Origin: Escherichia phage LH2
Sequence record: OQ378934.1
Strand: one strand, 5' to 3'
DNA length: 64,000 nt
Shown here: positions 1 through 64,000 of the stretch, in pieces
How the letters are laid out: every line of letters starts with the position of its first letter
Numbering within the stretch: position 1 is the first letter of the stretch
Translations under genes and position numbers: made by a program
Notes under the pieces: generated by a model
The model's database searches: none
What the model saw: the letters and a program-made list of their open reading frames with translations, nothing else
What the model was told of the DNA's origin: nothing

Positions 1-465
1 GTTGATCGTATTCTCGATTCGATGGAAAAAGGCGAAAACTTTGAATTTTATTTTCCGTTCCTGGAAAATCTGTTGGAAAACCCGAGCCAAAAAGCGGTAT
101 CTCGACTCTTTGATTTCTTGGTAGCAAACGATATTGAAATTACAGAAGACGGCTACTTCTATGCTTGGAAAGTAGTTCGCAGTAATTACTTTGACTGTCA
201 TTCAAATACTTTTGATAACAGTCCTGGTAAAGTAGTTAAAATGCCACGTACTCGTGTGAATGACGATGATACACAAACTTGTTCTCGTGGTCTGCATGTG
301 TGTTCTAAATCTTATATTCGTCACTTTGGCAGTTCAACCAGTCGAGTTGTAAAAGTTAAAGTGCATCCGCGTGATGTAGTATCAATTCCGATTGATTACA
401 ACGACGCTAAAATGCGTACCTGCCAATACGAAGTAGTTGAAGACGTTACTGAACAATTTAAATAA
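1..465 (+). CDS. rIIB: rIIB-like protein, C-terminal part (5' end lies outside window)
   Basis: Reading frame is open from nt 1 (no stop before the listed Met at 22); sits immediately upstream of denB/ndd as rIIB does in T4. Assigned by synteny only. Confidence 0.45.
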   Translation, partial: VDRILDSMEKGENFEFYFPFLENLLENPSQKAVSRLFDFLVANDIEITEDGYFYAWKVVRSNYFDCHSNTFDNSPGKVVKMPRTRVNDDDTQTCSRGLHVCSKSYIRHFGSSTSRVVKVKVHPRDVVSIPIDYNDAKMRTCQYEVVEDVTEQFK

Positions 466-492
466 GGGCTTGGCCCTTAAATAAGGAAAATT

Positions 493-687
493 ATGTTAGG
501 TTATCAAGCACGAGTAAAAGAAGAATACGAACAATTAATGCTCAAAATTAATGCATTGAGCAAATTTTTAGAAAGTGAAAAGTTTTCAACGGTTAATGCA
601 GTTGAGCAAGAATTACTGCTTTCGCAGTTTATCTCAATGAAATCTTATGCAGATTGTTTAGAGAAAAGAATTGCACAATTCAAATAA
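493..687 (+). CDS. hypothetical protein (64 aa)
   Basis: ORF with ATG start in compact early-gene array; followed by hairpin plus T-run at 691-714. Confidence 0.4.
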   Translation: MLGYQARVKEEYEQLMLKINALSKFLESEKFSTVNAVEQELLLSQFISMKSYADCLEKRIAQFK

Positions 688-773
688 AATAAAGGGCTTC
701 GGCCCTTTTGTTTTAAGGGAAACTATGATTTATTATACGAACATCAGTGATTCCGACGTAAAAGGAAAGTTTA

Positions 774-1331
774 ATGCAGAAAACGAATCCGGGTTTACAG
801 AGACTATTTCAGATTCCGACATTTACCCTATCGAACAGTGACTTGACTAGTGAAATGAAGGCTAAAATTGCTGATACAGCAAGATACTCTTTAAAACAAA
901 ATCCAAATCAGGATAAAGCAGAAGTTATTGAAAGATGCCGTATCGCTGTGTATGCAGAGTTTTTTGTAGCAGATTGGCTGAGCGGGTATGTTAATAAAGG
1001 TCAAGAGGATGTTAATGACCCGTATACATATGCGTGGGATGTACTGGCGCATCCAAAATACTGCGGGCTTCGTGTAGAAGTCAAAACACATCAAACTGAC
1101 TCACGTTGGATTTCGGTAACAACCGGATGCAGCGGAGAATATCCATACGGTTCTGGAATAAATCTAGGGCCCATTCTGAATCATCAGGTCGCTGACTGTA
1201 TAATTATATTCAACACTAAAGAAATTCATCCAGGTGTCATCCAGTACACTCCGAAGTTCATCGGTGATAGAGAAGACCTTCGTAAGGTTGTAAGAAAAAG
1301 CAACTACAACGGATGGTATCTTTCCATTTAA
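774..1331 (+). CDS. denB: endonuclease IV (DenB)-like protein
   Basis: 185-aa ORF, same length as T4 DenB, at the syntenic position between rIIB and ndd. Confidence 0.55.
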   Translation: MQKTNPGLQRLFQIPTFTLSNSDLTSEMKAKIADTARYSLKQNPNQDKAEVIERCRIAVYAEFFVADWLSGYVNKGQEDVNDPYTYAWDVLAHPKYCGLRVEVKTHQTDSRWISVTTGCSGEYPYGSGINLGPILNHQVADCIIIFNTKEIHPGVIQYTPKFIGDREDLRKVVRKSNYNGWYLSI

Positions 1332-1385
1332 AAATTTTCACAAAACAGTTTACATACCACAAGGACTGTGGTACTATACAACTAT
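1323..1385 (+). promoter_or_regulatory. T4-type early promoter (A/T-rich UP element, GTTTAC -35 at 1348-1353, TGnTACTAT extended -10 near 1369-1377)
   Basis: Sequence aaaaattttcacaaaacaGTTTACa...tgtggTACTATacaactatcaac matches the T4 early promoter consensus; the near-identical motif recurs at 4946-5006 and 22340-22400. Confidence 0.7.
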
Positions 1386-1411
1386 CAACTGATACGGATT
1401 TGGAGAATAAA

Positions 1412-1618
1412 ATGTTTACTACAGCTGAACTAAAACGAGCAAAAGCTAAGAAAGGGCAAGGAAAATATAAAGCTGAATTAGTTAAAGAACTTCAGTTTGC
1501 TGAGGCTGAATTGAATTCAATGATTATTCAAAATGCTCCAGAAACTGAAATTGCTCTTAAACGTATTGCGAATAAGTGTCTTCGTGATGCAATCGTCGAT
1601 CTTTTAGCGGATTATTGA
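1412..1618 (+). CDS. hypothetical small protein (68 aa)
   Basis: Internal ATG at 1412 preceded by ggag RBS and lying downstream of the early promoter; the upstream part of the listed ORF (from 1313) overlaps denB and the promoter. Confidence 0.4.
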   Translation: MFTTAELKRAKAKKGQGKYKAELVKELQFAEAELNSMIIQNAPETEIALKRIANKCLRDAIVDLLADY

Positions 1619-1811
1619 GTAAAATGAAAATCGTTGAGATTGAACTATGAGTTCATTATGGTGGTGTTTCGTTTGGTTAATTAGTATTCCATTAATTTGT
1701 TTAACATTTACTTTTGTGATGAGGTTATTATGAAAATTTTTAATTCTGTACTTATTGCTTGTGCGTGGTGGGTTGCGCAAGTTTCGGCAGTAGTGATTGG
1801 TATTCACATTT

Positions 1812-1870
1812 ATTACGAATATTTTTAAAAAAGTTGTTTACAAGACTGTTCCTCTGTGGTATTATTACCC
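1812..1870 (+). promoter_or_regulatory. T4-type early promoter (GTTTAC 1836-1841, TATTAT -10 at 1860-1865)
   Basis: aagttGTTTACaagactgttcctctgtggTATTATtaccctatcaactacggagg; same architecture as the other early promoters in the window. Confidence 0.6.
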
Positions 1871-1893
1871 TATCAACTACGGAGGAACAGAAA

Positions 1894-2007
1894 ATGAAAA
1901 AGATTGTTAAAGCTATATGGAATGTAGTTATAATACTAATAGTTTTGAGTATATTCCCAATCGTTTTAATGATTGATGTATTAAACGCTTACTTTGGATT
2001 TATGTGA
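1894..2007 (+). CDS. small hydrophobic membrane peptide (37 aa)
   Basis: ATG at 1894 after ggagg RBS; product MKKIVKAIWNVVIILIVLSIFPIVLMIDVLNAYFGFM is a single predicted transmembrane helix. Confidence 0.4.
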   Translation: MKKIVKAIWNVVIILIVLSIFPIVLMIDVLNAYFGFM

Positions 2008-2014
2008 GGAAAAT

Positions 2015-2212
2015 ATGAAGCGTAAACGCAGTGCTTTTACATTTATGGAATGGTTTTTCGATAATATTTTTCCGGCTTTATTCATTTTCATGCTGATTTT
2101 CGCCTTGGGGTCAGTTGTGGTTGGAATCTATTTGATGGCGGTTGTCGGAATGGATATTCACCAAAATGGTTTAAAATCTGTGGTTGAAACAATTTGGAAT
2201 GGTGTAAAATGA
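2015..2212 (+). CDS. small membrane protein (65 aa)
   Basis: ATG at 2015 with ggaaaa RBS; long hydrophobic stretch FPALFIFMLIFALGSVVVGIYLMAVVGM. Confidence 0.4.
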   Translation: MKRKRSAFTFMEWFFDNIFPALFIFMLIFALGSVVVGIYLMAVVGMDIHQNGLKSVVETIWNGVK

Positions 2213-2327
2213 TGAATTTGCTGAGTGGTTGGTTTTATATTCTCATGTTTTACATTGGTGCAAATTTCCCATATTGGATGGGATGGTCAACAACTGCATT
2301 TGGATTTTATACTCCCTGAGGTGAATT

Positions 2328-2543
2328 ATGAAAATTTTTAAAGATGTAAAGGTCGGTGAAATTTTTTGCTTAGATAATGGTGATCAGTTAATTCGTATTT
2401 CACCTCTTAAGAGCACTAGCGAGAAAATGACAGTTAACGCTACTTTAGCAAATAACAGTAATGAACGTTTCTGTATTGAAAATGATACTGAAACTTATAC
2501 TGTAGAAGAATTCTGGGAATTAAGTGTCGACTGCGACGATTAA
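2328..2543 (+). CDS. hypothetical protein (71 aa)
   Basis: ORF with gaggtg RBS in the ndd-proximal small-gene array. Confidence 0.45.
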   Translation: MKIFKDVKVGEIFCLDNGDQLIRISPLKSTSEKMTVNATLANNSNERFCIENDTETYTVEEFWELSVDCDD

Positions 2544-2602
2544 TTTATCGGCCGTATGTATTCATGCGGCCTTGGAGTAGAAAATAATTAGAGGAAATTA
2601 AC

Positions 2603-3058
2603 ATGAAATATATGACTGTTACTGATTTGAATAATGCAGGTGCAACTGTTATTGGTACAATCAAGGGCGGTGAATGGGTTTTTGGAACTCCGCATAAAGA
2701 CATTTTGTCTAACCCTGGATTTTACTTTTTAGTGAGTAAATTTGGTGGTCCATTTGATAGTCCGTGTGTATCTGCACGATTTTATGTAGGTAATCAGCGT
2801 TCTAAGCAAGGATTCAGTGCAGTTCTAAGTCATATTCGTCAACGTCGATCTCAGCTTGCGCGTACTATTGCAAATAACAATGTTCCATACACGGTATTTT
2901 ATCTACCTGCTTCTAAGATGAAACCTCTGACGACGGGATTTGGAAAGGGTCAGTTAGCTTTAGCATTTACTCGTAATCATCATTCTGAGTATCAAACACT
3001 TGAAGAAATGAACCGTATGTTGGCTGATAATTTTAAATTTGTTTTGCAGGCATATTAA
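2603..3058 (+). CDS. ndd: nucleoid disruption protein Ndd
   Basis: 151-aa ORF (T4 Ndd is 151 aa) directly upstream of stp/ac/52; gagg RBS; stop overlaps the stp start (TAATG). Confidence 0.75.
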
Positions 3059-3138
3059 TGAGCAATTTCCATAACGAACACGTGATGCAGTTCTATCGTA
3101 ACAATCTTAAAACTAAAGGCGTCTTCGGACGCCAGTGA
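3058..3138 (+). CDS. stp: Stp peptide (26 aa), activator of host PrrC anticodon nuclease
   Basis: Unlisted small ORF translating to [26 protein letters not shown], which I recognise as T4 Stp; syntenic with ac and gene 52. Confidence 0.8.
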
Positions 3139-3145
3139 GGAAAAT

Positions 3146-3295
3146 ATGAATATCGCAAAATTATTAGGAGTTATTTCATTTATTTGTTGGATAGTAGCAT
3201 GTGTTTTAACTATCTGTATTGATGTCAGCAGCGTGTTTTCGCAAGCTTTAGCTCAAGGGTATGTGTGCATGTTTAACATTTGCGTTGTTATCTAA
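3146..3295 (+). CDS. ac: acridine-resistance membrane peptide Ac-like (49 aa)
   Basis: Unlisted small ORF MNIAKLLGVISFICWIVACVLTICIDVSSVFSQALAQGYVCMFNICVVI, hydrophobic, positioned between stp and 52 as ac is in T4. Confidence 0.6.
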   Translation: MNIAKLLGVISFICWIVACVLTICIDVSSVFSQALAQGYVCMFNICVVI

Positions 3296-3435
3296 TGATT
3301 AAGAAAATCTTGGGCTACTCAGTAGCCCTTGCTGCTTTACTGGTAGCACTATATTATGGAGTAATGTTCGGATTAATTCAAGTCGTGCTTTTCATTTCTG
3401 ATGTTATTATGGCACTACATTCACTAGTATGGTAA
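3295..3435 (+). CDS. small hydrophobic membrane peptide (46 aa)
   Basis: Unlisted ORF MIKKILGYSVALAALLVALYYGVMFGLIQVVLFISDVIMALHSLVW, start overlapping the ac stop (TAATG). Confidence 0.4.
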   Translation: MIKKILGYSVALAALLVALYYGVMFGLIQVVLFISDVIMALHSLVW

Positions 3436-3439
3436 ATTT

Positions 3440-4768
3440 ATGCAACTGAATAATCGCGATTTAAAAAGTATCATTGATAATGAAGCATTGGCTTATGCTA
3501 TGTACACGGTTGAAAATCGTGCTATTCCAAATATGATTGATGGATTTAAGCCAGTTCAACGATTTGTTATCGCTCGAGCTCTTGATTTGGCACGAGGAAA
3601 TAAAGATAAGTTTCACAAACTCGCTTCTATTGCAGGTGGTGTAGCTGACCTTGGATATCATCATGGTGAAAACTCTGCGCAAGACGCGGGGGCTTTGATG
3701 GCTAATACTTGGAATAATAACTTTCCTTTGTTAGATGGTCAAGGAAACTTTGGTTCTCGTACCGTTCAAAAAGCAGCAGCAAGTCGTTATATTTTTGCTC
3801 GTGTAAGTAAAAATTTCTATAGTGTATATAAAGATACTGAATATGCTCCGGTACATCAAGATAAAGAACACATTCCGCCTGCTTTCTATTTGCCTATTAT
3901 TCCTACTGTTCTTCTTAATGGTGTTTCCGGTATTGCAACTGGTTATGCAACTTATATTCTTCCTCATAGTGTTTCTTCTGTCAAGAAAGCTGTACTACAA
4001 GCTCTTCAAGGAAAGAAAGTAACTAAACCGAAGGTAGAATTCCCAGAATTTCGTGGTGAAGTCGTTGAGATTGACGGGCAATATGAAATTCGTGGAACAT
4101 ATAAGTTTACTTCACGAACTCAAATGAATATCACTGAAATTCCGTATAAGTATGATCGTGAAACTTATGTGAGTAAAATCTTAGACCCGCTTGAAGATAA
4201 GGGCTTCATTACATGGGATGATGCTTGTGGTGAGCATGGTTTTGGCTTTAAAGTTAAATTCCGTAAAGAATATTCTTTGAGTGATAACGAAGAAGAACGC
4301 CATGCAAAAATCATGAAAGACTTCGGGTTGATTGAGCGTCGTTCCCAAAATATTACCGTTATTAATGAGAAAGGCAAGCTGCAAGTTTACGATAACGTAG
4401 TTGATTTAATCAAAGACTTCGTTGAAGTTCGTAAAACTTATGTCCAAAAACGAATTGATAACAAAATTAAAGAAACTGAATCAGCATTTCGTTTAGCCTT
4501 TGCCAAGGCGCATTTCATTAAGAAAGTAATTTCAGGTGAAATTGTTGTGCAGGGTAAAACTCGTAAAGAACTGACCGAAGAACTTTCTAAAATTGAGATG
4601 TATTCTTCTTATGTTGATAAACTAGTCGGAATGAATATTTTTCATATGACTTCTGATGAAGCAAAGAAACTTGCTGAAGAAGCTAAAGCTAAAAAAGAAG
4701 AAAACGAATATTGGAAAACTACTGATGTAGTTACAGAATACACCAAAGATTTAGAGGAAATCAAATGA
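3440..4768 (+). CDS. 52: DNA topoisomerase II medium subunit gp52
   Basis: 442-aa ORF (T4 gp52 is 442 aa) with the GyrA/ParC-like N-terminal segment (…AIPNMIDGFKPVQRFVIARAL…). Confidence 0.95.
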   Translation: MQLNNRDLKSIIDNEALAYAMYTVENRAIPNMIDGFKPVQRFVIARALDLARGNKDKFHKLASIAGGVADLGYHHGENSAQDAGALMANTWNNNFPLLDGQGNFGSRTVQKAAASRYIFARVSKNFYSVYKDTEYAPVHQDKEHIPPAFYLPIIPTVLLNGVSGIATGYATYILPHSVSSVKKAVLQALQGKKVTKPKVEFPEFRGEVVEIDGQYEIRGTYKFTSRTQMNITEIPYKYDRETYVSKILDPLEDKGFITWDDACGEHGFGFKVKFRKEYSLSDNEEERHAKIMKDFGLIERRSQNITVINEKGKLQVYDNVVDLIKDFVEVRKTYVQKRIDNKIKETESAFRLAFAKAHFIKKVISGEIVVQGKTRKELTEELSKIEMYSSYVDKLVGMNIFHMTSDEAKKLAEEAKAKKEENEYWKTTDVVTEYTKDLEEIK

Positions 4769-4914
4769 GTCCATTCATAGGTATTACAAGCGCGGCATTA
4801 GTATCTGGCGGCATTTTACTAGCGGGGGTAGGTGTTGTTCCAGCCGTAGCAGGAGGTCTTCTTGCATTCGGAATTCAACGTGTTATCATGACAGTTATCA
4901 CAGTCATGCAGTAA
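4765..4914 (+). CDS. small glycine/alanine-rich membrane peptide (49 aa)
   Basis: Unlisted ORF MSPFIGITSAALVSGGILLAGVGVVPAVAGGLLAFGIQRVIMTVITVMQ overlapping the gene 52 stop (ATGA). Confidence 0.45.
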   Translation: MSPFIGITSAALVSGGILLAGVGVVPAVAGGLLAFGIQRVIMTVITVMQ

Positions 4915-4918
4915 TTTT

Positions 4919-4946
4919 AGGGAGAGCCGAGGCTCTCCCTTTTTTA
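4919..4946 (+). terminator. rho-independent terminator (hairpin gggagagccgaggctctccc plus T6)
   Basis: Perfect GC-rich inverted repeat followed by TTTTTT immediately after the gene 52 operon. Confidence 0.8.
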
Positions 4947-5006
4947 TTTCAAAAATTTTTTCACAAAACGGTTTACAACCAAAGCATACTGTGGTACTAT
5001 ACAACT
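4946..5006 (+). promoter_or_regulatory. T4-type early promoter upstream of motA (GTTTAC 4971-4976, TACTAT -10 at 4995-5000)
   Basis: atttcaaaaattttttcacaaaacgGTTTACaacc...gtggTACTATacaactatcaac; near-identical to the promoters at 1323 and 22340. Confidence 0.75.
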
Positions 5007-5041
5007 ATCAACTACTGATACAGAATTACGGAGATTAGAAA

Positions 5042-5677
5042 ATGTCTAAAGTAACTTACATCATCAAAGCTTCTAACGATGTTCTGAATGAAAAAACTGC
5101 TGCGATTTTAATTACCATTGCTAAGAAAGATTTCATTACAGCCGCAGAAGTTCGTGAGGTGCATCCAGATTTAGGTAACGCAGTAGTTAATAGTAATATT
5201 GGGGTATTGATTAAAAAAGGCCTGGTGGAGAAATCTGGTGATGGATTAATCATTACGGGTGAAGCTCAGGATATTATTTCAAATGCGGCAACTTTATACG
5301 CACAGGAAAACGCTCCTGAACTGCTGAAAAAACGAGCAACTCGTAAAGCTCGCGAGATTACTTCTGATATGGAAGAAGATAAAGACCTCATGCTAAAACT
5401 TTTAGATGAAAATGGATTTGTTCTTAAAAAAGTTGAAACTTATCGTAGTAACTATCTCGCTATTTTAGAAAAACGCACTCACGGAATTCGTAATTTTGAA
5501 ATTAACAACAATGGAAATATGCGAATTTTTGGATACAAAATGATGGAACATCATATTCAGAAATTTACTGACATCGGTATGTCATGCAAAATCGCTAAAA
5601 ATGGTAATGTGTATCTTGACATTAAACGCTCAGCAGAAAACATTGAAGCTGTAATCACCGTAGCATCTGAACTGTGA
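5042..5677 (+). CDS. motA: middle-transcription activator MotA
   Basis: 211-aa ORF (T4 MotA is 211 aa) at the T4-syntenic position next to gene 52; gagatt RBS. Confidence 0.9.
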   Translation: MSKVTYIIKASNDVLNEKTAAILITIAKKDFITAAEVREVHPDLGNAVVNSNIGVLIKKGLVEKSGDGLIITGEAQDIISNAATLYAQENAPELLKKRATRKAREITSDMEEDKDLMLKLLDENGFVLKKVETYRSNYLAILEKRTHGIRNFEINNNGNMRIFGYKMMEHHIQKFTDIGMSCKIAKNGNVYLDIKRSAENIEAVITVASEL

Positions 5678-5687
5678 GGAATAAATA

Positions 5688-6017
5688 ATGAACAAGTTAG
5701 AAATTATCAATGAACTTCGTCGTTGTGCAGAACCCACTCAAGAGGGGTGGGATATCTGGTACCATGGAGCTTATCTTGGAACCATCGTAAAGATTAAGAC
5801 TGGCAAATACATGATTATTCGTGAAAGTAAAGATGCTCCAGTAGGTATTCGCAATAATTTCATGGCAGCGATAAGTTCCTTTACGGATTCAGCTTACGAA
5901 ATTTACCTTGCTGATTATAAAGAATTCCAGGAATCTCAACCAGTTATTCGCTCAATTGGTGTTAACAAAGCTCAACAGAAAACTTTGTGGCAACGTATTA
6001 AAGGATGGTTTAAATGA
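5688..6017 (+). CDS. hypothetical protein (109 aa)
   Basis: ORF in motA-arn interval; translationally coupled to the next ORF (ATGA overlap). Confidence 0.5.
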
Positions 6018-6475
6018 ATCCATTTATTAATCGTTTAAAAATGCTGAATGTTCCTTTATCTCGTGAGACTCCAGAAAGTCTTGCTGAAAAATTTAAAGCA
6101 CACGGTTATAAATGCACAGAAGAAGATATTCTAAAAGAAGTTCCTGAAATCTGTTGGCAGTCTGCATACTGGGATGAAAACCAAAAGTATCAACGACGAA
6201 TTGTCTGCGCAGCCAACCGTTTTAAATTAAAAGATGGACGAACTCTTATTATTCCAGGTGCTCGTCATTATTCTAAAGATATGGCAGAAGTTTTAGATGT
6301 AGTTAAACCTCAATTAGTTACTCAACAAGTTTGTGATGATGACCAAGGGTTTATTGACCAATATAGTAATTATTGGACACGTGAAGAAGCAATGATTATT
6401 GCAACTTACGCTGGACAAGTACGTATTGAACGCGGTGGTAGTGAAAAAGAACTTTACTCTGAGGACCTTTACTAA
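6014..6475 (+). CDS. hypothetical protein (153 aa)
   Basis: ORF in motA-arn interval; overlaps neighbours by 1-4 nt. Confidence 0.5.
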
Positions 6476-6771
6476 TGAATATTAAAAAGTTTCAAATTGA
6501 TGGAATTATGAATCAAATCCAGGCACTGGAATATGCCAATAAAATGATGTCAACTAATTGGGGAATTTATACCAATGAACCGGGATTTAAATTCTGTGAT
6601 ATGGAATTCACTAAAAAGCTCGTAGGAAAAGATTATGTATGTCCATTTAGTTCTCCAGTAAATGGAATGCTAAAACCTGCTTTGCGTGATCTTTATATTG
6701 CGATGAACGAAGAAATGATAAAAGAATTAAAACGTCAACTGAAGGTGATTCAATTTGGCCAGGGAAATTAA
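6475..6771 (+). CDS. hypothetical protein (98 aa)
   Basis: ORF in motA-arn interval. Confidence 0.5.
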   Translation: MNIKKFQIDGIMNQIQALEYANKMMSTNWGIYTNEPGFKFCDMEFTKKLVGKDYVCPFSSPVNGMLKPALRDLYIAMNEEMIKELKRQLKVIQFGQGN

Positions 6772-6973
6772 TTCAAAATCTGATTATTTTAATTCTCTCA
6801 ATGATAAAGATAAAAATCTAATACGGCATTTTATCGTTGAGATGGGATATACTGATACACGTGATTTAAGAGAACATATATTTGAATGTGGTGTAGCTAA
6901 AAAGTTTTCATTCACATGCAAATGTTTAAGAGAGGTAATTCAGCACTATGAACAATTTAGTCGCAAAACATAA
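6755..6973 (+). CDS. hypothetical protein (72 aa)
   Basis: ORF in motA-arn interval; overlaps the previous ORF by 17 nt. Confidence 0.4.
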   Translation: MAREINSKSDYFNSLNDKDKNLIRHFIVEMGYTDTRDLREHIFECGVAKKFSFTCKCLREVIQHYEQFSRKT

Positions 6974-7056
6974 TTTTAATAAAGCTTCTGTTCATAAAGA
7001 TAAGAAGAAAGCGTTTAAAGAATCTAATCGCAAACAGAAACATAAGGGGAAGGTCT

Positions 7057-7335
7057 ATGATTATTGATTCTCAATCTGTGGTTCAATATACAATCAAAAT
7101 TGACATTCTAGAAAAGCTATATAAGTTTCTACCAAATTTATACCACTCAATTGTCGATGAATTAGTTGAAGAACTACATCTTGAGAATAATGATTTCTTG
7201 GTTGGAACTTATAAAGATAACTCAAAGGCGGGATATTTTTACGTAATTCCAGCTCCAGGAAAAAGTATTGATGATGTATTAAAAACTATAATGATTTATG
7301 TCCATGATTACGAAATTGAAGATTATTTCGAATGA
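7057..7335 (+). CDS. arn: anti-restriction nuclease Arn
   Basis: 92-aa ORF (T4 Arn is 92 aa) at the syntenic position between motA and asiA. Confidence 0.75.
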   Translation: MIIDSQSVVQYTIKIDILEKLYKFLPNLYHSIVDELVEELHLENNDFLVGTYKDNSKAGYFYVIPAPGKSIDDVLKTIMIYVHDYEIEDYFE

Positions 7336-7496
7336 GTCATAATCTTGAAAAGGTAATCGAGCATAATGTAGCTCAGGAACGCGAGTCGTTCAAGGAATTC
7401 GTAGAAAAAATTTTTGAAGAAAATAACACAGACCAGTTTACAAATCAAGTGTCTGATGATATTATAATAAAGTCAACTAATTGAGTGGTATAGTTA

Positions 7497-7769
7497 ATGA
7501 ATAAAAACATTGATACAGTTCGTGAAATTATTACTGTTGCGTCTATTTTGATTAAATTTTCCAGAGAAGATATTGTTGAGAATCGTGCTAATTTTATCGC
7601 ATTTCTGAATGAGATTGGAGTAACGCATGAAGGTAGAAAGTTGAATCAGAATTCATTCCGTAAAATTGTTTCTGAATTAACTCAAGAAGATAAGAAAACC
7701 CTCATCGACGAATTCAACGAGGGTTTTGAGGGTGTATATCGATATCTAGAGATGTATACAAACAAATAA
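7497..7769 (+). CDS. asiA: anti-sigma70 factor AsiA
   Basis: 90-aa ORF (T4 AsiA is 90 aa) beginning MNKNIDTVREIITVASILIKFSREDIVENRANFIAFLNEIG; adjacent to t. Confidence 0.9.
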   Translation: MNKNIDTVREIITVASILIKFSREDIVENRANFIAFLNEIGVTHEGRKLNQNSFRKIVSELTQEDKKTLIDEFNEGFEGVYRYLEMYTNK

Positions 7770-8426
7770 TTATTTAGCCCGTCCTAATATTCTGGCCGCC
7801 TGAGAACATATTGATTCAAGGCGGTCATTACTTATATGATCATTTCTATACCAGTACATGGTTATTGTTCCAGCATAGATGTTATCCAAATTAAAATATG
7901 GACAACTGTACATGTAATTTATTTCGGGAGTAGGCTTTTTAGTTGGTAAAAAAGCAAATTTTGAATTGGAATAATAATGACGTCCATTTAAATGGACTGT
8001 ATATTCATCCATAGTTTTATCAACAGGATATCCTCCAAGTGATTTTTCACTTATTGTTGAAGGTAATTTTCCTTCATATGCTATAATATCAACAAAATAG
8101 TTTAAGTTTTTAGGGCGGAAAGAATACACCGCACTAAAGTCTGCCTCAGATGATATATGAACTATCTGGAGTTGTTCCAGGGCGACAGATTCAAAGCGTG
8201 CATTTCTTTCCTTTTCAATAATTTCACTGTATGTTTCATACTTTGATTGCTTATAGTACTCAAAGAAACTATCTCCCCTATACCAAACAATCGCCATTAT
8301 AAACAAAAGAATTACGACAGCTACCCGGGAAGCAAGAACTTTCCCGGTAGCGTTATCTTTGAACAAGCGATCTAGAACACCCAACAGAATATCAGAGGGC
8401 GAAAATGATATTCTAGGTGCTGCCAT
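7770..8426 (-). CDS. t: holin T
   Basis: 218-aa ORF (T4 holin is 218 aa) with one N-terminal transmembrane segment and a large periplasmic domain; convergent with asiA. Confidence 0.9.
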   Translation of the reverse strand: MAAPRISFSPSDILLGVLDRLFKDNATGKVLASRVAVVILLFIMAIVWYRGDSFFEYYKQSKYETYSEIIEKERNARFESVALEQLQIVHISSEADFSAVYSFRPKNLNYFVDIIAYEGKLPSTISEKSLGGYPVDKTMDEYTVHLNGRHYYSNSKFAFLPTKKPTPEINYMYSCPYFNLDNIYAGTITMYWYRNDHISNDRLESICSQAARILGRAK

Positions 8427-8456
8427 AGACCCTCCTTTTAAGGATATTTATTCAAA

Positions 8457-9248
8457 TTATACTCTTGCACCATATATTGTACCAACTTTAGTCCAAGTTG
8501 GAGCATTACCAGTAACAGCTTTACCCGCAGCACCACCCGAGTGAACAGTTCCTCCAGTACCGCCTTGAATATACGAAGACTTGCCAGCAGCTCCCAAATC
8601 TCCACCATTTCCTCCATAGTGAACCCCAGAAACAGTGCCTTTACCAGGAGCAGAAATTGTACCAGCAGATGCTGCCGACGCGCCGCCACCTGCTGCACCC
8701 GCTGCACCAAATGGACGACCTCCGCCGCCACCAAATATCATATCCATTTGAGGGAAAGGATGGTATCTAGCACCAGCGCCACCACCACCACCACCACCGA
8801 TAATACCATTATTGTTTATTCTTAAACGAGTTCCAATTCCGTTATTTATTGCAGTTCCTCCTGCTCCACCAGCAGAGTTACTTCCGCCATTTCCTCCTCG
8901 ACCTAATACATGAACCCCGCTATTAATATTTAAGGTAACGTATGCATTAGTTAATGAGCTAGGAAAATCTAAGCATGGAACACCAGTAGATTGAGAAACA
9001 ATATTTCCTGTAATAGTAACAACAACAGGAGTACTACCTTGAGATTTGAGATAATTTATTAGCGTGTCTTTATTATAAGAATTGCTAGCACCAATACTGT
9101 AATATACTTCTTTAGATTGTCCAGCCATTGAGCTCATCCAACCGGGAACTGAAACACGAACTGCTTTCATTGCAGCGTCCATCCAACGTTGTCCAGTTTC
9201 ATTCACGGCAGATTCACCAATCCAGCCAGGAACACCTACAATTGCCAT
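8457..9248 (-). CDS. 38: long tail fibre distal adhesin gp38 (T2/T6-type, glycine-rich motifs)
   Basis: 263-aa ORF immediately downstream of gene 37; N-terminus MAIVGVPGWIGESAVNETGQRW and multiple poly-Gly motifs (GGGGGGGAGA, GGGGGRPFGAAGAAGGG) separated by variable segments. Confidence 0.85.
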   Translation of the reverse strand: MAIVGVPGWIGESAVNETGQRWMDAAMKAVRVSVPGWMSSMAGQSKEVYYSIGASNSYNKDTLINYLKSQGSTPVVVTITGNIVSQSTGVPCLDFPSSLTNAYVTLNINSGVHVLGRGGNGGSNSAGGAGGTAINNGIGTRLRINNNGIIGGGGGGGAGARYHPFPQMDMIFGGGGGRPFGAAGAAGGGASAASAGTISAPGKGTVSGVHYGGNGGDLGAAGKSSYIQGGTGGTVHSGGAAGKAVTGNAPTWTKVGTIYGARV

Positions 9249-9259
9249 TAAAAATCCTT

Positions 9260-9277
9260 AGAGGGCCGAAGCCCTCT
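9260..9277 (-). other. intercistronic hairpin between genes 37 and 38
   Basis: Perfect GC-rich inverted repeat agagggccgaagccctct between the gene 37 stop and the gene 38 start. Confidence 0.5.
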
Positions 9278-9278
9278 T

Positions 9279-12200
9279 TTACATAAGTTTAGATTCAAGT
9301 TCTTTTACACGAGCAGAAAGTGTTTTCACAGCTTCAACCAGAAGAGCAATCTGGGCTTGAGAAGAAACAGTGAGTATTTTATTACCCTTGCTATCTTCTG
9401 TTTCACGGACAGCTTCTGGTAAAACGTCTTGTAACGTTTGAGCCACAATACCCGCTTCAGTTTCAATTGCCTCTCCACCGATGTATTCAGCTTTATCGTA
9501 AATGACACCGTTAAGTTTTTCAACTTTATCAAGTGCATTTTCGATAGGTTTAAAGTTGGATTTTAAACGAATATCAGAACGAATATAAACGTTTGGAGCA
9601 TTTATATTTTTATATGAGTACAAATCGCCGTTTTGGAAACGGAATACTTGTGCGCTGTTCGCATATATGTCTAATAATCCATCGCCATTTTGCTTAATAC
9701 CAGTATCGTTATCACCAAATGTTATACTATTTCCACCAAGTGCGTTTGATGTATTGACACCGAATGCTCTCGCAGATCCGCATGATAGTATAGGAGCATA
9801 AAATGTTCCATCCATATCAAAAGTCCAACGAGCCTGTTGCCCTGATGTACTGTCACCACGCATGCGAATAATGCCTTGACGCCAAGTACCAGAAACACCC
9901 AACCATCCAAATTCAAACGATTGTCGATAACCCGTGTCAGTTAAAAAACTGTATCCAGAAAATAGCGGGTAATAAGATTGACTTGTCTTGGAAATGCCGC
10001 CTGTATTCACTAAAAATGCAGAACGGTCACGAGTCACATCTGAAATATCAGAAAAGCCAACATTCCACTGTCCAGCAACTTTAACTCGTGAATTAATGTT
10101 TCCATTAATAGTAACATCTTTACCAAAAGAAGTATTTTCGTCAAGACGAACAGTACCAGCAGTCATATCAATTGAAAATGGTCGTTTTCCATTCCAACCA
10201 CCTTCTGTTGCTGTGTTATCGCCGTCTGAAGCGTTTTTGTCGGTCAGTAAAATATAGAAGGTTCCACCATCATTTCGAAATAAAGCAGAATTAGAACCTG
10301 ACCTATCAGAATTACTCGTAATACGAATACCGGTTTGGTTATTAATAGCAATTTCAGATTCTGCTACATAACGCTTAGGCCCGTTAGGCGTTTTTTGCAA
10401 GTTATTCAATATACTTGCAACTTGACCTTGAATTGCCGTCTCAGGAAGTTCAACTGCAGTTTCTGTGGCGCCGGATGAATCTGAAGCAAATATTTGATTA
10501 ACATTAGCGTTCGGTGTGGCATAATATGAAACAGCCAACGCCTGAGCGTATGTACCTACATTCACATAGATATCATAAACATCGCCTGATGTATTAACAG
10601 TGGCAACGTTTTTAATACCTTGAGCAACATCCAACGACCAAACAACAGCATTAATGCCTTTAGGATTGTTGTTAGAAGTTCTTAAAACAATTTGCGAAAT
10701 AACACACTGGTGAGGAGTGGAAACATTATACCCATTCCCGCCTGAAATTTCAAATTTAATAGTTGAGGTTGATTGCGGCATTGTCACCGTTGCTAATTTA
10801 TACCAGCCGCCAGTACCTGAATAAGAAACCATTCGGGTATTGACTTTACGGTCTAATGTCAAGTTCAAGTTAGCAAAGTTGGGTAATGAACCACCGGTGA
10901 TATTACCATCAGTGCCAAGAGTAGCAGCACCGGCAATAATTTTACCTGCCGCGCGGAAATCGCCTGTGCGACGGAATTCCCAACTCAAATCAGTGCCACC
11001 CGTACCGGTGCCTTGGCGGTAATGAACACGGAAATCTCCTTGAGAAATTAAGGTACCAATAGAATAAGTACTATCACCTTGTACGTAACGTTGTTTAACA
11101 ATAGGAATATATTCAGAAGGAGCAGTACGCTCTATATTCATATAAATCGGAGCTCTTACGTTTGCGTCATTCTGGGATGCAAATGAACCACACCCTGCTG
11201 GACGAATGCCGTCAGAAGCTTCAATATCTATATAAGCGTTTTGTCCTAATTGCATTCTAAAATTGGCATTAATGCGAGAGTTACTGTTTATTGTAGTTAA
11301 AGCATTATTTTGATCTACTATAAAAGAATCTCTTCCTAACCCAACCATGCCATCGTTTAATCCTATTCTCACAGGTCTCAAAGAGCTGTGAATGTCTCCG
11401 CTTTCGCCTTCATTTTGATTGGTTGGAATAATATAAAAGTTACCTTCCGAACGACGGAAAATAGCACCATATTCAGCGTTCCAAATTCTTAGTGCGTTTG
11501 CTGTTCCGCCAAATTTAGCTTGTCCATTTACAGACAATCCATTATTTGCAACTAAGCTTGATTCGGTTGTAATAGAACCAGAAGTAACAATATTACCTGA
11601 AGTTAATAAACCACCATTAACTCGGAGTTGAATAGGCCCGACAGTCGAACCAGGTGCAGGAGCTACGCGTTGAGAATAAAAATGGTAACCTTGCCCATCA
11701 GCTACTTCAAAAACGGTTTCACGATTACGATCACCAGATGCGTTAAATGAATTACCCCATGCTTTAACAGTTACATAACTCTTATTCTGGCCTGGTCGAG
11801 TACCGCCTTCCCACATGATTTGCTTAGTGCCGTCAATACCTGAAGCTGCTTTAAAAACTAGAGAAGCATTAGTTCCATCACCATTAAAATATAATCCATT
11901 ATTAAGTTTTAATGTTTGAACAGAAGCGATGGTACCATCAGCACGCAAACTTAATGTATTTGCTCCAGTTTTAATATCTAAAATTCCTGGTTCAACAATA
12001 AGTCCTTCGGCCATACTAACTGACATACGGCCCCGGCCACGGAAATAGTGATACATTTTAGAATTACTGTTATAACCGATATGAGTTTGCCCATCACCGT
12101 TATTATTGCCATCAGCATCGGTGCGTGCGGTAAACATTGCTTGGTTGTTATTTGGGAAATCCCAAGTAGAACCGGAATCTCGACTATAACCAACTGTCAA

Positions 12201-13289
12201 TTTCTTAGTGCTGTTAATACCGTTATTCAAAATGGTAGCAGTTGAAATACCGTTAGCCATCAGGTCATAAACGCCATCGCGAACCCATTTAATACCGGTA
12301 TCGTTATCGCCAATCGCAATACCAATAGAAATTGCAGAATCTAAAGGATAACGCCCATTTACACCATTATCAGGAAGACCTACTGAAATAGATTTACCTG
12401 CAGTAATACGACCAGAGGTATCAAAGGCCCACTGGAAAGACGAAGGTCCTACGCCGGTCCACCAAGAAATTTCTTGTGGCTTTCCCGAACGACAGTCAAC
12501 TATTTCATGGAAAATGCTAGAAGTATTTGAAGCTCGCATTTTACGCATATAGTTCAATCCGTTTGTATCACGGTCAGAACCATCTGCTGGTGGATTATAA
12601 ATCCAAGTAGGTAAAGAAACAATGTCATAACCCGCGTCATTATTCGGGATAAAGGTTTTAGAACTCAAGTTAATATTTTTAGTAACAACCTTTGGACCTG
12701 AAATATAACCGTTACGAGATTCTAAATTGCCGTAGGCCCATAGATTACCGGAACCAACAGCAAGGTCACCGGAATCAACCTGGAAATTACCATTACGATT
12801 AAAAGTCCAATATTTAGATTCACCTGCTTCACCAATGAAGTGAATTTTAAAACTGCCTTCGTTTACTAGTGTACCTGCTGAAAAAGTGCCGTCTTTATAA
12901 CGTTGCTTAATCAAAGGGTGGTATTCAGACACTGAGGTAGTTGAACTCAAATCTGTAAAGATAGGGGCCTTATTAAGATGTTGGTTAGCCCAGGCACCGT
13001 TACCGGCGGTCTTAGGTAAAAATTCAATATATTTACCGGCATAAACAAATTGGTTACCATTAAGATTAAATGTCCCGTTTTGTAAATAACTACCATTTTG
13101 AGTTACATTACCATTAATGTCCCCACCTTTAGCAAAACCAAGATCAATGATATTTCCTAAATCATCTTTAGTAAAAATTGTTCTATCTTTTAAGTTTATA
13201 GCCAATTCACCTTCGGCTAATACCGAAGCAGCAGGACGTGCACCTGCGGTTTTGCTTCTTTTAAATTGTATTTGTTTTAAAGTAGCCAT
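9279..13289 (-). CDS. 37: long tail fibre distal subunit gp37
   Basis: 1336-aa ORF starting MATLKQIQFKRSKTAGARPAASVLAEGELAINLKDRTIF (T4 gp37 N-terminus); longer than T4 gp37, as expected for gp38-adhesin-type phages. Confidence 0.9.
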   Translation of the reverse strand: MATLKQIQFKRSKTAGARPAASVLAEGELAINLKDRTIFTKDDLGNIIDLGFAKGGDINGNVTQNGSYLQNGTFNLNGNQFVYAGKYIEFLPKTAGNGAWANQHLNKAPIFTDLSSTTSVSEYHPLIKQRYKDGTFSAGTLVNEGSFKIHFIGEAGESKYWTFNRNGNFQVDSGDLAVGSGNLWAYGNLESRNGYISGPKVVTKNINLSSKTFIPNNDAGYDIVSLPTWIYNPPADGSDRDTNGLNYMRKMRASNTSSIFHEIVDCRSGKPQEISWWTGVGPSSFQWAFDTSGRITAGKSISVGLPDNGVNGRYPLDSAISIGIAIGDNDTGIKWVRDGVYDLMANGISTATILNNGINSTKKLTVGYSRDSGSTWDFPNNNQAMFTARTDADGNNNGDGQTHIGYNSNSKMYHYFRGRGRMSVSMAEGLIVEPGILDIKTGANTLSLRADGTIASVQTLKLNNGLYFNGDGTNASLVFKAASGIDGTKQIMWEGGTRPGQNKSYVTVKAWGNSFNASGDRNRETVFEVADGQGYHFYSQRVAPAPGSTVGPIQLRVNGGLLTSGNIVTSGSITTESSLVANNGLSVNGQAKFGGTANALRIWNAEYGAIFRRSEGNFYIIPTNQNEGESGDIHSSLRPVRIGLNDGMVGLGRDSFIVDQNNALTTINSNSRINANFRMQLGQNAYIDIEASDGIRPAGCGSFASQNDANVRAPIYMNIERTAPSEYIPIVKQRYVQGDSTYSIGTLISQGDFRVHYRQGTGTGGTDLSWEFRRTGDFRAAGKIIAGAATLGTDGNITGGSLPNFANLNLTLDRKVNTRMVSYSGTGGWYKLATVTMPQSTSTIKFEISGGNGYNVSTPHQCVISQIVLRTSNNNPKGINAVVWSLDVAQGIKNVATVNTSGDVYDIYVNVGTYAQALAVSYYATPNANVNQIFASDSSGATETAVELPETAIQGQVASILNNLQKTPNGPKRYVAESEIAINNQTGIRITSNSDRSGSNSALFRNDGGTFYILLTDKNASDGDNTATEGGWNGKRPFSIDMTAGTVRLDENTSFGKDVTINGNINSRVKVAGQWNVGFSDISDVTRDRSAFLVNTGGISKTSQSYYPLFSGYSFLTDTGYRQSFEFGWLGVSGTWRQGIIRMRGDSTSGQQARWTFDMDGTFYAPILSCGSARAFGVNTSNALGGNSITFGDNDTGIKQNGDGLLDIYANSAQVFRFQNGDLYSYKNINAPNVYIRSDIRLKSNFKPIENALDKVEKLNGVIYDKAEYIGGEAIETEAGIVAQTLQDVLPEAVRETEDSKGNKILTVSSQAQIALLVEAVKTLSARVKELESKLM

Positions 13290-13297
13290 AAGTCCTC

Positions 13298-13963
13298 TTA
13301 ATAATAGCCGAAATCTTGAACAGAATCCTTAATTACGATTTGGTCAAATCGTGGAACGTGTGAAGGTTGAGATGCGGGATTCTGCGAGAAAAAGTTTGGC
13401 GCGGTTAAATTACCTGTCATAGTGTCGCCAGAACGCAACACTCTAGAGTTCGCATTTGCTGTAACAGTATTTATTGCTCCATCAACATAGTCCTTTCTAG
13501 TAAGGTCATTTGCTGATACAGGAGAAACTGCATTACTTCTTATTTGACCTACTGCTGTCACAACGCCTTTTGTACTAATATCACCATTACGTGCATTAAT
13601 TACAACATTTCGTTCCGCTGAACCTTGTGATGATTTAAAACCAATACCATTCCACGAAACAATATCAATATTTGCTACAGCAAAAGTAGCATTATCACCG
13701 TTACCTGGATAAATACCACATTGGTTTGTGTTGTTTATAGCATACGGAACTTGTACGCCACCGTTAAATGTTACCTTTGATGCATAAGTACCACCATTAG
13801 CTTTAGAAACGAAATCGTTATCAGTTGCCTGTGGTTTATTATATTCTGAATATATTTTAAATGATTTATAGAGTACATCGTCACCGGCTGGATTCAATGG
13901 AAAATTTCCTTGATGCCAAATGACAGAGCCTCCGGATGTTGAACCTACTTTTAAATCAGCCAT
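13298..13963 (-). CDS. 36: long tail fibre hinge/distal connector gp36
   Basis: 221-aa ORF (T4 gp36 is 221 aa) between genes 35 and 37. Confidence 0.9.
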   Translation of the reverse strand: MADLKVGSTSGGSVIWHQGNFPLNPAGDDVLYKSFKIYSEYNKPQATDNDFVSKANGGTYASKVTFNGGVQVPYAINNTNQCGIYPGNGDNATFAVANIDIVSWNGIGFKSSQGSAERNVVINARNGDISTKGVVTAVGQIRSNAVSPVSANDLTRKDYVDGAINTVTANANSRVLRSGDTMTGNLTAPNFFSQNPASQPSHVPRFDQIVIKDSVQDFGYY

Positions 13964-13986
13964 TGTATGCCCCTTTATTTTAATAG

Positions 13987-13994
13987 TATTTATA
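13987..13994 (-). promoter_or_regulatory. late promoter TATAAATA for gene 36
   Basis: Plus-strand tatttata is TATAAATA on the - strand, about 25 nt upstream of the gene 36 start; preceded by a hairpin at 14003-14020. Confidence 0.65.
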
Positions 13995-14002
13995 AAGAAA
14001 AA

Positions 14003-14020
14003 GGGAGCCCGAAGGCTCCC
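14003..14020 (-). terminator. hairpin (gggagccttcgggctccc) plus T-run after gene 35
   Basis: GC-rich inverted repeat followed on the - strand by ttttc, between the gene 35 stop and the gene 36 late promoter. Confidence 0.55.
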
Positions 14021-14025
14021 TCAAT

Positions 14026-15141
14026 TTATACTTCTCTAAATTCTTGTCCAAACACTTTACCAGTTTTAGACGATGCTTGTGTAGGAAGTACCATTATATC
14101 CGGAGGTGAAGCGGATTCACAGATATAATTAACACGAATACCATTGACGCCAAATTCAGCAGGTTTCGAAATGCCGCCATTTCTTGATACTTCAGAAAAG
14201 CTTAAATTTCGCATACCGCCTTGTCCCGCTTGAGCAGTTCTCTGTGCGTATATCGTAAATCCTACTGCGTTTTCTGGAACAACTACATAATCTTCCTTTA
14301 ATTCCCATGACCCAGCTTGTCCAGTAAATTCAGCCTGCGTTGAAGAAATATATCTGTTAGATGCATCATAAAATCGAATGGATATATTCGTAGTTCCAAG
14401 AGCAAGTAAATCAGCATCGGCGTATAGCTGTGTTTTAAGATAAAGAACATCACCAGGAATTAAATTATAATCAGAGAGTTTACTTATTGCAGCCGAAGTT
14501 GGTAAACGCGCGATTTCGTTATTAGTTCCACCAACCGCTGACATAAATTGCTCAACGCTTTCATACGTTCTTCTTGGAAACCCGGTAGCTCCAACATCTT
14601 CTAAACTGTCAAATACAACATCTAAAATAGTTTGATAATCATCTGTGCTTTTTCTATTACTCAGTTTAACATGCTCTAATGCAATAGCTCTTTTAGAAGA
14701 AGTATAAAAAGCAGCATATGATACGTCAAATCTTGACAATATAGAGTCAGATGGAAAAGCAGACGTTCCTGCGGTTCTTAACCAAGATACTACTTCAGGA
14801 GGAAAATTAACCTTTCCGTTAGTTAATATAGCAACAAGTCTATTGCTTGAAATAGAATTCATGAAGCTAACAAAAGCGGCAGATGTAGTATCATTTGAAG
14901 TCGAAAAAGCATATGACTTACTATCAACTAATGCTCCGGTGGAAGGGTCAAAAACTCTTAAATGAAGGCCTGCGCTAAATGTTTGATTTCCGATAGGATT
15001 ATCCTGAAATTTAACGTATGGTCCTGCTGTAGAAAGCGGGCAAGAACCCGCTATGCTTATTTTGTATCTTACTGAATTGCTTTCCGATAAAAATGGCGTT
15101 TGGACATATCCTTGTCCAAACTCTGCCATAAATTTTTCCAT
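14026..15141 (-). CDS. 35: long tail fibre hinge gp35
   Basis: 371-aa ORF (T4 gp35 is 372 aa) between genes 34 and 36. Confidence 0.9.
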   Translation of the reverse strand: MEKFMAEFGQGYVQTPFLSESNSVRYKISIAGSCPLSTAGPYVKFQDNPIGNQTFSAGLHLRVFDPSTGALVDSKSYAFSTSNDTTSAAFVSFMNSISSNRLVAILTNGKVNFPPEVVSWLRTAGTSAFPSDSILSRFDVSYAAFYTSSKRAIALEHVKLSNRKSTDDYQTILDVVFDSLEDVGATGFPRRTYESVEQFMSAVGGTNNEIARLPTSAAISKLSDYNLIPGDVLYLKTQLYADADLLALGTTNISIRFYDASNRYISSTQAEFTGQAGSWELKEDYVVVPENAVGFTIYAQRTAQAGQGGMRNLSFSEVSRNGGISKPAEFGVNGIRVNYICESASPPDIMVLPTQASSKTGKVFGQEFREV

Positions 15142-15149
15142 AATACCTC

Positions 15150-18100
15150 TTATTCAACCCATTCAAATTTAACAGATTTATTCACTGGGTCAGGAACAAT
15201 GCGAACATTACCAATTCGTAAGAAATCACGAATAGTAAGATTCCCCATTGTAGCATTATCAGATGGTAAAGCACCGATATCAGATGGTTGAGGAGGGTTA
15301 CCTCCATCAAATACCTGAACAAAACTCGACCAAGAGTTTTTGGTTTTCTGCCATGTACGTGTCCAACGGGTTGTACGTGCTTCTGGAGTTGTTGGATAAG
15401 TAATCCAATCTTGGTAAAGCGAATCAAGTGTGTTACCAAACTGAGTCAGTGTACCAGGAGATTTAACTTCTTCGCCACGTTCTAAGTATGGAAGCCCAGT
15501 CACTTCATTAGTTTTTTCAACCATTTTAAAATAACCCGGGAATTGGTTATAAGTAGCTGAATCATTAATATCGATTGACCAGAATCCTACTGTATCAGAT
15601 GTTGGCGCACGGGTATATAAATCAGATGTTTTATTACCCTGAGAACGAATTCTCGAGTTAACAGTTAAGCCACCTGAGTTTATAGTAACACCTTTGGCAA
15701 CGATTAAGCCTTCACCAATCGTTACTTGACCAGATGCATTGTTAATAGCTAAAGGACGTAATCCATTAAATCCGCCAGTCTGATCACCAGATGCAGTGAG
15801 CATAAAATATGTGCTAACGCCATCATTCCTGATAAAGAATCCATAATTACCATTTATTGCTCTAAAGGCATTTGCTGATTTACTGGTGAATTCGCCATTA
15901 GCAGTAACTGAACGACCGAATGTTGCAACGCCATTCACATTCATCAAACCGGAAGCATTAATATTTATTGGCATTACAGTACCATTAATGCTAAACGCTA
16001 TATTCCCGTCTTTATTACGTTGAGAATAAAAGTGATAAGATGTTTCATCACCAACTTCAAATACAGTAGAACGTGCTGTATCTGATCCGCCACCAAACTG
16101 ATTTCCCCAAACTTTGATAGCCATCGTCTGCGCTGGGTTAGTTCCAGTCTGAGGTCCTTTCTCAAAAATCAGACGAGTTGCCGTTCCAGTATTAGAAATA
16201 GTTAATGTACTATTTGCCGAAACTGATCCACCAAACGTAGCAGTACTAGATGATACAAGAGGGGCACTCAGATTCATTTGTTGGGTTAAGGTTAGTGAAC
16301 CATTAACCGTCTGTGCAATATCCCTACGAATGAACTGAGATGAATCTAGACCATCCAATAAATTTGTATCAGCAGCTTTTGCTTTTAACGGCAAATAATT
16401 TGCTAATACACGGTTTAATTCATATGGTGATACCGCATAGCTATTTTTCTCATATGATTCTAATGGCTGTGTTGAACCTACCGTATCATTACCAACGAAT
16501 GTAATTGAACCAGATGAAGTTTTAACAAAACCTCTTATCGCAGTAGTAGCTGCCCAGGTAGGTTCACTCTGCACAATCCATTTTAAATTTTTTGGAGATA
16601 CAGCAGTATTTGCTGACGTTCCAGTCACAGTTTCAGACTGAGTTGCAACTTTAATAACACCTTCTTGTGCTTCAGTAGATTTAGTACCTAAAAGCTTTTT
16701 AGGAGTTATTAAAACATTATCTAATTTTCCTGCAGCAGCTTCAACCTGTGTAGCTACACGAAGTGTACCACGCTGTGTCTCATTTGCTTCAAGAATATTA
16801 AGTGTATAATGGTCCCAGAGAGTTCCTGATTCAACTAATCCAGATAGAGCAACAACAGAAGTACGATCAGTACTATTAAATCTAGTTTTAATTTTTAATG
16901 GTGTAGAGATACGAGTATCGTCGACGCCTGCGTCGAATTCAACTTGTGTAGCAATTTCAGCTATACCACTTAAACTTTCAGTTGCTCTACGGTCATTTAA
17001 AGTTTTAGGAGTGACTGCACGAGTATAATCAGTCCCAGCATTAGTTTCTGCTTGCGTAGCAATTTCAATTAAACCAATTCTTCCATCAGTTGATGTCTTT
17101 TTATGTAACGTTTCTGGCGTTACAACAGCATTTGCCCATCCTTGCTGACTTTGTCCAGCAATTACTTCACTTTCAACTGCTAAAATTACTGCACCCTGTT
17201 GAGTAGGCGTAGCTTTATACTGATCCAAAGCTTTAGGCGAAACAACTAAATTATTAGTGTTTTTATTATAAACATTCGTACCATTTAATTCACGGCTAGA
17301 AGCTGGAGTAGCACCTGCAGTAGATACAAAGGTTACAATACCAGATAATGATTCAGAACCTTGTCGAGCTTGAAGCTTTTTAGGAGTAATGATTGTAGTA
17401 TCATCAGTACCTGCATTAGTTTCTTGCTGCGTAGCAATTTCAGCAACACCTCTACGAGTTTCTGTAGCAGTTCTTTCATTCAGCTTTTTAGGAGTAATGA
17501 TAAGATCATCAGCAAAAGAGAATGTGGTGTTCTGATTCACTTGAGCAGTAGTTGCTATTCTTGCAATACCTCTGCGAGTTTCAGTAGCAGTACGATTAGC
17601 TAACGTTTCTGGAGTAATTGCTAATTCTTTTTGTGGAGAATTTTCTAAATCGACATTAGCTTGAGCTTGTGTAGCTAAAGCAATTACGCCTAATCTTGCT
17701 CTAGTAGAATCATTTAAAGAGTCTACTCTTTCTACAGTTGGAACGTTTTGCTGTACTACCCAGTATTTTCCATCAGAATCTTCTATATAAGCAAGTTGTA
17801 AAACTGGAACATAATTAGTTTCACCGTTAAAAACTAATTCTTGAACAGTCACCCATTTAGTTTCAGGCGGATACTCTGAACGTTTTGGGAATTGCAGCAA
17901 TTGAACTGAAGAAGCAATTTTATCTTCACCGGCAGCTTTGATTTTAACTGTTTGTCCTTTTCTCATGTAATTCATGGAAATTTTAACAGTATCACCAACA
18001 GAAATATCAGTCGGAAGCTGAAGTTCAATTGTCTGAGCTGTTCCGTTATTCGCACCAAATACCATAACTTCTTCATTTGGACGAATATTAGAATTAGTCG

Positions 18101-19019
18101 TTATAATGCGTAAACGCGCTTTATTATCCCCGTCAAACAATCTCCACAATTTCTCATTATCATCAAACATCAAGAAACCGTCAATCGTTGTACGGCCTTC
18201 AATGGAATGAGTTCCAACTTCTTGTATTGAAGTCGTTTCATCGTATGTAGTAACAATTGTATGATAAAGCGGATTTAGTTTATCTAAATCGACGAAATTA
18301 ATAATATCGCCATGATTAGCAAATCTTGGAAGTTTAACATTAATTGGTGCAGCAGAAGTAAATCTACGTACGATAAAATCGTTGGATTGCGCTTGATAAG
18401 TATTCGCTGGTGTTACAACTATAGCTTCTCTACTATAATCAGCAACATACATTTGCCACAGACGATTACTAAAAATTAAAACTAGCTGTGACTTTGGATG
18501 AGTCATTAGTACTGAACGTACTTGTTCACCTCTAAAGTTTACAATACTTTGCACTGGAGCTACAATTAAAACTTGGTTAACTCCAGGTTTTCCTCCAATA
18601 TCTTGGAGAATGATAGTATCACCATCAATTGGAGAAGACGGTAAAGTAAACGTAATGTCATTTCCAGCTGCAGTGTTAACCGAAATTGCTTCACCAGATT
18701 TTAATTGATATGAACCAGATGAAACCGTAATCCAGTTTGCATCGGTACGTAATGCTCTCCAGCGTCCGCTATTAAAAGCTCCTGCTGGTTTTGGAATATC
18801 ATTTATAGCAGCCCAAAAGCGGTTATCATAAATGATTACAAAATCTTTTAAATATCCACGAGTTGGATCATATTGTTGAACTGTATTTTCTTGAATTAAG
18901 TAATCAACGTTAACACCGTCAGTTCCTACGGTACGATCAGCTAAAGCTACGTTGATTATTTTATCACCACCTGCGTCCAGACCATCTTCTGCTCTGAACT
19001 TTCTTTTAATCTCGGCCAT
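15150..19019 (-). CDS. 34: long tail fibre proximal subunit gp34
   Basis: 1289-aa ORF (T4 gp34 is 1289 aa); N-terminus MAEIKRKFRAEDGLDAGGDKIINVALADRTVGTDGVNVDYL; contains internal ~40-aa sequence repeats. Confidence 0.95.
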   Translation of the reverse strand: MAEIKRKFRAEDGLDAGGDKIINVALADRTVGTDGVNVDYLIQENTVQQYDPTRGYLKDFVIIYDNRFWAAINDIPKPAGAFNSGRWRALRTDANWITVSSGSYQLKSGEAISVNTAAGNDITFTLPSSPIDGDTIILQDIGGKPGVNQVLIVAPVQSIVNFRGEQVRSVLMTHPKSQLVLIFSNRLWQMYVADYSREAIVVTPANTYQAQSNDFIVRRFTSAAPINVKLPRFANHGDIINFVDLDKLNPLYHTIVTTYDETTSIQEVGTHSIEGRTTIDGFLMFDDNEKLWRLFDGDNKARLRIITTNSNIRPNEEVMVFGANNGTAQTIELQLPTDISVGDTVKISMNYMRKGQTVKIKAAGEDKIASSVQLLQFPKRSEYPPETKWVTVQELVFNGETNYVPVLQLAYIEDSDGKYWVVQQNVPTVERVDSLNDSTRARLGVIALATQAQANVDLENSPQKELAITPETLANRTATETRRGIARIATTAQVNQNTTFSFADDLIITPKKLNERTATETRRGVAEIATQQETNAGTDDTTIITPKKLQARQGSESLSGIVTFVSTAGATPASSRELNGTNVYNKNTNNLVVSPKALDQYKATPTQQGAVILAVESEVIAGQSQQGWANAVVTPETLHKKTSTDGRIGLIEIATQAETNAGTDYTRAVTPKTLNDRRATESLSGIAEIATQVEFDAGVDDTRISTPLKIKTRFNSTDRTSVVALSGLVESGTLWDHYTLNILEANETQRGTLRVATQVEAAAGKLDNVLITPKKLLGTKSTEAQEGVIKVATQSETVTGTSANTAVSPKNLKWIVQSEPTWAATTAIRGFVKTSSGSITFVGNDTVGSTQPLESYEKNSYAVSPYELNRVLANYLPLKAKAADTNLLDGLDSSQFIRRDIAQTVNGSLTLTQQMNLSAPLVSSSTATFGGSVSANSTLTISNTGTATRLIFEKGPQTGTNPAQTMAIKVWGNQFGGGSDTARSTVFEVGDETSYHFYSQRNKDGNIAFSINGTVMPININASGLMNVNGVATFGRSVTANGEFTSKSANAFRAINGNYGFFIRNDGVSTYFMLTASGDQTGGFNGLRPLAINNASGQVTIGEGLIVAKGVTINSGGLTVNSRIRSQGNKTSDLYTRAPTSDTVGFWSIDINDSATYNQFPGYFKMVEKTNEVTGLPYLERGEEVKSPGTLTQFGNTLDSLYQDWITYPTTPEARTTRWTRTWQKTKNSWSSFVQVFDGGNPPQPSDIGALPSDNATMGNLTIRDFLRIGNVRIVPDPVNKSVKFEWVE

Positions 19020-19053
19020 TCTCCCGGGCTCCTATTGTGTTTTCAATAATAAG

Positions 19054-19061
19054 TATTTATA
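19054..19061 (-). promoter_or_regulatory. late promoter TATAAATA for gene 34
   Basis: Plus-strand tatttata is TATAAATA on the - strand, about 35 nt upstream of the gene 34 start codon. Confidence 0.7.
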
Positions 19062-19063
19062 CT

Positions 19064-19095
19064 TGTTTACTTTAAGATTTGGATGGTATATAATA
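19064..19095 (+). promoter_or_regulatory. early/middle-type promoter upstream of rnh (GTTTAC 19064-19069, TATAAT 19087-19092)
   Basis: GTTTACtttaagatttggatggtaTATAATagaaa with 17-nt spacing. Confidence 0.6.
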
Positions 19096-19123
19096 GAAAT
19101 CTCACTAATTGAACGAGGTTCAT

Positions 19124-20041
19124 ATGGATTTAGAAATGATGTTGGATGAAGATTACAAAGAAGGAATCTGCTTAATTGACTTTAGTCAAATTGCGCTTTC
19201 AACTGCTCTGGTAAACTTCCCAGATAAAGAAAAAATTAATTTATCAATGGTTCGTCATTTGATATTGAACTCAATTAAGTTTAATGTCAAAAAAGCAAAA
19301 ACTCTTGGATACACTAAAATTGTATTGTGTATTGATAACGCGAAATCTGGATACTGGCGTCGTGATTTCGCTTATTACTATAAGAAAAACCGCGGAAAAG
19401 CACGAGAAGAATCTACTTGGGACTGGGAAGGTTATTTTGAATCCAGCCATAAAGTTATAGATGAATTGAAAGCTTATATGCCATACATTGTTATGGATAT
19501 TGATAAGTATGAAGCAGATGACCACATTGCTGTTCTTGTTAAAAAGTTCTCTTTAGAAGGACATAAAATTTTAATCATTTCGTCGGATGGTGACTTTACT
19601 CAACTTCACAAATACCCAAATGTTAAGCAATGGTCACCGATGCACAAGAAATGGGTTAAAATTAAAAGCGGTTCTGCTGAAATTGACTGTATGACTAAAA
19701 TCCTTAAAGGCGACAAAAAGGATAACGTTGCTTCAGTTAAAGTACGATCTGACTTTTGGTTTACCAAAGTTGAAGGTGAACGAACTCCTTCAATGAAAAC
19801 TTCAATCGTTGAAGCTATTGCTAATGATCGTGAGCAAGCTAAGGTGCTTCTCACAGAATCTGAATATAATCGTTATAAAGAAAATTTAGTTCTAATTGAT
19901 TTTGATTATATTCCTGATAATATTGCTTCAAACATTGTGAATTACTATAATTCATATAAATTACCACCGCGTGGCAAAATTTATTCATATTTTGTAAAAG
20001 CGGGTCTTTCTAAATTAACTAATAGCATTAATGAATTTTGA
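19124..20041 (+). CDS. rnh: RNase H (5'-3' exonuclease, FEN family)
   Basis: 305-aa product from the MDLEMMLDEDYKEGICLIDFSQIALS start, matching T4 RNase H in length and sequence; the listed ORF begins 15 nt upstream at an alternative ATG. Confidence 0.95.
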   Translation: MDLEMMLDEDYKEGICLIDFSQIALSTALVNFPDKEKINLSMVRHLILNSIKFNVKKAKTLGYTKIVLCIDNAKSGYWRRDFAYYYKKNRGKAREESTWDWEGYFESSHKVIDELKAYMPYIVMDIDKYEADDHIAVLVKKFSLEGHKILIISSDGDFTQLHKYPNVKQWSPMHKKWVKIKSGSAEIDCMTKILKGDKKDNVASVKVRSDFWFTKVEGERTPSMKTSIVEAIANDREQAKVLLTESEYNRYKENLVLIDFDYIPDNIASNIVNYYNSYKLPPRGKIYSYFVKAGLSKLTNSINEF

Positions 20042-20049
20042 GGTGAATA

Positions 20050-20319
20050 ATGGCTAAAAAAGAAATGGTTGAATTTGATGAAGCTATCCATGGCGAAGAC
20101 TTAGCTAAATTTATTAAAGAAGCATCTGATCATAAACTGAAAATTTCCGGTTATAATGAACTGATTAAAGATATTCGAATTCGTGCTAAAGATGAACTTG
20201 GTGTTGATGGTAAGATGTTTAATCGTCTATTAGCTTTGTATCATAAAGATAACCGTGATGTGTTTGAAGCTGAAACTGAAGAGGTAGTTGAACTTTATGA
20301 CACAGTTTTCTCTAAATGA
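20050..20319 (+). CDS. dsbA: dsDNA-binding protein DsbA (late transcription enhancer)
   Basis: 89-aa ORF (T4 DsbA is 89 aa) between rnh and gene 33. Confidence 0.8.
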   Translation: MAKKEMVEFDEAIHGEDLAKFIKEASDHKLKISGYNELIKDIRIRAKDELGVDGKMFNRLLALYHKDNRDVFEAETEEVVELYDTVFSK

Positions 20320-20635
20320 TATTCGTCCGGTCGATGAGACCGGTCTTTCAGAAAAAGAACTTTCAATTAAGAAAGAAAAGGATGAAATAGCAAAGCTTCT
20401 TGATCGTCAAGAAAATGGATTTATTATTGAAAAAATGGTAGAAGAGTTTGGAATGAGTTATCTTGAAGCTACGACAGCATTCTTGGAAGAAAACTCTATT
20501 CCTGAAACTCAATTTGCTAAATTTATTCCTTCGGGTATAATTGAAAAAATTCAGTCAGAAGCTATCGACGAAAATCTTTTACGTCCTTCTGTTGTTCGTT
20601 GTGAAAAAACTAATACATTAGATTTTCTACTATGA
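20297..20635 (+). CDS. 33: late transcription co-activator gp33
   Basis: 112-aa product from the MTQFSLNDIRPVDETGLSEKELSIKKEKDEIAKLL start (T4 gp33 is 112 aa). Confidence 0.85.
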   Translation: MTQFSLNDIRPVDETGLSEKELSIKKEKDEIAKLLDRQENGFIIEKMVEEFGMSYLEATTAFLEENSIPETQFAKFIPSGIIEKIQSEAIDENLLRPSVVRCEKTNTLDFLL

Positions 20636-21285
20636 TTAAACTCCGCATGCCTGCTGGTGGTGAAAGATATATTGATGGTAAATCAGTTTATAAATTATAC
20701 TTAATGATAAAACAACATATGAATGGAAAGTATGATGTAATTAAGTATAATTGGTGCATGCGGGTGTCTGATGCCGCTTATCAAAAGCGAAGGGATAAGT
20801 ATTTTTTCCAGAAGTTATCAGAAAAATATAAATTAAAGGAACTTGCTTTAATCTTTATAAGTAATTTGGTTGCTAACCAAGATGCTTGGATTGGTGACAT
20901 CTCTGACGCTGATGCACTTGTGTTTTATCGTGAATATATCGGACGCTTAAAGCAAATTAAATTTAAGTTTGAAGAAGATATTCGCAATATTTACTATTTT
21001 AGTAAAAAAGTTGAAGTTTCTGCTTTTAAAGAAATCTTTGAATATAATCCAAAGGTTCAGTCAAGTTATATTTTTAAACTACTTCAATCGAATATAATTT
21101 CGTTTGAGACGTTTATCTTGCTTGATTCGTTTTTAAATATAATTGATAAACATGATGAACAGACTGATAATTTAGTCTGGAATAATTATTCTATAAAGTT
21201 AAAGGCTTATAGAAAAATTTTAAATATTGATTCACAGAAAGCTAAAAATGTTTTCATTGAAACTGTGAAATCTTGTAAGTATTAA
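20632..21285 (+). CDS. 59: helicase loader gp59
   Basis: 217-aa ORF (T4 gp59 is 217 aa) immediately upstream of gene 32. Confidence 0.85.
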   Translation: MIKLRMPAGGERYIDGKSVYKLYLMIKQHMNGKYDVIKYNWCMRVSDAAYQKRRDKYFFQKLSEKYKLKELALIFISNLVANQDAWIGDISDADALVFYREYIGRLKQIKFKFEEDIRNIYYFSKKVEVSAFKEIFEYNPKVQSSYIFKLLQSNIISFETFILLDSFLNIIDKHDEQTDNLVWNNYSIKLKAYRKILNIDSQKAKNVFIETVKSCKY

Positions 21286-21293
21286 TTGCTTAT

Positions 21294-21301
21294 TATAAAT
21301 A
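21294..21301 (+). promoter_or_regulatory. late promoter TATAAATA in the gene 32 leader
   Basis: Exact TATAAATA on the + strand about 85 nt upstream of the gene 32 start. Confidence 0.5.
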
Positions 21302-21339
21302 GATTATAATTATCTCACTGACCAGCTATGAGGTCATAC

Positions 21340-21384
21340 ATCGTCATAGCACCAACTGTTAATTAAATTAAAAAGGAAATAAAA
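21340..21384 (+). promoter_or_regulatory. gene 32 translational operator region (A/U-rich unstructured leader)
   Basis: Leader ...gttaattaaattaaaaaggaaataaaaATG is extremely A/T-rich with repeated TTAAA elements, as in the T4 gp32 autoregulatory operator. Confidence 0.5.
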
Positions 21385-22290
21385 ATGTTTAAACGTAAAT
21401 CTACTGCTGAACTCGCTGCGCAAATGGCTAAACTGAATGGCAATAAAGGTTTTTCTTCTGAAGATAAAGGCGAGTGGAAACTGAAACTCGATAATGCGGG
21501 TAACGGTCAAGCAGTAATTCGTTTTCTTCCGTCTAAAAATGATGAACAAGCACCATTCGCAATTCTTGTAAATCACGGTTTCAAGAAAAATGGTAAATGG
21601 TATATTGAAACATGTTCATCTACCCACGGTGATTACGATTCTTGCCCAGTATGTCAGTACATCAGTAAAAATGATTTGTACAACACTGACAATAAAGAGT
21701 ACGGTCTTGTTAAACGTAAAACTTCTTACTGGGCTAACATTCTTGTAGTAAAAGACCCAGCTGCTCCAGAAAATGAAGGTAAAGTATTTAAATACCGTTT
21801 CGGTAAGAAAATCTGGGATAAAATCAACGCGATGATTGCGGTTGATGTTGAAATGGGTGAAACTCCGGTTGATGTAACTTGTCCGTGGGAAGGTGCTAAC
21901 TTTGTACTGAAAGTTAAACAGGTTTCTGGATTTAGTAACTACGATGAATCTAAATTCCTGAATCAATCTGCGATTCCAAACATTGACGATAAATCTTTCC
22001 AGAAAGAACTGTTCGAACAAATGGTTGACCTTTCTGAAATGACTTCTAAAGATAAATTCAAATCATTTGAAGAACTGAGCACTAAATTCGGTCAAGTCAT
22101 GGGAACTGCTGTGATGGGCGGTGCCGCTGCAACTGCTGCTAAGAAAGCTGATAAAGTTGCTGATGATTTGGATGCATTCAATGTTGATGACTTCAAAACA
22201 AAAACTGAAGATGATTTTATGAGCTCAAGCTCTGGCAGTTCATCTAGTGCTGATGACACGGACCTGGATGACCTTTTGAATGACCTTTAA
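21385..22290 (+). CDS. 32: single-stranded DNA-binding protein gp32
   Basis: 301-aa ORF matching T4 gp32 in length and sequence ([51 protein letters not shown]…; acidic C-terminal tail). Confidence 0.97.
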
Positions 22291-22312
22291 TAGATTATAT
22301 TACTAATTAATC

Positions 22313-22339
22313 GGGGACCTCTAGGGTCCCCTTTTTTTA
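22313..22339 (+). terminator. rho-independent terminator (ggggacctctagggtcccc plus T7)
   Basis: GC-rich hairpin followed by TTTTTTT directly after the gene 32 stop. Confidence 0.8.
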
Positions 22340-22400
22340 TTTCAAAAATTTTTTCACAAAACTGTTTACATCCTTGTCCTTCCGTGGTACTATACAACTA
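22340..22400 (+). promoter_or_regulatory. T4-type early promoter (GTTTAC 22364-22369, TACTAT -10 at 22388-22393)
   Basis: atttcaaaaattttttcacaaaactGTTTACatcc...cgtggTACTATacaactatc. Confidence 0.75.
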
Positions 22401-22436
22401 TCGGCAATACTGCTGATAGTTAAAGAGGAAAATAAT

Positions 22437-22664
22437 ATGGCTAAAGTTGATATTGACATCGTTGATTTTGAATATATTGAAGAAATTATTCGTAATCGTT
22501 ATCCTGAACTTAGTATCACAAGCGTGCAAGATTCTAAGTTTTGGAGTATTCAAATCGTTATTGAAGGTCCTCTTGAAGACCTCACCCGTTTTATGGCTAA
22601 TGAATATTGTGATGGCATGGATTCTGAAGACGCAGAATTTTACATGGGACTGATTGAACAATAA
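22437..22664 (+). CDS. hypothetical protein (75 aa, frd.3-like position)
   Basis: ATG at 22437 with gagga RBS downstream of the early promoter; the listed longer ORF start at 22374 would overlap the promoter. Confidence 0.5.
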
Positions 22665-22694
22665 TTATCAAGGGGCTATTACAGTCCCGTTAAA

Positions 22695-23096
22695 ATGAGG
22701 AAAATCAAAATGGAAATCGGCAAAAAATATGAGTTAAATCCACACCGTATTAAATCTTTCATTGATATTAGTTCATCAAATGCTAATATGGTCAGCATCA
22801 TTCAAGAAAATGGCGGTTGGTTTGAAGTTAAATCAATATCAAGTTTAGATGGCTTTGATTATGTAACTGAAATCATTTGTGCTAATGGCGAAATCTATTA
22901 TAATGATGGCATAGGTGATGATTATTTTGAACTTAGTGAAGAAGAGTTTTATTGTTTCCGCGAGTATAAAGAACCGACTTCTGAAGAAGATGAAGTCGAA
23001 GACAAGATTTCTGGCGTAACAAAAATTCACTGCATTGTAGACGAAAACAATGTAGATGAAATCATTGAACTTTTGCGAAAAACTTTCAAAAAGTAG
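22695..23096 (+). CDS. hypothetical acidic protein (133 aa)
   Basis: ORF in the 32-frd interval. Confidence 0.5.
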   Translation: MRKIKMEIGKKYELNPHRIKSFIDISSSNANMVSIIQENGGWFEVKSISSLDGFDYVTEIICANGEIYYNDGIGDDYFELSEEEFYCFREYKEPTSEEDEVEDKISGVTKIHCIVDENNVDEIIELLRKTFKK

Positions 23097-23132
23097 TTTA
23101 CAGCAGGGTAGTAGTGTGATACTATTACCCTA
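23075..23132 (+). promoter_or_regulatory. T4-type early promoter (GTTTAC 23096-23101, TACTAT -10 at 23120-23125)
   Basis: agtaGTTTACagcagggtagtagtgtgaTACTATtaccctatcaactaaggag. Confidence 0.6.
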
Positions 23133-23150
23133 TCAACTAAGGAGAATAAA

Positions 23151-23393
23151 ATGAGATTACAACGTCAGAGCATTAAAGATTCAGAAGTTAGAGGTAAATG
23201 GTATTTTAATATCATCGGTAAAGATTCTGAACTTGTTGAAAAAGCTGAACGTCTTTTGCGTGATATGGGATGGGAAGATGAATGCGATGGATGCCCTCTT
23301 TATGAGGATGGAGAAAGCGCAGGATTCTGGATTTACCATTCTGACGTTGAACAGTTTAAAGCTGATTGGAAAATTGTGAAAAAGTCTGTTTGA
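23151..23393 (+). CDS. hypothetical protein (80 aa)
   Basis: ORF with aggag RBS in the 32-frd interval. Confidence 0.5.
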   Translation: MRLQRQSIKDSEVRGKWYFNIIGKDSELVEKAERLLRDMGWEDECDGCPLYEDGESAGFWIYHSDVEQFKADWKIVKKSV

Positions 23394-24186
<793 letters not shown>

Positions 24187-24187
<1 letters not shown>

Positions 24188-24738
24188 TGAAACAATACCA
24201 ATTTTTAATTAAAGATATCCTGGAAAACGGTTATGAAACCGATGACCGAACAGGCACAGGAACAATTGCTTTGTTCGGTACTAAATTACGCTGGGATTTA
24301 ACTAAAGGTTTTCCTGCAGTAACGACTAAGAAGCTTGCCTGGAAAGCTTGCATTGCTGAGCTCCTTTGGTTTTTATCAGGAAGCACAAATGTTAATGATT
24401 TACGATTAATTCAACACGATTCATTAATTCAAGGCAAAACAGTCTGGGATGAAAATTACGAAAATCAAGCAAAAGATTTAGGATATCATAGCGGTGAACT
24501 TGGTCCAATTTATGGAAAACAGTGGCGTGATTTTGGCGGTGTAGACCAAATTGTAGAAGTTGTTGATCGTATTAAAAAACTGCCAAATGATAGACGTCAA
24601 ATTGTTTCAGCATGGAATCCGGCAGAACTCAAGCAGATGGCATTGCCACCTTGTCATATGTTCTATCAGTTTAATGTGCGTAATGGCTATTTGGATTTGC
24701 AGTGGTATCAACGATCAGTAGATGTTTTCTTGGGTTAA
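24187..24738 (+). CDS. td: thymidylate synthase, exon 1
   Basis: MKQYQFLIKDILENGYETDDRTGTGTIALFG… through …QRSVDVFLG, ending at the canonical td intron 5' splice site (exon ends ...TTGGGT); the listed ORF begins 12 nt upstream at a TTG. Confidence 0.95.
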
Positions 24739-25751
24739 TTTAGGCCTGAGTATAAGGTGACTTATACTTGTAATCTATCTAAACGGGGAACCTCTCTAGT
24801 AGACAATCCCGTGCTAAATTGTAGGACTACCCTTTAATAAATACTTCTATATTTAAAGAGGTATTTATGAAAAGTGGAATTTATCAGATTAAAAATACTT
24901 TAAACAATAAAGTATATGTAGGAAGTGCTAAAGATTTTGAAAAGAGATGGAAGAGGCATTTTAAAGACTTAGAAAAAGGATGCCATTCTTCTATAAAACT
25001 TCAAAGGTCTTTTAACAAACACGGTAATGTGTTTGAATGCTCTATTTTGGAAGAAATTCCATATGAGAAAGATTTGATTATTGAACGAGAAAATTTTTGG
25101 ATTAAAGAGCTTAATTCTAAAATTAATGGATACAATATTGCTGATGCAACGTTTGGTGATACATATTCTGTACATCCATTAAAAGAAGAAATTATTAAGA
25201 AACGCTCTGAAACTGTTAAAGTTAAGATGCTTAAGCTTGGCTCTGATGGTCGGAAAGCTCTTTACGGTAAACCCGGAAGCAAAAATGGGCGTTGGAATCC
25301 AGAAACCCATAAGTTTTGTGAATGTGGGGTTCGTATACAAACTTCTGCTTATACTTGTAGTAAATGCAGAAATCGTTCAGGTGAAAATAATTCATTCTTT
25401 AATCATAAGCATTCAGACAAAACTAAATCTAAAATATCAGAAAAAATGAAAGGTAAAAAGCCTAATAATATTAAAAAGATTTCATGTGATGGGATTATTT
25501 TTGAATGTGCAGCTGATGCAGCTAGATATTTTGAAATTTCATCCGGATTAGTTACTTACCGTGTAAAATCTGATAAGTGGAATTGGTTCTACATAAATGC
25601 CTAACGACTATCCCTTTAGGGAGTAGGGTCAAGTGACTCGAAACGATAGACAACTTGCTTTAGCAAGTTGGAGATATAGTCTGCTCTGCATGGTGACATG
25701 CAGCTGGATATAATTCCGGGATAAGATTAACGACCTTATCTGAACATAATG
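24739..25751 (+). mobile_element. td group I self-splicing intron (1013 nt) carrying the I-TevI gene
   Basis: Intron 5' sequence taatttaggcctgagtataaggtgacttatacttgtaatctatctaaacgggg and 3' end ...ctgaacataatG match the T4 td intron; the exon 1 and exon 2 reading frames join across it. Confidence 0.9.
24867..25604 (+). CDS. intron-encoded GIY-YIG homing endonuclease I-TevI
   Basis: 245-aa [38 protein letters not shown]… with GIY-YIG catalytic domain, zinc finger and C-terminal HTH; length and sequence match I-TevI. Confidence 0.95.
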   Translation: MKSGIYQIKNTLNNKVYVGSAKDFEKRWKRHFKDLEKGCHSSIKLQRSFNKHGNVFECSILEEIPYEKDLIIERENFWIKELNSKINGYNIADATFGDTYSVHPLKEEIIKKRSETVKVKMLKLGSDGRKALYGKPGSKNGRWNPETHKFCECGVRIQTSAYTCSKCRNRSGENNSFFNHKHSDKTKSKISEKMKGKKPNNIKKISCDGIIFECAADAARYFEISSGLVTYRVKSDKWNWFYINA

Positions 25752-26063
25752 CTTCCATTCAACATTGCCTCGTACGCTGCCTTGACGCATATTGTAGCTA
25801 AGATGTGTAATCTTATTCCAGGAGATTTGATATTTTCTGGTGGTAATACTCATATCTATATGAATCACGTAGAACAATGTAAAGAAATTTTACGTCGTGA
25901 ACCTATGGATTTATGTGAATTACAATTAAAATTTCCAGATGAATTTGATGAATGGGGCACAGAATCTCAGGTATTTTGGTTGAGTCAATTCGCAAAGCCA
26001 CATAATTTTGTTCTTAACAACTATGTATCTCATCCGCCAATTAAAGGAAAGATGGCGGTGTAA
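25752..26063 (+). CDS. td: thymidylate synthase, exon 2
   Basis: Continues LPFNIASYAALTHIVAKMCNLIPGDLIFSGGNTHIYMNHVEQ… to …VSHPPIKGKMAV; in frame with exon 1 after intron removal (287 aa total). Confidence 0.9.
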   Translation, partial: LPFNIASYAALTHIVAKMCNLIPGDLIFSGGNTHIYMNHVEQCKEILRREPMDLCELQLKFPDEFDEWGTESQVFWLSQFAKPHNFVLNNYVSHPPIKGKMAV

Positions 26064-26074
26064 TTTTAATTTAA

Positions 26075-26332
26075 TTGAGAGGATATATGATTTTACGATT
26101 TAAGGATACTTCTGGTGTCGTTCTTTTTACACTTCCTAATCCAAGTGAACTGGAAGTTCCAGGGCCAGAACAGCCTATTATCATTTATGGCAAAAAATAT
26201 TATACTCATAAAATGACTCGTGAGTATTTTGATAATAAAATTTCTACAGTTAAAACTTCTTCTGATTGTTATTATGATATTACTGTTTTAACGGAAAAAC
26301 AATATGACGAATGCAGAACTTTAGCAGTATAA
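26075..26332 (+). CDS. hypothetical protein (85 aa)
   Basis: ORF with gagagga RBS between td and nrdA; its last 12 nt overlap the convergent GIY-YIG gene. Confidence 0.5.
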
Positions 26333-27052
26333 ATATGATTCCCAGCAATCTAGAGCGCATCTTTTAGATATAAGTTTTCTGCTTATTCCGGTTTGACGCA
26401 CAGCTTCTGCTATTGTTGGATATTCTACCCCATCTATACTTACTCTTAGATGGGGTTTCTTTTTACCTCTTTGCGAGTCAGAAATTCGTTTTCTAACTTC
26501 ATTGGTATGTGTCTGTCCATAATATGGGTTATTGATGCCTTTCATATTAAGTGCAGCGTTTCTTTCTTGGAACTTTTTGCTTATTTCTATAGCACGATCT
26601 AACCCATAGTGTTCTTCTATAGTTTTACCTTTGATATCTCTAGGTCTACCATGTTTTTGCTTAAGTTCTTCTGGTGATAATTTTGAATTATTATTTTTAA
26701 TTGCATTTGAAATTTTATTAAGGATTTCTTTCTTTCTTGGGTGATGAGATAAGGTATCCCCAAACGATGCGTCTGCTATATTATACCCATTTTCCTTTGA
26801 GTCATATTCATGCATCCAATAATTTTCACGTTCAATAATGATAGATTTTTCGTATGGAAGTTCTTCTATGATTTTACATACGAAAGCATCTTTCCCATGC
26901 TTATTATAAGAACGCTGCAGCTTTATTGAATGATGATTTCCATTATCTAAATCTTTAAAGTGTCGTTTCCATCGTTCTTCAAAATTAATTGCACTTCCTA
27001 TATAGTGCTTATTGGTTTTAGTGTTTATAATAGCATATATTCCAGATTTCAT
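26321..27052 (-). CDS. free-standing GIY-YIG homing endonuclease (I-TevI-like, seg-type)
   Basis: 243-aa [38 protein letters not shown]… whose N-terminal ~95 aa closely parallel I-TevI; C-terminus has NUMOD3-like ([20 protein letters not shown]) and NUMOD1-like HTH ([24 protein letters not shown]) motifs. Confidence 0.85.
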
Positions 27053-27074
27053 TATATTCTCCTATATAAAATTA

Positions 27075-27082
27075 TATTTATA
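27075..27082 (-). promoter_or_regulatory. late promoter TATAAATA upstream of the free-standing GIY-YIG gene
   Basis: Plus-strand tatttata is TATAAATA on the - strand, about 23 nt upstream of the endonuclease start codon. Confidence 0.55.
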
Positions 27083-27107
27083 TGGGGTAACTTACTATAG
27101 AGGACTT

Positions 27108-29372
27108 ATGCAATTAATTAATGTTATCAAAAGTAGTGGTGTTTCTCAGAGCTTTGATCCACAAAAAATTATTAAAGTTTTATCTTGGGCAGCTGAAGGA
27201 ACATCTGTAGATCCTTATGAATTATATGAAAATATTAAATCATATCTCCGTGATGGAATGACCACTGATGACATTCAAACCATTGTAATTAAGGCTGCTG
27301 CGAATTCTATTTCAGTTGAAGAGCCTGATTATCAATACGTAGCTGCACGCTGTTTAATGTTTGCTCTTCGTAAGCATGTTTACGGGCAATATGAACCACG
27401 TTCATTTATTGACCATATTTCTTACTGCGTAAATGAAGGTAAATACGACCCTGAATTGTTGTCAAAATATTCTGCAGAAGAAATTACATTTTTAGAATCA
27501 AAAATTAAGCACGAGCGGGATATGGAATTTACTTATTCCGGGGCGATGCAATTAAAAGAAAAATATCTCGTTAAAGATAAAACCACTGGTCAAATTTATG
27601 AAACTCCACAGTTTGCATTTATGACTATTGGAATGGCATTGCATCAAGATGAACCTGTTGATAGACTAAAACACGTTATTCGTTTTTATGAAGCAGTATC
27701 TACTCGACAGATTTCATTACCAACTCCTATTATGGCTGGTTGCCGTACTCCAACTCGGCAGTTTAGTTCATGCGTTGTTATCGAGGCGGGTGATTCGCTG
27801 AAGTCTATCAACAAGGCTTCCGCTTCAATTGTTGAATATATCTCCAAACGCGCTGGAATTGGTATTAACGTTGGTATGATTCGTGCTGAAGGTTCTAAGA
27901 TTGGCACAGGTGAAGTACGTCATACTGGTGTTATTCCTTTTTGGAAACATTTTCAGACTGCTGTTAAATCATGCTCACAGGGTGGAATTCGTGGCGGCGC
28001 TGCTACTGCTTATTATCCTATTTGGCATTTGGAAGTTGAAAATCTTCTCGTTTTGAAAAATAACAAAGGTGTAGAAGAAAACCGTATCCGTCATATGGAT
28101 TATGGTGTTCAGCTGAATGACCTAATGATGGAACGATTCGGAAAGAACGATTACATTACTTTGTTTAGTCCGCATGAAATGGGTGGCGAGCTTTATTATT
28201 CTTATTTTAAAGACCAAGACCGTTTCCGCGAATTATACGAAGCAGCAGAAAAAGACCCTAATATTCGCAAAAAGCGTATTAAAGCCCGTGAACTATTTGA
28301 ATTACTCATGACTGAACGATCAGGAACAGCAAGGATTTATGTACAGTTCATTGATAATACGAATAACTATACTCCATTTATTCGTGAAAAGGCACCTATT
28401 CGTCAGAGTAACTTGTGTTGTGAAATTGCTATTCCAACAAATGATGTGAATAGTCCTGATGCTGAAATCGGATTGTGTACCCTTAGCGCATTTGTGTTGG
28501 ATAACTTCGATTGGCAAGACCAAGATAAAATTAATGAATTGGCAGAAGTCCAAGTTCGCGCTCTTGATAATCTTTTGGATTACCAAGGATATCCAGTTCC
28601 TGAAGCAGAAAAAGCTAAAAAGCGTCGAAATCTTGGTGTAGGTGTTACTAACTATGCAGCTTGGCTGGCAAGCAACTTTGCTTCTTATGAAGATGCTAAC
28701 GATTTAACACATGAACTATTTGAGAGACTACAGTATGGACTCATTAAAGCATCCATTAAGCTCGCCAAAGAAAAAGGACCTTGCGAATATTATTCAGACA
28801 CTCGTTGGTCTCGAGGCGAATTACCTATCGACTGGTACAATAAAAAGATTGACCAAATCGCAGCTCCAAAATACGTTTGTGACTGGTCGGCGCTGCGGGA
28901 AGACCTTAAGCTCTTTGGCATCCGTAATAGCACATTATCAGCACTTATGCCATGTGAGTCATCTTCCCAAGTTTCTAACAGTACAAACGGTATCGAGCCT
29001 CCACGTGGACCAGTCTCTGTTAAAGAGTCAAAAGAGGGTTCCTTTAATCAAGTCGTGCCCAATATTGAACATAACATAGACCTCTATGATTATACGTGGA
29101 AATTAGCTAAGAAAGGTAATAAACCTTATCTTACGCAGGTAGCTATTATGCTGAAATGGGTATGTCAATCAGCTTCAGCGAATACATATTATGACCCGCA
29201 GATTTTTCCAAAAGGAAAGGTTCCAATGTCTGTAATGATTGATGACATGCTATACGGATGGTATTATGGCATTAAAAACTTCTATTATCATAATACCCGC
29301 GATGGTTCTGGTACTGATGATTATGAAATAGAAACTCCAAAAGCTGAAGATTGTTCATCCTGTAAATTATGA
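27108..29372 (+). CDS. nrdA: aerobic ribonucleotide reductase large subunit NrdA
   Basis: 754-aa product from the MQLINVIKSSGVSQSFDPQKI start (T4 NrdA is 754 aa); ATP-cone N-terminus and class I RNR motifs. Confidence 0.95.
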   Translation: MQLINVIKSSGVSQSFDPQKIIKVLSWAAEGTSVDPYELYENIKSYLRDGMTTDDIQTIVIKAAANSISVEEPDYQYVAARCLMFALRKHVYGQYEPRSFIDHISYCVNEGKYDPELLSKYSAEEITFLESKIKHERDMEFTYSGAMQLKEKYLVKDKTTGQIYETPQFAFMTIGMALHQDEPVDRLKHVIRFYEAVSTRQISLPTPIMAGCRTPTRQFSSCVVIEAGDSLKSINKASASIVEYISKRAGIGINVGMIRAEGSKIGTGEVRHTGVIPFWKHFQTAVKSCSQGGIRGGAATAYYPIWHLEVENLLVLKNNKGVEENRIRHMDYGVQLNDLMMERFGKNDYITLFSPHEMGGELYYSYFKDQDRFRELYEAAEKDPNIRKKRIKARELFELLMTERSGTARIYVQFIDNTNNYTPFIREKAPIRQSNLCCEIAIPTNDVNSPDAEIGLCTLSAFVLDNFDWQDQDKINELAEVQVRALDNLLDYQGYPVPEAEKAKKRRNLGVGVTNYAAWLASNFASYEDANDLTHELFERLQYGLIKASIKLAKEKGPCEYYSDTRWSRGELPIDWYNKKIDQIAAPKYVCDWSALREDLKLFGIRNSTLSALMPCESSSQVSNSTNGIEPPRGPVSVKESKEGSFNQVVPNIEHNIDLYDYTWKLAKKGNKPYLTQVAIMLKWVCQSASANTYYDPQIFPKGKVPMSVMIDDMLYGWYYGIKNFYYHNTRDGSGTDDYEIETPKAEDCSSCKL

Positions 29373-29388
29373 TATAATTACCACAAGG

Positions 29389-30981
29389 ATGTGGTTAACT
29401 AAGAATAACGCTATGTTTGATAATATATACAAAAACGGAAAGTTTCTTCCATTTGGAGAAGAAAAACTTAAATCTAGACTAACAGAAGAAGATAAAGCTC
29501 TTCTAACTGATGGAATAGATTTTAAGCTCAATGTGTTCCAAATTATGGAAGGCATTGACATTAACGATCTAAAATGTGCAGTTTGTGGAAATTTCATTTC
29601 TCTGAAAACAGCAAAGAAACGTGTATTTCCAGCAACATGTAGTAAATCCTGCGCAGGGATATTTTTCGCGGATAAGAGAATTCAAAGCCGTGATACAAAT
29701 TTTGGCGGAAAAGAAAAATATAAAAAATATTTGTCTGAACTTCAACACAAAAATTCTTTAGAAAAATATGGAACAACTCATCAAAAAATTTCAAGAAATA
29801 AAAATAGAAAAACTTTAATTGAACGATATGGGGTAACGCATAATTCACAATTAGAAAGTGTGAAAGAAGCGAGAAAAGTTATAGAAAACGGTAAATCAGT
29901 TGATATTCTGCATTCTAGAAAATCTCGCGAAAAATCTAAGAAGACTAAATTAAATTGGACTAAAGAATATAAGGCATCGTTATATTCATCTATAGGAAAA
30001 TCTATTAAAAATAACGGTCATATTAATCATGATATACTAGATAAAATCAATTACAAAATTTCTATAGAAGAACTACAACAATTAGCAAATTGTTCTCGGA
30101 TGACGGCTTATAGAGCTCTTTCATCCAAAGGACTAATTGACGTTCATTATACTCAAAGTTCTATAGAGCAGTTCATTTTAGATCTAGGATTTGATTGCGT
30201 AGAAACTAGAAAAATTATTCCTCCGTATGAATTAGATATTTACATTCCTGAGAAAAAATTGGCTATAGAATACGATGGAATTTATTGGCATTCTAGCGGG
30301 TCAAAGGAAACAGATAAAATTAAAGAAACTTATCATTTGATGAAGACAGAGATGTGTGAAGCACAAGGAATTCAATTACTTCACATCTTCGAAAATGAAT
30401 GGATTGATGATACAAAAAGAGAGATCTGGAAATCCATTATAAAGCATAAATTAGGATTATCAGAAAGAATACCAGCCCGAAAATGCAAAGCACGGTTTGT
30501 TAATAAGGATGAGGCAAAAGAATTTATTAATAAGAATCATCTTCAAGGATTTTGCTCAGGAGCTCATACGTATAAAGGACTTTATTACAATAATGAGTTA
30601 GTTCAAATTATTTCTATCGGTAAATCTAGATATAGCTCAGGTGATGAACTTTTAAGGATGTGTTCAAAATTAGGGGTTTGTGTTGTAGGAGGAGCCTCAA
30701 AATTATTAAAAGGAATTAATTGTCTATCTTATGGCAATCGAAGATGGTGCAGTACATTATCAAATGTTTATGACTCTGTCATGGAATTTAGTCATATCTC
30801 TGAGCCATGTTATTGGTACGTCGATAAAGGAGAGGTATTTCACCGCTCAAGCTATATGAAACATAAGCTTAAAAACAAGCTTAAAAATTATGATGATACA
30901 ATAACTGAAGTAGAAAATTGTTATGCAAATGGTCTTAGAAGAATCTGGGACTGTGGAAATTTAGTTTACAGGACAAAATAA
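29389..30981 (+). CDS. putative free-standing homing endonuclease with Vsr-like PD-(D/E)xK nuclease motif (530 aa)
   Basis: Large AT-rich ORF filling the nrdA-nrdB gap; N-terminal Cys cluster (CAVCGNF…CSKSC), internal KYGTTH/RYGVTH repeats, and a central motif ELDIYIPEKKLAIEYDGIYWHS resembling the Vsr/DUF559 FxDGxxWH endonuclease signature. Confidence 0.55.
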   Translation: MWLTKNNAMFDNIYKNGKFLPFGEEKLKSRLTEEDKALLTDGIDFKLNVFQIMEGIDINDLKCAVCGNFISLKTAKKRVFPATCSKSCAGIFFADKRIQSRDTNFGGKEKYKKYLSELQHKNSLEKYGTTHQKISRNKNRKTLIERYGVTHNSQLESVKEARKVIENGKSVDILHSRKSREKSKKTKLNWTKEYKASLYSSIGKSIKNNGHINHDILDKINYKISIEELQQLANCSRMTAYRALSSKGLIDVHYTQSSIEQFILDLGFDCVETRKIIPPYELDIYIPEKKLAIEYDGIYWHSSGSKETDKIKETYHLMKTEMCEAQGIQLLHIFENEWIDDTKREIWKSIIKHKLGLSERIPARKCKARFVNKDEAKEFINKNHLQGFCSGAHTYKGLYYNNELVQIISIGKSRYSSGDELLRMCSKLGVCVVGGASKLLKGINCLSYGNRRWCSTLSNVYDSVMEFSHISEPCYWYVDKGEVFHRSSYMKHKLKNKLKNYDDTITEVENCYANGLRRIWDCGNLVYRTK

Positions 30982-31656
30982 TGAGTACAGTTTTTAATAC
31001 TAAACAGGTCGATGTTTTAAAAGAACCTATGTTTTTTGGTTCAGGTCTTGGTATTGCGCGTTATGATATTCAACGGCATCGAGTATTTGAAGAACTTATT
31101 GAACGTTCGCTCTCGTTTTTCTGGCGTCCGGAAGAAGTAAACTTGATGATGGATGCTGCACAGTTTAATAAGCTTCCTCAGTATCAACAAAATATTTTTA
31201 CTAATAATCTGAAGTATCAATCATTACTTGATAGTATTCAAGGTCGTGCGCCGTCTGCTGTACTTATGCCATTGCTTTCAGACCCAAGCCTTGATACATG
31301 GGTTGCTACATGGACTTTTAGTGAAACTATTCACAGTCGTTCATATACTCATATCATGCGAAATCTTTATACTGATCCGTCAAAGGTATTTGATGAGATT
31401 GTATTAGATGAAGCTATTATGAAACGCGCTGAATCCATTGGGCGTTATTATGATGATGTTCTGATTAAAACCCGTGAATGGGAAAATGCTAAAGAATTTG
31501 TAGAACTAGCTAAAGAATCTCCTGATGCCGACTTTCGTTTAAACCGAGCTATTAAACAAGAAGCCGAAGCTAAACGTGCTTTAATGAAATCTCTTTATCT
31601 CTGTTTGCACGTTATTAATGCCTTAGAAGCTATTCGTTTTTATGTATCTTTTGCGT
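30981..31656 (+). CDS. nrdB: ribonucleotide reductase small subunit NrdB, exon 1
   Basis: MSTVFNTKQVDVLKEPMFFGSGLGIARYD… to …EAIRFYVSFA; the frame is interrupted by a stop that is removed once the intron is excised. Confidence 0.9.
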
Positions 31657-32247
31657 AAAATGCGCCTTTAAACGGTAACGTTTATCGAAAACTCCTTTAA
31701 TTGCTGGAAAGTCCTTTATAGGAAAACTAGCAGCCAAGGTTTTGCTTGCACCTTTAATTAGTATAATATGATTATACTTTTAAGAGGATGCACAATTGAA
31801 CTATAGAAAAATTTGGATAGATGCTAACGGACCTACCTAAAGATTCTGATGGAAGACCATAAGAAAAGAACATCAGCAAAAACATTAGAAATGGTTAAGA
31901 ATGGGACCCATCCTGCACAAAAAGAAATCACATGTGATTTCTGCGGTCACATTGGTAAAGGTCCTGGATTTTATCTAAAACATAATGACAGATGTAAATT
32001 AAATCCAAATAGAATTCAATTGAATTGTCCATATTGTGATAAGAAAGATTTATCACCATCAACATATAAACGATGGCACGGCGACAATTGCAAAACAAGG
32101 TTCAACGACTAGTCTTCGGACGTAGGGTCAAGCGACTCGAAATGGGGAGAATCCCTCCGGGATTGTGATATAGTCTGGACTGCATGGTAACATGCAGCAG
32201 TTCATAAGAGAACGGGTTGAGAATTAGCGAGCTCAATCGAACATACG
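31657..32247 (+). mobile_element. nrdB group I intron (591 nt) with decayed homing endonuclease ORF
   Basis: Exon 1 ends in T and the intron ends in G (…acatacG|gtacc…), restoring codon TGT and the conserved NrdB junction FAC-TFNFH; size is close to the T4 nrdB intron. Confidence 0.8.
31849..32112 (+). pseudogene. I-TevIII-like endonuclease remnant (87-aa zinc-finger C-terminal fragment)
   Basis: Intron-internal ORF with CxxC…CxxC zinc-finger (CDFCGH…CPYCDKKD) but no HNH catalytic domain; consistent with a deleted I-TevIII. Confidence 0.55.
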
Positions 32248-32750
32248 GTACCTTTAACTTCCACAAAAACATGGAAATCATGGAAGGTAATGCCAAGATT
32301 ATGAAGTTCATTGCTCGTGATGAGCAGCTTCACCTTAAAGGCACTCAATATATTATTCGTCAACTTCAATCCGGTACTGATGGCGATGAATGGGTTAAAA
32401 TTGCTCAAGAGTGTGAACAAGAAGCAGTTGATATTTTCATGGAAGTTAACCGCCAAGAAAAAGATTGGGCAGTTCATTTATTTAAAGATGGCGATGTTCC
32501 TGGATTAAATACAAATAGCATGTGGAGCTTTATTGATTACTTAACTGTATCTCGTATGAAACAGTGTGGTCTTCCATGTCCAATTACCGATGCTCCGGTT
32601 AAACATCCATATCCTTGGATTCGTGAATATCTTAATTCTGATAATGTTCAATCCGCGCCACAAGAAGTAGAACTTTCATCTTACCTTGTAGCACAGATTG
32701 ATAATGATGTTGATGATAAAGTTATGATGAGTTTTAAAAAATATTTTTAA
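32248..32750 (+). CDS. nrdB: ribonucleotide reductase small subunit NrdB, exon 2
   Basis: …TFNFHKNMEIMEGNAKIMKFIARDEQLHLKGTQ… in frame with exon 1 after splicing (392 aa total). Confidence 0.9.
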
Positions 32751-32777
32751 GGAGTGGGCCGCAAGGCCCATTTTATT

Positions 32778-34405
<1,628 letters not shown>

Positions 34406-34429
34406 CTGACATAACATGAGGACTTTATG

Positions 34430-34933
34430 ATGGATTTACAGCTTATTACTACTGAAATGGTCGTTGAAGCATACGGTGATACTACAGATGGGATTTCTGT
34501 ATTTAAAGGAAATCGTCGAGTTGGATATATCACCGATCTTAAGAAAGATTTAGCTAAGCAAGTCAAGCGGAAAACGACCATTAAAGAATATCGAAATCGT
34601 CGTCTTGAGCAAGCCCGTGATATGCTTCCTGATGCAGTTGAGGAGATGAAAGTCTTTTTAGAAAATCAGCTTGCGAAATATGATTGTGATGTGTTCATTA
34701 ATCAGACTCAACCTAATGTTCATATCAATAATTGTAAATGCTACATCATCGTTAATCCTTTGACGGGAAAACATCGTCTTGGAATTAGTAATCCAAATCG
34801 TAGCGCATCGGATATGGCAGAAGATGTTGCGGCATGCTTTAAAATTTCTAAATCTCCGGCGGAACATCATATTTTAATTAACGGTCTTTCTCAAGACGAT
34901 ATTATAGAGGTTATTAAAACTTTATGCATGTAA
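34430..34933 (+). CDS. alc: Alc (host transcription elongation inhibitor)
   Basis: 167-aa product from the MDLQLITTEMVVEAYG start (T4 Alc is 167 aa); between rnlA and pseT. Confidence 0.8.
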   Translation: MDLQLITTEMVVEAYGDTTDGISVFKGNRRVGYITDLKKDLAKQVKRKTTIKEYRNRRLEQARDMLPDAVEEMKVFLENQLAKYDCDVFINQTQPNVHINNCKCYIIVNPLTGKHRLGISNPNRSASDMAEDVAACFKISKSPAEHHILINGLSQDDIIEVIKTLCM

Positions 34934-35277
34934 GTAATTTTACAGCTGGATTGCTATTACTTGTAATAGCATTTGGCGGAACATCTATTATTTTAAAAAA
35001 TAAGGTAGAAAGATTAGAAACATCAGTTACTGAAATTACAAAAACAGCCAATGAAAACGCCTTAGCATTAAATAATTTGCGAATTCAGTATAATTATATT
35101 GATGCGATGAATAATAAAAATCGTGAGGCAATTGCTGCTATTGAGCGTGAAAATGAAAAACTGCGCAAAGATGCAAAGAAGGCGGACGTGGTGGCTCATA
35201 AGCCAGGATTGGTTGAAAAACAAATCAACAAATCCTTCAACAAGTTCGCAGAAGACATCCAGGACCTTTCTAAATGA
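34924..35277 (+). CDS. hypothetical membrane-anchored coiled-coil protein (117 aa)
   Basis: N-terminal hydrophobic helix GLLLLVIAFGGTSIIL followed by a charged, helical region. Confidence 0.5.
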   Translation: MHVSNFTAGLLLLVIAFGGTSIILKNKVERLETSVTEITKTANENALALNNLRIQYNYIDAMNNKNREAIAAIERENEKLRKDAKKADVVAHKPGLVEKQINKSFNKFAEDIQDLSK

Positions 35278-35573
35278 TTAAACTATCAGCAGTAATATTA
35301 TCTATTGGTCTTCTAGTTGGTTGTTCGACAAAGCCTCTAGAAGTAAAGAAAGAAACAGTTCATCCTAATTGGCCAGTACAAATAAAGTCATACGATGAAG
35401 CTAAACTATCTTGGCAGGTTAAAGTTATTGATGGTAAAGCTTGGGTCGGTATGCCATTCGAAGATTCTCAGGAATTTCGTATTTGGCTTAATGATGTAAA
35501 ACGATATGTACATGACCAGAAAACTATGATATGTTATTATCGTCAAGAGTTAAAAGAGGATAAATGTAAATGA
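35274..35573 (+). CDS. putative lipoprotein (99 aa)
   Basis: Signal peptide with lipobox LLVGCS (MIKLSAVILSIGLLVGCSTKP). Confidence 0.5.
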   Translation: MIKLSAVILSIGLLVGCSTKPLEVKKETVHPNWPVQIKSYDEAKLSWQVKVIDGKAWVGMPFEDSQEFRIWLNDVKRYVHDQKTMICYYRQELKEDKCK

Positions 35574-35797
35574 TTTCATGGCATCAATTTGAACATCTCA
35601 AAGGATTGATTTATGAATCCGAGATGGCTGCAATGATTTATGGACGCCAGATTCAGCGGTTAGAATCTTTACCTCCAACTAATGATGTTTTATTAGCTCA
35701 ATCACGTGCTAATCTCAAAAATGAATATCAAAATAAGTGGGGTAAAGCATCTAAAAACCTACATGATTATATTCAATCATTAGTTGAGAAAAAATAA
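35570..35797 (+). CDS. hypothetical protein (75 aa)
   Basis: ORF overlapping neighbours by 4 nt, immediately upstream of pseT. Confidence 0.5.
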   Translation: MISWHQFEHLKGLIYESEMAAMIYGRQIQRLESLPPTNDVLLAQSRANLKNEYQNKWGKASKNLHDYIQSLVEKK

Positions 35798-36702
<905 letters not shown>

Positions 36703-36703
<1 letters not shown>

Positions 36704-36900
36704 TGGCGTGGCATCATGAAACTTGGTCTATTGTTATTGTAAATAGTGGTTTAGTTGGTACTAGTAATGGGCAATTTTGTGTATTCACTAGTGAAATCAG
36801 AGCTTGGGAGGAATGCCTTAAATTAAGAGAAAAGAATCCTGATGTTGAACTAACAGTAAAGAAAACTAAACTGCCTTTACCATGGAAAACTTATGAATAA
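36703..36900 (+). CDS. hypothetical protein (65 aa)
   Basis: ATG overlapping the pseT stop (TAATG). Confidence 0.45.
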
Positions 36901-37093
36901 CATAGAAAAGATTTATCAACTTTGCGATAAAATTGAAAAAGAAAAGAAATATCTATTTTGTTTATGGCCTATTGTTGATGGAAGAATAGACTTAGATATT
37001 CTTGATTATGAAACAGAAGACATAGTAGATGGTTCAACTTTTGATAATGCGTTGGATGTTATTAATTGGCTTGAAGAAAATTATGTGGGGTGA
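36893..37093 (+). CDS. hypothetical protein (66 aa)
   Basis: ORF in pseT-cd interval. Confidence 0.45.
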   Translation: MNNIEKIYQLCDKIEKEKKYLFCLWPIVDGRIDLDILDYETEDIVDGSTFDNALDVINWLEENYVG

Positions 37094-37371
37094 ATATGTT
37101 TCCGACTTATTCTAAAATCGTAGAAGTAGTGTTTAGCCAAATTATCGCTAATAATATGTTTGAAAAGCTTGATAACGCAGCCGAGCTTCGAATTCATGCT
37201 CAAGTGACTCATGTATTGAACACTTTGCTTCCAGACCAGGTGGATTCTATTGCCATTACGCTGTATCCAGGTTCCGCGCATATCATTGTCGTATTTGGTC
37301 TTGATGCTGAGCTAGTCATCAAAGGCGATATTCGTTTTGAATCGCAGACATCAGAATTCAAAGCAATTTAA
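37090..37371 (+). CDS. hypothetical protein (93 aa)
   Basis: ORF in pseT-cd interval. Confidence 0.45.
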   Translation: MNMFPTYSKIVEVVFSQIIANNMFEKLDNAAELRIHAQVTHVLNTLLPDQVDSIAITLYPGSAHIIVVFGLDAELVIKGDIRFESQTSEFKAI

Positions 37372-37410
37372 TAGTTTACTTTACGGTAGAGTTGTGATAT
37401 TATAGCTCTA
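37350..37410 (+). promoter_or_regulatory. T4-type early promoter (GTTTAC 37375-37380, -10 tattat near 37398-37404)
   Basis: atagTTTACtttacggtagagttgtgaTATTATagctctacc upstream of the ORF at 37434. Confidence 0.55.
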
Positions 37411-37433
37411 CCAAAACAAACGAGGAAATTGAA

Positions 37434-37961
37434 ATGAGCGAATGGTTTGAAGAAGATAAGGTTTATCGCTTTAAAACTGGGTATAAAGATATTTTTAATG
37501 AAACTTGCGGGGCTAATAAACGAATTGCCCAGTTTATTGGGGAAAATTCATTTAAAGTAAAAATTGACCCTGCAAAGAATGTTATTAGCATTAAACGCGA
37601 AATTGATGACTGCTGGTATAAAGCTGTTGATGTAATGGGCGAATCTTATAAAGTTAGCCCGTTATTTTCAATTGCTTATATGTCAGAATATTCTTTTTTC
37701 GAAGAAGTTCAAAAAGATGATTCTGTCAGTAAATTTGAAATTAAAACTGATAAAGAAATTAAGTGGAAAGTAGTAGGTATTACTGGTTGTATGTTTTATA
37801 TCTATGCTCAAACTGATACGAAGGAAGAAGCTAAAAAGAAAGCTCTAGAATATCTTGAAGAGTATGAAGAAGGCCCGGTAATGATTACTCAAGATGCTGA
37901 ATTAGTTTCTGTCAAATTAGTTAAAAACGTTGAAAGTAAGGAGCTGGGATCAACATGCTAA
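37434..37961 (+). CDS. hypothetical protein (175 aa)
   Basis: ORF with gagga RBS in pseT-cd interval. Confidence 0.5.
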   Translation: MSEWFEEDKVYRFKTGYKDIFNETCGANKRIAQFIGENSFKVKIDPAKNVISIKREIDDCWYKAVDVMGESYKVSPLFSIAYMSEYSFFEEVQKDDSVSKFEIKTDKEIKWKVVGITGCMFYIYAQTDTKEEAKKKALEYLEEYEEGPVMITQDAELVSVKLVKNVESKELGSTC

Positions 37962-38191
37962 GTGAAAAACCAATTACTGTTAAAGAATTCCAAGAAAAAG
38001 TTAAACTATTTGCACAGGAATTAGTAAATAAGGTTTCTGAACGATTTCCTGAAACATCGGTTCGTGTTATTACCGAAACTCCTCGTTCAGTATTAGTAAT
38101 TGTGAATCCAGGTGATGGCGATCAAATAACGCATCTTAAACTGGATTTTGATGGATTAGTTGAAGCACAAAGGGTGTATGGCGTACTATGA
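37955..38191 (+). CDS. hypothetical protein (78 aa)
   Basis: ORF in pseT-cd interval. Confidence 0.45.
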   Translation: MLSEKPITVKEFQEKVKLFAQELVNKVSERFPETSVRVITETPRSVLVIVNPGDGDQITHLKLDFDGLVEAQRVYGVL

Positions 38192-38526
38192 TGAATTTAA
38201 CTGATATAATTGATAATTGTCTTGAAAATGATACTGGTGATCATAGAGCGCTTGACTCTGAAACAGCAAAGTTCATTAGAATAACTTTAATGAATGACAC
38301 TCTAGTGAATAGTATTCATCCTTCTGTGTATGATGCTATTATTGTGACGAAGTATCCAGTTGAGCTTCACAAAAAGATGACTGGCGCAGTTTTTATTGAT
38401 AAGAAAAACCGCTTTAAAGATGGGCAGAATATAATTAGTTCTGTTATTAAAAGTATAACTAAACTTCGTCACGAAATTTATCGTGTTGAAACTGCTAAAT
38501 CTGCTTATCTGGTGATTATGAAATGA
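38188..38526 (+). CDS. hypothetical protein (112 aa)
   Basis: ORF in pseT-cd interval. Confidence 0.45.
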   Translation: MMNLTDIIDNCLENDTGDHRALDSETAKFIRITLMNDTLVNSIHPSVYDAIIVTKYPVELHKKMTGAVFIDKKNRFKDGQNIISSVIKSITKLRHEIYRVETAKSAYLVIMK

Positions 38527-39104
38527 AAGCGAGTACAGTACTTCAAATTGCATATTTAGTATCGCAGGAATCAAAATGTTGCTCCTGGAAGGTAGGAGCA
38601 GTAATTGAAAAGAATGGACGTATTATTTCTACTGGGTATAATGGTTCCCCCGCAGGGGGTGTGAACTGTTGTGATTATGCTGCTGAGCAAGGTTGGTTGT
38701 TGAATAAGCCTAAACATACTATCATTCAAGGTCATAAGCCTGAATGCGTATCATTTGGTTTAACTGATCGTTTTGTCTTGGCGAAAGAACATCGTAGTGC
38801 TCACTCGGAATGGTCATCTAAAAATGAAATTCATGCTGAACTAAATGCAATTTTGTTTGCTGCACGAAATGGTTCTTCTATTGAAGGTGCTACTATGTAT
38901 GTAACACTTTCTCCTTGTCCGGATTGCGCAAAAGCGATAGCTCAATCTGGTATTAAAAAGCTAGTTTATTGTGAAACATATGATAAAAATAAACCTGGCT
39001 GGGATGATATTCTGCGAAATGCAGGTATTGAAGTGTTTAATGTTCCTAAGAAAAACTTGAATAAGTTAAACTGGGAAAATATCAACGAATTCTGTGGTGA
39101 ATAA
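38523..39104 (+). CDS. cd: dCMP deaminase
   Basis: 193-aa ORF (T4 Cd is 193 aa) with zinc-binding deaminase motifs HAELNA and SPCPDCAKAI. Confidence 0.95.
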   Translation: MKASTVLQIAYLVSQESKCCSWKVGAVIEKNGRIISTGYNGSPAGGVNCCDYAAEQGWLLNKPKHTIIQGHKPECVSFGLTDRFVLAKEHRSAHSEWSSKNEIHAELNAILFAARNGSSIEGATMYVTLSPCPDCAKAIAQSGIKKLVYCETYDKNKPGWDDILRNAGIEVFNVPKKNLNKLNWENINEFCGE

Positions 39105-39340
39105 TGAAATTTCGTTTGGTACAACTCACAGCAATTAGTTCTTATTCTAATGAGAACATTTCATTTGCTGTAGAGTATAAGAAATATTTTTTCTCTAAAT
39201 GGAAACAGTATTATAAGTCAGAATGGGTTTGTATTGATAGGCCGTATAGTTGGAAATCTGATTTAGAAAAATGCCAAAAGTTGCTTTCCACTCTTAAAGA
39301 ACGTGGAACAACTCATATTAAAACTGTAATAGGTAAATAA
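39104..39340 (+). CDS. hypothetical protein (78 aa)
   Basis: ORF between cd and gene 31. Confidence 0.45.
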   Translation: MKFRLVQLTAISSYSNENISFAVEYKKYFFSKWKQYYKSEWVCIDRPYSWKSDLEKCQKLLSTLKERGTTHIKTVIGK

Positions 39341-39649
39341 ATGAAACTGACGACTGAGCAAAAAGTAGCAATTCGTGAAATTTTGAAAACTAAATTGTCC
39401 ATGGGTATTTCAAACGTGGTTTTTGAAAAGTCTGATGGTACTATTCGTACTATGAAAGGCACCCGTGATGCTGACTTTATGCCAACTATGCAAACCGGTA
39501 AATTGACTGAATCTACTCGGAAAGAATCTACTGATATGATTCCGATATTTGATGTTGAACTCGGTGCATGGCGAGGTTTTTCTATTGACAAATTGATTTC
39601 CGTTAATGGCATGAAAGTTGAGCATTTGCTTCAATTTATTGGTAAATAA
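39341..39649 (+). CDS. hypothetical protein (102 aa)
   Basis: ORF between cd and gene 31. Confidence 0.45.
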   Translation: MKLTTEQKVAIREILKTKLSMGISNVVFEKSDGTIRTMKGTRDADFMPTMQTGKLTESTRKESTDMIPIFDVELGAWRGFSIDKLISVNGMKVEHLLQFIGK

Positions 39650-39652
39650 ATG

Positions 39653-39685
39653 CTTTAAGAATTATTTGTTATTATTAATTCATCT
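39653..39685 (+). promoter_or_regulatory. candidate middle promoter for gene 31 (MotA box TGCTTTA)
   Basis: aaaTGCTTTAagaattatttgttattattaat: MotA-box-like element followed about 12 nt later by an A/T-rich -10. Confidence 0.4.
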
Positions 39686-39705
39686 GTTAACAAAAAGGAA
39701 AAACG

Positions 39706-40041
39706 ATGTCTGAAGTACAACAGCTACCAATTCGTGCTGTCGGTGAATATGTTATTTTAGTTTCTGAACCTGCGCAAGCCGGTGATGAAGAAGTTACAGA
39801 ATCAGGACTTATTATTGGTAAACGTGTCCAAGGTGAAGTTCCTGAACTGTGTGTAGTTCACTCTGTTGGTCCTGATGTTCCTGAAGGTTTCTGCGAAGTT
39901 GGTGATTTGACTTCTCTTCCAGTTGGTCAAATTCGAAACGTTCCTCATCCTTTTGTAGCTCTGGGTCTTAAGCAGCCAAAAGAAATTAAACAAAAATTCG
40001 TAACCTGTCACTATAAAGCTATTCCGTGTCTTTATAAGTGA
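39706..40041 (+). CDS. 31: co-chaperonin gp31 (GroES analogue)
   Basis: 111-aa ORF (T4 gp31 is 111 aa) next to rIII. Confidence 0.9.
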
Positions 40042-40188
40042 TATAAATAATAATATGAATTGGGTGTCGGAATAATAAGTTAACCGAACAATTCTATGTG
40101 GTAGTCTACAACTGAGAGATCTGTCGAAAGAAGATGAAATTCAGAAGAACGTGACTACCGAGTTTTAATCTCTAACGAGAATTTTTAA

Positions 40189-40437
40189 ATGATTAAACAA
40201 TTACAACACGCTCTTGAACTGCAACGAAACGCATGGAATAATGGTCACGAAAACTATGGCGCATCTATTGATGTTGAAGCCGAAGCTCTTGAAATCCTGC
40301 GTTATTTCAAACATCTGAATCCTGCTCAAACTGCATTAGCCGCTGAGCTTCAGGAAAAAGATGAACTTAAATATGCTAAGCCTCTGGCTTCTGCCGCACG
40401 AAAAGCAGTTCGTCACTTTGTGGTAACACTGAAGTAA
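40189..40437 (+). CDS. rIII: lysis inhibition accessory protein RIII
   Basis: 82-aa ORF (T4 RIII is 82 aa) downstream of gene 31. Confidence 0.8.
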   Translation: MIKQLQHALELQRNAWNNGHENYGASIDVEAEALEILRYFKHLNPAQTALAAELQEKDELKYAKPLASAARKAVRHFVVTLK

Positions 40438-40835
40438 TTTATTGGAGAGTCACTGCCTTAGTGTGAAGTTAAAACGAGGAGCCGTCGAACTGTCTGATTA
40501 ATGATTTGCGAATCATTATAGTTTTAAGACCCCGGCAGTTTTACGGTGTACCTCTTGAATGTTATTCTTATAGCGGCAAGTGCATGCTACCCCGAGGTGA
40601 TGGCTAATCGGGAGTACGCCTCAAGGCCTATATATCCATCAGTATATATCTTATCCTCGAGAAATCGGACCCGGAACCTTTAAGCTAACGGTGTGCAACA
40701 GATAAGAGCTATAAGGTATGATGACGGGTTTATGGTTATCCTGGTCGTTAAATATTCAAAAACCTATGTTCCCCTTGAGGGCTTGCGCAGGCAATGCCAA
40801 TAAGTCCTGCATTTTCATTTAAAAGAGAATTTATA

Positions 40836-41012
40836 ATGGCAAAACAAGCTAAAGCAAAGAAAGCAGTTGAAAAGAAAGTTGGTGATTCTAAACGCGCTGG
40901 TTACAAGCGTGGGTCGAACTCTCGTATCAATCAAACTGTTGAGAAGATCATGCGCCGAGCACGTGCGGTTCTTCGAGATGATGCTTCTCGTTTTGGTAAG
41001 CAGAAAGCATAA
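40836..41012 (+). CDS. small highly basic protein (58 aa)
   Basis: MAKQAKAKKAVEKKVGDSKRAGYKRGSNSRINQTVEKIMRRARAVLRDDASRFGKQKA; strongly Lys/Arg-rich; followed by a strong terminator. Confidence 0.45.
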   Translation: MAKQAKAKKAVEKKVGDSKRAGYKRGSNSRINQTVEKIMRRARAVLRDDASRFGKQKA

Positions 41013-41017
41013 GTTAA

Positions 41018-41046
41018 GGACTCCTTCGGGAGTCCTTTTTTATTTT
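41018..41046 (+). terminator. rho-independent terminator (ggactccttcgggagtcc plus T-run)
   Basis: GC-rich hairpin followed by tttttatttt. Confidence 0.8.
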
Positions 41047-41100
41047 CCAAAGATTGCACAAAGTTGTTTACAGTATGGTTCCTTTGTGATAGTATTATCT
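41041..41100 (+). promoter_or_regulatory. T4-type early promoter (GTTTAC 41066-41071, TAGTAT -10 at 41090-41095)
   Basis: aagttGTTTACagtatggttcctttgtgaTAGTATtatcttacacaaacaaaggag. Confidence 0.6.
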
Positions 41101-41182
41101 TACACAAACAAAGGAGAATAAAATGAAAACGATTAATCGGGTTACGGTCATTGGGCTGATGTTGAAATTATAAGTATTAAAG

Positions 41183-41641
41183 ATGTCTGAATTAGAGATT
41201 AGAAGCAATTTTAGATGGCCATCATGTGCATTAAGCAATTTCGCCCAATGGCCTTTCGTTATGGATGGTATCCAATTTGGAGGTCTCGAAGGATTCCTCC
41301 AAGGATGTAAGGTGAAAAATGTTGAACACCAACGTCGTATATTTGGGTTATCTGGGCTTGCCGCCCAACAAGCTGGAAGGTCTTATGCTAGAGCTCAGGA
41401 CCGTGGCACGTTGTTCTGGCTTGGAACTCCGTTTTCAAGATACTCCTCAGCGTGGAAAGAATTATACACAAATGCATATTTTGAAGCAGCGTTCCAAAAC
41501 AAGGGCTTTCGTGATGCATTACAAGTCTCGAAAGGAAAAGTTTTGAAGCACAGCATGGCTAGTGGTCTAACAAAAGATGATACAATACTAACCGAAGCTG
41601 AATTTATTGATGTGTTAAACCTATTAAGAGACTCTCTATGA
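41183..41641 (+). CDS. NADAR (YbiA/DUF1768)-like protein, putative ADP-ribose-processing enzyme
   Basis: 152-aa ORF with the NADAR-type signature …LSNFAQWPFVMDGIQF…LEGFLQ… that parallels E. coli YbiA (…FSNFAAWPIKVDGKTW…SEHYFQAQKF). Confidence 0.55.
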   Translation: MSELEIRSNFRWPSCALSNFAQWPFVMDGIQFGGLEGFLQGCKVKNVEHQRRIFGLSGLAAQQAGRSYARAQDRGTLFWLGTPFSRYSSAWKELYTNAYFEAAFQNKGFRDALQVSKGKVLKHSMASGLTKDDTILTEAEFIDVLNLLRDSL

Positions 41642-42501
41642 AGCCTACTATTTTAACTGATATTGATGGAGTATGTTTAAGCTGGCAATCAGGTCTTCCT
41701 TATTTTGCTCAGAAATATAATCTTCCATTAGAACATATTTTAAAAATGATCCAAGATGAGAAATTTATTTCTCCGGGTAAACTCTTTAATTGTGATGAAG
41801 AACTTGGCGTCAAGTTAATTGAAAAATACAATCGTTCAGATTTTATTCGTTACTTGTCTCCGTATAAAGATGCCCTGTGTGTAATTAACAAATTAAAAGA
41901 AGATTATAATTTTGTAGCTGTTACAGCATTGGGTGATTCTATTGACGCTCTGTTAAATCGTCAATTTAATTTGAATGCTCTTTTTCCTGGTGCCTTCTCA
42001 GAAGTAATGATGTGTGGTCATGATTCTTCAAAAGAAGAGTTATTCAAAAAGGCAAAAGAGAAATATAACGTAATTTGTTATATTGACGATCTCGCTCACC
42101 ACTGTGACCACGCGAGTGAAATATTGAATGTTCCTGTTTATTGGATGGCTCGAGGAGAGCGTGACAATATTCCAAAAACTGCGCAGCGAGTTTATACATG
42201 GAATGATGTAGAAAATAAGCTTTTTTCGCCGAAGGAAAATAAAGAAAGTTTTGATAGTGAAAAAGCTATAAAAGATGTAATTGAGAAGATGGTTAAAAAC
42301 GATTCTTTTCGTTGGAACACTACCTGGAGAACTCCTGGATTTAATCCGTATAATCCATATTATACACATCCATATAATCCATATTATACACACCCGTATC
42401 ATATGAATCCATTCCATACGTGGAGTTATACTAAGCCTGGTGATGCAGGGTATTTTAATAGATTTACTAGTGGTGATAATATTTTCCAAGGAGCATTCTA
42501 A
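41638..42501 (+). CDS. HAD-superfamily hydrolase-like protein with Pro/Tyr-rich repeat tail (287 aa)
   Basis: N-terminal HAD motif I ILTDIDGV; C-terminus carries tandem PYNPYYTH repeats. Confidence 0.5.
   Translation: MKPTILTDIDGVCLSWQSGLPYFAQKYNLPLEHILKMIQDEKFISPGKLFNCDEELGVKLIEKYNRSDFIRYLSPYKDALCVINKLKEDYNFVAVTALGDSIDALLNRQFNLNALFPGAFSEVMMCGHDSSKEELFKKAKEKYNVICYIDDLAHHCDHASEILNVPVYWMARGERDNIPKTAQRVYTWNDVENKLFSPKENKESFDSEKAIKDVIEKMVKNDSFRWNTTWRTPGFNPYNPYYTHPYNPYYTHPYHMNPFHTWSYTKPGDAGYFNRFTSGDNIFQGAF
42349..42392 (+). repeat. 24-bp tandem duplication (2 copies) encoding the PYNPYYTH repeat
   Basis: tataatccatattatacaca occurs at 42349-42368 and 42373-42392 with a 24-nt period, in frame. Confidence 0.7.
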
Positions 42502-42770
42502 TGTTTGTCGTTCACACTATTTATGAAAATGAAGGTAATACTACACGTGATTACGGTCACGTAAATCAATTTTTTAGATGCAATCCAGAATTCCGAGCTC
42601 AAAAAGACGAACGAATTTTTAAAAAATGTGTAGAGCAAGGTTTCATTTACGTCAAGCACTGGATGCAAGGAAATAAAGTTAGAACTACATATCATAAGTC
42701 TTTGCCTGAGCTTAATGATGAATTGATTTATAATAGAGCTGTAAATCAAACTCTGAAGGATGAACAATGA
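42501..42770 (+). CDS. hypothetical protein (89 aa)
   Basis: ORF immediately upstream of gene 30, overlapping neighbours (ATGA/TAATG-type coupling). Confidence 0.45.
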   Translation: MFVVHTIYENEGNTTRDYGHVNQFFRCNPEFRAQKDERIFKKCVEQGFIYVKHWMQGNKVRTTYHKSLPELNDELIYNRAVNQTLKDEQ

Positions 42771-44227
42771 TTCTTAAAATTCTGAATGAAATAGCATCTA
42801 TTGGATCAACTAAGCAGAAGCAAGCAATTCTTGAAAAGAATAAAGATAATGAATTGCTTAAACGGGTATATCGTCTGACTTATTCTCGTGGGTTACAGTA
42901 TTATATCAAGAAATGGCCTAAACCTGGTATTGCTACCCAGAGTTTTGGAATGCTGACTATTACCGATATGCTTGACTTCATTGAATTCACGTTAGCTACT
43001 CGGAAATTGACCGGAAATGCTGCAATTGAGGAATTGACTGGATATATCACCGATGGTAAAAAGGATGATGTTGAAGTTTTGCGTCGAGTGATGATGCGAG
43101 ACCTTGAATGCGGTGCTTCAGTATCTATTGCAAACAAAGTTTGGCCAGGTTTAATTCCTGAACAACCTCAAATGCTGGCAAGTTCTTATGATGAAAAAGG
43201 CATTAGTAAGAATATCAAGTTTCCAGCTTTTGCACAGTTAAAAGCAGATGGAGCTCGGTGTTTTGCTGAAGTCCGAGGTGATGAATTAGATGATGTTCGT
43301 CTTTTATCACGAGCTGGTAATGAATATCTAGGATTAGATCTTCTTAAGGAAGAGTTAATCAAAATGACTGCTGAAGCCCGCCAGATTCATCCAGAAGGTG
43401 TGTTAATTGACGGCGAATTGGTATACCATGAGCAAGTTGAAAAGGAACCAGAAGGCCTAGATTTTCTTTTTGATGCTCCTGAAATCAGTAAAGCTAAAGA
43501 GTTTGCCGAAGTAGCTGAATCTCGTACTGCTTCTAATGGAATCGCCAATAAATCTTTAAAGGGAACTATTTCAGAAAAAGAAGCCAAATGCATGAAGTTT
43601 CAGGTCTGGGATTATGTTCCGTTGGTAGAAATATACGGTCTTCCGGCGTTTCGTTTAAAATATGATGTACGTTTTTCTAAACTAGAACAAATGACATCAG
43701 GATATAATAAAGTAATTTTAATTGAAAACCAAGTAGTAAATAACCTAGATGAAGCTAAGGTAATTTATAAAAAATATATTGACCAAGGTCTTGAAGGTAT
43801 TATTCTCAAAAATACCGATGGATTGTGGGAAAATGCTCGTTCAAAAAATCTCTATAAATTTAAAGAAGTAATTGATGTTGATTTAAAAATTGTAGGAATT
43901 TATCCTCACCGTAAAGACCCTACTAAAGCAGGTGGATTTATTCTTGAATCAGAGTGTGGAAAAATTAAAGTAAATGCAGGTTCAGGCTTAAAAGATAAAG
44001 CCGGTGTAAAATCACATGAACTTGACCGTACTCGCATTATGGAAAACCAAAATTATTATATTGGAAAAATTCTAGAGTGCGAATGCAACGGCTGGTTAAA
44101 ATCTGATGGCCGCACTGATTACGTTAAATTATTTCTTCCAATTGCGATTCGTTTACGTGAAGATAAAACTAAAGCTAATACATTTGAGGATGTATTTGGT
44201 GATTTTCATGAGGTAACTGGTCTATGA
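42767..44227 (+). CDS. 30: ATP-dependent DNA ligase gp30
   Basis: 486-aa ORF (T4 ligase is 487 aa) beginning MILKILNEIASIGSTKQKQAILEKNKDNELLKRVYRLTY, with adenylation motif KADGAR. Confidence 0.95.
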   Translation: MILKILNEIASIGSTKQKQAILEKNKDNELLKRVYRLTYSRGLQYYIKKWPKPGIATQSFGMLTITDMLDFIEFTLATRKLTGNAAIEELTGYITDGKKDDVEVLRRVMMRDLECGASVSIANKVWPGLIPEQPQMLASSYDEKGISKNIKFPAFAQLKADGARCFAEVRGDELDDVRLLSRAGNEYLGLDLLKEELIKMTAEARQIHPEGVLIDGELVYHEQVEKEPEGLDFLFDAPEISKAKEFAEVAESRTASNGIANKSLKGTISEKEAKCMKFQVWDYVPLVEIYGLPAFRLKYDVRFSKLEQMTSGYNKVILIENQVVNNLDEAKVIYKKYIDQGLEGIILKNTDGLWENARSKNLYKFKEVIDVDLKIVGIYPHRKDPTKAGGFILESECGKIKVNAGSGLKDKAGVKSHELDRTRIMENQNYYIGKILECECNGWLKSDGRTDYVKLFLPIAIRLREDKTKANTFEDVFGDFHEVTGL

Positions 44228-44412
44228 AAGCTTACTTAGAAACAATTGTCATTGCTCAAAAAGAAGGTGGAGATGTTTCTACTTCTGTATCACAAATCGT
44301 TCTTGAATTTGTAGATGCATATGCTTATAATAAATTCACAGAAACATTTGATGCCTATGAAAAAGGTCCAAAGTTTGAAATATATCGTACTCTCTTACCA
44401 TTAGATTATTAA
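44224..44412 (+). CDS. hypothetical protein (62 aa)
   Basis: ORF overlapping the gene 30 stop; followed by a hairpin. Confidence 0.45.
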   Translation: MKAYLETIVIAQKEGGDVSTSVSQIVLEFVDAYAYNKFTETFDAYEKGPKFEIYRTLLPLDY

Positions 44413-44435
44413 AGGCCTTCGGGCCTTTAATTTTA
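44411..44435 (+). terminator. hairpin (aaaggccttcgggccttt) plus A/T-run
   Basis: GC-rich inverted repeat directly after the stop at 44412. Confidence 0.55.
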
Positions 44436-44441
44436 TAAATA
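44434..44441 (+). promoter_or_regulatory. late promoter TATAAATA upstream of alt
   Basis: Exact TATAAATA about 30 nt upstream of the alt start; alt is a late, virion-packaged protein in T4. Confidence 0.6.
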
Positions 44442-44470
44442 GAATAAGAATAAACACTAGAGAGGATATG

Positions 44471-46525
44471 ATGGAACTCATTACAGAATTATTTGACGAA
44501 GATACTACTCTTCCGATTACAAACTTAAATCCAAAGAAGAAAATACCGCAAATTTTTTCAGTTCATGTTGATGACGCAATTGAACAACCAGGCTTTCGTT
44601 TATGTACCTATACATCTGGAGGTGATACTAACCGTGATTTAAAGATGGGCGATAAAATGATGCATATTGTTCCTTTTACATTAACTGCTAAAGGTTCAAT
44701 TGCTAAATTAAAAGGTCTCGGTCCAAGCCCAATTAATTACATCAATTCAGTTTTTACTGTTGCGATGCAAACGATGCGTCAGTATAAAATTGATGCCTGC
44801 ATGCTTCGTATTCTTAAGTCTAAAACCGCTGGTCAAGCTCGACAAATTCAAGTTATTGCTGATAGACTTATCCGCAGTCGTTCAGGTGGCAGATACGTCC
44901 TTCTTAAGGAACTCTGGGATTACGATAAAAAGTATGCATATATTCTTATACATCGCAAAAATGTATCGCTAGAAGACATTCCAGGAGTTCCGGAAATTAG
45001 TACCGAGCTCTTTACTAAAGTTGAATCGAAGGTCGGCGATGTTTATATCAATAAAGATACTGGAGCTCAAGTAACTAAAAATGAGGCAATTGCAGCATCT
45101 ATTGCGCAAGAAAATGATAAACGTTCTGACCAAGCTGTAATCGTTAAAGTTAAAATTTCCCGTAGAGCAATTGCACAAAGTCAGTCATTAGAATCTTCTA
45201 GATTTGAAACACCAATGTTTCAAAAATTTGAGGCTTCAGCGGCAGAATTAAATAAACCCGCCGACGCACCTTTAATTTCTGATGCTAACGAATTAACTGT
45301 TATTTCTACTTCAGGATTTGCATTAGAGAATGCTCTTAGCAGTGTTACAGCTGGGATGGCATTCAGAGAAGCTTCTATAATTCCTGAAGATAAAGAATCC
45401 ATTATTAATGCAGAAATAAAAAATAAAGCTTTAGAAAAATTACGAAAAGAATCTATTACTTCAATAAAAACTTTAGAAACTATTGCTTCTATCGTCGATG
45501 ATACTTTAGAAAAATATAAAGGTGCTTGGTTTGAAAGAAATATTAACAGACATTCGCATTTAAACCAAGATGCTGCAAATGAGTTAGTACAAAATTCTTG
45601 GAATGCAATAAAAACAAAGATTATTCGAAGAGAATTACGTGGATATGCTCTTACCGCTGGATGGTCATTACATCCTATAGTCGAAAATAAAGATTCATCT
45701 AAATACACACCAGCGCAAAAACGCGGAATTCGTGAATATGTAGGTTCAGGATATGTAGACATAAATAATGCTCTTTTGGGATTATATAATCCAGATGAGC
45801 GTACAAGTATTTTAACAGCACCTGAAATAGAACAAGCCATTGATAATTTAGATTCAGCCTTTAAAAATGGTGAACGATTACCAAAAGGTATTACTTTGTA
45901 TCGTTCACAACGAATGTTACCTTCAATATATGAAGCAATGGTAAAAAATCGAGTTTTTTATTTTAGAAACTTTGTGTCAACATCATTATATCCAAATATT
46001 TTTGGTACTTGGATGACTGATTCATCTGTGGGTGTTTTACCAGACGAAAAGCGTTTAAGTGTTTCTATTGATAAAACTGATGAAGGGCTTGTTAATTCTA
46101 GCGATAATTTAGTCGGAATTGGATGGGTTATTACTGGGGCTGATAAAGTCAATGTTGTTTTACCCGGTGGAAGTTTAGCGCCTTCAAATGAAATGGAAGT
46201 CATTTTGCCACGTGGATTAATGGTCAAAGTTAATAAAATAACCGATGCATCTTACAACGATGGAACAGTTAGAACTAACAACAAGCTTATTCAAGCTGAA
46301 GTTATGACCACAGAAGAACTCACCGAATCGGTAATCTATGACGGAGACCATTTAATGGAAACTGGTGAATTGGTTGCAATGACAGGTGATATTGAAATAG
46401 AAGACAGAGTTGACTTTGCATCATTTGTTTCATCAAACGTTAAACAGAAAGTAGAATCATCTCTCGGAATTATTGCGTCTTGCATAGATATTGCAAACAT
46501 GCCTTACAAGTTCGTTCAAGGATAA
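44471..46525 (+). CDS. alt: ADP-ribosyltransferase Alt
   Basis: 682-aa product from MELITELFDEDTTLPITNLNPKKKIPQIF (T4 Alt is 682 aa); the listed ORF has one extra N-terminal Met. Confidence 0.9.
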   Translation: MELITELFDEDTTLPITNLNPKKKIPQIFSVHVDDAIEQPGFRLCTYTSGGDTNRDLKMGDKMMHIVPFTLTAKGSIAKLKGLGPSPINYINSVFTVAMQTMRQYKIDACMLRILKSKTAGQARQIQVIADRLIRSRSGGRYVLLKELWDYDKKYAYILIHRKNVSLEDIPGVPEISTELFTKVESKVGDVYINKDTGAQVTKNEAIAASIAQENDKRSDQAVIVKVKISRRAIAQSQSLESSRFETPMFQKFEASAAELNKPADAPLISDANELTVISTSGFALENALSSVTAGMAFREASIIPEDKESIINAEIKNKALEKLRKESITSIKTLETIASIVDDTLEKYKGAWFERNINRHSHLNQDAANELVQNSWNAIKTKIIRRELRGYALTAGWSLHPIVENKDSSKYTPAQKRGIREYVGSGYVDINNALLGLYNPDERTSILTAPEIEQAIDNLDSAFKNGERLPKGITLYRSQRMLPSIYEAMVKNRVFYFRNFVSTSLYPNIFGTWMTDSSVGVLPDEKRLSVSIDKTDEGLVNSSDNLVGIGWVITGADKVNVVLPGGSLAPSNEMEVILPRGLMVKVNKITDASYNDGTVRTNNKLIQAEVMTTEELTESVIYDGDHLMETGELVAMTGDIEIEDRVDFASFVSSNVKQKVESSLGIIASCIDIANMPYKFVQG

Positions 46526-46528
46526 ATC

Positions 46529-46914
46529 GTGGAACTTATTACAGAATTATTTGACGGCGCTTCGGCGCCGGTTGTTAACTTAAATCCTAAGCATAAAATA
46601 CCACAAATTTTTGCTATTCAAGCCGGCGAAGAAAGCGTGCTTCCTGGATTTAGATTTTGTACATACACCTCTGGCGGTGATACAAATAAAACGTTAAACC
46701 AGGCGACAAAATGATGCATATCGTAATGATAGGTGTTAATGAGAAACTATCATTAGTTAAGCTTAAAAACTTGGGTGGAAATCCAATTGGTGTCATTAAT
46801 GCTGTTTTTGATACTGCTCTTCAAACAATGAAACAGTATAAAATCGACGCATGCCTATTACGCGTACTAAAAAGTTCAAAATGTAGTTTACAAGTCCCTC
46901 GTGTTGTGTTATAA
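46529..46914 (+). pseudogene. frameshifted partial duplicate of the alt 5' region (alt N-terminal paralog remnant)
   Basis: Two consecutive short ORFs (61 and 67 aa) in different frames: the first parallels Alt residues 1-55 (MELITELFD…PGFRFCTYTSGGDTN), the second Alt residues about 63-125 (MMHIV…LKNLGGNPIGVINAVFDTALQTMKQYKIDAC). Confidence 0.6.
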
Positions 46915-46922
46915 TAATCTTA
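46865..46922 (+). promoter_or_regulatory. T4-type early promoter, second copy of the 34369 cassette (GTTTAC 46886-46891, TATAAT 46910-46915)
   Basis: taGTTTACaagtccctcgtgttgtgtTATAATaatcttactgacataacacgagga; shares a ~55-nt near-identical block with 34369-34425. Confidence 0.6.
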
Positions 46923-46946
46923 CTGACATAACACGAGGAACACAAA

Positions 46947-47237
46947 ATGAAATCTTCTTTGCGCTTTTTAGGTCAAGAACTTGTAGTTGAAGGCGTTATT
47001 CCTGCTGATAATGCTTTTAATGAAGCAGTTTACGATGAATTTATCAAAATTTTTGGAACAGATAAAAAGTTCGGAATTTTTCCTTCTGAAAATTTTTCAA
47101 AGCCAGAGCAGACTGAAAGTATTTTCCAAGGTGTAGTAACAGGTAAATTTGAGTCAGAAGCTCCGGTAAAAATTGAAGTTTATATTGAAGACAGTTTAGT
47201 TGCTTCAGTTGCTGCTTTTATTTCATTCCGTAAATAA
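46947..47237 (+). CDS. hypothetical protein (96 aa)
   Basis: ORF with cgagga RBS downstream of the duplicated promoter cassette; followed by a bidirectional hairpin. Confidence 0.5.
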   Translation: MKSSLRFLGQELVVEGVIPADNAFNEAVYDEFIKIFGTDKKFGIFPSENFSKPEQTESIFQGVVTGKFESEAPVKIEVYIEDSLVASVAAFISFRK

Positions 47238-47239
47238 AA

Positions 47240-47270
47240 ATATGGGGACCGAAAGGTCCCCATTGTTATA
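47240..47270. terminator. bidirectional hairpin terminator (atggggaccgaaaggtccccat) between convergent genes
   Basis: GC-rich hairpin flanked by A/T runs on both sides, between the + strand ORF ending 47237 and gene 54 (-) ending 47266. Confidence 0.65.
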
Positions 47271-48231
47271 TTGCTCCTAATATTTTACTTTGCGAGTTGA
47301 CAATTCCCGTCATAGTATTAATGTTTGAAATGCTTCCTGAGGTTCCTCCTAGTCTACTAAGTCGTGAAAGCGAATTAGATAGTCCAGTAACACCTCCACT
47401 ATTTCCGAGAACGCTTTGAATGCCATTTATAGCAGCAGATTCAAGCCACTCAAGCGCAGCTTGTCTATCAACCGACCCAGCCTGCATGACTCTATACGCA
47501 AAAGTAACATCAAATGTAGTTATTTGGTTATCTCCATCATATGATAACTCAGGAGCGCTCACTGACACTGGAATGCATCCGGTGAACATCACAGCAGTAT
47601 GAGGTAATCCATTACGAGCATGAAGATTAACCTGAATGTCTGCTTCAACATCTTGCGGCAAAGCACGTAATCCAGTTACTGGGTCTTGAACAGCGTTAAC
47701 CCAGTCTTGCATCGCACGATAATTACATGCTTCTGAATCCATCCTAAATGAAATAACCAAAGGGTCTAATTCTCTCCCAGTTATACGAATATTAGGAGAA
47801 TTATAGTTCCAGTCAGTTTCATAGGATAATCTATTCTCTGGCATTTTTACAGAATATATCATCAATCCAGATGAGTTATATGCCATGTTAAAGAAGTCAA
47901 TTAAATATGTACCAACCGTAAATGAGCCTAATAAACTTTGAACTGTGCGTTGACTCATGGCACCAATAAGATATTTACTGACTCCTGATTTTCTTATTAG
48001 TTTTTGTGTGCCAGCTGTAATTAGCGTGGTAATTCCCTGATTAATATCACCTTGAGTTAATCCTAACCAATTTGAATTTAGGCCCAAGTTATTATAAGAA
48101 AAGTTGCTAATTGAACTTATCAACGAAGAGCTTTTAGTTGATGGAGTTGTCGCAAAAACGCAGCTAAACATATTATTACGTTGGAAATCTGCGTTTATTG
48201 CTTGATTATTAAATTCCTCTAAAGAATACAT
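47266..48231 (-). CDS. 54: baseplate tail-tube initiator gp54
   Basis: 321-aa ORF (T4 gp54 is 320 aa) at the end of the 51-27-28-29-48-54 operon. Confidence 0.9.
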   Translation of the reverse strand: MYSLEEFNNQAINADFQRNNMFSCVFATTPSTKSSSLISSISNFSYNNLGLNSNWLGLTQGDINQGITTLITAGTQKLIRKSGVSKYLIGAMSQRTVQSLLGSFTVGTYLIDFFNMAYNSSGLMIYSVKMPENRLSYETDWNYNSPNIRITGRELDPLVISFRMDSEACNYRAMQDWVNAVQDPVTGLRALPQDVEADIQVNLHARNGLPHTAVMFTGCIPVSVSAPELSYDGDNQITTFDVTFAYRVMQAGSVDRQAALEWLESAAINGIQSVLGNSGGVTGLSNSLSRLSRLGGTSGSISNINTMTGIVNSQSKILGAI

Positions 48232-49325
48232 TAAAAAGTCCCCGCATATAAAGAAGCACGGTTTAACGTGATAATTTCTCTCATAGTAATCTCAAGAGTA
48301 AATGTACTAGAGAGGTTTGGAGCAATAGCTAATCCATTAAAGTTACCGTTAGGCGTTTTATCAAATCTAATGCTCTGTATTTGACATGGGCCAAATATTT
48401 CCGTTTTTCCATCAAACTTAGATGTTGCACCAAAGTTTTTCACCATCCAAACTGTCGGGTTTGAAACTACTAGAACGTTCGTTAAACTTGCTGTCATTTT
48501 CTCAAATAGTGTTTTATTTTTAGCCGCGTCTTCCGGAGATAAAGGTTCAATTAACGTAGAACGATACCAATCATCCAAATACCCCTTTATTTCAGCAGCG
48601 TATTGAGATTTACCTGTTTCGCCATAAGAAAAATAGTTAAAATATTGATAGATATTAATAATAGCCATTAAATCTTCTGTTGAACGTGGAGTCAAATCCC
48701 ATGTAAACACTTTAGTTCTATTCTCAGCACCACCATACATACTTCTGGCTGTTGTATAAATCTGTTCATTATTATCAGCCATTATACCTTGCGTTATACT
48801 TTCCAGTGCCCCAAACACTGCAGTTGAAGCAATATTACTTAGCACACCAGTAGCAGTACCTCCGCCTCTGCTGATAAGACTTTCTTGAACATCATTAAAT
48901 CTATGTGATGATGTATCAACGTCAGATTTAGATCTCGGCAAAAGAATATTTGCAACAGGTGCTTTACTTATTGTTCCTGAATTATTATCTGATATTAATC
49001 CATTTGATAGTTTTGATACTGTACTACTAATAGTGTTTCTGGCTGTACGTAAAATACTCGAAGATGAAGAAGAGTAGTTAGATCTCATCGATCTAAGACT
49101 TCCAGAATCCCTAGATGACATATTGTATGCAGTAAATAATAATCCATTCTTATATAGATCTGTTACCTGGAAGTCCCCTGTAGTGTCATTACCACTAGCA
49201 CGCCCAGTTGGAAACTGGGCAGTGTATGTTTTAGTTGCTACTTCTGATTTAGTACTCTGTCCGGCTGAAATTTTCTCACCGGACTTTTTAATTAAATCAG
49301 CAGTTATTTCTTTAACAATTGCCAT
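48231..49325 (-). CDS. 48: baseplate tail-tube cap gp48
   Basis: 364-aa ORF (T4 gp48 is 364 aa). Confidence 0.9.
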   Translation of the reverse strand: MAIVKEITADLIKKSGEKISAGQSTKSEVATKTYTAQFPTGRASGNDTTGDFQVTDLYKNGLLFTAYNMSSRDSGSLRSMRSNYSSSSSSILRTARNTISSTVSKLSNGLISDNNSGTISKAPVANILLPRSKSDVDTSSHRFNDVQESLISRGGGTATGVLSNIASTAVFGALESITQGIMADNNEQIYTTARSMYGGAENRTKVFTWDLTPRSTEDLMAIINIYQYFNYFSYGETGKSQYAAEIKGYLDDWYRSTLIEPLSPEDAAKNKTLFEKMTASLTNVLVVSNPTVWMVKNFGATSKFDGKTEIFGPCQIQSIRFDKTPNGNFNGLAIAPNLSSTFTLEITMREIITLNRASLYAGTF

Positions 49326-49333
49326 ATTATTCC

Positions 49334-51106
49334 TTAATTAACTCCAGTCGCATCAAATACACCAGGAGCAGTCGTGCTCGTTACAGGTGTCATATTATGA
49401 ACGACAGTATTTTTCTTAATAACATTATTAGTATTATTGATCGAAGGAGATGCTTGTTGAACAGGAGCTTGCTGTGCTTTGTTCTTTTCTATTACCTGGA
49501 CTTGTTTTGCTTCTGGCGATTTAGCAGAAGTTTCAGGTTTGGCATTAGGTTGATTTTTCTTGAGCTCTTGATAAGTAGCATCAATTTTAGAAAATCTAGC
49601 AGCAAGTTCTTTTTTAACTGCCGGTGAATTATTTAAATCCGGGTCATCCATCCGTTTTTTAAGGTCTTCATAGGCAGCTTCAACTGATTTAACCGTTGAG
49701 TCTTTACTCATATCAGCTGAATTAGCGTATTCATCAAAACGATTCATAGCAGCACGAGCTTCATTAGCTTTCATTAAAGCAATTTTAGCTTCCTCCGGAG
49801 AAAGTTGCTTTAATTTTTCTTCTTCCTCTGCTCTCTCTTCATCAGTCGTTAGTGCTTCTTTATTATCAACGCCACGAATCCAGTTAGATGCACGAGTTTT
49901 CCAGTTCGCAATCTTGTCTAACCCTTTTGCTATCGGACCAAGTTCTCCATTCATTCTTTTATATTGATAGTTTGCAACTTTTTCTTGGTCTTCTTTGTTA
50001 AGAGAAGCATTTGTAGTATTTTGGAAATTTTCTAGTGCTCTTCCTTCTACTTCATCAGCAGTATCCTTCATGCCAGGAATAACTCGAAGAATTGCCGCAG
50101 ATAATTTAGCCATTCCAAGCTGAATAAGTTCTCCTAAATTATAAAGAACCTTTCCAAGCCCTTCTACAATAGCTACCGTCAAACCGCCCCAATCTCCCTC
50201 TTCCCAGAATTTTTTAATTTCATCAATAGAACTAAAGATGCTATGTAATAAAGGACCCCATGTTCCGGTTTCGCTAGAGAATTTAGTAAAGTCTGTACTG
50301 AACAAATCCCAAGCCTGTGAAAATTTATCTGACCAATATTTAAAGTGAACCATCAGCAGGTCTATTCCGACAACAACAGCCAATATCATTGCTGTCATTT
50401 TAGCAGCTTCAATAGCAGCACTGACGGTATACTTAAATAACATGCTTGATATTTTATCAGTAATTGAAATGGATTTCTTAAATCCAAAATCAACAGTCTT
50501 TGTTAATTTATCTAAAGCTTGAGATAATTTTAAGTTAAATGCGTCTTTTTTCTGTTTTTCTTCTGGCGATTCTTGTTTGGGCTCAACTGGCTGAGGGGTA
50601 GGGAAAAAATCAGCATCAGGATCATTATTAACTGCTTCAGGAGCCGGTAATAAAGGACCCACAGATTCAGCTGTATCATCCTCAACAACTTTAACAGGAA
50701 TAGCGCTTTCAACCGTGGCTAAACTGGTTCCTGTTTGTTGAATTCCAGCTGTCTGAATTTTTTGCTCTAGTAAACTTGTTAATTTATCTAATTTGCTCCC
50801 GAGTGATTCACCGATTTCTTTATTAATATTGTTGCCAATTTCAACAGTTTCAGCAATTAACTCAGAACCGGCAGTAGTATCACTCACTGCGTTTTCTACG
50901 TTGTCAATTGCTCCAATTATTTCATTCGATTTTTCTTCGACAGTTTGAGCAATTAATTCAGAAGCAGCTTGAGCATCATCCAATTTCGTAGATATATCGT
51001 TAAGTCCAGATAAAGTGTTAGAAGCGGATTTAGCCGCTTCCTGTGTTGGTTTATTATCTGAAATAACTTTTCTACGCATCGTTTGCATTTCTTGTGGCTT
51101 TTTCAT
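49334..51106 (-). CDS. 29: tail tube tape-measure protein gp29
   Basis: 590-aa ORF (T4 gp29 is 590 aa), largely alpha-helical and low complexity. Confidence 0.9.
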   Translation of the reverse strand: MKKPQEMQTMRRKVISDNKPTQEAAKSASNTLSGLNDISTKLDDAQAASELIAQTVEEKSNEIIGAIDNVENAVSDTTAGSELIAETVEIGNNINKEIGESLGSKLDKLTSLLEQKIQTAGIQQTGTSLATVESAIPVKVVEDDTAESVGPLLPAPEAVNNDPDADFFPTPQPVEPKQESPEEKQKKDAFNLKLSQALDKLTKTVDFGFKKSISITDKISSMLFKYTVSAAIEAAKMTAMILAVVVGIDLLMVHFKYWSDKFSQAWDLFSTDFTKFSSETGTWGPLLHSIFSSIDEIKKFWEEGDWGGLTVAIVEGLGKVLYNLGELIQLGMAKLSAAILRVIPGMKDTADEVEGRALENFQNTTNASLNKEDQEKVANYQYKRMNGELGPIAKGLDKIANWKTRASNWIRGVDNKEALTTDEERAEEEEKLKQLSPEEAKIALMKANEARAAMNRFDEYANSADMSKDSTVKSVEAAYEDLKKRMDDPDLNNSPAVKKELAARFSKIDATYQELKKNQPNAKPETSAKSPEAKQVQVIEKNKAQQAPVQQASPSINNTNNVIKKNTVVHNMTPVTSTTAPGVFDATGVN

Positions 51107-51636
51107 TCAAATAATCCAATAATATTGCCAATTCCGGTTATTGGACCATTAGGGCCAGGAATTGCTAAAGTTGTAAAAATATCATTTGCCCATTTTAAAA
51201 CGAATGCTGGCATCTCAAGAAAATTAATTTCTTTAACTTCATCATTGACCTTAAGCAAGCACTTGGATAACATATCGCTCACCGTTAAAAATTGTTCAAA
51301 TTTTCCAGGAGGTCTAAAATAAAATGTATTTCCTTGGTATTGAAATTCCAATCTTTGGCATACATAAACATCATTAATGTCATAAGTATAACCATCTATT
51401 TCTTTACGAGATTTAATTTTTCCATTAAATTCCAATAAATGAATAGAAACGAAATCAACTTCTGCCGGTGATAAATTTGGACAAATAGAATCAATAAGAA
51501 GTTTTAAATTTTCATCGGGTCCTTTAACATCTTTTAAAATGTTATAATGTTTAAGACCCATTTTAGGAATAGAAACTTCTTTATTGCTTATTGGAAGAAC
51601 TACTTTCTTCAGTGGTAGTATCAGATTTAAATTCAT
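51103..51636 (-). CDS. 28: baseplate hub distal subunit gp28
   Basis: 177-aa ORF (T4 gp28 is 177 aa). Confidence 0.85.
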
Positions 51637-52756
51637 TTTTAACCTTAACTGGGTCTATTGTTTCCAGTTTCGTTGCATTAGTGAACATATATAGATGAGT
51701 TACTGAATTATTATTGGATAATTCGTGGATAACTTCATCAACGTAAAATTCTGTTTTAAATTGGTTTTTACTATCATTAAAAATAATTTTAACGCCAGGG
51801 GTTAAGTTAAAATTACCGACAGTAGAACATTTAGCATAGCCATCGTATTGTGCCATAGTTTGAAGACGAATAGCTTCTTCATATCCATTCCTATAAGTCA
51901 TTTCAGAATAAGCACCTGACCTTGACACTACAATAGAGTTTTCGCCTTTTCCTGTAGTAATCATTGGCAATGAAGAATCTAAAAATGAATGCGCATAGAT
52001 AGTAGCGTTTTTCATTGGGTCGCGTTTGTGAGGATTCGATTTAGTCAACCAAACGAAATCATATGCTAATGGATATTTTAATTCTTGGATGAATTGACCT
52101 ATTAAAGATGGCTCACCGACAATCATTGGATACGGTTCTTGATTTATCATCATATCATAGTCCATCATGTTAACTCCCATGATGTCTTGCCATACAAATA
52201 CAAATTTGTCACTTCCTACAGCTAGAGCAACTTCTCTGACATACGACAAATAGTTTTCAAATGTACTAGTCCACGGAATATCAGGAACATAAGCATTTAT
52301 AGCATTTATCGCTGGAGTTAATAGCGTGCGGTCTTGATAAATGACACCAAGCATTTCCTTTATAGATTCACCTGCATCAGGGAAAAACGGTCTGCCAAAT
52401 TTAAGATTTTCTATAGAATGAATAGTTCCCAATTCAATAGCAATGATGTTATCACCTTTTGAATCTACTGACACTGAAAAATGCTTACATCCATAAATTC
52501 TTGTTTTAACATTATTAATATCGTTTGCATTAGCTACAGAAATCTGAATTATTTCATTTCCATCCATTTTTGTATGGATATTTTTAGAATCATAAAACTG
52601 CAGCATTCCTTCATTTCGGCCATAAAGAGAATCCCGCATAGTTAATGTTGTAATAGTAGCAGCTAATTCAACAAATCTATTATTACTCCAAGCGTCGTAG
52701 CTATCAAACAATTTAACGCTGAGATTTGGATATCCTGGGCGTTGCAACATACTCAT
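51581..52756 (-). CDS. 27: baseplate hub subunit gp27
   Basis: 391-aa ORF (T4 gp27 is 391 aa). Confidence 0.9.
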
Positions 52757-53505
52757 TATTGTTTATCCTTCTCAATCAGTTTTAATACGAATCCGCGCTC
52801 GGCAGGAATCATTTTCATTATTGAATTTAAGCTATAATTACTTTTTACGAGTGTGTGATTAATTTGATAAAAAGTAAATATCTCATCTGGGTTAACTAAT
52901 AGCTTAAACACATCTACTATATCAGTGTATTTTTTTACATACTTATCACAGCAGGACATGTGTAGCGTTAAATTAATAGGATTCATTGCATCAAGAATTT
53001 TTTCTAATGTTTCTATCTCGATGGCATCAACAAGTTCTATTTGACTTGATTCACTAATTTCCTTCCAATCATACCATGTTTCATCTACTTGAACAGAATG
53101 AATATTTTCAGTAATCATCTTTGCTTTATTTTCATAAAACTCAGAAGGAAACTTTAATTTAATTTTAACATTAGCTACATCAAAAACAGGTTCCTTTAGT
53201 TCTTTTTGATATATTTCAAATGGAACTGTCTTTTCTTTTTTACATTTTGGACATACAAATGTGACCGGTACTTTAGTTTTACCTATTGACCCTACAAATA
53301 CCTGCAAAAATATAAATGGCTGCCAAGTCTTCGGATAGTCTCCAAAATAATCGGCAATTAAATCAGCAATTATTTCTTTTTGTTCTTGTGGTGACCGATG
53401 TTCTATATCGTTTCGAACTAACAAAAAATCTCGATAATCTTCTACCGTAAATGGTTTAAAACGATGAACACCATCTGGTAATTTACAACGAATAATGTTT
53501 GCCAT
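52756..53505 (-). CDS. 51: baseplate hub assembly catalyst gp51
   Basis: 249-aa ORF (T4 gp51 is 249 aa); first gene of the minus-strand baseplate operon. Confidence 0.9.
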
Positions 53506-53522
53506 AGATGCTCCTTTTATTC

Positions 53523-53534
53523 TATTTATAAATA
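53523..53534. promoter_or_regulatory. divergent late promoters for genes 51 (-) and 26 (+) within a 12-bp palindrome TATTTATAAATA
   Basis: tatttataaata is its own reverse complement and contains TATAAATA on both strands, centred between the divergent start codons at 53505 and 53556. Confidence 0.7.
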
Positions 53535-53555
53535 TGATAAATAAAGGAGCTAAAT

Positions 53556-54182
53556 ATGTATGAATACAAATTTGACGTGAGAGTTGGTTCTAAAATAATC
53601 AACTGTCGTGCATTTACTCTTAAAGAATATCTAGAACTTATTACTGCTAAAAAGAACGGTTCAGTCAAAGAGATTGTTAAAAAGCTAATCAAAGACTGCA
53701 CAAATGCAAAAGATTTAAACCGCCAAGAATCAGAACTACTGCTGATTCATTTATGGGCACATTCTCTTGGAGAAGTTAATCACGAAAACTCCTGGAAGTG
53801 CACCTGTGGAACTGAAATACCAACCCATATAAATCTATTACATACACAAATAGATGCACCAGAAGACCTCTGGTATACACTGGGTGACATTAAAATTAAG
53901 TTCCATTACCCTAAAATTTTTGATGATAAAAACATAGCCCACATGATAGTATCATGTATAGAAACAATTCATGCTAACGGTGAAAGCATTCCAATTGAAG
54001 ACTTGAATGAAAAAGAGTTGGAAGATTTATATTCTATCATCACAGAGTCAGATATTGTAGCTATAAAAGATATGCTTTTAAAGCCTACTGTTTATTTGGC
54101 TGTTCCAATTAAGTGTCCAGAGTGTGGAAAATCTCACGCTCATGTAATAAGAGGACTCAAAGAATTCTTTGAGCTATTGTAA
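53556..54182 (+). CDS. 26: baseplate hub subunit gp26
   Basis: 208-aa ORF (T4 gp26 is 208 aa). Confidence 0.9.
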
Positions 54183-54580
54183 TGGCAAATATTAATAAGC
54201 TTTATTCTGACATTGACCCAGAAATGAAAATGGATTGGGACAAAGACGTTTCCAGATCTCTTGGATTAAGGTCAATTAAAAATAGTCTTTTAGGAATTAT
54301 TACAACCAGGAAAGGGTCAAGGCCATTTGACCCAGAATTTGGATGCGATTTATCTGATCAGCTTTTTGAGAATATGACTCCTCTTACGGCTGATACAGTT
54401 GAGCGTAACATTGAAAGCGCAGTAAGAAACTACGAGCCACGTATTGATAAATTAGCAGTTAATGTAATACCGGTTTATGATGATTATACTCTGATAGTAG
54501 AAATACGCTTTTCGGTCATCGATAATCCTGATGATATTGAGCAGATAAAACTGCAACTGGCTTCTAGTAACAGAGTATAA
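54182..54580 (+). CDS. 25: baseplate wedge subunit gp25
   Basis: 132-aa ORF (T4 gp25 is 132 aa). Confidence 0.9.
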   Translation: MANINKLYSDIDPEMKMDWDKDVSRSLGLRSIKNSLLGIITTRKGSRPFDPEFGCDLSDQLFENMTPLTADTVERNIESAVRNYEPRIDKLAVNVIPVYDDYTLIVEIRFSVIDNPDDIEQIKLQLASSNRV

Positions 54581-54606
54581 TGCTTCACGTGTAAACGTGG
54601 TATAAT
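54581..54606 (+). promoter_or_regulatory. uvsY middle promoter (MotA box TGCTTCA 54581-54587, TATAAT 54601-54606)
   Basis: aTGCTTCAcgtgtaaacgtggTATAAT with 13-nt spacing; in T4 this promoter region also functions as replication origin ori(uvsY)/oriF. Confidence 0.7.
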
Positions 54607-54646
54607 GAATCTAAGTCCATCCAATAACAATTGAATAGAGAACAAT

Positions 54647-55060
54647 ATGAGATTAGAAGATCTTCAAGAAGAATTGAAGAAAGATGTGTTTATAGATTCG
54701 ACTAAATTACAGTATGAAGCAGCTAATAATGTGATGTTATATAGTAAATGGCTTAATAAGCATTCAAGTATTAAAAAGGAAATGCTTAGAATTGACGCAC
54801 AGAAAAAAGTTGCTCTTAAAGCTAAATTAGACTACTACTCGGGACGAGGAGATGGTGATGAATTTAGTATGGACCGTTATGAGAAATCAGAAATGAAGAC
54901 AGTTCTATCAGCTGATAAGGATGTTTTAAAAGTTGATACTTCATTACAATATTGGGGAATTTTATTAGATTTCTGTAGCGGAGCTCTTGATGCTATTAAA
55001 TCACGTGGATTTGCTATTAAGCATATTCAAGACATGCGAGCATTTGAGGCTGGAAAATAG
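54647..55060 (+). CDS. uvsY: recombination mediator UvsY
   Basis: 137-aa ORF (T4 UvsY is 137 aa). Confidence 0.95.
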   Translation: MRLEDLQEELKKDVFIDSTKLQYEAANNVMLYSKWLNKHSSIKKEMLRIDAQKKVALKAKLDYYSGRGDGDEFSMDRYEKSEMKTVLSADKDVLKVDTSLQYWGILLDFCSGALDAIKSRGFAIKHIQDMRAFEAGK

Positions 55061-55209
55061 TGAGGTTAATTATGAAAGAAAATATTAGTAAGATTCTTGA
55101 TGAGATGGTGATTTCTGCTAATCGTATTACGGAAATCGTTAATGAAATGAAAGCCAGAGCAGCTGTTATGAAGGCTAATAAATAGATATATAATTCAGAG
55201 GAGACAATC

Positions 55210-55377
55210 ATGTCAGATAAGATTTGTGTTGTCTGTAAAACTCCAATCGATTCTGCATTGGTTGTTGAAACAGACAAAGGTCCTGTACATCCTGGGCCTT
55301 GCTATAATTACATTAAAGAACTACCAGTTTCAGAAAGTTCGGAAGAACAATTAAATGAAACACAACTTTTGCTATAG
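55210..55377 (+). CDS. small Cys-containing ORF (55 aa, zinc-ribbon-like)
   Basis: Unlisted ORF MSDKICVVCKTPIDSALVVETDKGPVHPGPCYNY… with CxxC…C spacing and aggagacaatc RBS. Confidence 0.3.
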   Translation: MSDKICVVCKTPIDSALVVETDKGPVHPGPCYNYIKELPVSESSEEQLNETQLLL

Positions 55378-55433
55378 TGTGACCTTTAGTCTATAGTTTT
55401 GGCCCTTCCTTTTTGGTTGGGCCTTTTTTTAAT

Positions 55434-55676
55434 TTAAAAGCTTTCTTCTACTTCATCGTCTGAATCTTCTAATTCAGCTCTTTTTCCTGCCAAAGCATCT
55501 CTCACAGAGATGTCATCAGTATCTTTTAATTCAGTTTCTTTAACTCTTTTCTTATAATAAGCTTCAAGTTCTTCTAGACCTTCTAATGTTTGGCAAGAGG
55601 CAATTTTACCCATAAATTCATCAATAGAAGCTTCATAAAGAAATTGTTTAAATTCTAGTAACATCTTTTTCTCCAA
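55434..55676 (-). CDS. uvsW.1: UvsW.1 (small acidic protein downstream of uvsW)
   Basis: 80-aa ORF (76 aa from the second Met) directly downstream of uvsW on the - strand, separated from it by a hairpin. Confidence 0.7.
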   Translation of the reverse strand: MEKKMLLEFKQFLYEASIDEFMGKIASCQTLEGLEELEAYYKKRVKETELKDTDDISVRDALAGKRAELEDSDDEVEESF

Positions 55677-55689
55677 AGGGCCGAAGCCC

Positions 55690-57198
55690 TTATAAATTAA
55701 CTGTTTTCATTACGTAATTAAATTTTTCATCTGCGTAGCGCTGAATACGATCAATGCCGTGTTTTAAAAGATAGTTCAAATGCGAGTATTTTTTAGAAGA
55801 TGTTTTTGATTTAGAAACTACGCCCGCGTCATCTATGAGGTCCCAGACCGTTGCGATTGTTTTAGAACCATGCTTACGTAATACGCGACCTATTGTTTGC
55901 AATACAATAATTTTAGATTTAACACCGTGCGCTAAAACAACGTGATGCAGATTTTTAACTGAAATACCAGTAGAAAATACACCATAACTCGCTACTATAA
56001 TTATTCCTTTACCATTTTCAGCTAAGGTTTTCATTATATTGCGGGTTTCGGTATCAACTTCCCCTGATACGTAATAAACTTTATCGTATTCATTTTTAAT
56101 TAAATCGAAAATAGCTTTACCGTGCGATACATGTTTAAACATGACAAAAGCGTTTTCATCTTTTTGTGCAAGCTTAATAGCTAATTTAGCGATCCATTTA
56201 TTTCTTTTACTGAGCCCAGTAATAATTTTTATTTCTTCTTGGTAAGTTTTTCCCTTTAATTTAGTAGTGAACTCATCGGGATAGCGAAGAAAAATACTAT
56301 TAATTTTTAGCTCAGTTACTTGTCCATCTTCCATTAATTTAGAAGTCGTTACTGGCTTAAATATTTCACCAAACATTCCAACATACTGCATGATATTGGC
56401 TTTGCCATCACGTAATGAACCGGACAAACCAAATTTAAACATGCAGTTATTTAAACCTGATATGATAGATGAAATACTTTTTCCTGTAGCAAGATGGCAT
56501 TCATCATTCATCATCATTCCAAACTGTGAGAACCATTCTTTCGGTTGTTTTACTACAGTTTGCCATGTACCAACAACGACTGGTGCATCATTTTTATATT
56601 TATCATCTTTTGATGCTCCACCACCAATTTTCTTTATCATTGCATGACTGAATAAACGATAGTCAACAAAGTCATCAGCCATCTGAGTTGTCAGAGCAGT
56701 TGTTGGAACAATGATAAGAATTTTACCTTCATAATTTTCCAAATAATATCGAGCAAGCAAAGCTTGAATTAAGGATTTACCTGCGGATGTTGGAAGATTA
56801 AGAATTCTACGACGATTAACTAATCCTTCGAACACTGCATCTTTTTGATACCAATGCGGTTCAATTCTTTTATTTCCTGAATAGATTTCTAATTTAGAAA
56901 GCCATTCATCAAAATCTTTTCTTGATAATTCTTCTTTTTCGTTAATCTGTGGGTCAATCCAGGCTTTATAGCCAAAGTTATCACAGAACTTTTTAATTTG
57001 CCCGACTAAGCCGAATGGAAGAAGACGATTATAATCTAAAAGACGGATTCGTCCATCCCAGTTGCCATATCTGAAGCGAGGATTAAACCTATATCCATCG
57101 GCCTCAAACGAAAAGAAATCTCTTAATTCGTGGAACGTGCTCTCTTCACAATCGATGCGTACATGACTGAAGTCGTGAAAATGTACTTTAATATCCAT
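55690..57198 (-). CDS. uvsW: RNA-DNA and DNA-DNA helicase UvsW
   Basis: 502-aa ORF with SF2 helicase motifs (Walker A TSAGKS, DEAD-box-like MMNDECH). Confidence 0.9.
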   Translation of the reverse strand: MDIKVHFHDFSHVRIDCEESTFHELRDFFSFEADGYRFNPRFRYGNWDGRIRLLDYNRLLPFGLVGQIKKFCDNFGYKAWIDPQINEKEELSRKDFDEWLSKLEIYSGNKRIEPHWYQKDAVFEGLVNRRRILNLPTSAGKSLIQALLARYYLENYEGKILIIVPTTALTTQMADDFVDYRLFSHAMIKKIGGGASKDDKYKNDAPVVVGTWQTVVKQPKEWFSQFGMMMNDECHLATGKSISSIISGLNNCMFKFGLSGSLRDGKANIMQYVGMFGEIFKPVTTSKLMEDGQVTELKINSIFLRYPDEFTTKLKGKTYQEEIKIITGLSKRNKWIAKLAIKLAQKDENAFVMFKHVSHGKAIFDLIKNEYDKVYYVSGEVDTETRNIMKTLAENGKGIIIVASYGVFSTGISVKNLHHVVLAHGVKSKIIVLQTIGRVLRKHGSKTIATVWDLIDDAGVVSKSKTSSKKYSHLNYLLKHGIDRIQRYADEKFNYVMKTVNL

Positions 57199-57200
57199 AA

Positions 57201-57818
57201 TTATGCCTTACTAAATTTGCCTTTAGAGTCTCTTTTCATGAGACGACCTTTAATAAATCCGTCGGGAATAATACCGTCTGGTTGTATTAATTTATTTATT
57301 GCTCCATTATTGACCCAAAAAGTTCCTGTGGTAGTCGGTTTGACTTTACATCCTTTTCTGGACTTTCTATTAAGATGAACCATCCCTTTTACAAATCCTT
57401 CTGGAACAAGTTCTCCAGGTTTAATAAAAATATTTTTAGTTCCATTAGTGTAACAAGTTGTACCTAATACCGTGCCCGGTGAGTTTTCAAATCTCTTAGC
57501 GGAAGATTCTTTCATCTTTGCTATAACCTCTGCAGTCATAACAATTCCACCAATTCCACCAGGTTTCATATTATAATAATTTTTGCTTTTTATTAGTTCA
57601 GGAGTTATAATTTCTTCTTCATACATGTACGCTTCTTCGGAAGTTTTAAACTCTTTTAGTATTGTTCTAGAGAAATTCTTTTCACCATATTTCTTTATAG
57701 CCTGCTGAATTGCCTTACCGGAACCAAGGTAGCCATCATTCAAGTCATCAGTAGAGTGTTTTCCTATATACTTTTTACCATTTATTAGATTTGTCGTTTC
57801 ATATACAAAGTGATACAT
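57201..57818 (-). CDS. segE: GIY-YIG site-specific endonuclease SegE-like
   Basis: 205-aa ORF with N-terminal GIY-YIG motif (YHFVYETTNLINGKKYIGKH) at the T4 segE position between uvsW and inh. Confidence 0.75.
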   Translation of the reverse strand: MYHFVYETTNLINGKKYIGKHSTDDLNDGYLGSGKAIQQAIKKYGEKNFSRTILKEFKTSEEAYMYEEEIITPELIKSKNYYNMKPGGIGGIVMTAEVIAKMKESSAKRFENSPGTVLGTTCYTNGTKNIFIKPGELVPEGFVKGMVHLNRKSRKGCKVKPTTTGTFWVNNGAINKLIQPDGIIPDGFIKGRLMKRDSKGKFSKA

Positions 57819-57846
57819 ACTATTTTCCGAGTAATAAATATATCTA

Positions 57847-57854
57847 TATTTATA
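57847..57854 (-). promoter_or_regulatory. late promoter TATAAATA upstream of segE
   Basis: Plus-strand tatttata is TATAAATA on the - strand, about 30 nt upstream of the segE start. Confidence 0.5.
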
Positions 57855-57867
57855 CTGAGGAAATATT

Positions 57868-58548
57868 ATGATAGATAAAGATTATATTGCAGAGCTGAAG
57901 GCTCTTGATGATAATAAAGAAGCTAAGGCTAAATTAGCTGAATATGCTGAACAGTTTGGTATAAAGGTCAAAAAGAATAAATCTTTTGATAATATCGTTA
58001 TTGATATTGAAGAAGCCCTCCAGAAGCTCGCTAGTGAACCTATGCCAGAGACTGATGGGTTATCTATTAAAGACTTAATCAATGCTGCTGATGCCGCAGA
58101 GGGGTTAAAATATGACGATGAAGAAGTCAATCCAGAGGCAGCACTTCTGATTGATTCTCCGGTTAAATCTGATATTAAAATTGAAGTAGTCGAAACGGAT
58201 AAAATTCCCGAAAATACCGATGTTTTGATTGAAGATACTCCTTTTGTTGAAGAAAAATTCGAACAGGCTATAACTGAGATTATTGAATCTGAAAAGCCGT
58301 CTGTATTTACTCTTCCGGAAAACTTTAGTCCTAATCTTCAGCTGATTGGAAAAAATCCAGGATTCTGCACTGTTCCTTGGTGGATTTATCAATGGATTGC
58401 TGAAACTCCGGATTGGAAATCTCACCCAACTAGTTTTGAACACGCGTCGGCACATCAAACTTTATTTAGCTTAATTTACTACATTAACCGTGACGGATCA
58501 GTTCTAATTCGTGAAACACGCAATTCTTCTTTCGTAACATTAAAATAA
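57868..58548 (+). CDS. inh: Inh-like protein (inhibitor of prohead protease)
   Basis: 226-aa ORF (T4 Inh is 226 aa) immediately upstream of hoc. Confidence 0.7.
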   Translation: MIDKDYIAELKALDDNKEAKAKLAEYAEQFGIKVKKNKSFDNIVIDIEEALQKLASEPMPETDGLSIKDLINAADAAEGLKYDDEEVNPEAALLIDSPVKSDIKIEVVETDKIPENTDVLIEDTPFVEEKFEQAITEIIESEKPSVFTLPENFSPNLQLIGKNPGFCTVPWWIYQWIAETPDWKSHPTSFEHASAHQTLFSLIYYINRDGSVLIRETRNSSFVTLK

Positions 58549-58557
58549 GGATAACTT

Positions 58558-59688
58558 ATGGCTTTTACAGTTGATATAACTCCTAAAACACCTACTGGAG
58601 TTATAGATCAGACCCAGCAGTTTACTGCTACACCCAGTGGTCAAACTGGAGATGGACCTATTACATATGCTTGGACTGTAGATGATGTTCCACAAGATGG
58701 AGCTGAAGCAACTTTTAATTATGTACTAAAAGGACCTGCCGGTCAAAAAACTATTAAAGTAGTTGCAACAAACCCAGTTCCAGATACTGATGCTGAAACA
58801 GCAGAAGCTACTACAACTATCACAGTTCAAAATAAGACACAGACAACTACCTTGGCAGTAACTCCTGCTAGTCCTGCTGCTGGAGTGATTGGAACTCCGG
58901 TTCAATTTACTGCTGCCTTAGCTTCTCAACCTGATGGAGCGTCTGCCACGTATCAGTGGTATGTAGATGATTCACAAGTTGGTGGAGAAACTAACTCTAC
59001 ATTTAACTATACTCCAACTACAAGTGGAGTAAAAAGAATTAAATGCGTAGCCCAAGTAACTGCAGAAAATTATAATGAAAAGGAAGTTACTTCTAATGAA
59101 GTATCACTGACTGTTAATAGGAAGACAATGAATCCACAGGTTACATTGACTCCTCCTTCTATTAATGTTCAGCAGGATGCTTCGGCTACATTTACTGCTA
59201 ATGTCACTGATGCCCCGGAAGAAGCGCAAATTACGTATTCATGGAAGAAAGATTCTTCTCCTGTAGAAGGATCAACTAATGTATACACCGTTGATACATC
59301 ATCTATTGGAAGTCAAACTATTGAAGTTACTGCAACTGTTACAGCAACTGACTATGATAGCAAAACTATTACAGCAGAAGGTCAAGTTCAGGTAACTGAT
59401 AAAGTTGCTCCGGAACCGGAAGGTGAATTGCCTTATGTTCATCCTCTTCCACATCGTACTTCAGCTTATATCTGGTGCGGTTGGTGGGTTATGGATGAAA
59501 TCCAAAAAATGACTGAAGAAGGTAAAGATTGGAAAACTGACGATCCAGACAGTAAATACTACCTGCATCGTTACACTCTCCAGAAGATGATGAAAGACTA
59601 TCCAGAAGTTGATGTTCAAGAATCGCGCAATGGATACATCATTCATAAAACTGCTTTAGAAACTGGTATCATCTATACCTATCCATAA
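58558..59688 (+). CDS. hoc: highly immunogenic outer capsid protein Hoc
   Basis: 376-aa ORF (T4 Hoc is 376 aa) composed of repeated Ig-like segments (…TPSGQTGDGPITYAWTVDD…, …QPDGASATYQWYVDD…, …PEEAQITYSWKKD…). Confidence 0.9.
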   Translation: MAFTVDITPKTPTGVIDQTQQFTATPSGQTGDGPITYAWTVDDVPQDGAEATFNYVLKGPAGQKTIKVVATNPVPDTDAETAEATTTITVQNKTQTTTLAVTPASPAAGVIGTPVQFTAALASQPDGASATYQWYVDDSQVGGETNSTFNYTPTTSGVKRIKCVAQVTAENYNEKEVTSNEVSLTVNRKTMNPQVTLTPPSINVQQDASATFTANVTDAPEEAQITYSWKKDSSPVEGSTNVYTVDTSSIGSQTIEVTATVTATDYDSKTITAEGQVQVTDKVAPEPEGELPYVHPLPHRTSAYIWCGWWVMDEIQKMTEEGKDWKTDDPDSKYYLHRYTLQKMMKDYPEVDVQESRNGYIIHKTALETGIIYTYP

Positions 59689-59691
59689 TCT

Positions 59692-59720
59692 TAGGGGCTT
59701 CGGCCCCTTTCTTCATTTTG
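59692..59720 (+). terminator. rho-independent terminator (aggggcttcggcccct plus T-rich run)
   Basis: GC-rich hairpin followed by tttcttcatttt after hoc. Confidence 0.7.
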
Positions 59721-59776
59721 AAAGCACACAAAACACAATCAGAAAATGATGTATATAATGGCACCAACTCGATAAC

Positions 59777-59992
59777 ATGAGATTGATTATGAGAACTGAG
59801 GTTGTGGTGTTTACTCTTCATGAGTCTGGAAAGTCATTCATTGAAATTGCTCGTGAATTGAACTTACAGGCGAAAGAAGTGGCTGTATTATGGGCTCGAG
59901 CTATGACTGCTAAAAATAAATTTGAGACTCGAGAAAAAGTTGTCTATAGAAAAAGACATATTAATAAAAAGGTGAAAAATGGAACAGTATGA
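59777..59992 (+). CDS. small HTH-like protein (71 aa)
   Basis: Contains helix-turn-helix-like segment ESGKSFIEIARELNLQAKEVAVLWARAM. Confidence 0.4.
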   Translation: MRLIMRTEVVVFTLHESGKSFIEIARELNLQAKEVAVLWARAMTAKNKFETREKVVYRKRHINKKVKNGTV

Positions 59993-60257
59993 TCTTTATG
60001 AAAATGAATCTTTTGCTAATCAATTACGCGAAAAAGCACTTAAAAGTAAACAGTTTAAACTAGAGTGTTTTATTAAAGATTTTTCGGAACTTGCTAATAA
60101 AGCAGCTGAACAAGGTAAAACATATTTTAGTTATTATTGCACTACTCGCGATAAATTGATTACTGAAGAAATTGGTGATTGGCTGAGAAAAGAAGGATTT
60201 AGCTTTAAAGCCAATAGTGATCAGCGTGATGGTGATTGGTTAGAAATTACATTTTGA
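59979..60257 (+). CDS. hypothetical protein (92 aa)
   Basis: ORF upstream of rnlB. Confidence 0.45.
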   Translation: MEQYDLYENESFANQLREKALKSKQFKLECFIKDFSELANKAAEQGKTYFSYYCTTRDKLITEEIGDWLRKEGFSFKANSDQRDGDWLEITF

Positions 60258-60266
60258 GGATTAATT

Positions 60267-61271
60267 ATGTTTAAAAAATATAGCAGTCTTGAAAATCATT
60301 ACAATTCTAAGTTCATTGAAAAACTTTACAGTTTAGGATTGACTGGCGGCGAATGGGTAGCTCGTGAAAAGATTCATGGCACAAATTTCTCACTGATTAT
60401 TGAACGCGATAAAGCAACTTGTGCTAAACGTACTGGACCGATTCTTCCTGCTGAAGATTTCTTTGGGTATGAAATTATTCTAAAGAATTACGCTGATTCC
60501 ATTAAAGCAGTACAAGATATTATGGAAACTTCGGCAGTTGTATCTTATCAAGTCTTCGGCGAATTCGCTGGACCTGGCATTCAGAAGAATGTCGATTATG
60601 GTGATAAAGATTTTTATGTATTTGACATTATTGTTACTACAGAAAGTGGTGATGTGACTTATGTCGATGATTATATGATGGAATCATTCTGTAATACATT
60701 CAAATTTAAAATGGCTCCACTTTTGGGTCGTGGTAAATTTGAAGAACTTATTAAATTGCCAAATGATTTAGATTCTGTCGTCCAGGATTATAATTTTACA
60801 GTAGACCATGCTGGATTAGTTGATGCAAATAAATGCGTTTGGAATGCCGAAGCAAAAGGCGAAGTATTTACTGCTGAAGGATATGTATTGAAACCTTGTT
60901 ATCCTTCTTGGATGCCTAATGGCAATCGTGTCGCTATTAAATGCAAGAACTCTAAATTTAGCGAAAAGAAAAAGTCTGATAAGCCTATTAAAGCTAAAGT
61001 TGAGTTGTCAGAAGCTGATAATAAATTGCTGGGAATTTTAGCTTGCTACGTTACACTGAACCGAGTAAATAATGTTATTTCTAAAATTGGCGAAATTGGT
61101 CCAAAAGATTTTGGAAAGGTGATGGGACTAACTGTTCAAGATATTTTGGAAGAAACTTCTCGTGAAGGTATTACTTTAACTCAAGCGGATAATCCTTCTT
61201 TGATTAAAAAGGAATTAGTTAAAATGGTACAAGATGTACTTCGTCCGGCTTGGATTGAATTGGTAAGTTAA
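60267..61271 (+). CDS. rnlB: RNA ligase 2
   Basis: 334-aa ORF (T4 Rnl2 is 334 aa) with nucleotidyltransferase motif I KIHGTN. Confidence 0.9.
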
Positions 61272-61273
61272 AT

Positions 61274-61304
61274 AAAAAGGGACCTTTCGGTCCCTTTGTT
61301 TTAT
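61274..61304. terminator. bidirectional hairpin terminator (aaagggacctttcggtcccttt) between rnlB (+) and gene 24 (-)
   Basis: GC-rich hairpin flanked by A/T-runs on both strands between convergent stop codons. Confidence 0.7.
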
Positions 61305-62584
61305 TCATCAACGATAATTTTTGGTAGTTTAACACCTAATAAAACAGACAAATCTGAACGACCCGCCATTTTATCCATGTCTCCACCATCAATTATTCTT
61401 GCTTCTTTTTCATCTTTTGCTACAGTGTAAGGATTTGCAGATAAAGCATATCTAACCAATAAACCGATAGATGGCTGCAAACTTTCTGGATCAACTACAA
61501 CTTTAAATGCACCTACATGTTCAGGGTCATCTAAGTCAAGACCTTCTGTATACGGAGCATAGAAAATTGATCCAACAATTTCTTTTTCGCCAATATTTTC
61601 TACCACACCAACGATTACATAATCTAATGGGCTGTTAGTATCGCAATAAAGCGGTAAACCATTAGCTAAGAACCCGTAGGCATTTTGTGAAAGATATTTA
61701 TCATCTTCTGGTTTATGTTTTAACCAACCTGATGCAGCAAGAATCGCAGCGGCACGAGCTGAAGCAACACAGAACGTTGCTGTATAAGTTGATTCTTTTT
61801 GGATATGCGAAACCATTTCACACACCATTCGATATAATGAACGACCAGCTTCAGGCGCAGATGCATAACTCAAATCAATGAATCCAGTATCAGTAATTCC
61901 TGTAACTTTATAGCGTTTTGACACTGTAATCAAAGACTGCAGAATATCTTTATTGATTTCATCCGCCATTTCAGTTGCAAGCAAATCTTCCAAGAAATTA
62001 GGAGCATCGAATCCATTTGCTTCTAAATCTTGTGCTAATTCAACTGTGATGCCAGTTTTAAGTTTACGAGATTTAACTGCGGTTTGCCATTTATTAATCT
62101 GGAATCTAGCATCCGCAATTTCGCTATCAGAGCTTTCAAATTTGCTTGTTGATGCTGCATCAGAAAATAGACGAACCTTTAAAAGAACAATTGCAATCTG
62201 AAGAGCTAATTCTAAATCGCTTTCTTCAATATCAGCAAATGGTGTATCTTCTAATACTTTATAAACGATATTATTATATTTGAATAAATCGCCTTTATTG
62301 AGAGTTAATTTAGACTCTTCTGTTAATTCTGTGATTTGTTCTCGGTCTACGTACCCAGCTTCGCCAGCGTAAGTAGCACCAGTTTTAAATGTAAATTCGT
62401 TATCTGGGTTAAGGTATTTGATACCATAAAAAGCAGCAACAGGTTGATTAGTTCTTTGCGTTGCTACAATGTCAGAATATATTAATTTAGTGGTAGCGCG
62501 AGTCAAAGCAACGAGATTTGGGCGACCGATTGAGTTGCTATTCGTTGTGGTTGATTCGCGCAGAAGTTCGTTGATTTTAGCCAT
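61301..62584 (-). CDS. 24: head vertex protein gp24
   Basis: 427-aa ORF (T4 gp24 is 427 aa), paralogous to the adjacent major capsid protein. Confidence 0.9.
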   Translation of the reverse strand: MAKINELLRESTTTNSNSIGRPNLVALTRATTKLIYSDIVATQRTNQPVAAFYGIKYLNPDNEFTFKTGATYAGEAGYVDREQITELTEESKLTLNKGDLFKYNNIVYKVLEDTPFADIEESDLELALQIAIVLLKVRLFSDAASTSKFESSDSEIADARFQINKWQTAVKSRKLKTGITVELAQDLEANGFDAPNFLEDLLATEMADEINKDILQSLITVSKRYKVTGITDTGFIDLSYASAPEAGRSLYRMVCEMVSHIQKESTYTATFCVASARAAAILAASGWLKHKPEDDKYLSQNAYGFLANGLPLYCDTNSPLDYVIVGVVENIGEKEIVGSIFYAPYTEGLDLDDPEHVGAFKVVVDPESLQPSIGLLVRYALSANPYTVAKDEKEARIIDGGDMDKMAGRSDLSVLLGVKLPKIIVDE

Positions 62585-62611
62585 TGCGCTTTCCTTTTGG
62601 TTTATATGATT

Positions 62612-62619
62612 TATTTATA
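62612..62619 (-). promoter_or_regulatory. late promoter TATAAATA for gene 24
   Basis: Plus-strand tatttata is TATAAATA on the - strand, about 28 nt upstream of the gene 24 start. Confidence 0.7.
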
Positions 62620-62620
62620 C

Positions 62621-62654
62621 CATAAAAACAACTAAAGGGACCCGAAGGTCCCTT
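62621..62654 (-). terminator. terminator/attenuator hairpin downstream of gene 23 (gggaccttcgggtccc plus T-run)
   Basis: GC-rich hairpin followed on the - strand by ttgtttttatg, between the gene 23 stop and the gene 24 late promoter. Confidence 0.65.
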
Positions 62655-62667
62655 AAATCGTCAAAGA

Positions 62668-64000
62668 TTAGATACCTTTAACATATACACGGCGGAAGTA
62701 AGCGTTTTTACCAAGGCTATTCAGAATAGAAGGCATACCGCTCTGGATGCGAGAAGCCGGAGCTTGAGCAGCGGATTCTGCAAATGGGTTGATACCGATA
62801 CCGTAACGAGTTTTGAATCCCATTACTGGTTGGAAGTTCTTCGGATCGGAACCACGCAGCGGAGTCAGAGCTACATATGGAGCATAGTAAATACCAGCAT
62901 CCATTTCGTTCGGACCTTTATAACCTACAGTGAAATAATCCTGTTTAGCATACTGGTCGATATATACACGGTATTTACCACCCAGAACACCAGCAAATAC
63001 TGACTTGGTAGTATCAGTGTTAAAGCCGGTAGCCAGACCCTGTGCAGCATAAGAAATGCCAGTATCAACTGAAGCCAGAACGTTAACTACGTTACGGGAA
63101 GCGATAATGAAGTTACCTTCACCACGACCGGTCTGACGAGCAATTTCAACTGCTTCTTTGTCAATCTGGAACAACAGAGCTTTAAAGGATTCACCCGCCC
63201 AGCGAGCACCACGAATATCAATCGGATCCTGGAAGTCAAATACACCAGCTTTAGAACCTGGAGTCAGGGTCATACCAGATTTACCAACCTGAGCCGAGTA
63301 GTTAATCCAATCAACAACTTCACGGTTGATTTCCAGCATGATTTCGGTAGCCAGAATACCAGACAGTTCGGCATCAGCATCCATACCGTGAACAGCGCGG
63401 AGGTCTTGTGCTAATTCGATAGAGTAAGCAGCTTTCAGCTGGCGAGATTTAGCTTCGATAACTTGTTTATCGATACGGAAGCCCATTTCATTCCATGGGT
63501 TATCGGTAGAACCGTTGAAACCTTCCTGGAGTTCAGCGATAGAAGTAGCCATACCTTCAGCGATTTCTACCAATGCACCAGCTTCCATTTGTTTCTTAAT
63601 TTCAGCATCTAATTTAGCTGCATCAGTTGCGCTTGCACTAATTGTTACTTGAGCAGAAGCCTGCAGATACACAGTACCAGTGTCCTGGAAGAAGTGAGTA
63701 TAGATATCACCTACTGTGGTTTCTGTGCTAGCAGCCAGAGCCGGGAATTTCTTAGCAGCACCCTGACCAGAGAACATTGCATCTGGGCCATACATTGGGT
63801 GGAATGCTTCTTTAGCACCGGAAGCGATTGGGTCTTTACCATATACTGCGCGCAGTGCGAATACCTGGCCAGTCGGGCTGTTCATCGGCTGAACACCGCA
63901 AATATCGAAAGCAATCAGGTTAGGAATAGCACGACGTACCATACCCATAACAGCTGGGCCAATCTGAGTTACTGCGCCAGAAGTCTGACCAGCAGCGATG
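62668..64000 (-). CDS. 23: major capsid protein gp23, C-terminal ~444 codons (5' end outside window)
   Basis: Frame is open to the window edge (…IAAGQTSGAVTQIGPAVMGMVRRAIPNLIAFDICGVQPMNSPTGQVFALRAVYGKD…), matching T4 gp23. Confidence 0.95.
   Translation of the reverse strand, partial: IAAGQTSGAVTQIGPAVMGMVRRAIPNLIAFDICGVQPMNSPTGQVFALRAVYGKDPIASGAKEAFHPMYGPDAMFSGQGAAKKFPALAASTETTVGDIYTHFFQDTGTVYLQASAQVTISASATDAAKLDAEIKKQMEAGALVEIAEGMATSIAELQEGFNGSTDNPWNEMGFRIDKQVIEAKSRQLKAAYSIELAQDLRAVHGMDADAELSGILATEIMLEINREVVDWINYSAQVGKSGMTLTPGSKAGVFDFQDPIDIRGARWAGESFKALLFQIDKEAVEIARQTGRGEGNFIIASRNVVNVLASVDTGISYAAQGLATGFNTDTTKSVFAGVLGGKYRVYIDQYAKQDYFTVGYKGPNEMDAGIYYAPYVALTPLRGSDPKNFQPVMGFKTRYGIGINPFAESAAQAPASRIQSGMPSILNSLGKNAYFRRVYVKGI

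Follow-up and report, generated by a model that had tools for sequence, protein, structure and literature searches.

Which role, if any, is played by the very short reading frames packed between denB (774-1331) and ndd (2603-3058) in Escherichia phage LH2 (OQ378934.1)? Five tandem open reading frames (ORFs) of 28, 32, 37, 65 and 36 aa occupy positions 1647-2319 (+) of the window, i.e. the whole 64,000-nt stretch of DNA that was analysed. We assessed whether these ORFs are genuine genes, how they are likely to be expressed and what their products may do in the host.

Identity of the denB-ndd array

On sequence evidence, the window was assigned to Tequatrovirus (T4-like phages) and its five ORFs to orthologues of T4 ndd.6 (1647-1733), ndd.5 (1730-1828), ndd.4 (1894-2007), ndd.3/ndd.2a (2015-2212) and ndd.2 (2209-2319), all on the + strand. 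Megablast of the window returned matches in 508 phage records, the names ndd.6 to ndd.2 being those used in the annotation of PP01 and T4, and a PHROG scan gave a full-length match for each of the five ORFs. The last four correspond to the small ORFs of 32-65 aa that a first-pass annotation, made from the sequence alone, had placed between denB and ndd; the two peptides it quoted were located in the 37-aa ndd.4 (MKKIVKAIWN...) and inside the 65-aa ORF (FPALFIFML...). Its count of four or five genes from position 1730 onwards was right for four of them, the fifth (ndd.6) starting just outside that boundary.

In T4 (NC_000866, T4p275-T4p270; UniProt P39248, P39247, P39249, P39245 and P39244), the genes have the same position from denB to ndd, the same order and the same strand, they are preceded by the same two early promoters, and their products share 91-100 % amino acid identity with those of the window. 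The window is nevertheless not T4 itself: DNA identity is about 95 %, and the window carries a 68-aa ORF (1412-1618) that T4 lacks.

The genes had been described as usually unannotated, which proved incorrect: the records of T4 and many relatives list them, and ndd.6-ndd.2 are already represented by UniProt entries, PHROG families and two Pfam families (DUF7248/PF23906 and PF26889). As a genome feature the array is ordinary, being a set of catalogued T4 genes found again from raw sequence. Several automated annotations leave out ndd.6, ndd.5 or ndd.2. Since PHROGs 8851, 5011, 3098, 2401 and 4135, as well as DUF7248 and PF26889, are all families of unknown function, membership is silent on mechanism. 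The surrounding genes (rIIB, denB, ndd, stp and ac) belong to a part of T-even genomes devoted to host interaction.

Coding status and conservation

Among 18 Tequatrovirus sequences, pN/pS was 0.08-0.18 in the annotated frames (0.08 for ndd.6, 0.18 for ndd.5, 0.11 for the 65-aa gene and 0.13 for ndd.2) against about 0.7-3.4 in shifted frames, and third positions accounted for 21 of the 31 variable sites of the 65-aa gene. Close relatives hold too few substitutions in ndd.4 for this test. Homologues were found in T4-like phages of Klebsiella, Enterobacter, Serratia, Edwardsiella, Pectobacterium and Erwinia, with conserved ORF lengths and 25-58 % identity in loci whose Ndd proteins are 46-66 % identical, although the presence or absence of individual genes is mosaic between genera. 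They comprised 148 DUF7248 proteins (59-88 aa) and 44 proteins of the ndd.4 family, all from T4-like phages. A phmmer search with ndd.4 against 1.8 billion representatives returned six clusters, five of which were short peptides shared with the ndd.4-family search, the sixth being an 80-aa sequence containing ndd.4. The reading frames are therefore conserved across genera, one of the points on which the first-pass annotation had made its proposal depend, and purifying selection on the frames together with conservation in distant phages identifies them as genuine genes.

These data bear directly on the view that the array holds no functional protein genes, either because its ORFs are chance hydrophobic frames of a T-rich strand or because their translation merely regulates or stabilises the ndd mRNA. 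A hydrophobic look is expected in about 10-20 % of random small ORFs of this AT-rich genome (in the window, only about 10 % of the ATG-initiated ORFs of 28-70 aa in the six frames reach a Kyte-Doolittle value of 2.0), the T4 proteins have never been detected (PMC9697503), and synonymous change is suppressed in ndd.4, as a nucleotide-level function would predict. This view is largely refuted by the in-frame pN/pS values, with variation mainly at third positions, and by the amino acid motifs kept across genera despite diverged DNA; we consider it extremely improbable. Spurious ORFs were rejected on the same two grounds.

The near-absence of synonymous change in ndd.4 DNA among close relatives hints at an additional or alternative constraint at the nucleotide level, and these frozen sites could mark a second function. 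RNA structure is not supported as its cause: the single-sequence fold was marginal (z=-1.8), RNAalifold on 12 diverged ndd.4 homologues predicted 0 pairs and a Rfam scan of window positions 1-4000 at E<=1 gave no match, the last two results also speaking against the view that the array lacks functional protein genes.

Two gene models can be corrected. The 65-aa gene is intact in the window, whereas a 1-nt gap in the T4 reference splits it into 'ndd.3' and 'ndd.2a'; on this comparison, T4 'ndd.3' appears to be an artefact of a G missing from the reference, through either a sequencing error or a tolerated loss. The same choice between sequencing errors and tolerated loss applies to the disrupted copies found in three of the 18 sampled genomes (the T4 reference, T2 NC_054931 and phage FT). 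For ndd.4, the conserved start gives a protein of 37 aa, against 42 aa in the T4 annotation. An indel lies in the A-run that follows the ndd.5 stop; full-length ndd.5 proteins are encoded, and the gene is annotated at 99 nt in the records.

Promoters and translation signals

Two sigma-70-type early promoters were identified on the + strand. The first, P1 (1349-1377; TTTACA-17-TACTAT, 9/12 consensus positions with TG), matches the promoter feature 1017-1053 of the T4 record X75802, the offset being derived from shared flanking sequence, and serves the 68-aa ORF, ndd.6 and ndd.5. The second, P2 (1837-1865; GTTTACA-17-TGgTATTAT, 10/12 with TG), equals the X75802 promoter 1296-1332: its -35 element GTTTACA lies at 1836/1837, its extended -10 ends at 1865 and an A/T-rich stretch (1812-1836) precedes it. 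P2 heads a unit running from ndd.4 through the 65-aa gene, ndd.2 and ndd.1 to ndd. The early promoter that the first-pass annotation had proposed at 1812-1870 is thus real, and it precedes three of the four ORFs that were said to lie downstream of it, ndd.5 being situated upstream. In 23 of 33 loci, the ndd.4 homologue is preceded at a distance of 45-60 nt by a T4-type early promoter, against an expectation of 0.08 per 160 nt.

Signals for translation vary along the array. An 8-codon mini-ORF (MKIVEIEL*, 1624-1650, +), read from the sequence and also found in T4 and PP01, ends on the ndd.6 start codon (ATGA); ndd.6 homologues have a Shine-Dalgarno (SD) match of at least 4 nt in only 1 of 15 loci, and the mini-ORF may possibly couple translation to this gene, which lacks a good SD. 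The ndd.5 start overlaps the ndd.6 stop (ATGA) and is preceded by the SD GAGG. For ndd.4 the SD is GGAGG, with a match of at least 4 nt in 29 of 33 loci, and the ndd.2 start overlaps the stop of the 65-aa gene (ATGATGA).

The P2 unit also includes ndd.1 (2328-2543, +; phrog_2183, E=3e-38; pN/pS 0.07), whose 71-aa product is soluble and acidic and is not a membrane peptide. Between ndd.1 and ndd, a 9-bp RNA stem-loop without U-tract (2550-2571, +) corresponds to the stem_loop feature of X75802; its MFE is -17 kcal/mol (z=-3.1), a value equalled by 0 of 200 shuffles.

Predicted membrane character of the products

The best 19-residue Kyte-Doolittle means were 2.31 for ndd.6, 2.18 for ndd.5, 3.06 for ndd.4, 2.71 for the 65-aa protein and 1.17 for ndd.2, which indicates four clear transmembrane (TM) helices and a marginal one. 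The earlier claim that every ORF encodes a single TM helix accordingly applies to the first four, ndd.2 being weakly hydrophobic. The products are most plausibly membrane-inserted.

The ndd.6 product (phrog_8851, E=3e-17, full length), a single hydrophobic helix, has conserved Cys and Pro residues (SxxWC.IW...IP.IC) and homologues in 16 loci. The ndd.5 product (phrog_5011, E=9e-26), with one TM helix, is present in Tequatrovirus-level loci only. The ndd.4 product (phrog_3098, E=3.9e-21 over residues 1-37 of 37), whose close homologues carry the PF26889 tag in the protein database, combines a basic N-terminus (MKKIVK), a TM helix, an invariant Asp28 at its distal end and an aromatic tail; members of this family are 35-42 aa long and occupy the same place between denB and ndd in 34 of 39 loci, with an early promoter in front of the gene in 23 of 33. 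Their K+R content is 2.7 in the N-flank against 0.4 in the C-flank, a positive-inside bias. Finally, the ndd.2 product (phrog_4135, E=2e-24; 17 loci) is uncharged, has 12 aromatic residues out of 36 and carries a conserved G.N.PYW(L/M)G motif.

The 65-aa product (DUF7248) matched Pfam PF23906 at 73.4 bits (cutoff 27), residues 5-63 aligning with profile positions 3-57 of 58, as well as phrog_2401. It consists of a basic N-terminus (MKRKRS), a long TM helix, an invariant Gly52 hinge and a conserved C-terminal helix (GLKSVVETIWNG) with the family motif GLKSVV(E/D)xIWNG following the single TM helix. In 26 DUF7248 sequences, G52, K54 and G63 are invariant and L53, S55 and W61 are conserved at >=90 %. 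Both ndd.4 and the DUF7248 protein are predicted to be oriented N-in/C-out.

The PSORT-style labels 'outer membrane' and 'periplasmic' attached to these proteins are almost certainly wrong. One alpha-helical hydrophobic stretch in 28-36 aa makes a barrel impossible; the 65-aa protein was modelled by AF2 as one continuous helix (residues 10-51), with a second helix at 53-62; and a lipobox-like LIAC occurs only in ndd.5 (residues 8-11), after a stretch of just 7 residues. The 'periplasmic' label of the T4 annotators would fit a different reading of the DUF7248 protein, namely a secretion precursor whose C-terminal ~19 residues (MDIHQNGLKSVVETIWNGVK) are released to the periplasm as an active peptide. 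Its basic N-terminus and hydrophobic stretch could serve as a signal sequence, the strongest DUF7248 conservation is seen only in the last 15-20 residues, and the -3/-1 small-residue rule is satisfied at the junction ...AVVG|MD of the window and, in some homologues, at ...VDA|I and ...VQA|V. However, this motif is not family-wide (e.g. ...VHV|I, ...FDM|I), the hydrophobic stretch of ~28-30 residues far exceeds a typical cleavable h-region and the AF2 helix continues through the junction, so that we regard such processing as improbable. Along with 'outer membrane protein' and 'periplasmic protein', the names 'naphthalene 1,2-dioxygenase' and 'dNMP kinase' are mis-annotations that have spread and can now be corrected.

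Expression and dispensability in T4

In T4, the RNA of ndd.2-ndd.6 is classed as 'early', and the accompanying proteome data give no protein class for these genes, ndd.1 being detected as an early protein (PMC9697503, suppl. 4). Tiny hydrophobic peptides are poor targets for mass spectrometry. CRISPRi-ART scored ndd.1-ndd.6 as 'Not Fit', i.e. knock-down had no phenotype (PMC11879866, suppl. 15). An engineered T4 devoid of ndd.6-ndd.3 is viable, and the T4 deletion sa-delta-9, which removes 52.1 to denB, still gives a burst of about 50 % (PMC6071114). The latter study (Kutter 2018) was the sole literature match for ndd.1-ndd.6, where they are given as 'products unknown'. A literature search under the name 'ndd.2a' retrieved no paper, and ndd.6-ndd.2 are not covered by the toxic-ORF screen, the defence-trigger library papers or the Ojima preprint.

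Possible functions of the micro-proteins

The explanation that we favour, and hold to be probable on balance, is that the array encodes early accessory micro-proteins which insert into the inner membrane as single helices, bind host envelope components and confer a conditional benefit. Transcription of the five tandem genes would start from the two early promoters within minutes of infection, and translation would rely on SD sites and stop/start overlaps. Each 28-65-aa product would insert into the inner membrane of the host through one helix, ndd.4 and the DUF7248 protein adopting the N-in/C-out orientation. There, the peptides would tune host inner-membrane proteins and/or phospholipid metabolism in the manner of small-protein regulators, with an advantage that may depend on particular hosts or conditions and be invisible on laboratory strains.

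The invariant Asp of ndd.4 at the membrane edge and the Gly-hinged GLKSVVExIWNG helix of DUF7248 on the predicted periplasmic side point to specific envelope binding rather than generic membrane damage. In size (30-65 aa), in the predicted single N-in/C-out helix and in having a few invariant polar residues, ndd.x products resemble AcrZ (acting on AcrB), MgrB (PhoQ) and MgtS (MgtA); by analogy, the polar invariant residues of ndd.x could mediate helix-helix or interfacial binding. These bacterial regulators have no homology to the phage-encoded ndd.x, and the likeness is one of mechanism only. Hok, TisB, Ibs and ShoB are alike in length and hydrophobicity, especially to ndd.6, but type I toxin and holin-like peptides gave no profile match to ndd.x. 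Generic pore formation is disfavoured because the ndd.x motifs are specific and conserved, and early membrane depolarisation would be counter-productive for the phage. Searches against Pfam, NCBIfam, PADLOC and PDB profiles returned DUFs or chance TM matches only and no characterised homologue.

A specific sub-case of the favoured explanation is that at least one peptide determines the phospholipid remodelling seen in T4 infection by targeting a lipid-synthesis enzyme of the inner membrane or the control of that enzyme. During T4 infection, phosphatidylglycerol (PG) synthesis is stimulated and phosphatidylethanolamine synthesis declines (PMC6071114). The sa-delta-9 deletion, in which 52.1, ac, stp, ndd, ndd.1-ndd.6 and denB are missing, virtually abolishes phospholipid stimulation (Kutter et al. 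2018, PMC6071114); no other phenotype has been mapped to this interval. [quoted passage not shown] No effect on lipids is known for any characterised gene of the interval, and several of the encoded proteins were predicted to be membrane proteins (PMC6071114); by our predictions, seven of the genes deleted in sa-delta-9 encode single-helix membrane peptides. Yet the effect was mapped to about 3.4 kb with at least 13 genes, among which ac, 52.1, ndd and denB are equally possible, and PG stimulation is likewise absent from strains without dCTPase, EndoIV and Alc, an observation that could point to denB or DNA metabolism (PMC6071114). We consider this sub-case rather unlikely. The same holds for its narrower form, in which one of the peptides, with ndd.4 (and its invariant Asp) and DUF7248 (and its GLKSVVExIWNG helix) as the best candidates, would be the phospholipid-reprogramming factor and would bind a protein of lipid synthesis or envelope stress in the inner membrane. 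Single-gene experiments are made easier by the motifs, the predicted topologies and the revised gene models, with ndd.3/2a as one gene of 65 aa and ndd.4 as a protein of 37 aa.

Alternatively, the peptides could act in counter-defence or host range by neutralising membrane-anchored abortive-infection or exclusion systems, or by avoiding their triggering, as rIIA/rIIB do versus RexAB. The host-conflict genes rIIB, denB, ndd and stp adjoin the array, genes have been gained and lost between genera in a mosaic pattern, and those of the array are expressed early in T4 and dispensable, without fitness effect on laboratory E. coli. On the other hand, the PADLOC and NCBIfam profiles revealed no similarity to known anti-defence proteins (a 13.8-bit match of ndd.4 to the KwaA TM-helix, E=0.008, was the only one in PADLOC, NCBIfam giving nothing), no experimental link was found, and the retention of ndd.4 and DUF7248 over many genera under strong purifying selection fits a conserved host target more than an arms race. 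A role of this kind seems to us rather unlikely.

Superinfection exclusion, whereby the peptides would keep secondary phages from penetrating the cell wall or getting their DNA into the cell, was also proposed at first. The T4 exclusion proteins Imm and Sp are small, early and envelope-located, and the early expression and predicted envelope location of ndd.x are consistent with such an activity. However, imm and sp already account genetically for T4 exclusion and lie in a different genomic region, ndd.x proteins show no similarity to Imm or Sp (Pfam at E<=0.1, PHROG at E<=0.01), and the searchable literature gave no report of altered exclusion in deletions of the sa-delta-9 type; we see very little likelihood in this proposal. 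What is supported of the initial interpretation is that the array consists of real, conserved early genes for tiny hydrophobic peptides in a host-interaction region.

Neighbouring single-helix genes

Downstream of ndd and stp, ac (49 aa) and 52.1 (46 aa, DUF7396), both named in the PP01/T4 annotation, lie at 3146-3435 (+) and encode predicted single-helix micro-proteins (best 19-residue means 2.74 and 2.35; phrog_2501, phrog_3595 and PF24129). The whole interval from denB to gene 52 is rich in genes of this type. T4 Ac and gp52.1 share with ndd.x the early region and the architecture (46-51 aa, one TM helix), but belong to different PHROGs with no detectable sequence relationship, and Ac has a genetic phenotype (acridine sensitivity) whereas the ndd.x genes do not. 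The stop-in-SD junction TGAGGAAAATATG is identical before ac and before the 65-aa gene.

ORF content and annotation of the denB-ndd interval

Five ORFs follow one another on the + strand at 1647-2319, flanked by a 185-aa ORF (774-1331) and a 151-aa ORF (2603-3058): ndd.6 (1647-1733, 28 aa, MSSLWWCFVWLISIPLICLTFTFVMRLL), ndd.5 (1730-1828, 32 aa, MKIFNSVLIACAWWVAQVSAVVIGIHIYYEYF), ndd.4 (1894-2007, 37 aa, MKKIVKAIWNVVIILIVLSIFPIVLMIDVLNAYFGFM), a 65-aa gene (2015-2212, MKRKRSAFTFMEWFFDNIFPALFIFMLIFALGSVVVGIYLMAVVGMDIHQNGLKSVVETIWNGVK) and ndd.2 (2209-2319, 36 aa, MMNLLSGWFYILMFYIGANFPYWMGWSTTAFGFYTP). The first-pass annotation had reported a cluster of tiny ORFs between denB and ndd; this observation is confirmed, both of the peptides it quoted being encoded in the third and fourth ORFs, and its interpretation is partly supported.

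The region 1300-2600 matched 508 phage records, nearly all Tequatrovirus, with vB_EcoM_SYGD1 as top match (98.6 %); T4 was about 95 % identical across 85 % of the query. Gene order is exactly that of PP01 and T4 (rIIB, denB.1, denB, ndd.6, ndd.5, ndd.4, ndd.2a, ndd.2, ndd.1, ndd, stp, ac, 52.1, 52), plus one extra ORF (68 aa, 1412-1618). All five small ORFs matched PHROG families end to end (E 3e-17 to 6e-30), the 65-aa ORF matched Pfam DUF7248 (73 bits), the ndd.4 family is tagged PF26889 in a large protein database and the T4 orthologues carry UniProt accessions (T4 omics supplement, PMC9697503). Given these entries and the T4 and PP01 gene names, the feature is already catalogued: the block is T4 ndd.6-ndd.2, known and unremarkable in the early region of a T-even phage. 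That such genes are usually unannotated is thus wrong for T4 and applies to T6, SYGD1, FT, ACG-C40 and NBG2, where ndd.6, ndd.5 and/or ndd.2 were left out. The residual interest lies in the function of the block and in by-products of its analysis, i.e. gene models, a nucleotide-level valley in ndd.4 and mis-annotations. The latter have propagated on these tiny genes (T6, slur03, database matches H6, H55 and H89, protein P0126) and include 'naphthalene 1,2-dioxygenase', for which the symbol ndd is apparently the source, 'dNMP kinase', 'chaperone for long tail fiber formation' and 'ABC-type phosphate transport system permease'.

Gene models were further revised. At codon 2 of the 65-aa gene (2015-2023), the T4 reference NC_000866.4 lacks one G (ATGAA-CGT versus ATGAAGCGT), which yields 'ndd.3' (26 aa, out of frame) and 'ndd.2a' (40 aa, from an internal Met); the affected annotations lie at 549-629 and 433-555 of our extract of that record (locus L040). 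Since the ORF is intact in re-sequenced T4 (KJ477684), in the window, in PP01 and in 493 of 494 phage records, and Pfam DUF7248 models the long form, the annotated 'ndd.3' is probably an artefact. The 42-aa ndd.4 of T4 requires a T4-specific upstream ATG, where the window and PP01 have ACG; the start that is conserved, at 1894, is preceded by GGAGG. The first ATG of ndd.2 is ATA in two loci, where the second ATG is used.

Hydrophobicity of the predicted products

The highest 19-residue Kyte-Doolittle means were 2.31 (ndd.6), 2.18 (ndd.5), 3.06 (ndd.4), 2.71 (65-aa gene) and 1.17 (ndd.2). A single transmembrane helix per ORF, as initially proposed, is therefore unambiguously predicted for the first four and marginal for ndd.2, in which 12 of the 36 residues are aromatic. 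As about 10 % of the 212 ATG-ORFs of 28-70 aa that the window holds in its six frames reach at least 2.0 in this AT-rich genome, hydrophobicity by itself is weak evidence, and the case for genes depends on conservation. The inherited T4 labels 'outer membrane' and 'periplasmic' are not credible for single helices of 28-36 aa. A lipobox-like LIAC at residues 8-11 of ndd.5 (1751-1762), after the very short N-terminal MKIFNSV, probably explains the old 'outer membrane' prediction; the preceding stretch appears too short for a convincing lipoprotein signal.

Conservation and selection

For pN/pS estimation, 18 Tequatrovirus-level sequences were aligned and pairwise Nei-Gojobori counts were pooled. 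Values in the annotated frame were 0.08 (ndd.6), 0.18 (ndd.5), 0.11 (65-aa gene), 0.13 (ndd.2) and 0.07 (ndd.1), versus about 0.7-3.4 in the evaluable shifted frames of the five small ORFs and 0.48 in the promoter spacer. Third positions accounted for 21 of the 31 variable sites of the 65-aa gene; ndd.4 had only four variable sites among the 18 sequences, making the test uninformative for this gene.

In addition, 36 loci were fetched around Ndd homologues of 46-95 % identity and HMMs were iterated over their ORFs. Among the 39 loci counted, homologues were found in 34 (ndd.4), 21 (DUF7248), 17 (ndd.2) and 16 (ndd.6), those of ndd.5 being confined to close relatives. A profile search of 5.8 billion proteins retrieved 148 DUF7248 proteins (59-88 aa) and 44 of the ndd.4 family, all encoded by T4-like Enterobacterales phages; with ndd.4 as query, an exhaustive HMMER scan returned six representative clusters only. 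Both pN/pS and these homologues clearly indicate reading frames conserved in relatives. The five ORFs are very probably real, early, membrane micro-protein genes, and that they are non-coding or regulatory is extremely improbable and essentially excluded.

Disruptions were seen in single genomes, i.e. a nonsense codon replacing Ser33 in the 65-aa gene of T2 NC_054931, a 1-nt deletion in the same gene in phage FT and a frameshift close to the ndd.6 end in locus L005; they reflect either sequencing error or decay that is tolerated in dispensable genes.

Third-position diversity (pi) within Tequatrovirus was 0.003 in ndd.4 versus 0.04-0.11 in its neighbours, the valley covering 1894-2007 and reaching to about 2100. 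One of 37 third positions segregates in ndd.4, compared with 68 of the 232 outside it (P about 4e-5 in a binomial calculation that ignores phylogenetic dependence), and at least 99 % DNA identity to the window is found in 312 of 494 genomes for ndd.4 versus 17 of 479 for the equal-sized ndd.2. A hairpin within ndd.4 is only marginal (z=-1.8), lacks conservation among diverged homologues and has no match in Rfam. The valley could possibly reflect a recombinational sweep or a nucleotide-level signal that has escaped recognition.

Expression signals

Two sigma-70 early-type promoters were predicted at 1349-1377 and 1837-1865, and both are annotated in the T4 ndd record X75802. Because the second promoter comes after ndd.6 and ndd.5, the earlier placement of the ORFs downstream of an early promoter is right for ndd.4, the 65-aa gene and ndd.2 only. 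In 23 of 33 loci, a match to GTTTAC-N16-19-TAnn[AT]T lies no more than 160 nt 5' of the ndd.4 homologue (expectation 0.08 per 160 nt), in most cases about 45-60 nt before the conserved ATG, so promoter and ndd.4 form a conserved module.

Shine-Dalgarno matches of at least 4 nt precede ndd.4 in 29/33 loci, ndd.5 in 7/7, ndd.1 in 16/16 and ndd.6 in 1/15. An 8-codon mini-ORF, MKIVEIEL* (1624-1650, also in T4 and PP01), overlaps the ndd.6 start through ATGA and may provide translational coupling to this gene, which has no proper Shine-Dalgarno sequence. Stop/start overlaps also occur between ndd.6 and ndd.5 (ATGA) and between the 65-aa gene and ndd.2 (ATGATGA). A stable 9-bp stem-loop without U-tract between ndd.1 and ndd (2550-2571, z=-3.1, annotated in X75802) may act in mRNA stabilisation or processing and not as a terminator.

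In T4, ndd.2-ndd.6 are of RNA class 'early' with no protein class, whereas ndd and ndd.1 belong to the early class for RNA and protein alike (Wolfram-Schauerte et al. 2022, PMC9697503 file 4; columns as interpreted here); transcription of ndd.2-ndd.6 is thus shown, and their translation is inferred.

Predicted topology and possible roles

In the ndd.4 family, the N-terminus is basic (KKxxKxIWN) and is followed by about 20 hydrophobic residues with an invariant Asp at their distal end and by an aromatic tail (mean K+R 2.7 in the N-flank versus 0.4 in the C-flank). DUF7248 proteins also start with a basic segment (K+R 4.3), which leads into a long hydrophobic helix and then a C-terminal motif; G52, K54 and G63 of this motif are invariant, and L53, S55 and W61 almost invariant. 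AlphaFold2, run on an alignment of 26 sequences, gave helices at 10-51 (pLDDT up to 96) and 53-62, separated by a break at G52. By the positive-inside rule, both products are predicted to be N-in/C-out inner-membrane proteins, and the conserved Asp of ndd.4 and the GLKSVVExIWNG helix of DUF7248 would lie at or beyond the periplasmic face. Release of a cleaved periplasmic peptide from DUF7248 is quite improbable, the cleavage motif not being conserved. Polar features as sharply conserved as those of ndd.4 and DUF7248, in helices that vary freely elsewhere, favour specific partners over non-specific membrane damage, and we consider specific binding an evenly balanced proposition. This argument favours an action resembling that of small-protein regulators, in which the peptides would target envelope proteins or lipid synthesis of the host, the benefit being conditional. 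Taken as a whole, early membrane micro-proteins binding such targets specifically is the reading we find reasonably likely.

Our literature search found a function assigned to none of ndd.6-ndd.2, and Kutter et al. 2018 (PMC6071114) give the ndd.1-ndd.6 products as unknown. In the same study, the stimulation of phospholipid synthesis that follows infection is almost entirely lost with the sa-delta-9 deletion (52.1 to denB), which still yields about 50 % of wild type. Lipid remodelling by one or more ndd-block peptides is the most concrete lead, but the mapping resolves to 3.4 kb only, and we hold it rather unlikely. All genes from ac to denB.1 were 'Not Fit' by CRISPRi-ART (PMC11879866 suppl. 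15), and engineered T4 (MZ375356, clone T4_583L) is viable without ndd.6-ndd.3. A role in counter-defence or host range, which agrees with this dispensability, the neighbourhood and the mosaic content, has a similarly low probability. Superinfection exclusion, put forward in the first-pass annotation, found no support and is even less probable than peptide cleavage.

Cassettes and neighbouring micro-genes

The 68-aa ORF (1412-1618; phrog_4535) encodes a soluble, charged protein and is present in PP01, T2 and RB14 and absent from T4. It is inserted precisely between the leader of the 1349-1377 promoter and the mini-ORF preceding ndd.6, a site occupied by a different 87-aa ORF in other relatives; with either ORF or none depending on the phage, the denB/ndd.6 junction is a cassette-insertion hot spot. 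The 13-mer TGAGGAAAATATG has only two exact copies in the 64 kb (2005-2017 and 3136-3148), each with the upstream stop within the Shine-Dalgarno sequence of the next gene, then ATG, and each at the head of a hydrophobic micro-gene, once the 65-aa gene and once ac. In distant phages, genes of the ndd block are preceded by similar TGAGGAAA junctions; such junctions could serve as minihomology for cassette shuffling.

An apparently natural in-frame chimera, ndd.4(1-31)::65-aa protein(38-65), was found in Shigella phage Sf25 (protein P0006), and the genome-reduced T4_583L (MZ375356; protein P0007, locus L041) carries ndd.5(1-22)::65-aa protein(45-65), also in frame; the junctions are located in similar hydrophobic codon runs. 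Further single-helix micro-genes, ac and 52.1, lie between ndd and gene 52 (3146-3435), so that the whole denB-52 interval constitutes a conserved 'nursery' of membrane micro-proteins. In distant phages (loci L008-L039), two to four unassigned hydrophobic ORFs of 43-72 aa are located 3' of ndd.

Follow-up and report, generated by a model that had tools for sequence, protein, structure and literature searches.

The gene that lies between the distal tail-fibre gene 37 and the holin gene t in Escherichia phage LH2 raises two linked questions: whether its product, gp38, is a short assembly chaperone of the T4 type or a receptor-binding adhesin of the T2/T6 type, and, in the latter case, which receptor on the host surface it recognizes. 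We addressed both in a stretch of 64,000 nucleotides from the LH2 sequence record OQ378934.1 (the window), a segment of Tequatrovirus type in which the genes follow their usual order. A sequence-only reading had placed a 263-aa gp38 at 8457-9248, and these coordinates proved exact; the strand, which that reading did not state, is minus. Gene 38 is an intact frame of that length running from ATG to stop, with the stop codon at 8457-8459. According to the open reading frames and their Pfam matches, with which the PHROGs calls concur for all four genes, the order on the minus strand is 36, 37, 38 and t, and gene 38 has gene 37 as its immediate upstream neighbour and t as its downstream one, the slot that is characteristic of the family.

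13298..13963, minus strand: gene 36, a 221-aa open reading frame for the long-tail-fibre distal hinge connector (Pfam Phage_T4_gp36, 5.2e-38)
9279..13289, minus strand: gene 37, the 1336-aa distal long-tail-fibre subunit, a recombination mosaic (open reading frame; PHROG 1699; exact match to WJJ57167.1)
8457..9248, minus strand: gene 38, encoding gp38, the probable tail-fibre adhesin (open reading frame; Pfam GP38 and Gp38_N; PDB 6F45_D; exact match to WJJ57166.1)
7770..8426, minus strand: gene t, the holin gene, a 218-aa open reading frame immediately downstream of gene 38 (Pfam Phage_holin_T, 8.4e-118)

Both fibre proteins have exact, full-length matches in GenBank under Escherichia phage LH2, gp38 as WJJ57166.1, annotated "receptor recognizing protein", and gp37 as WJJ57167.1, annotated "tail fibers protein". 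The exact gp38 protein is therefore already deposited under a correct name, and the gene is of a known type, neither novel nor surprising. A literature search for phage LH2 returned no describing paper, only mentions of LH2 as a genome comparator, and Rfam and tRNA scans of the window gave no matches. At 90% identity LH2 gp38 falls into a cluster with 81 members, among them slur07, Kha5h, KIT06, TadeuszReichstein, AV109, AV114 and AV115. The DNA of gene 38 is 98.1% identical to that of KIT06 and 92.8-97.6% identical to 26 other records among those listed. When residues 116-263 were used alone as a tblastn query, 37 records were returned with only query residues 47-148 covered, a partial coverage probably caused by the low-complexity filter, which was on, acting on a glycine-rich query. 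About 37 phage records carry this gp38 allele with at least 93% identity. In three members of the 90% cluster (P0006, P0007 and P0010), one from phage Brandy and two from E. coli assemblies, an almost unchanged specificity domain is fused to an N-terminal attachment domain of a clearly different kind, a natural module exchange within gp38; the two whose records bear the label Escherichia coli are probably phage sequence within bacterial assemblies.

We took scores above the gathering cut-offs of both GP38 and Gp38_N as the mark of membership in the adhesin family. LH2 gp38 matched GP38 (PF05268) at 1.1e-68 and 231.8 bits, with profile positions 1-218 of 218 covered, and Gp38_N (PF21721) at 7.3e-18 and 64.7 bits over aa 1-42; because each score lies far above its cut-off of 25, a chance open reading frame is excluded. 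The protein also matched PHROG 2056 ('tail fiber protein; host specificity') at 1.3e-100. Two solved structures align with it over most of its length, namely gp38 of Salmonella phage S16 (PDB 6F45_D, gp38 residues 8-261, E 1.4e-49) and the receptor-binding domain of PP01 gp38 (PDB 9V85_A, gp38 residues 39-263, E 7e-32), and PP01 gp38 shares the architecture of S16 gp38 (PMC12892980). In S16 the gp37 trimer is capped by a single gp38 monomer, whose three conserved tryptophans insert into pockets of the trimer, and ten glycine-rich stretches build a polyglycine-II sandwich in which the hypervariable segments form the distal loops (PMC6851490). Residues W9, W22 and W37 of LH2 gp38 align with these three docking tryptophans. 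Homology to 6F45_D and 9V85_A suggests that LH2 gp38 adopts the same three-domain fold with a polyglycine-II sandwich; a single-sequence AlphaFold2 model of the protein had a mean pLDDT of 32.7.

The layout of the chain agrees with this assignment. Glycine makes up 34% of residues 116-263, as against 9.6% of residues 1-115, and the glycine-rich part divides into five conserved motifs rich in glycine (GRM1-5) separated by four variable segments (HVS1-4), terms that follow the definition of conserved glycine-rich motifs and hypervariable segments in the gp38 specificity domain (PMC3157838). The segments, from the N-terminus to the C-terminus, are as follows.

9114..9248, minus strand: N-terminal attachment domain (aa 1-45; W9, W22, W37), placed by Gp38_N and the S16 alignment; 96% identical to T2 and 67% to T6
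8904..9113, minus strand: aa 46-115, first part of the central beta-helix domain, aligned to the beta-helix region of S16 gp38; 59% identical to T2 and 33% to T6
8883..8903, minus strand: GRM1, GRGGNGG (aa 116-122); 100% identical to T6 and 86% to T2
8799..8882, minus strand: HVS1 (aa 123-150); 68-69% identical to T6 and T2, and 100% to KIT06, Bas43, AV114 and AV115
8778..8798, minus strand: GRM2, GGGGGGG (aa 151-157), from the motif map and segment comparison
8733..8777, minus strand: HVS2, AGARYHPFPQMDMIF (aa 158-172); 53% identical to T6 (PFPQM shared), 7% to T2 and 100% to the four Tsx-dependent relatives
8706..8732, minus strand: GRM3, GGGGGRPFG (aa 173-181); 100% identical to T2 and T6
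8616..8705, minus strand: HVS3 (aa 182-211), which holds S191; 43% identical to T6 and 16% to T2
8601..8615, minus strand: GRM4, GGNGG (aa 212-216), from the motif map and segment comparison
8538..8600, minus strand: HVS4 (aa 217-237); 29% identical to T6, 19% to T2 and 100% to KIT06, AV114 and AV115
8523..8537, minus strand: GRM5, GGAAG (aa 238-242), from the motif map and segment comparison
8460..8522, minus strand: conserved C-terminal segment of gp38 (aa 243-263); 67-76% identical to T6 and T2

Compared segment by segment, GRM1-5 are 80-100% identical to their counterparts in T2 and T6, as against only 7-53% for HVS2-4, which bears out the description of gp38 as poly-glycine motifs alternating with variable segments.

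The variable segments in turn point to a receptor. Aligning them with gp38 proteins of known receptor, a check that the sequence-only reading had proposed, placed LH2 closest to the Tsx-dependent alleles of KIT06, Bas43, AV114 and AV115 and, for HVS2 and HVS3, closer to T6 than to T2. Over the full protein the identity of LH2 gp38 is 99.2% to KIT06 and 97.0% to each of Bas43, AV114 and AV115, and within residues 116-263 only two or three of the 148 positions differ from these four: S191A and A261S for AV114 and AV115, A185K and S191A for KIT06, and S191A, Q228K and A261S for Bas43. Of these phages, KIT06 fails to infect a tsx deletion mutant and also infects a btuB-defective strain more weakly (PMC11274021), for Bas43 the table of the BASEL collection gives Tsx as primary receptor (PMC8594841, supplementary file 5), and AV114 and AV115 were shown to recognize Tsx (PMC10844046). 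HVS2 and HVS3 resemble those of the Tsx-binding T6 (53% and 43%) more than those of the FadL-binding T2 (7% and 16%); the attachment domain is T2-like, at 96%. Related gp38 variants recognize the same receptor (PMC12032242), and exchanging gp38 moves receptor specificity (PMC3157838; bioRxiv 10.64898/2026.04.02.716166), with a swap of the distal half of gp38 moving porin specificity (bioRxiv 10.64898/2026.04.02.716166). That gp38 determines which receptor is used is supported by published studies of nearly identical alleles. Taken together, the near-identity to Tsx-dependent alleles, the T6-like HVS2 and HVS3, and the published variant and swap experiments lead us to predict, on sequence grounds, that the receptor of LH2 gp38 is Tsx. 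Given the weaker infection of a btuB-defective strain by KIT06, Tsx may not be the sole surface factor.

One residue of the specificity domain sets LH2 apart. S191, in HVS3, is the only one unique to LH2, all 12 of the other cluster members that cover position 191 carrying Ala, and it is one ground for a reading in which the same fibre-tip adhesin uses another or an additional receptor, such as OmpA, OmpF, OmpW or FadL, owing either to S191 or to the gp37 context. Precedents for such changes exist: a single HVS3 substitution, Q206L in RB68, switches the receptor from OmpF to OmpW (bioRxiv 10.64898/2026.04.02.716166), and a few changes in HVS2 and HVS3 widen the adhesin of a PST phage from Tsx to OmpA (PMC3157838). 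However, the exchange of Ala for Ser is conservative and falls within the low-complexity stretch GGGA(S/A)AASAG, HVS1, HVS2 and HVS4 do not differ from their counterparts in the Tsx-dependent KIT06, AV114 and AV115, and the four Tsx-dependent relatives vary at positions 185, 228 and 261 with Tsx dependence kept. We consider a different or additional receptor unlikely. The narrower proposal that S191 may by itself shift the adhesin to another Tsx variant or to a porin, as a natural one-residue switch in a Tsx-type lineage, is very doubtful, precisely because the change is conservative and lies in that stretch.

With Tsx as the predicted receptor, the partner protein bears on how gp38 would be displayed. 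The 1336 aa that the sequence-only reading gave for gp37 match the minus-strand frame, and the protein is of the S16/T2 kind, in which a tip is followed by a C-terminal chaperone domain and the needle of T4 is absent; the cleavage between the two parts is predicted.

9579..9749, minus strand: distal tip of gp37 (aa 1181-1237), the predicted gp38 docking site left after the predicted cleavage, from the alignment to S16 6F45_A
9282..9578, minus strand: C-terminal intramolecular chaperone domain of gp37 (aa 1238-1336, 99 aa), from Peptidase_S74 and SDIRLK at S1238

Pfam Peptidase_S74 matched aa 1238-1295 of gp37 at 2.4e-15, Gp34_trimer-like repeats were also found, and the tip fragment of S16 gp37 (6F45_A) can be aligned with residues 1181-1334. 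All six adhesin-type comparator gp37 proteins carry the SD.RLK motif, located 99 aa from the end in T2, KIT06, Bas43, AV114 and AV115 and 113 aa from it in T6. We infer that gp37 cleaves itself before S1238 (YIR/SDIRLK), which would yield a mature gp37 of 1237 aa with gp38 seated on the newly exposed tip. Homology to T4 gp37 extends only over aa 1-823, at 48% identity, with no alignment beyond, and a search of gp37 for the receptor-binding needle of T4 found neither HxH motifs nor a PDB match to the T4 gp37 needle or tip.

An identity profile describes gp37 as a mosaic whose successive blocks are closest to AV114/AV115, to KIT06, to T2/Bas43 and then again to T2, and aa 1201-1336, which comprise the end of the tip and the chaperone domain, are 98-100% identical to T2 gp37. 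For aa 800-1000 (positions 10290-10892) no DNA match above 85% was found in the phage collection, and the 7-kb stretch surrounding genes 36 to t (7000-14000) is covered to at most 77% by any one record. The sequence-only reading had called gp37 correspondingly long; this fails as a general rule, as the adhesin-type gp38 of T6 is paired with a gp37 of 994 aa, and on that count we rejected the idea that gp37 length tracks the type of adhesin. Close relatives with the same gp38 allele have gp37 proteins of 1257-1312 aa.

The make-up of gp37 also weighs on a reading in which gp38 is, as in T4, purely an assembly factor for gp37 that stays outside the virion and leaves receptor binding to the gp37 tip. 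BLASTP of LH2 gp38 against T4 gp38 (183 aa) detected no similarity (best E = 12), gp37 has neither needle similarity nor HxH motifs of the T4 kind and brings its own chaperone domain, and gp38 matches the virion-bound S16 gp38 over its full length, including the three docking tryptophans. We regard this reading, which nothing in the sequence favours, as highly improbable. PHROG 1121 (181 positions), which gp38 residues 1-87 match, was considered as a sign of N-terminal kinship to T4 gp38 and was dropped in view of the direct BLASTP result of E = 12; the old idea of a gp38-like sequence inside T4 gp37 likewise produced nothing significant (best E = 0.9). The T2/T6-type adhesin that the sequence-only reading favoured over a T4-type chaperone is thus upheld by Pfam, by PHROG 2056, by the S16 and PP01 alignments, by the lack of similarity to T4 gp38 and by a gp37 of matching type, and gp38 is probably present in the LH2 virion.

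Further features lie upstream of gene 36 and in the spacer between genes 37 and 38.

13987..13994, minus strand: TATAAATA, a T4-type late-promoter motif 24 nt upstream of gene 36, from a motif search
9260..9277, minus strand: hairpin between genes 37 and 38, with a 7-bp stem and a UUCG loop, from the sequence (-13.4 kcal/mol, z-score -1.8)
9255-9259, minus strand: ribosome-binding site of gene 38, AAGGA, just after the hairpin, from the sequence

The 30-nt spacer with its hairpin is identical in T2, KIT06, AV114 and AV115, and Bas43 shows a single-base difference at the bottom of the stem. In T4 and T6 a hairpin occupies the corresponding position, built from different stem sequences. Gene 38 has no copy of TATAAATA immediately ahead of it. 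Across the window the motif is no commoner than chance predicts, with 11 copies found against 9.25 expected, and only its positions before genes 36 and 34 are suggestive; going by position alone, the copy before gene 36 is likely the start of a transcript that spans genes 36, 37 and 38. That gene 38 is a decayed or non-functional copy is hardly conceivable, since the frame is unbroken from end to end, every motif is kept, the gene has a ribosome-binding site and the sequence belongs to a phage genome that has been deposited.

The literature on S16, T2 and T6 suggests how the adhesin may be assembled and used. Genes 36, 37 and 38 would be expressed late and together, and gp37 would trimerise with the aid of its own 99-aa C-terminal chaperone domain, which would then cleave itself off before S1238. 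A gp38 monomer would dock on the exposed tip of the gp37 trimer by its N-terminal domain, via W9, W22 and W37, its glycine-rich motifs would pack as a polyglycine-II sandwich, and the loops of HVS1-4 would be displayed at the far end of the fibre. There the HVS loops would bind Tsx, the nucleoside channel of the E. coli outer membrane, in a reversible first contact that would precede binding of the short tail fibres to the LPS core.

Elsewhere in the window we observed interrupted genes and homing endonuclease genes. The thymidylate synthase gene is interrupted (24175-25604, plus strand): the opening portion stops at 24738, and a 245-aa frame for an I-TevI homing endonuclease (24867-25604, plus strand) comes next, an arrangement that indicates the td group I intron, for which Rfam gave no match at its gathering threshold. 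A second GIY-YIG homing endonuclease gene, of 243 aa and with an I-TevI-like DNA-binding region, lies between td and nrdA on the opposite strand (26321-27052, minus strand). Between nrdA and nrdB lies a 530-aa homing endonuclease gene, Hef (29389-30981, plus strand). Only 16 phage records, among them the hef entry of phage U5, match it at 99% identity or more, a sporadic spread typical of a mobile endonuclease gene. The nrdB gene itself appears as two open reading frames (30981-31658 and 32217-32750, plus strand) with about 560 bases between them, consistent with the nrdB group I intron, for which Rfam likewise gave no match.

Collectively, we hold it very probable that LH2 gp38 is a T2/S16-type receptor-binding adhesin of Tequatrovirus that works by the proposed route of assembly and Tsx binding. 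We likewise uphold gp38 as the main host-specificity determinant in the window. As a piece of routine annotation, the analysis identifies the receptor-binding protein of LH2 and predicts Tsx as its primary receptor, which is of use in choosing phages for cocktails and in anticipating resistance by loss of tsx. The family, the structure, the allele group and its receptor had already been published, and nothing is added here to the biology of gp38 adhesins.

Among known systems, LH2 contrasts with T4, where a 183-aa assembly chaperone with no detectable similarity to LH2 gp38 occupies the same slot between genes 37 and t, and where the needle of gp37, which has no match in LH2 gp37, binds the receptor. 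The S16 gp38 with its gp37 tip (6F45) and the PP01 gp38 (9V85) are homologous to the LH2 proteins and have in common with them the docking tryptophans, the glycine-rich motifs and a gp37 in which the tip is followed by the chaperone; both bind OmpC and differ from LH2 in their variable loops and receptor, and the LH2 fold is predicted by homology. T2 gp38 (262 aa) belongs to the same family, has an attachment domain 96% identical to that of LH2 and a gp37 of similar size (1341 versus 1336 aa), but its HVS2, HVS3 and HVS4 are only 7%, 16% and 19% identical, and a receptor different from its own, FadL, is expected for LH2. The nearest systems are KIT06, Bas43, AV114 and AV115, whose gp38 is likewise 263 aa long, lies between genes 37 and t and is identical to LH2 in HVS1 and HVS2; HVS4 is that of KIT06, AV114 and AV115, whereas Bas43 differs. 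All four have A191 in place of S191, and the gp37 proteins they pair with have other lengths (1257-1312 aa) and other mosaic patterns. T6 gp38 has the same family and motif layout, has PFPQM of HVS2 and GTIS-PG-G-V-G of HVS3 in common with LH2, and its receptor, Tsx, is probably also that of LH2; yet it is only 54% identical overall and 67% identical in the attachment domain, and its gp37 has 994 aa. Because of this low identity and the other attachment domain and gp37, the LH2 allele represents a second, separate lineage of Tsx-binding gp38, one that had already been noted (PMC10844046, PMC12032242).

Follow-up and report, generated by a model that had tools for sequence, protein, structure and literature searches.

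The td intron of phage T4 and the endonuclease that it encodes, I-TevI, have served as the founding model for self-splicing introns in bacteria and for intron homing, and the linker and DNA-binding domain of I-TevI are used in engineered Tev nucleases. In T4 (NC_000866.4, td at 143235..145112), the intron interrupts the thymidylate synthase gene after the GGT of Gly183, and the endonuclease ORF lies in the P6a loop with its 3′ end forming part of P6a and P6, an overlap noted previously (PMC2988022). Upstream of the T4 ORF, a late promoter, an overlapping I-TevI operator and a hairpin that limits translation to late infection have been described (PMC2988022), as have the CAACG motif cleaved by T4 I-TevI and its spacing (PMC5009752).

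Here we describe the corresponding element in Escherichia phage LH2 (OQ378934.1). The window analysed is the whole 64,000-nt stretch of DNA, and all coordinates refer to it. The LH2 element is almost certainly an orthologue of the T4 td intron, that is, an IA2-type self-splicing group I intron located between Gly183 and Leu184 of the thymidylate synthase of a Tequatrovirus-type phage. The host gene, the insertion after the GGT of Gly183 and the architecture are those of T4. What the sequences show directly is how the element is built, how far it is conserved, that its structure is intact, with compensatory changes in peripheral helices, and that it is patchily distributed among relatives.

Boundaries of the intron and the spliced td product

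The td locus is laid out as follows.
24187..26063, + strand: td gene (split), thymidylate synthase
24187..24735, + strand: td exon 1, 183 codons ending GTT TTC TTG GGT (V F L G), from the ORF list aligned to T4
24736..25751, + strand: td group I intron, 1016 nt, starting UAAUUU and ending CAUAAUG with a terminal G
25751, + strand: terminal G of the intron, invariant in all nine homologues
25752..26063, + strand: td exon 2, 103 codons and a stop, starting CTT CCA TTC AAC (L P F N)

According to the ORF list, the td reading frame opens with the ATG at 24187, meets a TAA stop codon at 24736-24738 directly after GGT, and resumes at 25752. The Pfam profile PF00303 is divided between the two exons with neither gap nor overlap, profile positions 1-175 falling in exon 1 (E = 6.6e-64) and 176-266 in exon 2. 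When 24187..24735 and 25752..26063 are joined, the product is a thymidylate synthase of 286 aa, 249 of which are identical in the T4 enzyme. The predicted spliced junction reads TTCTTGGGT followed directly by CTTCCATTC, and both the end of exon 1 (TTCTTGGGT) and the end of the intron (CATAATG) are the same in the T4 alignment. A 202-nt query made from both exon ends across this junction gave one ungapped alignment to the uninterrupted td of related phages, including CHD94UKE2, where td is a single 861-nt CDS and the identity to the query is 95.6%. As the junction is colinear with uninterrupted td genes, we place the intron at 24736..25751 (1016 nt).

The original prediction held that td is split by a T4-like intron with matching ends, and this is what we see: the insertion is 96% identical to the T4 td intron and has the same boundaries. 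The interval first proposed, 24739..25751 (1013 nt), is nevertheless 3 nt short at its 5′ end, where the TAA at 24736-24738 forms the first three bases of the intron, and an insertion point given as following codon 184 must be moved, because exon 1 (24187..24735) has 183 codons. The proposed in-frame joining of DVFLG to LPFNIASY holds with the boundary at 24736 and fails with that at 24739, since cutting out 24739..25751 yields GGT TAA CTT and leaves a stop codon in the mRNA.

At positions 1597..1600 of the closest intronless allele, the td of CHD94UKE2, the sequence is GGGC followed by TTGCC, versus GGGT followed by CTTCC at 24735/25752 in the window. The difference falls exactly on the insertion site; both versions encode Gly-Leu-Pro, and the surrounding 50 nt are identical.

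In the GenBank records of many relatives, two ‘thymidylate synthase’ CDSs are annotated around a ‘homing endonuclease’. Such records could be read as containing no intron at all: td would be broken by a free-standing endonuclease gene, and its two parts translated as separate polypeptides. Split genes of this kind are known in T4-like phages (PMC2988022). For LH2 we judge this to be extremely improbable. The 131 nt 5′ and the 147 nt 3′ of the endonuclease ORF together make a complete group I core, and these flanks have their orthologues in the T4 intron, whose splicing has been demonstrated. Furthermore, exon 2 is without a ribosome-binding site or start codon of its own, except for an ATG that straddles the intron end. 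We thus favour a single intron-interrupted gene. The annotation of td should be join(24187..24735, 25752..26063), for one spliced gene whose intron encodes I-TevI, in place of two thymidylate synthase fragments.

Structure of the ribozyme core

The P1-P10 structure was drawn on the LH2 core from the Rfam alignment, the published td structure, and direct complementarity.
24730..24749, + strand: P1, exon UUGGGU (24730-24735) with internal guide GCCUGA (24744-24749), U.G at the splice site
24742-24743 with 25752-25753, + strand: P10, intron nt 7-8 with exon 2 nt +1/+2, from structure mapping
24750..24827, + strand: 5′ half of the core, from structure mapping and pair counts
24750-24767, + strand: P2 hairpin
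24774-24779 with 25645-25650, + strand: P3
24783-24788 with 24807-24812, + strand: P4
24793-24795 with 24801-24803, + strand: P5
24813-24814 with 25599-25600, + strand: P6
24820-24827 with 25586-25593, + strand: P6a
25586..25751, + strand: 3′ half of the core, with a partial Rfam RF00028 match at 25473-25703
25606-25611 with 25676-25681, + strand: P7
25612-25621, + strand: P7.1
25626-25639, + strand: P7.2
25651-25670, + strand: P8
25686-25703, + strand: P9
25704-25719, + strand: P9.1
25720-25740, + strand: P9.2

Base pairs were counted over nine homologues from four T4-like genera, for 80 pairs in 15 helices. Standard pairs are formed in 98% of cells, a share that falls to 30-43% once the 3′ partners are shifted by 1-3 columns, and none of 500 shuffles reached the observed percentage paired, number of double changes or covariation score. 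All nine sequences pair fully in P1, and the U24735.G24744 wobble at the 5′ splice site is invariant in all nine homologues. Nine pairs are altered at both positions: P7.2 and P9.2 account for three each, P8 for two and P10 for one. These compensatory changes come from the introns of CF-SP2, ABTNLPp2, EnC07 and PspYZU05, the double change in P10 being that of PspYZU05. P3, P4, P5, P6 and P7 are invariant, so covariation neither supports nor contradicts these helices. In helices 12 and 14, a few cells are left unpaired through misalignment of PspYZU05, for which MAFFT set P9.1 one column off and aligned the second copy of a duplicated AAGAUG in P8; by eye, GUUC/GAAC forms there.

A minimum free energy fold of the 277-nt mini-intron (z = -3.56) recovered P2, P4, P5, P6a, P7.2, P8, P9, P9.1 and P9.2. 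In place of P1, P3 and P7 the single-sequence fold put other long-range pairs, as a pseudoknotted core would lead one to expect, and for these helices it was set aside. Compared to T4, the LH2 core shows four substitutions in 261 aligned nt, and none of them breaks a helix: they lie at intron nt 6 in the P1 loop, in the P7.1 loop, in the P8 loop (where a C-G pair is added), and in P9.2, where a G.U pair becomes A-U.

A search of the whole window with Rfam at the gathering threshold returned no match to any family. When an E-value threshold was applied to 24600-25900, a match of 38.9 bits to RF00028 (Intron_gpI) was obtained, against a gathering score of 50. Only the P7-P3′-P8-P7′-P9 half is aligned correctly in this match, the 5′ half being forced into ORF sequence. 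The ORF-less td intron of CE1 (262 nt) scores 73.8 bits with the same model (E = 3.9e-18, model positions 1-253), and its core is exactly nt 1-93 plus nt 849-1016 of the LH2 intron; the td intron of PYps55T scores 66.9 bits. The low score in LH2 is therefore attributed to the 754-nt insertion in the P6a loop (intron nt 94-847), which contains most of the I-TevI gene, and not to a defective core, and we rejected it as evidence against a group I core. The covariance-model check suggested alongside the original prediction thus has a divided outcome, in that the raw window formally fails and the identical ORF-less core passes. Weak Rfam matches to other families (snoR66, 30_255, PyrD leader and others) were dismissed as chance, with E = 0.12 to 7.8 and scores far under the gathering scores.

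The sub-threshold score on the raw window and the stop codon immediately 3′ of exon 1 could also be taken together as signs of a splicing-defective intron, which would leave td as a pseudogene or permit only a truncated 183-aa fragment. This seems highly improbable, as T4 has the same stop codon, an identical core scores above the Rfam threshold, no helix is disrupted, and both exons are intact and conserved. The claim of an intact td group I intron is therefore borne out, by a core identical to that of CE1 and by intact helices with compensatory changes.

From its near-identity to the experimentally characterised T4 element, we infer that the LH2 intron is self-splicing and mobile. Its RNA would fold into the P1-P10 group I core, and an external guanosine would attack after the U of the P1 U.G pair (between 24735 and 24736). 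The freed exon 1 would then attack after the terminal G (between 25751 and 25752), joining VFLG to LPFN and restoring the 286-aa enzyme.

An extension of P2 and a third P10 pair were also considered, with mixed evidence. The possible third P10 pair would join intron nt 6 (24741) to exon 2 nt +3 (25754). These positions are U/U in LH2 and CE1 and G/A in T4 and PspYZU05, and the pair forms in EnC07, CF-SP2, ABTNLPp2, sutha, JE01 and PYps55T. The T4 td intron splices despite its unpaired G/A at this position. The pattern suggests that different intron and exon alleles have recombined, which is the expected outcome of homing with short co-conversion tracts.

I-TevI, its control region and its target site

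The endonuclease gene and the sites associated with it are as follows.
24867..25604, + strand: I-TevI gene, 245 aa and a stop, in the P6a loop, from the ORF list
24827..24868, + strand: I-TevI control region, operator/late-promoter-like sequence and hairpin
24835-24843, + strand: operator/late-promoter-like sequence TAATAAATA, identical to T4
24837-24868, + strand: 12-bp hairpin, -16.2 kcal/mol, z = -4.55
24858-24861, + strand: Shine-Dalgarno sequence GAGG, inside the hairpin
24709..24713, + strand: CAACG, I-TevI cleavage motif, in exon 1, from the sequence

The last codons of the I-TevI gene supply the 3′ strands of P6a (25586-25593) and P6 (25599-25600). Four Pfam modules are carried by the ORF, namely GIY-YIG (PF01541, E = 5.2e-18), the zinc finger I-TevI_ZnF (PF22635, 72 bits, with C151, C153, C164 and C167 all there), NUMOD3, and the C-terminal DNA-binding domain I-TevI_DNA-bd (PF20987, 104 bits), of the type with a minor-groove helix and a helix-turn-helix. 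The LH2 protein aligns to T4 I-TevI without gaps and is identical at 233 of 245 residues (95%). Residues 1-97 are the same as in T4, so all residues of the nuclease domain are retained. Structures matching LH2 I-TevI include PDB 1LN0 and 1MK0, for the nuclease domain, and 1I3J. The crystallised chain of 1MK0 differs only at residue 75 (E in LH2, A in the chain), and the alignment to 1I3J covers residues 130-245 in full and shows eight substitutions. The complete 245-aa I-TevI originally reported is indeed present: its ORF is full length, all four Pfam modules are there, and the catalytic domain does not differ from that of T4.

The twelve substitutions relative to T4 are C100Y, T102V, A119V, P126S, S134G, K152E, I185K, S200N, V210I, D213E, H221Y and K223E. 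All are in the linker, zinc finger or DNA-binding domain, with seven of the twelve in the DNA-binding domain; K152E falls between the first and second zinc ligands, and the helix-turn-helix region contains H221Y. At the codon level, 19 differences from T4 are synonymous and 12 are non-synonymous. K152E, S200N and H221Y are absent from the relatives compared, namely T4, JE01 and sutha.

Upstream of the gene, LH2 is the same as T4 at all positions from CCCTTTAATAAATAC through the ATG, and the predicted hairpin at 24837-24868 buries both GAGG and the AT of that ATG start codon. In exon 1, the top-strand nick position in CAACG precedes the intron insertion site by 23 nt. With CAACG at its native spacing, an intronless version of the LH2 td is a plausible substrate for I-TevI. 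The exon 2 part of the I-TevI binding site differs from T4 at several synonymous third-codon positions, and matches the operator at 11 of 20 positions in LH2, compared to the 15 of 20 reported for T4.

Catalysis, regulation and homing in LH2 are extrapolated from experiments on T4, and the scheme below should be read in that light. The P6a loop encodes an I-TevI composed of a GIY-YIG nuclease, a linker, a zinc finger and a helix-turn-helix DNA-binding domain. By analogy with T4, the protein would be made late, from an intron-internal promoter, while in earlier transcripts its ribosome-binding site would be hidden in a hairpin. I-TevI would repress its own expression by binding the operator that overlaps its promoter. 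In a mixed infection with an intronless relative, it may bind across the empty insertion site and cut at CAACG, 23/25 nt upstream, as it does in T4, after which recombinational double-strand-break repair would copy the intron in.

The same substitutions, particularly K152E and H221Y, might instead mean that the intron splices and its I-TevI allele is weakened, inactive or retargeted, leaving the element non-mobile or homing into another td variant. Differences from T4 in the primary binding site in exon 2 would suit such a change, and natural ORF-less derivatives show that loss of the endonuclease does occur. We nonetheless think it unlikely. The ORF is full length and free of frameshifts, conservation of the catalytic domain is 100%, all zinc ligands are retained, and the C-terminal domain still gives its 104-bit match to the Pfam model. 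In addition, synonymous codon changes outnumber non-synonymous ones, and variation in the target is tolerated by I-TevI (PMC5009752).

We accordingly keep to a functional I-TevI as the preferred reading. The confinement of the substitutions to the linker, zinc finger and DNA-binding domain, with three of them unseen in the compared relatives, does raise the idea of an allele whose preference in DNA binding or spacing has shifted along with the diverged exon 2 sequence of this td lineage. Alternatively, the allele might act with the neighbouring paralogue at 26321..27052. We hold these ideas to be decidedly improbable. If cooperation with the paralogue were real, the td-nrdA interval would be mobilised by two related nucleases. 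The LH2 allele is of mild value as an example of how the I-TevI linker and DNA-binding domain vary in nature. As one more allele among approximately 200 sequenced, the LH2 copy matters little beyond its correct annotation.

Neighbouring elements and distribution of the td intron

Four other elements were observed close to the td intron, within the same 9-kb region. A free-standing GIY-YIG endonuclease gene at 26321..27052 (- strand, 243 aa) is convergent with td and occupies the position of T4 nrdA.1. Its product, which has no zinc finger, shows NUMOD3 motifs and matches the I-TevI DNA-binding domain weakly. Identity to I-TevI is 45% over the full length and about two thirds in the first 100 residues. 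The gene is rare, being found in approximately 26 phage records at 80% identity or more, and its next-best relatives are I-TevI alleles. Homologues are seen in phage N2 (99.6%), beside an ORF-less td intron, and in Klebsiella phage Roth16 (88.9%), abutting an intronless td. In other phages, this paralogue adjoins td genes with full-length introns, ORF-less introns and no intron.

Further downstream, nrdB (30981..32750) is split by a T4-type group I intron at 31657..32247 on the + strand, which is 591 nt long and nearly identical to that of T4. Its ORF (31849..32112, 87 aa) is a truncated I-TevIII remnant. Compared with T4, six nucleotides are missing upstream of the ORF and two from its 5′ part, and one nucleotide is inserted. 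Predicted splicing at the junction, where GCGT precedes an intron ending in ACG and GTACC follows it, would give an in-frame NrdB of 388 aa. The nrdB intron was likewise missed by Rfam at the gathering threshold in the whole window.

Between nrdA and nrdB, where T4 has mobE and nrdB.1, lies a 530-aa ORF (29389..30981, + strand). Its counterpart is annotated as a ‘putative Hef-like homing endonuclease’ in phages N2 and SG1, and the LH2 product gave only a sub-threshold Pfam match (22 bits), to the restriction-endonuclease-like PF18741. On the other side of td, a 68-aa ORF without a Pfam match (23981..24187, + strand) separates frd from td; in T4 the two genes overlap directly, without this ORF. 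A hypothetical gene of the same size fills the frd-td gap in CE1, PYps55T and sutha, and a larger one is found in JE01, CHD94UKE2, N2 and PspYZU05. This varied gene content suggests that the junction is a variable insertion spot.

The td intron itself is 96% identical to the T4 td intron from end to end, at the identical insertion site. In the phage collection, the best full-length match is to phage JE01 (97.0%), while the introns of T4, T6 and RB55 are all approximately 96% identical to that of LH2; no record in the collection matches the full intron at 99% or above. Intron matches occur in 259 phage records, of which approximately 198 hold at least 80% of the intron (E = 0), and td matches occur in 721. 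A full intron is thus present in roughly a quarter of related phages. Identity of 96% over the whole length of the T4 intron, together with E = 0 in approximately 198 records, rules out a chance match. The surrounding 24 kb are 94-96% identical to several Tequatrovirus genomes. Among relatives, td exists in three allele states, with a full-length intron, with an ORF-less intron, or intronless, and their coexistence is as expected of a mobile intron.

At 1016 nt, the LH2 intron is one nucleotide shorter than the 1017 nt in the T4 record NC_000866.4. The missing base, like two adjacent substitutions, falls in the P6a loop immediately ahead of the operator, outside the mini-intron. The td exons that flank it are of the T6/YUEEL01 type, with only 87% protein identity to T4. 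Other Tequatrovirus td introns (JE01, T6, RB55, YUEEL01 and others) are 1016 nt long, lie at the same site, and are 95-97% identical to that of LH2. The ORF-less introns of CE1, PD112, PYps55T, C2-3, HP3 and N2 measure 262-320 nt, having lost 696-754 nt of the I-TevI gene, and their core is identical to that of LH2 in CE1 and PD112 and nearly identical in the rest. More divergent td introns, with approximately 79-85% DNA identity, are found in the Gelderlandvirus phages CF-SP2 and ABTNLPp2, the Karamvirus phage EnC07 and the Jiangsuvirus phage PspYZU05. They share the site and architecture seen in LH2, and contain an I-TevI-like ORF of 245-260 aa.

A GIY-YIG endonuclease in a group I intron of a thymidylate synthase gene is also known from Bacillus mojavensis, where I-BmoI is encoded in the thyA intron (PMC5009752). 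By description, I-BmoI differs from I-TevI in its insertion site, in the position of the ORF within the intron, and in having no zinc finger. Measured against these systems, the td intron of LH2 is already known in kind, and is a new allele only in point differences amounting to a few percent.

Follow-up and report, generated by a model that had tools for sequence, protein, structure and literature searches.

I-TevI, the GIY-YIG homing endonuclease encoded by the group I intron of the T4 td gene (structures 1MK0, 1LN0, 1I3J), is expressed late and has a zinc finger that serves as its distance determinant; its C-terminal part consists of a NUMOD3 helix followed by a helix-turn-helix. I-BmoI, the GIY-YIG endonuclease of the Bacillus mojavensis thyA intron, is a relative of I-TevI that is likewise tied to a thymidylate synthase gene, and it is not known to have a zinc finger. 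The T4 Seg proteins (SegA-SegG) share the N-terminal GIY-YIG domain and are free-standing: their genes lie between conserved genes, overlap their neighbours at the ends and are sporadic in T-even relatives. Among characterised seg enzymes the cut is often a few hundred bp distant from the gene, and sites within the enzyme's own genome are tolerated by some. The seg genes spread by cleaving the endonuclease-less allele, after which gene conversion follows (PMC2988022). Finally, mobE, which occupies the nrdA/nrdB gap and is read through from nrdA (PMC2988022), and the Hef/SegH-type replacements are homing endonuclease genes of the nucleotide-metabolism cluster that substitute for the content of a slot in other phages. 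The position between td and nrdA is absent from the T4 seg and mob insertion sites tabulated in that study (PMC2988022).

It is at this position that the window, by which we mean the whole 64,000-nucleotide stretch of Escherichia phage LH2 (OQ378934.1) that was analysed, carries a 243-aa ORF (Table 1). GenBank already labels the gene as a homing endonuclease. A literature search found no paper characterising an endonuclease of the td-nrdA gap, nor cleavage or homing by this ORF or a close homologue. A sequence-only reading of the window had described the ORF as a free-standing I-TevI-like endonuclease; the coordinates, strand and length that it gave were exactly right, as was the 12-nt overlap with the 85-aa ORF, which is convergent. 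Is this a working homing endonuclease gene, and if so, what would it cut?

Table 1. Features of the endonuclease locus and its borders (window coordinates)
Feature	Position	Strand	Remarks
Left neighbour nrdA.2 (DUF5496, E 6e-53), 85-aa ORF	26075..26332	+	T4 homologue; 12-nt convergent overlap with endonuclease 3' end
Mobile cassette, 788 bp (endonuclease gene and promoter region)	26312..27099		Bounded by homology breaks to T4/IME339
Endonuclease ORF, 243 aa, ATG start	26321..27052	-	Stop codon 26321-26323; predicted free-standing GIY-YIG homing endonuclease
DNA-binding region, aa 171-243 (NUMOD3 minor-groove helix and I-TevI-type helix-turn-helix)	26324..26542	-	Pfam and 1I3J matches
Linker and helical middle module, aa 99-170	26543..26758	-	Occupies the I-TevI zinc-finger place; without Cys ligands
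GIY-YIG catalytic domain, aa 1-98	26759..27052	-	68% identity to 1MK0, E 1e-39
Candidate MotA-type middle promoter, TGCTTAT-N13-TATAAT	27006..27031	+	Pattern match in endonuclease 5' end; faces nrdA
Shine-Dalgarno, AGGAG	27063-27059	-	6 nt before ATG; read from sequence
Putative T4-type late promoter, TATAAATA	27082..27075	-	Last base 22 nt from ATG; function predicted
Right junction: retained nrdA ribosome-binding site and start codon (GAGGACTTATG)	27100..27110	+	nrdA start = 27108

The domain make-up of the ORF points to a complete GIY-YIG homing endonuclease. Pfam recognises GIY-YIG above its cut-off (E 7e-15) and NUMOD3 at E 2e-6 (28 bits, cut-off 20.4 bits); I-TevI_DNA-bd is matched at E 2e-4 with 21.4 bits, under its 27-bit cut-off. 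The stretch that matches I-TevI_DNA-bd also resembles 1I3J, the structure of the I-TevI DNA-binding domain, by sequence (E 3e-7), and the DNA-binding region aligns with 1I3J by Foldseek with a probability of 1.0 at 30% identity. The AlphaFold model of the ORF superimposes on 1MK0, the crystal structure of the I-TevI catalytic domain, with an rmsd of 0.6 A and a TM of 0.98. The seven residues Y6, Y17, R27, H31, H40, E76 and N91 are intact and occupy invariant columns in an alignment of 49 homologues, so that the close N-terminal parallel to I-TevI noted from the sequence alone is borne out in both overall identity and catalytic residues. The same reading saw NUMOD3- and NUMOD1-like motifs in the C-terminal part. 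The first is there; NUMOD1 gave no match at E <= 0.1.

What lies between the two ends differs from I-TevI. The ORF has no match to I-TevI_ZnF (PF22635), and there are no Cys residues in aa 136-172 versus four in the I-TevI clade of the alignment; helices are predicted instead at 107-123, 127-134 and 145-167. Since the zinc finger is missing, the ORF is best called I-TevI-like rather than an I-TevI orthologue. It is not intron-encoded either, being on the opposite strand and between nrdA.2 and nrdA. An Rfam scan of 23900-27500 at the gathering threshold called no structured RNA, and the ORF-interrupted td intron was not called either. The seven other copies that were compared by codon are all full-length, at 243 aa. 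The dN/dS ratios between the window and Jiaodavirus copies are 0.10-0.12 in both halves of the gene, which indicates that the ORF is under strong purifying selection.

The window has its own I-TevI gene at 24867-25604 (+), inside td. Pairwise alignment, which the sequence-only reading had proposed as a check, gave 45% identity between the two proteins over 242 aa (BLASTP, E 3e-70). The start of the linker, ADASFGDT, is the same in both, the C-terminal modules come in the same order, and both proteins are about 245 aa long. The window's I-TevI gene also has a TATAAATA-like element (AATAAATA) at a similar upstream position. The differences are that our ORF is outside the intron and on the strand opposite to td, that it has the helical module in place of the zinc finger, and that its DNA-binding region has an identity of only ~30%, from which one would expect the enzyme to have another target. 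Nor is there support for a shuffling of domains between the resident pair, which the earlier reading had raised: in nucleotides the ORF and the resident I-TevI gene are 69.6% identical across the first 339 nt, with no exact shared run longer than 11 nt, and recent gene conversion or exchange between them was rejected on these grounds. Exchange of modules is visible only at deep distance. As middle module there may be helices, additional NUMOD3 repeats or a zinc finger, and across these types the nuclease domain stays 63-73% identical; an unbootstrapped tree did not resolve which form is ancestral. Across Straboviridae subfamilies the free-standing forms that were examined adjoin td, and I-TevI is within td.

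Comparison of the td-nrdA interval across T4-like genomes, another check proposed in the sequence-only reading, defined the borders of the insertion at 26312 and 27099. Homology to T4 and to the cassette-less phage IME339 ends at 26311/26312 and restarts at 27100, and the 93% homology to Klebsiella phage KP179 (Jiaodavirus) is confined to 26320-27102. The borders thus sit in intergenic DNA or in gene ends. The junctions are identical in all eight cassette-bearing Tequatroviruses, and the right junction is common to the Jiaodavirus and Tequatrovirus cassettes. The cassette stands in for ~300 bp of the cassette-less phages, comprising the last 15 codons of nrdA.2 and the whole of nrdA.1. As a result the nrdA.2 product now ends in ...YDECRTLAV in place of ...YDELLPRGPSMPGSE, and the endonuclease gene and nrdA are back-to-back with 55 bp between their start codons. 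The sequence-only reading knew of no T4 gene at this position; in fact T4 carries nrdA.1 in it, encoded by the opposite strand. In all three lineages it is nrdA.1 (DUF4326) that is displaced, and genome comparison indicates that the td-nrdA gap, with nrdA.1 displaced from it, is the fixed address of this cassette lineage. As to the distance of 0.7 kb from the td intron given in the earlier reading, it is correct if measured from the I-TevI stop codon; the intron end is ~560 bp from the cassette start.

The locus can now be set beside the other known systems. As with the seg genes, it stands alone between conserved genes, codes for an N-terminal GIY-YIG domain, occurs sporadically in T-even relatives and overlaps the ORFs next to it, and it is expected to spread in the same manner, by cleavage of the cassette-less allele and subsequent gene conversion (PMC2988022). 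It differs from them in that it is much nearer to I-TevI in sequence than a generic seg gene, is antisense to its neighbours with its own putative late promoter, and replaces the resident nrdA.1 rather than being inserted into an intergenic gap. Like mobE and the Hef/SegH-type replacements, it is a homing endonuclease gene in the nucleotide-metabolism cluster that substitutes for what other phages have in the slot; the window has one such gene of its own, a Hef-like ORF (29389-30981) in the place of T4 mobE. Those genes, however, belong to other nuclease families (HNH or other) and another slot, and in the case of mobE expression is by read-through rather than from a putative late promoter of its own. 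I-BmoI, unlike our ORF, is intron-encoded, targets thymidylate synthase coding sequence and is of Gram-positive origin; the matches of the ORF to solved structures, by sequence or by fold, did not include it.

The ORF is not universally conserved at the locus. Carriers of the cassette amount to 8 of ~522 Tequatrovirus records (~1.5%) and 18 of ~170 Jiaodavirus records, and in Acinetobacter phages it is sporadic too. Its presence or absence differs between backgrounds that are 99.7% identical, a recent polymorphism. The window copy is 93% identical to that of KP179 whereas the flanking td and nrdA genes are ~69% identical, with a sharp drop at 27100. This disparity, together with the identical Tequatrovirus junctions, supports the recent endonuclease invasion suggested in the sequence-only reading and places the transfer between genera. 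More distant homologues, at 75, 56, 54, 51 and 47% identity, come from Acinetobacter phages and metagenomic T4-like contigs, and all are antisense between td and nrdA. Decay is seen in the second, fragmented copy of one Acinetobacter phage, BRC001.

The surroundings of the cassette vary. In cassette-bearing Tequatroviruses td may have an intron with I-TevI, an intron without an ORF or no intron, and the nrdA/nrdB inserts vary as well. Six of the eight, the window included, have the td intron, which in N2 and CJY920 has its I-TevI ORF deleted. An intact intronless td lies beside the cassette in ECO07P5, Ozark, all Jiaodavirus carriers, AbTZA1, Meroveus, L019 and L021, and the tie to the td homing site that had been suggested from proximity is therefore not found. 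No cassette-linked SNP haplotypes or co-conversion tracts were detected in td exon 2, nrdA.2 or the first 600 bp of nrdA when the 8 carriers were compared with T4 and IME339, nor was there a co-conversion tract in the flanks of the Acinetobacter phage pair AbTZA1 (cassette) and Bhz15 (none). Since td and nrd structures vary and no flanking SNP is linked to it, the cassette moves between genetic backgrounds. The lack of a tract or linked haplotype also means that the data suit ordinary recombination as well as homing, and a frequency of ~1.5% in Tequatrovirus is low for efficient drive.

The late-promoter motif noted in the sequence-only reading is present at 27075-27082. Its number in the AT-rich window, 11 copies of TATAAATA versus 9.25 expected, lacks significance, and the weight of the assignment therefore rests on conservation across loci: an exact TATAAATA stands at -30 to -36 from the ATG in all eight homologous loci examined, in surroundings that differ. 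On this basis the endonuclease is predicted to be expressed late. The candidate MotA-type element is kept in KP179, Nispero and L019, but within coding sequence; it may make up for the TATAAT lost with nrdA.1.

Taken together, the evidence makes it likely that this is a functional homing endonuclease gene: free-standing and seg-like, of the GIY-YIG family, paralogous to I-TevI but without its zinc finger, and borne on a cassette that replaces nrdA.1 between td/nrdA.2 and nrdA. We infer nuclease activity and homing, and most of all where the target lies. Being antisense to the early/middle td-nrdA transcription unit, the gene would be silent early in infection and would be transcribed from its own TATAAATA late promoter. 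The NUMOD3 helix and the helix-turn-helix would then bind DNA and the tethered GIY-YIG domain would cut nearby, as in I-TevI. In a mixed infection the cassette-less allele of the co-infecting phage would be cut, and recombination-dependent repair off the cassette-bearing genome would copy the cassette over nrdA.1. The phage's own genome would be immune if the target is in, or across the edges of, the ~300-bp segment that the cassette deletes.

Comparison of near-identical carriers and non-carriers bears on where that target might be. On either side of the junctions AbTZA1 and Bhz15 are identical, for 160 bp on the left and 1826 bp on the right, and the window is identical to IME339 from 25788 to 26311 and over the first 58 bp of nrdA. 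With identical flanks, any sequence by which the enzyme could tell its own genome from a target has to fall within the replaced segment or straddle a junction. The target is thus probably in the nrdA.1/nrdA junction segment removed by the cassette, and the best candidate would be the conserved 3' end of nrdA.1 that abuts the nrdA start. The last 120 nt of nrdA.1 are the longest block conserved over the three lineages, with identities of 0.70-0.77 versus ~0.6 in the nrdA 5' region, a modest peak that may merely reflect coding constraint. A search for an I-TevI-style operator, in which the endonuclease promoter region was matched to the candidate target in cassette-less phages in three pairings, gave at best 16-17 of 24 positions, and shuffled sequences did equally well. 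The argument for a target in the deleted segment is not watertight, given the cutting distances and the tolerance of own sites of the seg enzymes.

Could the gene instead be a passenger, inactive or without a target in Tequatrovirus, that moves by ordinary recombination or hitch-hikes in I-TevI co-conversion tracts of td 0.56 kb away? Exon co-conversion in td homing reaches hundreds of bp, and the td intron is also in most Tequatrovirus carriers; the low frequency of the cassette in that genus, the single insertion event and the lack of a linked flanking haplotype fit such a passenger too. We nevertheless regard it as rather unlikely. The ORF, catalytic residues, Shine-Dalgarno and late promoter are intact in all compared copies, across genera, with dN/dS at ~0.1, and copies that are decaying, such as that of BRC001, look unlike it. 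Moreover, two Tequatrovirus carriers and all those among Jiaodavirus and Acinetobacter phages lack the td intron, so hitch-hiking cannot account for the wider distribution. Purifying selection and the conservation of the locus across Straboviridae subfamilies would also be explained had the protein been co-opted for the benefit of the phage. It might serve as a late weapon, by which co-infecting relatives are degraded or kept out with no gene conversion involved, or, by analogy with I-TevI autorepression, as a DNA-binding regulator of the divergent nrdA/endonuclease promoter region. The back-to-back arrangement with nrdA and the removal of the TATAAT-containing end of nrdA.1 would suit a regulator, and a statement in PMC12774661 has I-TevI acting as a transcriptional repressor as well. 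That said, the gene is sporadic rather than fixed within each genus and recently polymorphic in near-identical backgrounds, it keeps the full catalytic set, and no operator-like repeat of target sequence was found, all of which make co-option improbable.

Were td the target, with a cut close to or at the point where the I-TevI intron is inserted, the enzyme would be a 'collaborative' or trans-homing partner that mobilises the td intron, ORF-less introns included. Its family is the one most closely paralogous to I-TevI, the gene always adjoins td, the td intron is present in most Tequatrovirus carriers, and the N2 and CJY920 introns have lost their own endonuclease. The intron insertion site is moreover ~0.56 kb from the cassette, which is within the cutting range of seg enzymes. 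Yet in the carriers listed above the cassette is found beside a td that is intact and has no intron, and these alleles are nearly the same with and without it: ECO07P5 and the cassette-less IME339, both intronless, are only 2-3 nt apart around the insertion site, and the whole td of AbTZA1 has only two mismatches to that of Bhz15 (2588 and 3087) plus one just past the end (3315). The I-TevI homing site is thus an unlikely target. With a divergent DNA-binding region and no zinc-finger distance determinant besides, we hold this explanation to be very improbable. A related idea, to which we give little credence, has I-TevI itself descending from the free-standing, zinc-finger-less lineage of the td-nrdA gap, which would have supplied the endonuclease that moved into the neighbouring td intron ('collaborative homing'); in another version both enzymes may still cooperate, and ORF-less td introns, as in N2 and CJY920, would be mobilised in trans by the endonuclease that lies outside the intron.

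The cassette is a real mobile element and an ordinary one of its kind, and it leaves the current understanding of homing endonucleases unchanged. The td-nrdA gap, with nrdA.1 replaced, is apparently a dedicated homing-endonuclease slot that adds to the hot spots of the T4 nucleotide-metabolism cluster; in the window, three homing-endonuclease genes (I-TevI, the 243-aa ORF and the Hef-like ORF) lie within 6 kb. The locus is also a clean natural case of a cassette that has moved between genera, Klebsiella Jiaodavirus and Escherichia Tequatrovirus, with junctions resolved to the base pair. As a close natural variant of I-TevI with another linker module, the protein could help in the study of distance determination or serve in Tev-based genome-editing fusions.

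The 243-aa ORF between td and nrdA is placed as the sequence-only reading had it, with an ATG start and a 12-nt overlap with an 85-aa ORF, the homolog of T4 nrdA.2 (DUF5496). Its likeness to the window's I-TevI also held (45% identity, full length, E 3e-70), the similarity lying mostly within the first ~100 residues. The N-terminus shares 68% identity (E 1e-39) with the I-TevI catalytic-domain crystal structure 1MK0, on which the AlphaFold2 model (mean pLDDT 87.6) superposes at 0.6 A with a TM of 0.98. GIY-YIG scores above the Pfam threshold (E 7e-15), and the catalytic residues, checked for mutation, are all intact (Y6, Y17, R27, H31, H40, E76 and N91) and invariant or nearly so among 49 homologs. 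In the C-terminus, for which NUMOD3- and NUMOD1-like motifs had been proposed, Pfam finds NUMOD3 above threshold (E 2e-6) but not NUMOD1; the I-TevI_DNA-bd score of this stretch is slightly under the Pfam cut-off, and the I-TevI DNA-binding-domain structure 1I3J is matched in sequence (E 3e-7) and fold (probability 1.0). The enzyme is a paralog of I-TevI and probably works alike, although it lacks two features that define I-TevI, namely intron encoding and the zinc finger (absent by Pfam and alignment, with no Cys ligands). By genomic behavior it is a free-standing homing endonuclease like those of the T4 seg genes.

Features in and around the td|nrdA interval (window positions unless another record is named)
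Feature	Position	Strand	Remarks
68-aa ORF between frd and td	23981-24187	+	phrog_9550, unknown function
Segment deleted in N2 and CJY920	24819-25594		775 bp
I-TevI ORF, td intron	24867-25604	+
Divergent td 3' haplotype	25900-26040		last ~140 bp of td
Cassette	26312-27099		788 bp
Endonuclease ORF	26321-27052	-	243 aa
Second exact late-promoter motif	26328-26335	+	in nrdA.2/endonuclease overlap zone
Candidate MotA box and -10 pattern	27006-27031	+	inside endonuclease 5' coding region
Late-promoter motif	27082-27075	-	upstream of endonuclease
Ribosome-binding site AGGAG	6 nt upstream of endonuclease ATG		read from sequence
530-aa ORF between nrdA and nrdB	29389-30981	+	Hef-like homing endonuclease
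Endonuclease gene within nrdA, RPN226	6583-7293		HNH/NUMOD type
Endonuclease gene within nrdA, metagenomic contig L020	1729-2439		HNH/NUMOD type
Tandem endonuclease genes, BRC001/Porter	2071-3885		I-TevI-like, td|nrdA gap

Homology to T4 and to the close cassette-less relative IME339 ends at 26311/26312 and picks up again at 27100, so that the gene lies in a cassette that stands in place of about 300 bp, comprising the last 15 codons of nrdA.2 and the whole of nrdA.1 (a DUF4326 protein). The interval is not vacant in T4, for which the sequence-only reading named no gene: nrdA.2 and nrdA.1 are found there, encoded on the same strand as td. Insertion rewrote the nrdA.2 C-terminus, and the right junction, common to Tequatrovirus and Jiaodavirus, is immediately ahead of the ribosome-binding site of nrdA (GAGGACTTATG). 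In the Acinetobacter phages AbTZA1 and Meroveus the right edge of the cassette falls on the start codon of nrdA, which takes from the cassette a new ribosome-binding site and begins with GTG rather than ATG.

The ORF is not universally conserved at this locus: the cassette occurs in 8 of ~522 matching Tequatrovirus records. Together with 18 Klebsiella Jiaodavirus records these make up the 26 phage records with a copy at ≥80% identity (tblastn); in the remaining ~150 Jiaodavirus records two small ORFs, one of them nrdA.1-like, take up the position. The window's cassette shares 93% identity with that of Jiaodavirus KP179, as against about 69% for the adjoining td and nrdA, and identity to Jiaodavirus Nispero drops from 97% to 62% precisely at 27100. 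Both junctions are identical in all cassette-bearing Tequatroviruses, which indicates one insertion event. The backgrounds nevertheless differ: td has an intron with I-TevI in the window, RPN226, TB004 and sutha, an intron with the I-TevI ORF deleted in N2 and CJY920, and no intron in ECO07P5 and Ozark. Inserts within nrdA and between nrdA and nrdB also vary among these phages, and we found no flanking SNPs co-segregating with the cassette. Such a pattern is what a mobile cassette passing from one genetic background to another would leave. The deletion in N2 and CJY920 takes out the I-TevI ORF almost exactly and keeps the td group I intron.

Is the td intron insertion site itself the target, through 'collaborative' or trans homing? 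The ORF-less td introns of N2 and CJY920 make this attractive, but it is unlikely, as many cassette phages have an intronless td and these alleles barely differ from those of non-carriers. The low frequency of the cassette in Tequatrovirus would agree with a dead passenger that hitch-hikes on the homing of I-TevI; we consider this improbable because the cassette is also found in intron-free genera and because the endonuclease is under purifying selection. Its dN/dS against Jiaodavirus copies is 0.10–0.12, low in either half of the gene, and the seven further copies in the codon-level comparison are all of full length. A domesticated regulator or exclusion nuclease is likewise improbable; the sporadic distribution across nearly identical backgrounds favors a selfish element.

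The allele is mosaic, codons 1–100 being nearly identical to Jiaodavirus copies (dS 0.04–0.09) and the rest far more diverged (dS about 0.5), suggesting that endonuclease alleles have recombined with one another. The domain shuffling with the resident I-TevI suggested by the sequence-only reading did not bear scrutiny: no exchange was seen (69.6% nucleotide identity over 339 nt, longest exact run 11 nt).

Going by its homology to I-TevI and to the seg genes of T4, the mobile endonuclease gene would be silent early in infection, as it runs antisense to the early/middle transcripts of td-nrdA, and would be transcribed late from its own promoter. The protein would bind DNA via its C-terminal modules and cut nearby with the tethered GIY-YIG domain; in mixed infections it would cut the cassette-less allele, into which recombination-dependent repair would copy the cassette. 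No difference separates cassette-bearing AbTZA1 from cassette-less Bhz15 over 160 bp left and 1826 bp right of the junctions, or the window from IME339 over 25788–26311 and the first 58 bp of nrdA; a recipient-only cut site should therefore lie in the replaced segment or across a junction. Across Tequatrovirus, Jiaodavirus and Acinetobacter phages, no conserved block is longer than the last ~120 nt of nrdA.1 (cross-lineage identity 0.70–0.77 versus about 0.6 in the nrdA 5' region), which are deleted in all three cassette lineages. This block is the best candidate target, at roughly even odds.

The proposed late-promoter motif TATAAATA was confirmed. The octamer is not enriched within the window (11 seen, 9.25 expected), but an exact copy lies 30–36 nt upstream of the ATG in all eight loci examined, even where the surroundings are unrelated, and this conservation argues for a real T4-type late promoter. 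If active, the second exact copy would give rise to late antisense RNA running across the endonuclease gene in the direction of nrdA; it may be coincidental, as it is shared with codons for the conserved C-terminal YLYC. A MotA box plus -10 pattern is typical of T4 middle promoters. The candidate within the endonuclease gene (TGCTTATTGGTTTTAGTGTTTATAAT) faces nrdA, whose ATG lies 77 nt downstream, and is kept in the Jiaodavirus copies and that of metagenomic contig L019; such patterns are enriched in the window (27 versus 14.7 expected). It may replace the TATAAT lost with nrdA.1.

Distant homologs occupy the same slot, between the td 3' end and the nrdA 5' end and antisense to both, in Acinetobacter phages (AbTZA1, 51% identity; Meroveus, 47%) and three metagenomic T4-like contigs (75, 56 and 54%), one of which also has a td intron bearing an I-TevI with the zinc finger. 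Among the Acinetobacter phages, too, the gene is sporadic and stands in place of nrdA.1 (DUF4326). Acinetobacter phage BRC001/Porter has the tandem pair, one gene intact (Meroveus type) and the other broken into ORFs of 255 bp and 468 bp (AbTZA1 type), as if invasion and decay had been caught at a single locus. From nuclease domain to NUMOD3 helix, homologs take three forms: a helical module in the clade of the window's enzyme, extra NUMOD3 repeats in others, and the zinc finger in I-TevI proper. A rough neighbor-joining tree of the nuclease domain, drawn without support values, suggests that these linker modules have been swapped over long timescales.

The Hef-like ORF (phrog_3339, E 3e-151; weak DUF559/MTES_1575 nuclease-fold matches), whose counterpart in phage N2 is annotated 'Hef-like', fills the slot of T4 mobE, so that about 6 kb of the window hold three homing endonuclease genes. 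In T4 frd and td overlap with nothing between them, and relatives other than the window have different small ORFs there. The td 3' haplotype, common to the window and IME339, differs by dozens of substitutions from T4 and from every other carrier examined; it is a sharp recombination mosaic that has nothing to do with the cassette. In RPN226 and L020 the inserted gene splits nrdA into two ORFs, as previously described for Aeromonas phage Aeh1 (PMC2988022).

The T4 mobile-element review that tabulates seg/mob insertion sites does not have the td|nrdA slot among them (PMC2988022), and our literature search found no paper characterizing the gene, which GenBank labels 'homing endonuclease', 'GIY-YIG nuclease family protein' or 'endonuclease I-TevI'. 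Since T-even genomes vary in exactly this manner, the gene will not surprise a specialist; what is of moderate interest is only the cross-genus transfer, the locus fixed across subfamilies and the alternative linker module.
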